A stretch of DNA of 24,037 bases, from the IMG/VR virus record IMGVR_UViG_3300020379_000508, positions 1-24,037 of that record; one strand, written 5' to 3'. The position numbers and the translations under genes were made by a program. Below the pieces are notes generated by a model, which was not told the origin of the DNA, made no database searches, and saw nothing but the letters and a program-made list of their open reading frames with translations. Shown here piece by piece: positions 1-24,037 of this stretch (position 1 is the first letter of the stretch; each line of letters opens with the position of its first letter). Origin of the DNA: a virus (lineage: Duplodnaviria > Caudoviricetes).

Positions 1-1
1 A

Positions 2-118
2 TTCGTAGACTATGACTTGCAGTTCGATAAATCTTTTGTTGAACCACTCAAAAATATTGTTCAATTAATAAATTGGAATGTAGAACCTGTTGCATCACTT
101 GACAGTTTCTTCTCATGA
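2..118 (+). CDS. 43: T4-like family B DNA polymerase gp43, C-terminal fragment (partial at window edge)
   Basis: Frame from nt 2 reads FVDYDLQFDKSFVEPLKNIVQLINWNVEPVASLDSFFS*, matching the gp43 C-terminus (DY..QF.K.F.EPL...W) ending in a SLDxFF clamp-binding tail; lies upstream of uvsX/41 as in T4-like phages. Confidence 0.9.
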   Translation, partial: FVDYDLQFDKSFVEPLKNIVQLINWNVEPVASLDSFFS

Positions 119-912
119 TAATAAAAGAAGTAGATTACAGAGTTGCGACTTTATTTCTACAGAAATGGCACTACTCACCTATAATACCTAAACTCACGAA
201 ACATTGGTTGGGTTGTTATGTAAACGAAGAGTTAGTAGGTGTGTTATCATTAGGGTGGGGAACTAGACCTAAACATACGATACAAGTTTTATTTCCAGAA
301 CTAACATCTGCCGACTACTTTGAGATAGGTAAAATGGCAATGACAGATGATATGCCTAAAAATTCAGAGAGTCAGATGTTATCATTAGTCGTCAAATGGA
401 TTAGACAACATCTAAGAATTAGATATCTATTTACATGGGCAGACGGCATCGTAGGTAAAGTTGGGTATGTATATCAGTCTGCAAACTTCTTGTATGGTGG
501 TTTTTCTGAAACAGATTTATATGTGACAGAGAATGGTGAGAAAGTTCACCCTAGAACTATGCAAGGTATTTTACCTAATACAGATGGTAAGAAATATGGC
601 CATAGACCAAATTACGAACAAAGAATAGACTTGAATTTAAAAAGAGTCAAAGGCAAACAATACAAATATATTTACCCTATCAATAAAGATGATAGAGAGT
701 ATCTATCTAACTCAACAGTAGACTGGTCAATAAAATATCCGAAAGATGATAACTTAGAATGGAAAGTTATGGCGCCAGGTGAAAAAGAATGGACACCAGT
801 GAGTGAGATACCATTCATATACAACAAAGATTTTCAAGAGTTCAATAGTAGAAATGTAAATAAGATAGAAGATAAGTTTGGTAATGCGAGTCTTGATTCT
901 TTCTTTACCTAA
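115..912 (+). CDS. Mom-like (GNAT-fold) DNA base-modification protein with C-terminal sliding-clamp-binding motif
   Basis: Motifs resembling Mu Mom-family proteins: HYS near the N-terminus, EIGKMAM..DMPKNSES, TWADG..G.VGYVYQSANFLYGG, KQYKYIYPI; C-terminus ASLDSFFT; ATGA overlap with gp43 stop. Confidence 0.75.
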   Translation: MIIKEVDYRVATLFLQKWHYSPIIPKLTKHWLGCYVNEELVGVLSLGWGTRPKHTIQVLFPELTSADYFEIGKMAMTDDMPKNSESQMLSLVVKWIRQHLRIRYLFTWADGIVGKVGYVYQSANFLYGGFSETDLYVTENGEKVHPRTMQGILPNTDGKKYGHRPNYEQRIDLNLKRVKGKQYKYIYPINKDDREYLSNSTVDWSIKYPKDDNLEWKVMAPGEKEWTPVSEIPFIYNKDFQEFNSRNVNKIEDKFGNASLDSFFT

Positions 913-915
913 ATA
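908..915 (+). promoter_or_regulatory. T4-type late promoter variant (CCTAAATA) 5 nt upstream of iscU ATG
   Basis: TAAATA core overlapping the upstream stop codon; same 5-nt spacing to ATG as at 11919 and 21251. Confidence 0.5.
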
Positions 916-920
916 ACATT

Positions 921-1343
921 ATGGCATACAGTAAAAAAGTAATAGACAGGTTCAATTCTGTCTTGAATAATCCAGAAGCACATTCAGTGGGCAGATTTGA
1001 CCCTAAAGACCCAATGGTCGCAACGGGAATGACAGGCGCACCTGCATGTGGCGATGTGATGAAACTACAAATTAAACTTGATGATGATGAAAAGATTGTC
1101 GATGTCAAGTTTAAAACATATGGTTGTGGTTCTGCAATTGCAAGTTCAACTATGTTTGTTGATATGCTGAGAGGTAAAACAATAGAAGAGGCAAAACAAG
1201 TCAAAGATAAAGATATCGCACAAGCACTTGAATTGCCACCAATCAAATTACATTGTTCAGTTCTTGCAGAAGATTCTATCAAGAAGGCAATAGAAGATTG
1301 GGAAAAAAAGAAGGAGCATAGGCAACACAACTATTATGTATAG
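921..1343 (+). CDS. iscU: Fe-S cluster assembly scaffold IscU
   Basis: MAYS.KV start, GAPACGDVMKLQ, KFKTYGCGSAIASS, LPPIKLHCSVLAEDSI; all three conserved Cys and the HscA-binding LPPxK motif present. Confidence 0.96.
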   Translation: MAYSKKVIDRFNSVLNNPEAHSVGRFDPKDPMVATGMTGAPACGDVMKLQIKLDDDEKIVDVKFKTYGCGSAIASSTMFVDMLRGKTIEEAKQVKDKDIAQALELPPIKLHCSVLAEDSIKKAIEDWEKKKEHRQHNYYV

Positions 1344-1773
1344 ATATAAAGTAAAAGTAGTCAAAGTCGTGGACGGTGATACCGTAGATGTAGATATCGA
1401 TCTAGGATTTGGCATGTCGTATAAAAAACAAAGAGTAAGGATGTTAGGCATCGATACACCTGAGAGTCGAACAAGAGACTTAGTAGAAAAGAAATTTGGT
1501 AAAGCATCAAAGGCACATCTGAAAAGTATTTTAGAAAGTGATAGTATTGAATTAGTATCACATGACAAAGGTAAGTTTGGAAGAATACTAGGTGAATTAT
1601 TTTTAGGTGATTCATTGTATTCAATCAATCAACAGATGATTGATGAACATCATGCAGTCGCATACACAGGCGGAAACAAAGATGATGTTGATGCACAACA
1701 CATGAAGAACAGAGAGATTCTTGTTGAACAAGGCGTAGTGGTCTTAGAGACACAATCAGAATTAGAACTATGA
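1336..1773 (+). CDS. Staphylococcal-nuclease-like (thermonuclease) protein
   Basis: VVDGDTVDVDIDLGF, RVRMLGIDTPESRT and GKFGRILG are SNase active-site motifs. Confidence 0.9.
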   Translation: MYRYKVKVVKVVDGDTVDVDIDLGFGMSYKKQRVRMLGIDTPESRTRDLVEKKFGKASKAHLKSILESDSIELVSHDKGKFGRILGELFLGDSLYSINQQMIDEHHAVAYTGGNKDDVDAQHMKNREILVEQGVVVLETQSELEL

Positions 1774-1964
1774 TAATATCAATAATGGACATATTTTATA
1801 TGTTTATGATTGCAGTGATATGTGGTTTTGTAATTCATCTAGAATCACAAGTCACTATGATATTAAAAATGTTAGAAGAGAGATACAGATTTGAGGACAA
1901 ACTTTGCGACCAATCAAAGAAGAATGATTTTGAAAATCGTCTAGACAAAATATCAAAAGATTGA
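1770..1964 (+). CDS. Small hypothetical membrane protein
   Basis: 64 aa; ATGA coupling to upstream stop; one hydrophobic N-terminal segment (IFYMFMIAVICGFVI). Confidence 0.65.
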   Translation: MIISIMDIFYMFMIAVICGFVIHLESQVTMILKMLEERYRFEDKLCDQSKKNDFENRLDKISKD

Positions 1965-1970
1965 TATACT
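1942..1970 (+). promoter_or_regulatory. Sigma70-type promoter upstream of uvsX
   Basis: TAGACA (1942-1947), 17-nt spacer, TATACT (1965-1970); SD-like GAGAGGTG precedes the uvsX ATG. Confidence 0.7.
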
Positions 1971-2004
1971 GTATACATAAATTAAATTATGAGAGGTGTG
2001 ATTT

Positions 2005-3057
2005 ATGTCATTTATTAAAGATTTAGTAAAAGCGACTGGCAACGACTATGCAAATATCGTTGCAGAGGGCGTATCTGCTGGTGATGTTGATTCCTTTGTA
2101 GACACAGGGAGTTATATATTCAACGCTCTATTATCTGGTTCACTTTATGGTGGACTACCAGCAAACAAAATTACAGCAATCGCAGGTGAGTCTGCGACAG
2201 GTAAAACTTTCTTCGCATTAGGAATGGTCAAACAGTTTCTAGAAGATAATCCTGATTCTGCTGTAATCTATTTCGAGTCTGAATCTGCAATCACTAAAGA
2301 GATGATTGAAGAGAGAGGCATCGATTCAAACAGAATGATTATTGTTCCTGTTGTCACTGTTCAAGAGTTCAGACAACAATCAATATCAATTCTCGACAAA
2401 TATCTTGAAACAGACGAGTCAGAAAGACCGCCTATGATGTTTTGTTTAGATTCACTTGGTATGTTATCAACTACAAAAGAAATTGAAGACACAGCGGCTG
2501 GTAAAGAAACAAGAGATATGACTCGTGCTCAGATTGTCAAAGGTGCATTCAGAGTTTTAACTTTAAAACTTGGTCGTGCAAAAGTTCCTATGATAGTGAC
2601 TAATCACACATACGATGTTATTGGTTCTATGTTCCCTACAAAAGAAATGGGTGGTGGTTCAGGTTTAAAATATGCCGCTTCATCAATCGTATATCTTTCT
2701 AAGAGAAAAGAAAAAGAAGGAACAGAAGTAGTCGGTAATATAATACATTGTAAGAATGCAAAATCTAGATTAACTGTTGAAAACAGAATCGTAGATGTTA
2801 GATTAACATATGATAAAGGTCTTGATAGATATTATGGTCTGCTTGATCTTGCATTAGATAGTGGTGTTTTTGAGAAATCATCTACTAGAGTGTTATTACC
2901 TACAGGCAAAACTGAGTTTGGTAAAACTATTAATAACAATCCAGAAAAATACTTCACAGAAGATGTAATGGAAAAATTAGAAAAAGTTGTAAACGGATAT
3001 TTTAAATATGGAAACGAGAATCGAGAACACGATAATCAAGAATCTGATTCAGAATGA
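2005..3057 (+). CDS. uvsX: RecA-like recombinase UvsX
   Basis: Walker [10 protein letters not shown], Walker B-like [24 protein letters not shown]; adjacent to gp41. Confidence 0.96.
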
Positions 3058-4378
3058 AACTTATACTAGAAAAGTAATACCTTTTGTCAAGTCTGAGTAT
3101 TTCACCGAATCATCTGAAAAACTAGTATTCGAAGAGATAGTAAACTATTTCGAAAAGTATACTAAAAGTCCTACAGTTGAAGCACTTCTCATTAATCTTG
3201 ATAATGTGACTTCGAAAGGAGATGCAATAGTCAAGTCCTCAAAACAACTTGTAGAAAACATCAAAGCAGATGATACACCTTTAGATTGGTTGATAGATGA
3301 AACTGAAAAGTGGTGCAAAGATAGAGCAATCTACATTGCAGTCATGGACAGTATAGAAGTCTTAGACGAGAAATCTAAAAGGTCAACTGGTGAAATACCA
3401 GACTTACTCAAAGACGCTCTCTCAGTATCATTCGATACACATATTGGTCACGACCAGTTAGAAGATGCTGACGAGAGATTTGAGTTTTACAATACAGAAG
3501 AAGAGAAGATGCCTTTTGATCTTGAATATTTCAACAAGATTACAAAAGGTGGTCTACCTAACAAGACACTAAACATTTGTCTGGCAGGAACTGGTGTTGG
3601 TAAATCATTGTTCATGTGCCATATGGCATCTAACTGTTTACTCATGGGTAAAAATGTTCTTTACATTACTATGGAGATGAGTGAAGAAAGAATCGCAGAG
3701 AGAATTGATTCTAATGTTATGAATGTGCCAATGAAAGAACTGCCAGATATATCCAAGAAAGAATATGATAAGAAGATTGAAAGAATCAAAAACAAAACAA
3801 CAGGAAAATTAATCATCAAAGAATATCCTACAGCAGCTGCTCATGTGGGACATTTCAGACATTTACTACAAGAACTAAACATTAAGAAAGATTTTAGACC
3901 AGACATAATTTTTATTGACTATCTAAACATTTGTGCATCACATAGAATCAAACCAGGTTCAGGTGCAAACTCTTACACACTAGTAAAGAGTATTGCAGAA
4001 GAACTTAGAGGTCTTGCAGTTGAACATGATGTGCCTATGGTATCTGCAACTCAGACTACAAGAAGTGGTTATGGTTCTACAGATATCGGTTTAGAAGATA
4101 CATCAGAATCTTTTGGTCTGCCTGCAACTGCCGACTTAATGTTCGCACTGATTACATCAGAAGAACTAGAAGACTTAGACCAGTTGGTTGTCAAACAGTT
4201 GAAAAACAGATATAATGACCCTACAATTTTCAAAAGATTTGTAATTGGTATTGATAGAAGTAGAATGAAACTGTATGATGTAGAACAAGAAGCACAAGAA
4301 GAATTGATTGATAGTATAGATGTTGATGATACACCAGTATTTGATAGGAGTGAAAAGTTTAGAGACTTTAAAGTATAA
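3008..4378 (+). CDS. 41: Replicative DNA helicase gp41 (DnaB-like)
   Basis: Walker [51 protein letters not shown]; overlaps uvsX by 50 nt. Confidence 0.97.
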
Positions 4379-5655
4379 TGGAACCATTTGTTCAGAAACA
4401 ATACGATGAATATAAGGCAAACTATGTCGAGAAAGAGGTCATGTCAAAATATGATCTTCGACAAAGAATCATTGACGACTTATCATATGTTTCTAAAATG
4501 AGTGTTGGTGAATACACACTGTATCAAAAGTATCTAGAAATACAACAAAGATATCCTTCACAAGAAATGGGCACATTATTTGGTGCATCAAAACAGTTAG
4601 TCAATGAAGACCATATCAAACTAATTAACGAAAGTAAAAACAATATTTGGTTTCCAGAAGACCCTATGGACTTTGAGAAACTAGAACCTGAATTAATTTA
4701 CACTGATCTAGATAACGACAGACAATCAGCAGGTTCTTGGCCAGAGAAATGGAATTGTGTAAGAACATTTACTTCTACTATGAAGAACAGTTCTAATATA
4801 GGTCGTAATCTACATTACATAGTCAGAGATAAAGTCACAGGCAAATATCTTGGTGTTATCTGTATCACAGGTGACTTCATTGACTTGACACCTAGAGATG
4901 ATTACATCGGGTGGGAAAGAGAATACAAAACAAATAGTGGTAAACTAAACAACACTTGTATTGGTTCTACAATAGTGCCATTACAACCACTAGGTTTTAA
5001 TTACACAGGTGGTAAATTACTTGCACTACTTTGTCTATCAGATGATATACAGAATCAATGGCAAAAGAACTACGGAGATAAACTTGTTAGTGTGACAACT
5101 ACATCTTTATATGGTAAATCTAAAACAGGTGGTCTATCACAATACGATAGACTCAAACACTGGAAGAAAATGGGTTACAGTAAAGGTTCTTTATCATATG
5201 AGTTGACAAAAGAAACAGAAAAGGAAATGTTGAAGTATGCAGAGAAACATTACAACGACAGATACTTTATGTTATATGTTGCGAAGAGAGAGAATGGCCA
5301 GACATTGAAAAGAGACCACAGAAATCGTATGAGACAGTTCATTTATTCACAACTTAAAATACCAAAAGATATTATTAAGTCAGAACATCAAAGAGGCATA
5401 TATTATTCTACACTTTATGATAACTCACGAGAGTTTCTTAGAGGTGAGATAGAAGAGAAAGATTTAGTAAAGTCTTTTGATACATCTACTGAGGCATTAT
5501 CAGAATTGTGGAAAGAAAGATATGCGAGAAAAAGAATAACCAATTTAGTCAAGAATGACAGAACAAATCTTACAGAGACATTGTTCTATGATGATGTTTG
5601 TTTTATGTCATGGGCAGAGACTAAAGAAAAATATTTAGGAGAAGTAGGAAGATGA
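4378..5655 (+). CDS. DUF4338 / Druantia DruA-like protein
   Basis: GRNLHYIVRD...LGVI, RDDYIGW, IVPLQPLG.NYTGGKLLALL, VTTTSLYGKS, SQYDRL..W..MG.SKG resemble the DruA/DUF4338 family (recognised from memory); coupled to gp41 stop. Confidence 0.7.
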   Translation: MEPFVQKQYDEYKANYVEKEVMSKYDLRQRIIDDLSYVSKMSVGEYTLYQKYLEIQQRYPSQEMGTLFGASKQLVNEDHIKLINESKNNIWFPEDPMDFEKLEPELIYTDLDNDRQSAGSWPEKWNCVRTFTSTMKNSSNIGRNLHYIVRDKVTGKYLGVICITGDFIDLTPRDDYIGWEREYKTNSGKLNNTCIGSTIVPLQPLGFNYTGGKLLALLCLSDDIQNQWQKNYGDKLVSVTTTSLYGKSKTGGLSQYDRLKHWKKMGYSKGSLSYELTKETEKEMLKYAEKHYNDRYFMLYVAKRENGQTLKRDHRNRMRQFIYSQLKIPKDIIKSEHQRGIYYSTLYDNSREFLRGEIEEKDLVKSFDTSTEALSELWKERYARKRITNLVKNDRTNLTETLFYDDVCFMSWAETKEKYLGEVGR

Positions 5656-5834
5656 TTGCGACTTTAAGTAGAAATGACTATCGACAGTTCAACGAGAACA
5701 TCGGTATATTACAAGAGGCAGGTACCGAGATACCGTTTATTGTGACACACAATGAAGATGATACATTTACTGTTGAGTTAAAGACAGATTTAACAGCAGA
5801 ACAGTTAGATGAGATTATGGCAAATGCAAGTTAG
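5652..5834 (+). CDS. Small acidic hypothetical protein
   Basis: 60 aa, ATGA coupling, AGGA upstream. Confidence 0.65.
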   Translation: MIATLSRNDYRQFNENIGILQEAGTEIPFIVTHNEDDTFTVELKTDLTAEQLDEIMANAS

Positions 5835-6270
5835 ACACATACAAGAGAAAGATTGGGAGGCATGCTGGCAGATACAGAGGTCAGAACACCCACATAATGC
5901 ACCTTTTAGTGCCGATACTTGGTTGTTTATTTGTAAAAATCTAACAGATTCTTTTGTAGTTGTAGACGAAGATGATACAGCTGTTGGTTATTGGATTGGT
6001 GTGTTAAAAATCAATCCACATGAAAAGACACCAGACATATGGTGTCTTGCAATAGATGTATGCACACATAGAGATTACAGAGAGTCAGGCGCTATGGATT
6101 TAGTTATGCCTGTTGCGACACAATATCATCAGAGAATATATGCATTCACTCAAAAAGAAAACAAACCTGCTGAGGGCATAATGACAAAGTGGGGTTTTGA
6201 AAAAGGGTGGTATCGAGATGACCTCGATATGCATTACTGGACTTATGAGAGAGAAGAAAATGTTTCCTAA
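5824..6270 (+). CDS. GNAT-family N-acetyltransferase
   Basis: N-terminal VRHIQEKD, VVVDEDDTAVGY strand, motif A variant VCTHRDYRESGA, EN.PA....KWGF; start at 5824 (MQVRH) preferred over 5809. Confidence 0.75.
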   Translation: MQVRHIQEKDWEACWQIQRSEHPHNAPFSADTWLFICKNLTDSFVVVDEDDTAVGYWIGVLKINPHEKTPDIWCLAIDVCTHRDYRESGAMDLVMPVATQYHQRIYAFTQKENKPAEGIMTKWGFEKGWYRDDLDMHYWTYEREENVS

Positions 6271-6721
6271 AATATCTGCACCAATAGCCACATTCTTTTT
6301 AAGAATACCTTTATCAGCAATGTTCTTGCAACAAGGACTTAGTAAACTTCCTGTCACAGGTGCAACAGCAGAGGCATGGGGATTACCATATATCGTATGG
6401 TGGTTTGTCACATGGGGAGAGATAGGCGCCGCTATCGGTTTGATTGCAGGTGGTCTTTTGGGTTTGATACCATGGCATGCTAGACATTTCTTTCTTGCAA
6501 GAATCGGCAGAAATCAACCTGCATTCAAATGGTTTGTAGAAGAGTTAGGTGATCTTACAACGAGATTTAGTGGTATCACTATGACTTGTATTGCAACTGG
6601 TGTTATATGGATTCTGAGTCCTGCTAGTTTATGGGATGTAATCTACAAAGACTATCTACATGTCAGTTTATATGTTGGTGGTTTATACTTTGCACTCAGA
6701 GGAAACGCCAAATATATTTGA
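6260..6721 (+). CDS. DoxX-like membrane protein
   Basis: FLRIPLSAMFLQQGLSKL, WGEIGAAIGLIAG and TR.SG are DoxX-type motifs; about 4 hydrophobic segments; start 6260 overlaps upstream stop. Confidence 0.75.
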   Translation: MFPKISAPIATFFLRIPLSAMFLQQGLSKLPVTGATAEAWGLPYIVWWFVTWGEIGAAIGLIAGGLLGLIPWHARHFFLARIGRNQPAFKWFVEELGDLTTRFSGITMTCIATGVIWILSPASLWDVIYKDYLHVSLYVGGLYFALRGNAKYI

Positions 6722-6728
6722 CCAGAGC

Positions 6729-6758
6729 TTGACAATAGGTCTCACTTTTTAGTATGAT
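6729..6758 (+). promoter_or_regulatory. Sigma70-type early promoter
   Basis: TTGACA (6729-6734), 18-nt spacer, TATGAT (6753-6758); ATG 6765 lies 6 nt after the -10 with no SD. Confidence 0.8.
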
Positions 6759-6764
6759 CTAAGT

Positions 6765-7004
6765 ATGAAAAAAGTAAGTATAAAAGGTTTCCCAATCTAC
6801 AATGGCGTTGTCAATGACGGTGCTATCATAGAGATACCTATACCAGCAGACTTAGTAGAATTGGCTTTAGATAAAAGTCAAGATGAGGGTGCTAAATGGG
6901 ACTTAATGTGTTCTAAATTACCAGAATATGGTTTTATGAACCCTATCGGTAAAATGTCTATAGAAAAAATTTCTATAGATGGTGAATGGAAGGATTTCCA
7001 CTAA
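6765..7004 (+). CDS. Hypothetical protein (early)
   Basis: 79-aa ORF directly after the promoter, TAATG-coupled to the next gene. Confidence 0.75.
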   Translation: MKKVSIKGFPIYNGVVNDGAIIEIPIPADLVELALDKSQDEGAKWDLMCSKLPEYGFMNPIGKMSIEKISIDGEWKDFH

Positions 7005-7468
7005 TGAGAAAAGAAAGAATTATTAATCAAAAAATTATCTTCGATATAGACGGCACTATTGCCGATTGTGAACATCGTAGATGTTTTGTTGATGGTTCAC
7101 AAGCAAAAGATTGGGACAGATTTAGAGAAGAGACAGTAAACGATACACCTATTCAATGGGTATGTGATATCGCAAAAAGATTCATTGCAAGTGGTGATGA
7201 TGTTGCATTCTTTAGTGCAAGAAACGAATCACAAAGGGAGATCACCGAGAAACAAATCTCAGACTGGATTGGTGATGGTCATAAAGGAGTATTTTTAAGA
7301 CCAGATGGTGATTACAGAAGTGATGTTGAGTTCAAAAGAGAACTTGCAAACAAGTTTTTAGATATGGGTGGCAAAATCGATCTTATCTTCGATGATAGAC
7401 AATGTGTTGTTGATATGTGGAGAGATGAGGGTTTTGTAGTAGTTCAAGTTGCAGACGGAGATTTTTGA
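7004..7468 (+). CDS. HAD-family phosphatase, stand-alone T4 PseT/PNK 3'-phosphatase-like domain
   Basis: IFDIDGTIAD (DxDGT), SAR, D..K, FDDRQCVVDMWR match the phosphatase half of T4 polynucleotide kinase; start 7004 from TAATG overlap. Confidence 0.88.
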   Translation: MRKERIINQKIIFDIDGTIADCEHRRCFVDGSQAKDWDRFREETVNDTPIQWVCDIAKRFIASGDDVAFFSARNESQREITEKQISDWIGDGHKGVFLRPDGDYRSDVEFKRELANKFLDMGGKIDLIFDDRQCVVDMWRDEGFVVVQVADGDF

Positions 7469-7647
7469 TGAAACAGTTATGGCACGATTACATGAATTAC
7501 TTTGATATCCTGGATGACATACAAGAAGATGGTCAAATAAATATGTTTGAGGCACCTAGAGTGTTAAGAGATATGTTTGATTTAGATAAACAAGAATCAT
7601 TCGCAATAGTTGAAGAGTGGATGAAATCTAAAGAAAAAAAAGTATAG
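7465..7647 (+). CDS. Small conserved-looking phage hypothetical protein
   Basis: 60 aa, GGAG SD, overlap with upstream stop; LD.....G.INMF.A...L...F.L......I..EWM pattern that I recall from small phage proteins. Confidence 0.75.
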   Translation: MMKQLWHDYMNYFDILDDIQEDGQINMFEAPRVLRDMFDLDKQESFAIVEEWMKSKEKKV

Positions 7648-7664
7648 TTTTTTTCGCCAAAAGG

Positions 7665-7694
7665 TTGACAATGACATCGCTTTTTTCGTATACT
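7665..7694 (+). promoter_or_regulatory. Strong sigma70-type promoter driving an ORF-free transcript
   Basis: TTGACA (7665-7670), 18-nt spacer, TATACT (7689-7694), with A/T tracts upstream (UP-element-like). Confidence 0.85.
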
Positions 7695-7700
7695 ATCCAT

Positions 7701-8062
7701 AGTGAGATAACACTTAAACATCAAAGGGCTTGAAAGTGCGACCTTTTAAAAATTAGAGAAACTTTCCTTGACAAGACATTGTTTAAAGCAGTCTGGGTAG
7801 CGCAAGAATGGTGAGGAGAAGGAGCCCCCTCCCCTACTTTAAACAGTTAGACAAGAACAGAACACTGCTTATTAGGTATTGGATGGATGTAGTTCTTGTT
7901 GACCGTAAGGTTGGTCTAAGTGTTTCGGCAGAGCGCCGAGTTCTGATAGACCTATTCAAAACTTCAGAACAATAATTGCACATGTCGATTGTTTAGTAGA
8001 ATCTGACGACATAGAAAAACCAAAACTACTCTTAAAAACCACCTTTTCAAGGTGGTTTTTTT
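7701..8062 (+). ncRNA. Candidate structured non-coding RNA (~350 nt), family not recognised
   Basis: No + strand ORF in the track; own promoter and terminator; perfect nested stems 7709-7716/7917-7924, 7780-7788/7837-7845, 7851-7858/7892-7899, GACC-GTAA-GGTT tetraloop hairpin 7901-7912, 7925-7929/7935-7939, 7940-7946/7964-7970, 7982-7987/8007-8012. Confidence 0.7.
8034..8062 (+). terminator. Rho-independent terminator (possibly bidirectional)
   Basis: AAAAACCACCTT-TTC-AAGGTGGTTTTT TT: perfect 12-bp inverted repeat ending in a U tract. Confidence 0.9.
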
Positions 8063-8074
8063 GTTATATAATGG

Positions 8075-8082
8075 GATAAATA
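8075..8082 (+). promoter_or_regulatory. T4-type late promoter variant GATAAATA
   Basis: Immediately after the terminator, 10 nt before ATG 8093. Confidence 0.55.
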
Positions 8083-8092
8083 GAATTATATC

Positions 8093-8266
8093 ATGAAAAA
8101 CTTGAAATCTAACGAAGTAATTAATCTAATATCTCAAAAAGTCAAATTGAAGAGAGAACTTCGTTCATTCAAACAAAGCGGTGACAACCGCAAAGCAGAA
8201 GTCGTTTTACTTAAAATAGACCAAATAAACGAAAAACTACACTCACGCCCGCTCTCAAAAAACTAA
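8093..8266 (+). CDS. Small basic hypothetical protein (57 aa, not in the ORF track)
   Basis: Manual translation MKNLKSNEVINLISQKVKLKRELRSFKQSGDNRKAEVVLLKIDQINEKLHSRPLSKN*; fills the gap between two late-promoter motifs. Confidence 0.65.
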   Translation: MKNLKSNEVINLISQKVKLKRELRSFKQSGDNRKAEVVLLKIDQINEKLHSRPLSKN

Positions 8267-8269
8267 ATA
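8262..8269 (+). promoter_or_regulatory. T4-type late promoter variant ACTAAATA
   Basis: Overlaps stop of 8093 ORF; followed by AGGGGG SD and ATG 8291. Confidence 0.55.
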
Positions 8270-8290
8270 GTAGTATCACAGGGGGATATT

Positions 8291-8656
8291 ATGGGTGTAA
8301 ATACAGATTGTAAAAACGAAAATCTAGGTTTTAAAGATTATTTTCAACAGTTGAAAAATGCCTTATTAGCAGTCAAAGATGACATTCTACTCGATGAAGA
8401 ACTAACTGCAAACGGTTATACTACAACTACCAGTAGAGGATTGAGGGGTTTCATGGATAATTGGAGAACCGATAATCCTACATCAGATGGCACTGCAAAT
8501 GATAATGATGCGATATTGTATGAATTGTGGCAGTTTTGCGAATCTAAAACTGACGATGAATTGTATGCTTTATCACCACATTACGACTCTATCATTGCAG
8601 AATTCCAAACTAAAATAGATCATTACCAAGCTTTGATTGACGGTGGCGAAGATTAA
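8291..8656 (+). CDS. Hypothetical acidic protein
   Basis: 121 aa, good SD, no recognised motif. Confidence 0.8.
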   Translation: MGVNTDCKNENLGFKDYFQQLKNALLAVKDDILLDEELTANGYTTTTSRGLRGFMDNWRTDNPTSDGTANDNDAILYELWQFCESKTDDELYALSPHYDSIIAEFQTKIDHYQALIDGGED

Positions 8657-8665
8657 TACAATGTT

Positions 8666-9877
8666 ATGGCAGTCAAAAACTTACATTTAGAACATCTAGA
8701 AGACGAAATCATCAATAATGGTATTGATGGTGGTCGTGCAGCTATCAACTTTGTAAGATCACTTAGAGATATGATGAAAGGCAACTCTAAGTCAAAAGTC
8801 AACATGACTGTAAAATGGGATGGTGCGCCAGCAATATGGGCAGGAAAACATCCAGAAGACGGCAGATTCTTTGTCGCAAAGAAATCACTATTCAATAAAA
8901 CAGAACCACTTTTCTACACATCAGAATCAGAAATCAAAAACGCATCAGAGTTATCTGGTGATCTAGAAACTAAGTTCTTAGAATCATACAAGTATCTATC
9001 AAAATTATCATGGGGTGATAATATATTTCAAGGTGATCTAATGTTTACAGATAGTGATAAGAAAGAACAAACAATAGACGATGTAGACTATATCACATTT
9101 CAACCTAACACAATACTCTATGCAATACAAAAAGACAGTAAATTAGGTCAAACAATTGACAACGCAAAATACGGAATAGTATTTCATACATCATATTCTG
9201 GTGGCACCATTGAAGATTTAAGTGCCAGTTTTGGCGTAGATATATCTACACTTGGAGCCTCCAACGATATCTGGTTAGATGATGCATCATACAAAGATGT
9301 ATCAGGTAATTCTACATTGACTGCAAAAGAAACTCTTACATTAACAAAGTCATTGACAAATACAGGTAAAGCATTTCAAAAAATTAAACGAGCAACACTG
9401 ATTAAGTTTCAAAAAGTGCAAGAAACTATTGCAACAAAAGGTGCAGGCGCCACATACAAAACATATGTCAATGCACAGATTCGTAAAGGTAAATTTGATT
9501 TATCTTACAAGGCATATCTAAAACATTTTGATGACTATTGGAAGAAAAGTGTAGTTGGTAAAGTCAAGTTAGAAAAAACAAAAGAACAAAAAAGACAAAT
9601 GGGCAAACAACTAAGAAGTGAATTACTTTCGATGAGAGTTTTTATAGATGCATTGACCATATTTCAAACTGAATTAGTAATTGCAAAAGATGTAGTGATA
9701 AAAGGTTTAAACAAGGCAAAATCAGTTGGCACATTTGTAAGAACAGACACAGGATTAAAGACTGTAAATCCAGAAGGATATGTTGCGATTGATAAAGAGG
9801 GTAAGGCAGTGAAGTTGGTAGATCGTATGGAGTTCTCACTAAATAACTTTACAGTTGCTAAAAATTGGGACAAGTAA
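8666..9877 (+). CDS. RNA-ligase-like covalent nucleotidyltransferase-fold protein (DUF6267-like)
   Basis: HLEHLED N-terminus; motif I VKWDGAPA (KxDG), III FQGDLMF, IIIa VFHT, IV PEGYV, V VKLVDR, in the order expected for the ligase/capping superfamily. Confidence 0.75.
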   Translation: MAVKNLHLEHLEDEIINNGIDGGRAAINFVRSLRDMMKGNSKSKVNMTVKWDGAPAIWAGKHPEDGRFFVAKKSLFNKTEPLFYTSESEIKNASELSGDLETKFLESYKYLSKLSWGDNIFQGDLMFTDSDKKEQTIDDVDYITFQPNTILYAIQKDSKLGQTIDNAKYGIVFHTSYSGGTIEDLSASFGVDISTLGASNDIWLDDASYKDVSGNSTLTAKETLTLTKSLTNTGKAFQKIKRATLIKFQKVQETIATKGAGATYKTYVNAQIRKGKFDLSYKAYLKHFDDYWKKSVVGKVKLEKTKEQKRQMGKQLRSELLSMRVFIDALTIFQTELVIAKDVVIKGLNKAKSVGTFVRTDTGLKTVNPEGYVAIDKEGKAVKLVDRMEFSLNNFTVAKNWDK

Positions 9878-10635
9878 TGCATAGTTTTCTAGAATACTTA
9901 ACAGACGAATTGACAACCATACTTGCAGAGGCAGGTGGTGCAGCTGCTGGTAAGTTAGAAGTATTATCTACATCTCTAAACATTGCAAGAAGTTTTGCAG
10001 AAAAAAAATTCAGTGCAAATAATTTAGAATTAGACAAAGAACTTCCTAATTTTGATAAGAATTACACACTCGCACAGAGACAGGCAAAATTAGGATTCGC
10101 AAAAAGAAAAGATATGCCTGTAATTTCTAACAACGATGTAAAATTATTACAAAAAAGATTATCAAAAGGCACTATAGACATAAACAAACCTTTTGCAAAG
10201 AATGATCTTCCTGACGACCCATATCCAGATGGATTGACTAAAGATACAGGTAAAGTATGGGTTAGTAGTGGTCTTAAAAAAAATGATGGCGATGCAAAAG
10301 ACGATATAGTAAAAGTATCAAATGAGAGAATTGCAGTTGGTAATTTAAAACCAATACAGGCACAAATATACTTTGATAAATCTATCAAAAAGGTATCTAA
10401 AAGTGGTGTAGAATCTTCTAAAAACTTTTTGACATCAAAGTTTAATAACTTTGTAGTTTCAAAAGATAACAGAATTATAGATGGCCATCATAGATTCTTG
10501 ACAACTGTTTTAATTGACCCAAAGATTAAAGTTAATTGTTTGAAGATAGATTTGCCTATCAAAGAATTATTACCATTGACACTTACATATACAGATGCGA
10601 TAGGAAATGTTAGAAACGAGGAAAAGAATAAATGA
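9877..10635 (+). CDS. ParB/Srx-like domain protein with capsid-targeting-like N-terminus
   Basis: LKPIQAQI...VVSKDNRIIDGHHRF ParB-N signature; N-terminus MHSFLEYLTDE...ILAE; start 9877 from TAATG coupling. Confidence 0.75.
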   Translation: MHSFLEYLTDELTTILAEAGGAAAGKLEVLSTSLNIARSFAEKKFSANNLELDKELPNFDKNYTLAQRQAKLGFAKRKDMPVISNNDVKLLQKRLSKGTIDINKPFAKNDLPDDPYPDGLTKDTGKVWVSSGLKKNDGDAKDDIVKVSNERIAVGNLKPIQAQIYFDKSIKKVSKSGVESSKNFLTSKFNNFVVSKDNRIIDGHHRFLTTVLIDPKIKVNCLKIDLPIKELLPLTLTYTDAIGNVRNEEKNK

Positions 10636-11927
10636 AAACATTTACAAGATTTTTAGCCGAAGCAAAAGATAGACCAGCAGTCTTTTCTTTTGGTCGTTTT
10701 AATCCTCCTACAACAGGTCATGCAAAACTAGCAGACAGACTATCTAAAGTTGCAAGAACAGCAGGTGGTGACCCTATAATATTTTCTTCACATTCTAACG
10801 ACAAGAAAAAGAATCCTTTACCACACAAAGTCAAAGTAAAATATCTCAGAAAGTTTTTTGGTAGAAAGATAGGTGTGCCAGATATAAGTGCGAGAACTGT
10901 ATTTGATATTGCAGTTGCATTATATAATCAAGGATACAGAGACATATACATGGTCGTAGGTTCAGATAGAATCAAAGAGTTCGATACATTACTAAACAAG
11001 TATAACTCAGTAAAAGGTCGACATGGTTTCTATAAATTTGATACTATACAGATAGTCAGTGCAGGTGAAAGAGATGCAGATGCAGACGATGTTTCAGGCA
11101 TGAGTGCAAGTAAGATGAGGGCATTTGCTGACAAAGGTGACTTTGATTCATTTAAACAAGGTGTGCCATCAAAAAATGCCAGAGAGGCACAACAATTATA
11201 TAAAGATGTTCGTAAAGGTATGGGCATCGCAGAAGGAACATTACCTGAATATATGATGGAAGACTTGATTACAGAGGGTGTATATGACCCAGGTATATTC
11301 AAGGCAGTATTTCTCATGGGTGGTCCTGGTTCTGGTAAATCTACAGTTGTCGATGGTCTATCATTATCAACACTAGGTCTTAAAAAGGTAAACTCAGATA
11401 GAGCATTTGAAATAGGTTTGAAAAAGGCAGGTCTTAGTTTAGATTTGAGAAAGACGCCTGAACCAGTCAAAGAACCTATCAGAGCAAAGGCAAAAGGTTT
11501 GACAGCAGCTCAGTTAGATGGTTATCTTGCAGGTCGATTAGGTGTCATCTTCGATACAACATCAGCAAACACAGCTAAAATCAAAAAGTATAAGAAAAAC
11601 TTAGATGCATTAGGTTATGAATCTAAAATGATCTTTGTAAATACAAGTTTAGAGTTCGCACAACAGAGAAACGAGGCAAGACCTAGAAAACTTGCACCTG
11701 CAATTGTTCAACAAGAATGGGAAAAAGTGCAGAAGAATATGAAAACTATGGTAACATTGTTTGGTAGAGATTTCATGACAATAACAAATGATGACACATT
11801 CGAGGCATTACAGTTGAAAACAAATAGATTATATGGTAAGATGATGACATGGGTTTCATCGTTTCCTGGTAATAAGACCGCAACTGCATGGAAAGAGGCA
11901 CAATTAAATTTAAAAAAGAATAAATAG
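10632..11927 (+). CDS. HIGH-superfamily (cytidyltransferase-like) nucleotidyltransferase fused to a P-loop kinase (zeta-toxin/AAA_33-like)
   Basis: FGRFNPPTTGH, KNPL, VVGSDR, SAGERD, MSASKMR; second domain AVFLMGGPGSGKS, VNSD, IFDTT, RNEARPR; N-terminus MKTFTRFLAE. Confidence 0.85.
   Translation: MKTFTRFLAEAKDRPAVFSFGRFNPPTTGHAKLADRLSKVARTAGGDPIIFSSHSNDKKKNPLPHKVKVKYLRKFFGRKIGVPDISARTVFDIAVALYNQGYRDIYMVVGSDRIKEFDTLLNKYNSVKGRHGFYKFDTIQIVSAGERDADADDVSGMSASKMRAFADKGDFDSFKQGVPSKNAREAQQLYKDVRKGMGIAEGTLPEYMMEDLITEGVYDPGIFKAVFLMGGPGSGKSTVVDGLSLSTLGLKKVNSDRAFEIGLKKAGLSLDLRKTPEPVKEPIRAKAKGLTAAQLDGYLAGRLGVIFDTTSANTAKIKKYKKNLDALGYESKMIFVNTSLEFAQQRNEARPRKLAPAIVQQEWEKVQKNMKTMVTLFGRDFMTITNDDTFEALQLKTNRLYGKMMTWVSSFPGNKTATAWKEAQLNLKKNK
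11919..11926 (+). promoter_or_regulatory. T4-type late promoter variant AATAAATA
   Basis: 5 nt before ATG 11932; no SD. Confidence 0.6.
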
Positions 11928-11931
11928 TAAT

Positions 11932-13428
11932 ATGGACAGATTAAATTTATTAAGAGAAAAAATACGCAGAGTCGCACAAGATCAAGATGTCGATGATAAA
12001 AAAGGAACTCAACCTAAAAAATACTACTCAGGCGTAAAGAAAGACAAGAAAGATGCCAGAGATGCACACTTCAAGAGAGGTGCAAGTATGTCTGATGATA
12101 ATCCAGCCGCTTACAAACCTGCACCAGGTGATAAAGATAAAGATGGTAAGATGAAGAAAACAAAACCATCTAAACACACTAACAAGTTCAAACAAATGTA
12201 TGGTGAGATGGTCAAAGAGGTTTTTCTGCCATATAATGAACCATGGAATGATAATGTAGGATTTCACGGAACTTTAGGTCTCTTAAAAGATACAAAATCT
12301 AAAAAGAATGCCGCCAAATATATAGAAAAGTTAGCAAAAAAACATAAAGTTAATTTTAAAGTAGATGGTCGAGGACAAAAACAGTTTGTATATCTTAAAT
12401 CAAAAGACCAGAAGGCAGTCGATAAGTTAAAAAAAGAATTAATGAAAAACAAAAAACTTATGGATGCTCTGAATACAATTGGTGGAGTTTTTAAAGAAGA
12501 GATAGAAATAAACGAAGTCACATTCAGTAATCCTGATGCAACAGAGGCAGATGCATTACCACCAAAAATAGTAAATCGATTTGTCAAAGAATACAAGAAC
12601 GCAGACAAACTACAAAATCTAATTATCAGAACTAAATCTAAGGTTAGAGGTTCAGAACAAAGCGAAACATTAAATGATCTAAACAAAAAGACTAGAGACT
12701 TTAAGTTTGCATTATCTGACTGTATAGAAACAGGTTCTACTATTGTTATGGATTATACACCAGACGGTGATGATCTATATGAGGGTAAACTTGTCACAGG
12801 TGTTGACCAAGTTCTTGGTGTAATTTCTAAGAAACTTAAATCTGAAATGGGTAAAAGATATAAATCGAATGCTGAAACAGGTATGAAATTTATTAATCAA
12901 CTTGCAAAGATGGTTGGCATGACTGCATCTGATAAGAAACAAGAAAAAGGTAAAATGTTTTTAAAAATGTCTGAACAAGTAGACGAGGCATGTTGGGATA
13001 CACATAAACAAGTCGGATTGAAAAAGAAAGGTAATAAAATGGTGCCAAATTGTGTGCCAAAAAACGAAGCTTCTTCACGAGCTCAACAAGCTGCAATTGC
13101 AATCGCAAAGAAAAAATCTGGTAAATATGATAAAGATGGTAACAGATTAGATGAAGCAGATATTAAAAAACAATTAAAAAAGATTAAAGGCATTTCTAAA
13201 AAACAATTAGAAATATTAATGACCATACCACAACCAACACTTATGACTATGATTCAACAATTATCTACACTAAGCATGAGTGAGAAATTAAACCCTAACA
13301 AAGATGATGCAGGTGATTACATAGATGATTTCAGAAAGTCAGATGAACCTCAGTTTAAGGGTAAATCTGATGCAAAGATTAGAAAGATGGCGATAGCAGC
13401 TTATCTAGATGCGAAGGATAAAAAGTGA
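11932..13428 (+). CDS. Lys-rich modular protein, probable internal head (packaged) polyprotein
   Basis: Distinct modules (QPKKYYSG...KTKPSKHT; CWDTHKQVG..VPNCVP; DYIDDFRKSD.PQFKGKS..RKMAIAAY) separated by INE, LYE, VDE, KNE, LDE and MSE motifs. Confidence 0.7.
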   Translation: MDRLNLLREKIRRVAQDQDVDDKKGTQPKKYYSGVKKDKKDARDAHFKRGASMSDDNPAAYKPAPGDKDKDGKMKKTKPSKHTNKFKQMYGEMVKEVFLPYNEPWNDNVGFHGTLGLLKDTKSKKNAAKYIEKLAKKHKVNFKVDGRGQKQFVYLKSKDQKAVDKLKKELMKNKKLMDALNTIGGVFKEEIEINEVTFSNPDATEADALPPKIVNRFVKEYKNADKLQNLIIRTKSKVRGSEQSETLNDLNKKTRDFKFALSDCIETGSTIVMDYTPDGDDLYEGKLVTGVDQVLGVISKKLKSEMGKRYKSNAETGMKFINQLAKMVGMTASDKKQEKGKMFLKMSEQVDEACWDTHKQVGLKKKGNKMVPNCVPKNEASSRAQQAAIAIAKKKSGKYDKDGNRLDEADIKKQLKKIKGISKKQLEILMTIPQPTLMTMIQQLSTLSMSEKLNPNKDDAGDYIDDFRKSDEPQFKGKSDAKIRKMAIAAYLDAKDKK

Positions 13429-13835
13429 AATCATTTAGAGAATTCAATCAAGATGCAGAGTTAGACGAAAGAGTTGACTCTATGATGACTCGTCTCAAAA
13501 GGGCAAAAGCTGCCAGAAAAAATCGTGCCAAAATGAAAATGGGTGCTAAGAGGGCGAGAAAAAAAATCAAGATAGATAGAAAGACTCTTATGAAAAGAGC
13601 AATGAAACAGGCAAGAAACAAACTTGCAAAGAAAAGACTCAAAGGTGCAAAGTTGACTGATCTAGGATTAGGTCAAAAGATTGCACTCAGTAAATTCTTA
13701 GATAAGAAATCAGGTAAGATTGCTAAGATTGCAAAACGACTTGTTAAAGGTATCAGACAAAAAGAAATGCAGAAGAAAAGAAAACCAATAGATAAAGCAA
13801 ATAAGTCTGGTATACCAATAAAAGGAAAATCATGA
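13425..13835 (+). CDS. Highly basic protein with capsid-targeting-like N-terminus; putative DNA-condensing internal protein
   Basis: GTG start with AAGGA SD; MKSFREFNQDAELDE followed by an extremely K/R-rich body. Confidence 0.75.
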   Translation: MKSFREFNQDAELDERVDSMMTRLKRAKAARKNRAKMKMGAKRARKKIKIDRKTLMKRAMKQARNKLAKKRLKGAKLTDLGLGQKIALSKFLDKKSGKIAKIAKRLVKGIRQKEMQKKRKPIDKANKSGIPIKGKS

Positions 13836-14371
13836 TTATCAAAACATTCAAAGACATTGCAATAGACGAAACTCTAAAAGATATGCAAGAGAATAAGACA
13901 AATCTCTTAGACAATCCTTTCAGACTAGGTTCTATGATGTATTTCGAAGTCATAAAAGAGGCGAGAAAACTCGTTGCAGAGAAAAAATACAGATTAACAG
14001 AAATAGATGGTCTGATCTTAGAGACTGATTTAGGTGAATACGAGGTCTATGAGGGCGAACTAGTGCCTTTAGATTGTCCTATGATGTCCATACATGAAGA
14101 AGAAGACAAACCGATAGGCAAACCTAAGAAAGGTGGTCCTAAAAAGTTTTATGTATATGTCAAAGACGGTGACAAAGTAAAGAAAGTCACATTCGGCGAT
14201 ACATCGGGTTTGAGTGTTAAGTTTAGTGATAAAGGTGCAAGAGCATCTTATGTTGCAAGACATAACTGTGACACTGCAAACGATAAAACAACACCAGGAT
14301 ATTGGTCTTGCAGACTACCTCGATATGCAAAGCAGTTAGGGTTGTCTGGCGGAGGCTCTTTTTTCTGGTAA
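13832..14371 (+). CDS. Conserved phage protein with C-terminal KFYVYV..KVTFGD..ARHNC..GYWSC module
   Basis: N-terminus IKTFKDIAIDE; acidic IHEEE junction before a basic His/Cys/Trp module that I recall from marine T4-like phages. Confidence 0.75.
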   Translation: MIIKTFKDIAIDETLKDMQENKTNLLDNPFRLGSMMYFEVIKEARKLVAEKKYRLTEIDGLILETDLGEYEVYEGELVPLDCPMMSIHEEEDKPIGKPKKGGPKKFYVYVKDGDKVKKVTFGDTSGLSVKFSDKGARASYVARHNCDTANDKTTPGYWSCRLPRYAKQLGLSGGGSFFW

Positions 14372-14378
14372 ATAAATA
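14371..14378 (+). promoter_or_regulatory. T4-type late promoter variant AATAAATA
   Basis: 6 nt before ATG 14385. Confidence 0.6.
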
Positions 14379-14384
14379 CTAGAG

Positions 14385-14666
14385 ATGAAACCTTATACAG
14401 ATAGTGTTGAATATCAACACGGAACAAACATGAAATATGTTATCAGAGAGTTTTCTGATGACACAAACGAAGAAGAACTCGTTTGGCACCGTGATAAAAC
14501 AAATAGAAAGGTGCATGTTTTAAGAGGTAATGGTTGGAAATTACAGATGGACGACTCATTACCAGAAGAAATGATTGTGGGGCACGACTATTGGATATCA
14601 AAAATGGTGTATCACAGAATAATTAAAGGAGAAAATGCTCTCGTTTTAAGAATCGAGAACATATAA
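14385..14666 (+). CDS. Cupin-like (double-stranded beta-helix) small protein
   Basis: WHRD...VHVLRGNGWKLQMD...YHRIIKG has the His spacing of cupin metal sites. Confidence 0.65.
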   Translation: MKPYTDSVEYQHGTNMKYVIREFSDDTNEEELVWHRDKTNRKVHVLRGNGWKLQMDDSLPEEMIVGHDYWISKMVYHRIIKGENALVLRIENI

Positions 14667-14669
14667 ATA
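14662..14669 (+). promoter_or_regulatory. T4 late promoter consensus TATAAATA
   Basis: Exact match; overlaps upstream stop; 8 nt before ATG 14678. Confidence 0.75.
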
Positions 14670-14677
14670 ACTATATC

Positions 14678-15067
14678 ATGGCACAGAATACTTGGAAAGA
14701 AAAACTACAAGAGGTCCGTTCTTTTGTTAAAGAATCAGATAAAGTCGAGTCAGTTGTTGAAGAAACACCAGTTGTTTCAGAAGAAACTGATGTAGAAAAT
14801 GAGATCGAGGAACTGCTTAAAGAAGAGTTTGCAGAGACAGAGGCGTCAGAAGAGACATTGGAGTCACTTCAAGAAGAAAGACAAAGACTGCAAGAAGATT
14901 TAAGAGAAGTAGAAAACAAGATTAAAGAACTTGACAAAGGTTCTGTAGAAAAATCAGTCGAAAAACTAGCAGAAAGGAATATGTTAGGTAGACTATCAAA
15001 AACATTAAGACTAAACGAATCAGGAAAACAAAAGTTGTTTGACTATTTCGAAAAAGGGGAACTATAA
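14678..15067 (+). CDS. Acidic coiled-coil protein, possible prohead core/internal protein
   Basis: Very Glu-rich, with heptad-like LQEERQRLQEDLREVENKIKEL and many [LVI]xE motifs. Confidence 0.7.
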   Translation: MAQNTWKEKLQEVRSFVKESDKVESVVEETPVVSEETDVENEIEELLKEEFAETEASEETLESLQEERQRLQEDLREVENKIKELDKGSVEKSVEKLAERNMLGRLSKTLRLNESGKQKLFDYFEKGEL

Positions 15068-15867
15068 TGAGTATACAAGAACTATCTAAATCACTCGTTG
15101 GAGATGTAAGATCAGTTTTAGAAGGAAAAAAACTTGATCCTGTCGGTAAGGCAGATGCAGACATCGATAATGACGGCGATACAGATTCATCTGATGAGTA
15201 TCTAAAGAAAAGAAGAGCCGCTATCGGTCAGGCAATGAAAGACGAGGGTAATGCTTTCACTAAGGCATTAGCAGCTGCTAAAGACAATAACGAAAAGGAA
15301 TTCGTTGTATCAGGTAAAAAATACACTGTAAAAGAAGTTGAAGAACTAGAACCTGAGAAGAAGAAAAAAGAAATCAAAGAACTTGATAAAGAGAAAATGA
15401 AAAAAGACATGAAAGAGTCTTTACTTCCTCTTGTTCAAGAATACGGTATTGAATTAGTTTCTGAGGTATTAGATTCTGTAAAAAAGTTCAGTAGTCTTGA
15501 TGAAGCCGGCCCATTAGGGAGTTTAGGCATCAGACAAGACTTTAAAAGAGATGCAGCTAAAGACGCTAGAGTAGACGCTTACAAAAAGAAAGAAGCTGCC
15601 ATGAAACCTATCGATAAAGAGAAGAGAAAACTTGAACAGATGAGAAAACAAAGAGATGTTCATGATAACGCCGCTTCAAAATACAGAGAGGACGCAGCTA
15701 AAATTAGAGAGAGAAATCCTAACGATAATAACGGTATCGAGGGCGCTGAGATGAAAGCAGAGCGTCAAGAAGAGATGGGTGACGAACTAAACTTTAAAAT
15801 TCAAGACTTAAAAGACAAAATCAAAGAAATGTCAGATAAAGCTAAAAAAATTACAGCGAGAAAATAA
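15067..15867 (+). CDS. Charged coiled-coil protein with an EF-hand-like DxDxDG module; probable internal head protein
   Basis: VLE-GKKLDPVGKADADIDNDGDTDSSDEYLKKRRAAI module; LDE junction before C-terminal coiled coil. Confidence 0.7.
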   Translation: MSIQELSKSLVGDVRSVLEGKKLDPVGKADADIDNDGDTDSSDEYLKKRRAAIGQAMKDEGNAFTKALAAAKDNNEKEFVVSGKKYTVKEVEELEPEKKKKEIKELDKEKMKKDMKESLLPLVQEYGIELVSEVLDSVKKFSSLDEAGPLGSLGIRQDFKRDAAKDARVDAYKKKEAAMKPIDKEKRKLEQMRKQRDVHDNAASKYREDAAKIRERNPNDNNGIEGAEMKAERQEEMGDELNFKIQDLKDKIKEMSDKAKKITARK

Positions 15868-16328
15868 TGCCACACGAAATAGGAACACCAGAATATACAA
15901 AGTATCTACAATCAAAGACTCCAGGCGAGGCAGTAGATACCTATATCAAAGAAGCACAGAAACAAAACAAAAATGCAGTGTCTAATACTGCAAAAGCTTT
16001 TTCACAAGTATTTGACAACCCTTTAAAAGGTTTCCCCTACAATGAAGAGTTCGAAGTTCATTTGAAAGAAGCAACAGAAGAATATCCAGAAGACTTAGAT
16101 GAGAGTGATGCAGATGCATCTCTTAAAAAGAAAGCAGAAAAGACTGGCATGCCCTTTGGTGTTTTAAAACAAGTATTTAAAAGAGGCGTAGCCGCTTGGA
16201 GAACTGGTCATAGACCTGGCACAAACCCAACCCAATGGGGACATGCCAGAGTGAACAGCTTTGCAACAAAGTCAAAAGGAACATGGGGTGGTGCAGATAA
16301 AGATTTAGCCGCCAAAGTAAGAGGGTAA
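15867..16328 (+). CDS. Protein with C-terminal RG.AAWRTGHRPG..QW..ARVNSF module (DUF5824-like)
   Basis: LDE-SDADASLKKKAEKTGMPFGVLKQVFKRGVAAWRTGHRPGTNPTQWGHARVNSF; family recalled from memory. Confidence 0.7.
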   Translation: MPHEIGTPEYTKYLQSKTPGEAVDTYIKEAQKQNKNAVSNTAKAFSQVFDNPLKGFPYNEEFEVHLKEATEEYPEDLDESDADASLKKKAEKTGMPFGVLKQVFKRGVAAWRTGHRPGTNPTQWGHARVNSFATKSKGTWGGADKDLAAKVRG

Positions 16329-16329
16329 T

Positions 16330-17142
16330 ATGAATTTATTTCAAGAAGCAAAAGAAGTTTTAGATAAAAGTGGTAAGGTCAATCCATTAGGTCCTTACGG
16401 CAGAAGTAAACTAACAGGCAGAGAAGTCGCAACTTATTTTAGAAACAATAAAGTTAAAGATGCCAATATCAAAAAGGCAGTAGAAGTTGCACTCGATCTA
16501 GGTGGGGCAGATACAATCGCAAGAAAAGAAATCAAAAAGTTTTATGGCGATAAAATTCTTAAATCTAAAGAAGTTCAAAATGCATTAGTATATGCAAACG
16601 AATCAGTCGAGTTTACACTTGACATGATAAACGAAGATGAAGTTAAAGTCGACCACGAAAACCCTAAAGACAGAGCTAATCAAGATAAATTTAGAAAAGT
16701 AATACAACTTGGTAAACAAGCAAAGATTAAACTCTTAGATGGTGGTGGCAGAGGTTATAGAGCACAAGGTAACAGAGCACAAATTCAAAAATTCAAACAA
16801 TTAGTATCAAAAGAGTTTGGTAAATCAGTTAGTATTTCTGAAACTACTATGATGTCAGGTAAACCACAAAAGAAATCAATGAGTCAAATTAAAAGAGACA
16901 TGAATAAATCTGTTAAAGATGCAAATCTAAAACTCAAAGATGCGATGAAGAGAAAGAAAGACAGAGAAGCCAGACTAAGACAACAGAATAACGAAGTTGA
17001 AAAAGTAAAAGAAGATATAAAACTCAACGAGTTCGATGCCATTCGTAAGATGTGGGCAGATTCAATCGAAGAGAGTAATATAGAAAGAGGCATCATGAAG
17101 AAGATGCGAAGAGGTAAAGTAGCAAAAGGCATGCCGAGGTAA
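16330..17142 (+). CDS. Basic modular protein, probable internal head protein
   Basis: N-terminus MNLFQE; junctions ANE, INE, ISE, LNE, IEE between basic modules. Confidence 0.7.
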   Translation: MNLFQEAKEVLDKSGKVNPLGPYGRSKLTGREVATYFRNNKVKDANIKKAVEVALDLGGADTIARKEIKKFYGDKILKSKEVQNALVYANESVEFTLDMINEDEVKVDHENPKDRANQDKFRKVIQLGKQAKIKLLDGGGRGYRAQGNRAQIQKFKQLVSKEFGKSVSISETTMMSGKPQKKSMSQIKRDMNKSVKDANLKLKDAMKRKKDREARLRQQNNEVEKVKEDIKLNEFDAIRKMWADSIEESNIERGIMKKMRRGKVAKGMPR

Positions 17143-17145
17143 ATC

Positions 17146-18996
17146 ATGGCCAGAATGTCAAAAGAAATGCCAATCAAAGTCTTCGCAAAGAAGATTGGCA
17201 TAGATAAAAAAGAACAAGAGTGGATAGAGAAGAACGATAAAGAAACTCACTACTATAACAACAGTGCATTAAAGAATTCATGGTTATCTTTAAGTTATCC
17301 TATCTATGATGGTGATTACTACTTTGCATTTATTCACGACAAAGCGAGAGTCAACGCACAATACAACGCAAAAGCAAACAGAGAACTTAAAAGTTATGTA
17401 AAGTCATTTTTAGATAAAGATGAAATCTTTGATAAAATGGAAAAGTATTTTGAAATGCAATTTAAAGATGCAGGCGCAGGCGATACAATGACTAGAGAAG
17501 AACTCTGGACTGCAATCGTTGACATGAGAAGTAAGAATCCTGCACCTAAAAAGAAAACAAACGAACAGGTATCTTTTGCATTTGATACTATGAAAACTGC
17601 ACAAACCTTTGAACGAAAAGTAGATGGTAAACCAATGAATATCGTCAAGGTTGGCACTGGTAAATATTATGTGGTAGAGTTGAGACCAGATACAGATACA
17701 AAAGATAGACAGAATGCAGCTAAGATTGCTGTGCAAATGGGTTTAAGTGAATCATATATCGAAGAAGGCCAGTTTTGGGGTCAAGATAAAATGGCTAAAA
17801 GTGCCAAAAAGATGTTCAACAAAAACACTCATGTCAAATTAGTTAAAGACAAGGGTAGTTATCAAAGTGCAACAATATCTAAAAAAGATAAAAAGAAAAT
17901 TGCACAACTAAAAAAAGATGGTTACAAAGAAGTTCCTTTAGAATCAGTAAACGAAAACTACAGGACACTTGCAAAATATGGCATGGGCACAGAGACATCT
18001 AGAAGTGCGAGAGTTGGTCTAGAGTTAGATTTTTATGACGATAAGGGCAATAAACAATTTGGTAAAATCTTACAAAGAACAAATACAGGTTATCTTGTTA
18101 AAGATGACAAAGGTAAAAAACATGTATTAAAATATCATGATAGAAAGAAAGCAGCTAAGATGTTGAAACCAAATTATGTTCATACAGAAAGTTCAAATAT
18201 CATGGACACATACAGACAGATGAATACTCAGCAACAAGAAACTTTTAACGAAGCATCTTCTGGTGAAATGATTGATAAGTTATTCAATCTCAAAGGTGAT
18301 AAAGATTCACAATACGGTGTTGCTAAGATGTTAAACATGACAGGTGTTAAAGTTGTTCAAGCAATGCAGAAACAAAATCCACAAGGATTTGCAAAGTTAG
18401 TTGCACAATTAGGTAAAGAGAAAAAGATTACATTACCTACCAACAACAAACTAATGAAAATGTTCAAACAACAAGGTGTCAAACCTTTACCAGAATCTAT
18501 TAATGAAGTTAAGAAACAAGAAGTTGATGCAATGAAAAAGATTTCTAAAGATATGCAATCAGTTTTAAAAGCATATCAAAAAGTTGCATCAATGGGTGAC
18601 AAGACACTTAAAGATACAAAACATAATGCATCATACAAAAAAGTTCTTGATGCTAGAGATGCAATACTAAAAATGATTGGAACTCTCAACACACAAATGT
18701 TGTTAACAAGAGAAGAAACAAATCTTTGGTCAAAATTAATGACAGAAGAACAGATTACTTACAAAGTTAAGGGTATGCAGACACCTGAAAGACAGAAGTT
18801 TAGACAATCTGCTAAAATGATGAAAGTGCAACTTGACATCATAGACTCAGATAAACAGACTAATAAAGTAAAGAAAGGCGAAACAGTTCTTATTGTGACT
18901 GGAAATAAAAAGAAACTTAGAGACTTTGATTCAGTTGTAAGAGGTAAATCTTCTTATGGTGACCCATCAACAATTAAACATTTTGACGAAAAATGA
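17146..18996 (+). CDS. Large Lys-rich modular protein, probable internal head polyprotein
   Basis: GAGG SD; ~60-140 aa modules separated by TNE, LSESYIEE, PLESVNE, FNE, LPESINE and LMTEE. Confidence 0.75.
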   Translation: MARMSKEMPIKVFAKKIGIDKKEQEWIEKNDKETHYYNNSALKNSWLSLSYPIYDGDYYFAFIHDKARVNAQYNAKANRELKSYVKSFLDKDEIFDKMEKYFEMQFKDAGAGDTMTREELWTAIVDMRSKNPAPKKKTNEQVSFAFDTMKTAQTFERKVDGKPMNIVKVGTGKYYVVELRPDTDTKDRQNAAKIAVQMGLSESYIEEGQFWGQDKMAKSAKKMFNKNTHVKLVKDKGSYQSATISKKDKKKIAQLKKDGYKEVPLESVNENYRTLAKYGMGTETSRSARVGLELDFYDDKGNKQFGKILQRTNTGYLVKDDKGKKHVLKYHDRKKAAKMLKPNYVHTESSNIMDTYRQMNTQQQETFNEASSGEMIDKLFNLKGDKDSQYGVAKMLNMTGVKVVQAMQKQNPQGFAKLVAQLGKEKKITLPTNNKLMKMFKQQGVKPLPESINEVKKQEVDAMKKISKDMQSVLKAYQKVASMGDKTLKDTKHNASYKKVLDARDAILKMIGTLNTQMLLTREETNLWSKLMTEEQITYKVKGMQTPERQKFRQSAKMMKVQLDIIDSDKQTNKVKKGETVLIVTGNKKKLRDFDSVVRGKSSYGDPSTIKHFDEK

Positions 18997-19565
18997 ACGA
19001 AACAGAAAAAACGATAGAAAAGATTTTAACATCTGACGCTAGACGAAAAGAGTTTAGAAAGAAATTGTTAAAACTTGGCTATGTAAAGAAAGCCAAAGAA
19101 GCAAATCAGATCATGGAAGTTATTGCTGATTTTGGCATGATGTCAGATGCAGGTAATAAAAAGATTGCTCGTGCTGTATCAAGTGCAAAGAATGAGAAAG
19201 ATTTGAAAGCCAAGATAGATAAAATATCTACTATGGCAGGCGGAAAATATGGTGAAGCTTCAGAAGATGAAGTATATCAGAGAGCTTTAGATGCTATGCA
19301 GTCTAAAGCAAAAGGTGTTCAGAACAGACCAGATGCAAATATGTTGATACAACTGAGAAAGTTCAAAGACATCACAAAAGATGGTGAAATTAGAACTGAT
19401 GACATGAAATCGTCTAAAGTAAAAAGAGACGATGCAGTCAAAGTTCATGACACTTTAATGCAGGTTAGAGGTCCAGTTAGGACTAAATACCTACAGTTAT
19501 TACAAAAAAATAAACAATCTTTTAGTAAGGCATTTAACGCCATTCTAAAAGTTGCAAATAAATAG
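18993..19565 (+). CDS. Basic hypothetical protein, probable internal head protein
   Basis: ATGA coupled; K-rich; IME junction. Confidence 0.7.
   Translation: MNETEKTIEKILTSDARRKEFRKKLLKLGYVKKAKEANQIMEVIADFGMMSDAGNKKIARAVSSAKNEKDLKAKIDKISTMAGGKYGEASEDEVYQRALDAMQSKAKGVQNRPDANMLIQLRKFKDITKDGEIRTDDMKSSKVKRDDAVKVHDTLMQVRGPVRTKYLQLLQKNKQSFSKAFNAILKVANK
19557..19564 (+). promoter_or_regulatory. T4-type late promoter variant AATAAATA followed by GAGAGG SD
   Basis: Overlaps upstream stop; precedes structural-looking gene 19581. Confidence 0.55.
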
Positions 19566-19580
19566 AGAGAGGAAAATAAA

Positions 19581-20132
19581 ATGGCATTATGGGGAGTATC
19601 TGATTCAGACGAATCAAAACCAAAATACTTGAATACCGCTGATGCAAAAAATTGTATTGCGAAACCAGAAGGTTGGGTTCTAAAGAAAACAGTTGGTTCT
19701 AGAAACTTAGAAGAGATTTTAGTTGCAACAGGAGCTGATCTTGCAGTTGGTATCGGTCAGGCAGACATTACTGAAATTGATTTTGTCACAACAGCATTTG
19801 ACAAATCAGACGGTGGAACATTATCAGTCAAAGTATTCTTTAACGAGAATGTGACTGTATCAGGAACACCACAATTAACAGTTGTTAACGACCAAAGAGC
19901 AAACCACACATTATCATATGCAAGTGGTTCAACAACCAACGAACTAGTATTCAATCTTGTGATTGGCGCAGCTAACGCCGCTACATCAGCAGGTGACGAA
20001 TTAAGTATTGGTGCAAACGCAGTATCATTAAATGGCGGAACTATTGTTGACACAGCAGGTGGTGGTAATGCAACTATCACAAACAGTGGTGCAATAGGAA
20101 CAGCAGCTGGAACAATTACAGTAGCTGCTTAA
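19581..20132 (+). CDS. Virion structural protein (MALWG N-terminus, beta-rich Ig-like C-terminal domain)
   Basis: MALWG start that I recall from marine T4-like virion proteins; V.FNE.VTV.GTPQL, YASGS.T.EL.F, LNGGTI.D resemble Ig-like repeats; Gly/Ala/Thr-rich. Confidence 0.7.
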   Translation: MALWGVSDSDESKPKYLNTADAKNCIAKPEGWVLKKTVGSRNLEEILVATGADLAVGIGQADITEIDFVTTAFDKSDGGTLSVKVFFNENVTVSGTPQLTVVNDQRANHTLSYASGSTTNELVFNLVIGAANAATSAGDELSIGANAVSLNGGTIVDTAGGGNATITNSGAIGTAAGTITVAA

Positions 20133-20147
20133 TTATAAGGTAACATT

Positions 20148-20411
20148 ATGAGAATACATGTTTTAGGTTCAGAAGCGGCTTGTGGCACAAGCTCAGGCAA
20201 TGGTTCTAATTTTGGACTATCTACTGCTGTGCGACTTGTAAATACAGGCGCAACAGATAGATTAGTTTCTATAGAAAACAGTTCTAACTCTCTCATAGGC
20301 ACTTTCACTCTTAAAGCGAATAGTGTAGAGATAGTCCAAAAAGACGCTTCTCACGAAATATTTGCCGCTAACGCAGCTGTTAAAGGCGTTGGGGTAGCAA
20401 TAACAGGATAG
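20148..20411 (+). CDS. Small beta-rich protein, probably virion-associated
   Basis: 87 aa, AAGG SD, A/G/S/T-rich, AVRLVN..., IGTFTL...EIVQK pattern. Confidence 0.7.
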   Translation: MRIHVLGSEAACGTSSGNGSNFGLSTAVRLVNTGATDRLVSIENSSNSLIGTFTLKANSVEIVQKDASHEIFAANAAVKGVGVAITG

Positions 20412-20413
20412 AT

Positions 20414-20848
20414 ATGAAAACATTTAAAGAATACTTAAACGAAACTCATTCAGAATATGGTTTTAGTGGTGCAGGATTATCCTCATCAACAGTGCCATAT
20501 GACATTGACAATCCAGAAGTAAAGAATAAAGTTAACGCAATTCTAGGTCATGTTGCAGTATCAGAGTTCTTAAATCCAGCGGCCGCTGTTGCTCAGATGG
20601 AAGCAAAACTTGGTCAAATTGGAATGATGAAGAAACATACAGTAGAAGGACACGGTGAAGTGCAACAAGAAGAGTTTGGTAAATCAGGTCAGATAGACTT
20701 ACAATTCTCACAAATGGGTGAGACAATAGGTAAGTCAGTAGACACACCGATAGACCAACTTGATAAAGAAGAAAAAATCGTAAATCTTAATATTAGATAC
20801 GAACAATTAGAATCAGGTTCTTACAAAGTTTACGGTTCTATAGTTTAA
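20414..20848 (+). CDS. Hypothetical protein with canonical capsid-targeting sequence
   Basis: N-terminus MKTFKEYLNE closely matches the T4 internal-protein CTS (MKTYQEFIAE-like). Confidence 0.75.
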   Translation: MKTFKEYLNETHSEYGFSGAGLSSSTVPYDIDNPEVKNKVNAILGHVAVSEFLNPAAAVAQMEAKLGQIGMMKKHTVEGHGEVQQEEFGKSGQIDLQFSQMGETIGKSVDTPIDQLDKEEKIVNLNIRYEQLESGSYKVYGSIV

Positions 20849-20878
20849 GTTAAAACTTAAACACTACATACTTATATT

Positions 20879-21250
20879 ATGGGTCTTTTTGACAAAATCA
20901 CTGCGAAGAATTTTAACGCCTATGCGATGAAGCATTATGATGATCCTCAATGCGAAGACATCGAAGACTTCAATGAAGACTTACGCAGATTCAGATATCT
21001 AAAACGATTATTACATCGTTATCACGAGAATGGCGAACTTAGAGAACGCCTCATGTTAAATCATCTTATATGTCTATTCAATGTATTTGGATTTGAGGCA
21101 TGTATGAGAATGTTGCATTTTAAAATCAAAGAAGATAAACACTGGTCATCTATCAAGACAATGTTAATCTATCTTGATCTGATAAAGGAAGACTGGATGA
21201 CAGATATACCAATAGATGACACACTTGTGCAAAGACTAAGACTTTTATAA
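20879..21250 (+). CDS. Conserved T4-like phage hypothetical protein
   Basis: NF..YAMKHYDDPQC....F.EDL.RF.YLKRLL.RY...GEL.ERL.LNH.I...NVFG pattern, recalled as conserved in T4-like phages; function unknown. Confidence 0.8.
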   Translation: MGLFDKITAKNFNAYAMKHYDDPQCEDIEDFNEDLRRFRYLKRLLHRYHENGELRERLMLNHLICLFNVFGFEACMRMLHFKIKEDKHWSSIKTMLIYLDLIKEDWMTDIPIDDTLVQRLRLL

Positions 21251-21258
21251 CATAAATA
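21251..21258 (+). promoter_or_regulatory. T4-type late promoter variant CATAAATA
   Basis: 5 nt before ATG 21264; no SD. Confidence 0.6.
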
Positions 21259-21263
21259 GTATT

Positions 21264-21893
21264 ATGGTCGGAAGAGTAATAGACAGTTTAATTGTATTTC
21301 GTTTTCTAAAGATGTTAGTGACACCTTTTGCAAAAACACCTGCCTTTAAGTTTGGATTCATAGATGAAAGAGGCAACAGAATTAAATTTCTTACAGACCC
21401 CGATAACAAAAATCAAAAGTTACCAAACAATCCTGTATCAAAAGATGAAAAGAACTCTCTTACACCTTTACATAGATTAGTATTCAATCTTAAAAAACTC
21501 ATAGAAAAAATACCAGGCGGTAAATCTATACTCGCCTCATATGCAGTCGCATTACTATTATTAAAAGAAGAACATAATTTAGAAGATGAACAAGCAGAAC
21601 AATTATACGAAGACTTCTACAGATATTTAAAACAAGAAAATAAATTAGATGCAGACATGATTACAGAATCTATGGAAGTTGGTAGATTATGCACACGAAG
21701 AATGAATGGTGGTCACTATCATTTAAGACAACAACTAAAACAAAATTGGGACGAGTATGGTGATTTCAAAGTTTATCCAGCAAAAACTAAAATCATTGAT
21801 GTTCAAGAACACTCGCTTGTATATGGCATCAAAATATATGAGGGTAGAATAGATGAAGACAAAGTTCTATTCACAGCAGAAGATGTATATTAA
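21264..21893 (+). CDS. Conserved T4-like phage hypothetical protein
   Basis: FRFLKMLVTPF..T.AFK.G.ID..G, LHRLVFNLKKLI, ASYA.AL.LLKE; LKE and ITE motifs separate the domains. Confidence 0.8.
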   Translation: MVGRVIDSLIVFRFLKMLVTPFAKTPAFKFGFIDERGNRIKFLTDPDNKNQKLPNNPVSKDEKNSLTPLHRLVFNLKKLIEKIPGGKSILASYAVALLLLKEEHNLEDEQAEQLYEDFYRYLKQENKLDADMITESMEVGRLCTRRMNGGHYHLRQQLKQNWDEYGDFKVYPAKTKIIDVQEHSLVYGIKIYEGRIDEDKVLFTAEDVY

Positions 21894-23679
21894 CGAAGTA
21901 TTATATCATATAGACGAAGACTATAAAAAATGGTGTGACACCATTGATATGGTTTGTGAAGAACTATTACTAGAACAGAAAGATGATTGGTTCTTTAACA
22001 TGACACCAGATGAACAAGACCAATATCTCAAAGATCACCCAAACTCAGATAAGGCAAAAGAACTTTCAAAGAAAAGAAATAAACTAAAACCTACAGATTT
22101 TGTGCCAAATAAAGATGTAAAAGACACAGGCAATGTAGATGATGGCGATGTTGATGGTGATGACATACCAGACGAAGAAGATGAATCAATAACATTACCT
22201 GATACAGTTGGTGATCTAAAACTTCATATCAGAAGTATGCAAGATGCCGTAGGTGCAGATATAGCTGATATCGCTATGGCATTTAAAGAACCATCAGTTT
22301 TCAATACAGTGAAAGCGATAGGCGGTTCTATATCTGGTTCTTCTAGAATTATCATGGGTTCACTCAGAACAGTAGGTAAAAGTTTAAAAGTTGGTGCATC
22401 AGCATTACATGATACAGATACTTTTCAAAAGTTAAAAGGTGGTGTAATCAAAGTCGATGAGTTCATGCAGAAGAATAAGGCACTTGCAACATTGAGTGCA
22501 GTTGCAGTATCAGGTCTTGCAATTGGTCAATGGTTAAGAATGTCATTCTCAGGTGATATAGAATCAGATTTTGACTTGACTATTATACCACAAGCATTTG
22601 CAGGCGAAGCAGGATTCAAAGAACTAATTGCAACACCAGATGGTATAAAAGGTATGGGGTTATTGAGTGCAGGTATGGCAACAGGTGGATTACCAATCTG
22701 GATGGGTGGTGCAACAGGTCTTGCACTTGCATTGACATACTCAGGTCTACAAAGTGCAGGTCAAACAGAGAAAGGTAAAAAACTAAAAGAAAAGATGGTC
22801 AGTTGGGCACAATCTATGGGTGATAAGATTGAGAAAGGTGCAAAGGCAGTCGATAAGAAATTAGGCATACAACAAGAATCAACTCTATTCATAGAAAATA
22901 TTGTCAAGATGAAAGAGATGAAGTATGAAGATGATGAAGAAAAATTAAAACCTGCAAAATATAAAAAAGTCAAAATATTCAAATCAGGTTGGGACAATAT
23001 AGTCTTACCAAAACCACCAACACCAGATAGTAAAGAAGCAAAAGCACAAATGATGAAGACCGTATCAGAAGTAAATGATGTGACTGATCAAGAGAAACAA
23101 GAATATATCAATACAGATAAAGATTCATCATATTACATCAAAGAATATATGGACGAAAATGATCTAGATTATAAAGAAGACATGATAGAGTTTATAGAAG
23201 ACCAGTGTGTGCCAGTCGTTAGACATTACAAAAATACATTTAACTATCCTAGACCATATCAACTTGCAGAGAAATACAAGGTCAAACTAAACAAATTTAA
23301 AACTGGCACTGCATCAACGCCATCGTATCCTTCAGGTCATACAGTGCAACCATATGTTGTTGCAAATTTCTATGGTAAGAAATATCCAGAACACAAGAAA
23401 AATCTAAGAATCATGGCAGATAAGTGTGCGTATGGTCGTGTGAATGCAGGATTACATTTTCCCATGGATTACAATGCAGGTGTCAAACTTGCAGATAGTT
23501 TAAATGATTATATAGATTATGATTATGAATTAAAAGAAGATGCACCAGTGAATGCAACAGGAGTTGCAGTATCGACAGATACACCTCTAGTAAGAAGTAG
23601 AAACACATATAAGAAAAGAAATAAGAAAGAAGCAGAAAAACTCTACACTCGCATACTAAAAAGATACGACTACAGATAA
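21883..23679 (+). CDS. Multidomain protein with a central hydrophobic region and a C-terminal PAP2/haloperoxidase-like phosphatase domain
   Basis: PAP2 motifs KNTFNYPRP (KxxxxxxRP), PSYPSGH and GRVNAGLHFPMD; Gly/Ala-rich hydrophobic segments mid-protein; start 21883 (MYINE) preferred over 21853. Confidence 0.8.
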   Translation: MYINEVLYHIDEDYKKWCDTIDMVCEELLLEQKDDWFFNMTPDEQDQYLKDHPNSDKAKELSKKRNKLKPTDFVPNKDVKDTGNVDDGDVDGDDIPDEEDESITLPDTVGDLKLHIRSMQDAVGADIADIAMAFKEPSVFNTVKAIGGSISGSSRIIMGSLRTVGKSLKVGASALHDTDTFQKLKGGVIKVDEFMQKNKALATLSAVAVSGLAIGQWLRMSFSGDIESDFDLTIIPQAFAGEAGFKELIATPDGIKGMGLLSAGMATGGLPIWMGGATGLALALTYSGLQSAGQTEKGKKLKEKMVSWAQSMGDKIEKGAKAVDKKLGIQQESTLFIENIVKMKEMKYEDDEEKLKPAKYKKVKIFKSGWDNIVLPKPPTPDSKEAKAQMMKTVSEVNDVTDQEKQEYINTDKDSSYYIKEYMDENDLDYKEDMIEFIEDQCVPVVRHYKNTFNYPRPYQLAEKYKVKLNKFKTGTASTPSYPSGHTVQPYVVANFYGKKYPEHKKNLRIMADKCAYGRVNAGLHFPMDYNAGVKLADSLNDYIDYDYELKEDAPVNATGVAVSTDTPLVRSRNTYKKRNKKEAEKLYTRILKRYDYR

Positions 23680-23680
23680 T

Positions 23681-24037
23681 ATGTTAAAATTTTTAAATTG
23701 GCTCGCCCTATTTACATCAGTGGGCATTGCAGGTATAGCTGCCTATTTTTCAGTCATAGGTATGGCGACTATATTTGCAGGCGCTTATCTTGGCACTATA
23801 GTCATGATGACCGCACTAGAAGTTGGTAAGTTGGTTACGGCAGCTTTTCTACATCTTGCGTGGGACAAACTAAACTACATGAAGTATTACCTTGTTTCGG
23901 CAGTAGGTGTATTGATGTTGATTACATCATTAGGTATATTCGGGTATCTATCAAAGGCAAATATAGAGACAACACTTGTAGGTGACTCATATACACTAGA
24001 AATGTCTATCATAGATAAAAGAATAGAATCAAGAGAC
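23681..24037 (+). CDS. Multi-pass membrane protein (partial, runs off window)
   Basis: Manual translation MLKFLNWLALFTSVGIAGIAAYFSVIGMATIFAGAYLGTIVMMTALEVGKLV...LMLITSLGIFGYLSKANIE; about 3 TM segments; no stop before window end. Confidence 0.8.
   Translation, partial: MLKFLNWLALFTSVGIAGIAAYFSVIGMATIFAGAYLGTIVMMTALEVGKLVTAAFLHLAWDKLNYMKYYLVSAVGVLMLITSLGIFGYLSKANIETTLVGDSYTLEMSIIDKRIESRD

Follow-up and report, generated by a model that had tools for sequence, protein, structure and literature searches.

The 24,037-nt window (the whole stretch of viral DNA that was analysed) contained a single gap of more than 100 nt separating + strand ORFs, at 7648-8092, and the question raised by this locus was what such a gap might encode. 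The sequence-only reading had taken it for an independently transcribed, highly structured non-coding RNA of unrecognised family, and its description of the surroundings as a lone long ORF-free gap between promoter and terminator was borne out. The near-consensus sigma-70-type promoter-like site (TTGACA-18-TATACT, 11 of 12 matches) was present at 7665-7694 on the + strand, with a predicted start near 7701, and the perfect intrinsic terminator was found as a 12-bp stem with a T run 3' of it (8034-8060, + strand), invariant in 13 of 13 sequences. The G+C content was higher than in the flanks as claimed, the rise being mild (0.40-0.435 across 7700-7999 relative to 0.31-0.38). The promoter block TTTTCGCCAAAAGGTTGACA was conserved in relatives L001, L020, L045-48, L092, L095, L123 and L145, and more loosely in L148/L150. 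The proposed position at an early/late boundary was supported by a T4-type late-promoter-like sequence, GATAAATA, at 8075-8082 on the + strand (ATAAATA at ~8076-8082), which lay just 5' of the next ORF (8093-8266) and read TATAAATA in most relatives; the late-promoter consensus quoted in the Methods of PMC9004378 is TATAAAT. A second promoter-like site, TTTTCA-17-TATAAT (8044-8072), was located between the terminator and the downstream ORF. Control of the downstream genes in cis, by a leader of the riboswitch or attenuator type, was rejected, since promoter-like sites separate the terminator from the ORF and no alternative pairing with a terminator arm was seen in the predicted folds.

The element matched no known family. 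Searching the whole window with the Rfam 15 covariance models gave no match at the gathering score, and ARAGORN detected no tRNA or tmRNA genes in the window, in agreement with the RNA having been called unrecognised. At E<=10, the region 7550-8200 produced terminator-like noise only: the highest score was 28.8 bits (gathering score, 49), and the terminator hairpin drove the three best alignments. An Rfam scan of 17 related loci returned tRNAs only, and no tmRNA was found by ARAGORN in 48 related loci. Literature searches on marine myovirus non-coding RNA and on the GOLLD and ROOL phage RNAs yielded no description of the present RNA, and blastn of the gap and of its long form (below) against 50,697 GenBank phage records gave no match. 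The mechanical, ATG-initiated ORF of 55 codons at 7808-7975 (+ strand) was broken by in-frame stops or a lost start in 9 of the 10 full-length relatives, its variable sites (11, 12 and 9 on codon positions 1, 2 and 3, respectively) were without codon periodicity, and it matched nothing in Pfam or PHROG; a protein-coding gene was rejected on the grounds of the broken frame and the missing periodicity. Regions of the L033 type at the same locus were rejected as a second long ORF-free family, as they encode a ~490-aa lipoprotein that has an LSACGGGG lipobox and is conserved with a period of 3; the coding stretch L033:1433-3227 likewise had no blastn match among the 50,697 GenBank phage records. 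A CsrA-type sponge was also rejected, GGA occurring 4 times relative to 5.5 expected, without enrichment.

Conservation of structure was assessed in an alignment of 13 distinct homologues, taken from contigs of viral and metagenomic origin, with a mean column identity of 89%. Out of 917 helix cells in the 13 distinct sequences, 99.5% were paired, in a structure that had been drawn with knowledge of the same sequences later scored for covariation. Changes on both sides that preserved pairing were found in 10 base pairs, distributed over 8 of 10 helices, compared to 0 in all six slid-partner controls, and none of 500 shuffles reached the observed compensatory value. Many of the compensatory changes were shared by descent, and independent events were fewer than the cell counts suggest. 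Of the local hairpins of the sequence-only reading six, including the GTAA hairpin and the three hairpins said to follow, were supported by compensatory changes in the 13 homologues. The identical helices were 91.6% paired when read on the - strand, relative to 99.5% on the + strand; the difference lay in 72 G·U cells, which pair only as + strand RNA and thus indicated the + strand. By these comparative criteria the gap is a structured non-coding RNA of the + strand, with at least seven predicted helices of its main domain, here called module B (7778-8033), kept by compensatory changes.

From 5' to 3' on the + strand, module B began with a P1 domain (7778-7847), in which an 11-bp closing helix (7778-7788/7837-7847; 100% of cells paired, two pairs changed on both sides, A-U/U-A and G-C/A-U) enclosed a 48-nt interior with only 4 variable columns. 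Within this interior, a purine-rich strand with GGAG repeats opposed a C-rich one in a candidate hairpin, P1b (7814-7835), with two A·C mismatches and invariant in 13 of 13 sequences. The P1 interior was the most conserved block, and being without variation it provided a candidate fold only. The covarying P2 domain (7850-7900) consisted of an 11-bp helix (7850-7860/7890-7900), a conserved internal loop, GAACAC / UUGGAUGGAUG (GAACAC / UUGGAUG as RNA), and an inner hairpin, P2b (7863-7869/7875-7881); in its helices, 3 and 4 in the alignment, three pairs had changed on both sides. The P3 hairpin (7901-7912; A-U to G-C in L122) was capped by a tetraloop that varied as GUAA, GAAA and GAGA among homologues, staying GNRA. 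It was followed by the linker GGTCTAAGTGTT (7913-7924), invariant in 13 of 13 sequences, by the P4 hairpin (7925-7939; G-C to U-A and G-C to G·U in 3 sequences), and by the P5 hairpin (7940-7970), with a 7-bp stem (A-U/G-C covariation, 8 sequences relative to 5) and a 17-nt loop in which one position varied. GGTCTA at 7913-7918 in the linker was complementary to TAGACC at 7947-7952 in the P5 loop, making this pairing a candidate pseudoknot. The last helix, P6 (7982-7987/8007-8012, spanning 7982-8012; helix 8, A-U/G-C covariation), had a variable interior, inside which six relatives carried an extra palindromic hairpin (helix 9, with an A-U/U-A swap in L117).

Longer-range pairings fared less well. 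The 8-bp stem 7709-7716/7917-7924, the 3' arm of which lies in the linker, was invariant wherever both arms were present; about one such match was expected by chance, and each arm was also conserved in RNAs lacking the other. The multibranch domain that this stem was said to close was not supported. A tertiary pairing between AAGCAGT and ACTGCTT had been suggested and was broken in L001, L123, L092 and others, and the suggested loop-loop pairing of TAGGT with ACCTA did not hold in L125, L121 or L122. All stem coordinates had been given correctly. The description as highly structured was not upheld by the window's own sequence, as + strand folding was no better than that of shuffled controls (minimum free energy z-scores of -0.33 for 7695-8062 and +0.12 for 7777-8030); 7900-7975 alone stood out thermodynamically (z -2.74). 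The - strand folded better than the + strand (z -2.6 to -2.75), because there P1b would form a perfect helix that includes G·U pairs. Perfect 8-mer inverted repeats numbered 4 relative to 1.03 expected, a borderline excess (P = 0.052).

Comparison with relatives indicated a modular architecture, a feature new here that the sequence-only reading had missed. In the window, a 5' leader that is A-rich and predicted to have little structure (module A, 7701-7776, + strand; minimum free energy z +1.17) was joined directly to module B. Module A was also recognised in L045-48 (~84% identity) and in L145 (93%), both of which have a core of ~900 nt instead of B as the next segment, and its 3' half was retained in L148/L150. 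The order of segments was A, core and a different module, C, in L045-48; the end of the core and then B in L002 (from the same metagenome as the window); and the core followed directly by a terminator in L148/L150, while L044 carried a C-like module, D, alone. L145, the neighbouring phosphatase gene of which shares 96% identity with that of the window, had the promoter and A followed by the core. The core covaried on its own (145 pairs, 20 changes on both sides relative to 1-4 in slid controls), and modules B, C and D shared one hairpin motif, in which the internal loop of P2 was conserved within three different closing stems, the other two being those of module C (L045-48) and module D (L044). 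The short form was seen in six contigs (the window, L001, L020, L095, L123 and L092) and RNA-library contigs bridged the A-B joint (X1, 6848-8013; X4, 7699-7928), so that it is not an assembly artefact. In P2 of the short form L092, and of no other sequence, a C-G pair had changed to U-A, which argues for continued selection in short forms. On this sequence comparison, the element of the window is the short form (~330 nt) of a modular RNA of ~1.2 kb (predicted long forms, ~1.15-1.25 kb) from related uncultured marine T4-like phages. The family was narrow: of 79 related viral loci, 3 were found to carry B, as were 12 metagenome contigs, and a P1-P3 covariance model run over the window and 46 related loci (370 kb) recovered the window's own copy only.

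Two other accounts of the core were rejected. It is not an intron between A and B, as it also precedes C, or directly a terminator; its joints are without group I or II boundary signs. Neither is it a degenerate tRNA array, a T-arm stem being found at only 1 of 10 TTCRA sites. A long-form module at L047:2019-2096 comprised an acceptor stem, a T arm and an ACCA end, and scored 21.6 bits relative to a tRNA gathering score of 29.

RNA-library contigs from four studies contained parts of the element. Three began before the predicted start (X1 at 6848, X12 at 7607 and X4 at ~7686), and the contigs alone therefore do not establish a discrete transcript, or the independent transcription put forward in the sequence-only reading. 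Upstream-gene read-through or DNA carry-over was a possible source of these contigs. The terminator was crossed by two contigs (X4, 7983-8169; X2, 8010-8069), four runs of study P1 stopped at 7978-8013, ahead of the terminator, and 8177-8419 had no contig coverage in any of the 8 RNA-library runs, and X9 yielded no aligned contig, all of this being evidence from assembled contigs, which cannot show absence, starts, ends or levels, the proposed abundance included.

The genes around the element included a Pnkp-type phosphatase (6986-7468) and a nucleotidyltransferase-kinase fusion (10632-11927), which by sequence look like RNA-end-healing enzymes. The neighbour that had been called RNA-ligase-like was a DUF6267 gene (8666-9877), and the label was not sustained: the protein, with invariant KWDG and EGYVA motifs, had no significant match to solved structures by sequence or profile, no significant fold match and no second Pfam family. 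Its AlphaFold model (mean pLDDT 68.6) retrieved nothing by Foldseek at E<=0.001, the insignificant top rows including T4 RNA ligase 1 and other nucleotidyltransferases, and its Atlas matches were to unnamed clusters only. DUF6267 identity to the nearest cultured relatives, Melnitz and pelagimyophages, was 51% and 44%. The window showed no Ro/Rsr gene.

Taken together, the locus encodes a + strand structured non-coding RNA, the short form of a modular phage family, that is likely to be free-standing and to bind a putative partner. Transcription would start early at the sigma-70-type promoter and stop at the terminator, a short way ahead of the late-promoter-like site, giving a transcript organised as an operon-like string of separable RNA domains; in the window's phage the core would have been lost and B retained under selection. 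The never-varying parts, namely the interior of P1, in which the GGAG repeats lie, the internal loop of P2, the loop of P5 and the linker, may be contact sites for a protein or for another RNA.

An unlikely alternative, although the best placed of those considered, is that the element acts in cis, as a 3' end element of the early transcription unit without any trans function, protecting the 3' ends of upstream early mRNAs and insulating the early region from the late promoter. Terminator prediction found none separating the element from the genes upstream, RNA-library contig X1 runs unbroken across 6848-8013, modules B, C and D all end in a terminator directly 5' of late-promoter-like sequence, and in L044 the last hairpin ahead of such a sequence is the shared motif itself, with a U run after it. 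However, ~250 nt with seven covarying helices and invariant loops far exceed what 3' protection needs, a conserved promoter-like site lies directly upstream in several contexts, and a ~900-nt core with long-range helices is part of the RNA unit.

We considered it distinctly improbable that the RNA is a machine of RNA only, either a self-processing ribozyme or a multimer of the GOLLD/ROOL kind, with the invariant loops as RNA-RNA contacts. Such a reading would suit a phage-borne, ornate RNA with a long form exceeding 1.1 kb, the 6-nt complementarity of the invariant single-stranded segments 7913-7918 and 7947-7952, a metatranscriptome contig (X11) in which B is enclosed by complementary flanks, and the tRNA genes carried at the locus in relatives, outside the RNA modules. 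It is opposed by the maintenance of the short form without the core and by the lack of any ribozyme, GOLLD or ROOL match in Rfam (E<=10 in the window, E<=1 in L047). Somewhat less probable again is a functionless remnant left after deletion of the core from a larger RNA gene, for which short repeats of the ATTT type at both core joints and the presence of the core in the 96%-identical relative, relative to its lack in the window, could be cited; but the six short-form contigs are mutually diverged, changes in short forms are compensatory rather than free (L092, L123), and promoter and terminator are intact.

We give very little credence to three further readings. The first, that the 55-codon ORF is a gene for a small protein, is opposed by the broken frame. 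The second is that a gene found at this locus in relatives (a lipoprotein of ~490 aa or a 425-aa ORF) has decayed here; a remnant of either was rejected, as a tblastn search of the gap with the locus proteins returned no match with E below 0.15. The third is a replication origin, which in T4 is in some cases a promoter followed by an A+T-rich stretch; GC skew was positive over the entire window with no switch at the element, on which basis an origin was rejected.

More tentatively than the free-standing RNA of the favoured reading, A, the ~900-nt core and B may together constitute a new ornate RNA of ~1.15-1.25 kb built of exchangeable modules, with the mini form as an autonomous domain of ~250 nt and a decoy or scaffold as a possible role. 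Nature has provided a dissection of such an RNA (A+B; A+core+B; A+core+C; core only; and a ~130-nt form keeping the shared hairpin motif), and these natural variants show pieces able to fold and survive alone. The early/late boundary, the RNA-end-healing-like neighbours and the tRNA locus suggest a possible role in phage-host RNA conflict. If this is true, the mini form isolates the autonomous domain at a tRNA and RNA-repair locus of the phage, and the RNA could be a decoy or scaffold in a conflict over the ends of host and phage RNAs.

Among known systems, the T4 tRNA gene cluster encodes two small stable RNAs, species 1 and 2 (rnaC/rnaD), which likewise are non-tRNA RNAs at the tRNA locus of a T4-like phage and are much shorter. 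With YrlA (RF02553), an RNA of bacterial RNA-repair operons, the element shares the context of RNA-end-healing-like neighbour genes; the match, at noise level (21.5 bits relative to a gathering score of 69), was to the tRNA-like module of the long form, outside the short form of the window. The OM43 phage Melnitz and pelagimyophages have a two-piece tmRNA behind an early promoter (PMC9004378). The present element is similar in being an RNA gene behind an early promoter-like site and in having, in its long form, a module with an acceptor stem, a T arm and an ACCA end, and differs in that no tmRNA match was obtained with ARAGORN or Rfam, no tag frame was seen and the short form is without the tRNA-like module. 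The carriers are T4-like phages, the nearest cultured relatives of which infect OM43 and SAR11 bacteria. Large structured RNAs of unassigned role are rare, and several of them, such as GOLLD and ROOL, are carried by phages. GOLLD and ROOL are located near tRNA genes, and the locus of the present element likewise has tRNA genes in relatives; GOLLD, at ~800 nt, is shorter than the long form. In kind the element is closest to GOLLD and ROOL and a member of neither. It resembles them (10.1101/2024.12.08.627333; PMC5737381) in being phage-borne and ORF-free with many covarying helices; unlike them, it matches no Rfam model, is modular and is carried by marine T4-like myoviruses.

The stretch 7648-8092 is the sole gap longer than 100 nt between + strand ORFs of the window. 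As proposed by the sequence-only reading, which had placed a structured non-coding RNA here, it holds a sigma-70-type promoter-like site (TTGACA-18-TATACT at 7665-7694, 11/12 matches) and a terminator (8034-8060, a 12-bp stem followed by a T run), and every stem listed for the RNA was found where it had been placed. The rise in G+C that had been described was present but mild (0.40-0.435 in the element vs 0.31-0.38 in the flanks). A T4-type late-promoter-like motif lies 3' of the terminator (GATAAATA in the window, TATAAATA in most relatives; the late-promoter consensus is given in the Methods of PMC9004378), and the element therefore sits at the early/late boundary, as had been suggested. A T-run/CGC/A-run palindrome (TTTTTCGCCAAAAGG) is conserved immediately 5' of the -35 hexamer in every context (7648-7664 in the window; upstream of TTGAC in the related locus L148), and may be either a weak hairpin or an UP-like element.

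In the window sequence alone, structure was not above chance. Folding no better than that of shuffled controls had been named as a result that would count against the RNA, and this was what the + strand gave (MFE z = -0.33 for 7695-8062 and +0.12 for 7777-8030), while perfect 8-mer inverted repeats numbered 4 vs 1.03 in shuffles (P = 0.052). The z-scores of the - strand were lower (-2.75 and -2.64), mainly because two A·C mismatches of the invariant helix P1b (7814-7835) become G·U pairs on that strand. Judged on this alone, the RNA would be rejected; comparison with relatives overturns that verdict.

Viral relatives were sought via the DNA around relatives of the neighbouring gene DUF6267 (244 pattern matches, 240 of which encode a relative; 79 loci kept). 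The right-hand part of the gap was found in 3 of the 79 loci (L020, 100% identical; L001, 96.6%; L002, 85%, with similarity starting only at ~7779), and L045-L048 share with the gap only its left-hand 127 nt, at 84% identity. Scanning metagenome contigs with an exact 18-mer of the most conserved block gave 59 stretches, 12 of which were homologous by nhmmer. For module B, the right-hand part (7778-8033), 13 distinct sequences were aligned, the window included, and pairs were counted across them in ten helices, among them, on the + strand, P1 (7778-7788/7837-7847), P2 (7850-7860/7890-7900), P2b (7863-7869/7875-7881), P3 (7901-7904/7909-7912), P4 (7925-7929/7935-7939), P5 (7940-7946/7964-7970) and P6 (7982-7987/8007-8012). 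Standard pairs occupied 99.5% of 917 helix cells. The covariation that had been put forward as a check was found, with 10 pairs in 8 helices changed on both sides, none in six slid controls, and observed values reached by 0 of 500 shuffles, in an alignment of 89% mean column identity where many changes are common by descent and the helices were drawn with the same sequences in view. An extra hairpin inside P6 in six relatives covaries too, P1b and the terminator do not vary, and the P3 loop (GUAA, GAAA or GAGA) is GNRA in every case. The RNA strand of module B is the + strand, because 72 G·U cells become mismatches on the - strand (pairing 99.5% vs 91.6%); each helix that covaries favours the + strand.

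The main new point is modularity: the gap contains two modules that also occur apart. Module A (7701-7776, 3' of the promoter) is followed by a ~900-nt core, not by B, in L045-48 and in L145, a contig that is close to the window (adjacent phosphatase gene 96% identical in DNA) and ends inside the core. L002, from the same metagenome as the window, opens with the core's final 145 nt, after which come B, its terminator and the genes that follow, and this type of core-to-B joint also occurs in seven metagenome contigs. Other arrangements were A, core, a 3' module C (167 nt, different from B) and terminator in L045-48; core preceded by a promoter region of its own and the 3' half of A, and followed directly by the terminator, at the matching locus in a phage that is more divergent (L148/L150); a C-like module D alone (~130 nt), directly after the phosphatase gene, in L044; and B (7774-7996) between complementary arms in X11, one metatranscriptome contig. 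Modules B, C and D have a hairpin motif in common (CAC, a short hairpin, UUGGAUG), with closing stems wholly unlike in the three (GACAAGAAC/GUUCUUGUY, AAUGAUG/CAUCAUU and AACCCAC/GUGGGUU). In L148 (+ strand as stored), a second ORF-free stretch of ~300 nt (~3180-3490), 3' of the core's terminator and with its own terminator, precedes a HAD-phosphatase-like and an orf57-like gene; judged by sequence, it may be another small RNA.

The element is a folded + strand RNA domain with purifying selection on its structure and modular combination. It would be made as an early transcript, starting at the conserved promoter and ending at the terminator, and the long form, with the core, would be a string of separable RNA domains and not a single indivisible fold, since core and B are each also found where the other is absent. 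The invariant parts (P1 interior, P2 internal loop, linker and P5 loop) may be contact surfaces for a partner. Taken whole, this reading is probably correct, with the doubt mostly on the trans-acting step. Of the long-range pairings previously suggested, the stem AACACTTA/TAAGTGTT (7709-7716/7917-7924) is invariant in every sequence carrying both arms, an 8-bp match being expected about once by chance; its 5' arm is kept in L045, which is without B, and is wholly absent from L148/L150, and its 3' arm is kept where core, not A, adjoins B. The two proposed tertiary pairings did not hold up, AAGCAGT/ACTGCTT being disrupted in six relatives (L001, L123, L092, L117, L119 and L002) and the loop-loop pairing TAGGT/ACCTA in three (L125, L121 and L122). 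Another candidate pairing joins GGTCTA (7913-7918) to the complementary TAGACC (7947-7952) of the P5 loop, both invariant.

Parts of the element were present in RNA libraries of four studies, as assembled contigs from which starts, ends and levels are unreadable. In study P1, contigs of four runs end at 7978-8013, shortly before the terminator, and 8177-8419 had no coverage by assembled contigs in any of eight runs. In the library X12, the contigs of the A-to-core and core-to-B joints had word depths of 45 and 68, and the phosphatase gene had one of 2.2. What speaks against a discrete unit is contigs that start upstream of the predicted start (X1, unbroken from 6848; X12, at 7607; X4, at ~7686) or span the terminator (X4, 7983-8169; X2, 8010-8069), which could stem from read-through from upstream genes or from DNA carry-over. 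That the element acts in cis, as a 3' end and insulator, is rather unlikely.

The long form of the modular RNA (promoter, A, core of ~900 nt in which long-range helices covary, C, terminator) extends over ~1.15 kb in L047 (1860-3065) and is also found in L045, L046, L048 and L145-L150. The L047 stretch has no + strand ORF above 48 codons, no Rfam match and no GenBank phage match; in the core, the ORF tool likewise gave no + strand ORF above 48 codons, and no frame stays open for more than 77 codons. In the last ~690 nt of the core (8 sequences), 145 predicted pairs were 97.6% paired, and 20 were changed on both sides vs 1-4 in slid controls. Its 5' part contains a tRNA-like module (L047:2019-2096) with an acceptor stem, a perfect T arm (GCAGG-TTCGAAT-CCTGC) and an ACCA end, in which ARAGORN recognised no D or anticodon arm and Rfam scores were sub-threshold (tRNA, 21.6 bits vs 29; YrlA, 21.5 vs 69). 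An RNA-only ribozyme or assembly is improbable.

The window is a natural short form, with A joined to B. An assembly artefact was rejected because six mutually differing contigs carry the short form, RNA-library contigs span the A-B joint, and one short form (L092) has a private compensatory change. That the short form is a deletion remnant without function is quite improbable.

A coding gene, a decayed gene or an origin is scarcely credible. The 55-codon ORF (7808-7975) was rejected as a gene: of 10 full-length relatives, 9 have stops in frame or have lost the start, and the remaining one, L095, does not differ from the window across the ORF. Its variable sites by codon position 1/2/3 numbered 11, 12 and 9, and it had no family match.

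RNA modules occupied only 8 of the 79 viral loci (L001, L002, L020, L044 and L045-48). Others carry at the same place tRNA genes (Arg, Ser, Ala, Asp), a 425-aa ORF or a ~490-aa lipoprotein gene, which in many relatives encodes ~480-507 aa with an LSACGGGG lipobox and is often beside tRNA-Arg (L033:1707-3227; L074:77-1513; L011:2296-3789; L057:1494-2966).

The window, a fragment of 24 kb (completeness 14%, CheckV estimate), comes from an uncultured virus and has all its long ORFs on the + strand and gene content of T4-like myovirus type, including a UvsX-like recombinase, a DnaB-like helicase and NifU; the ORFs at 115-912 and 4378-5655 encode, between them, a Mom-like DNA modification protein (E = 5.9e-48) and a DruA-like protein of the Druantia family (E = 1.4e-20). 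A Pnkp-type HAD phosphatase (6986-7468, +) and a cytidylyltransferase-like domain fused to a Zeta-toxin/AAA_33-type P-loop kinase (10632-11927, +) look like a split RNA-end-healing set. DUF6267 (8666-9877, +) is nearest, among cultured phages, to OM43 phage Melnitz (51% identity) and Pelagibacter phage HTVC008M (44%), followed by many cyanomyoviruses (37-39%). Its invariant motifs KWDG (residues 50-53) and EGYVA (370-374) resemble covalent nucleotidyltransferase motifs I and IV (ligases, capping enzymes), with unusually wide spacing relative to these enzymes and, in the model, a long helical insert (residues 220-350). Solved structures gave no significant match by sequence or profile, and Foldseek with a mediocre AlphaFold model (mean pLDDT 68.6) had no hit at E<=0.001, its insignificant top rows including T4 RNA ligase 1 and other ligases; the earlier label 'RNA-ligase-like' is a lead.

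The family had been described as unrecognised, and the window had no match to Rfam 15 at gathering score. At E<=10, the alignments of the three best matches in 7550-8200 depend on the terminator hairpin, and the other 15 were weak and to assorted unrelated families. Rfam scans of 17 related loci gave tRNAs and nothing else, ARAGORN gave nothing on the window, and GenBank phages had no DNA similar to the gap. The literature searched (full-text), GenBank phage records and Rfam gave no description of this RNA. The element is a new family of a kind already known, that of ornate RNAs from phages without known function.
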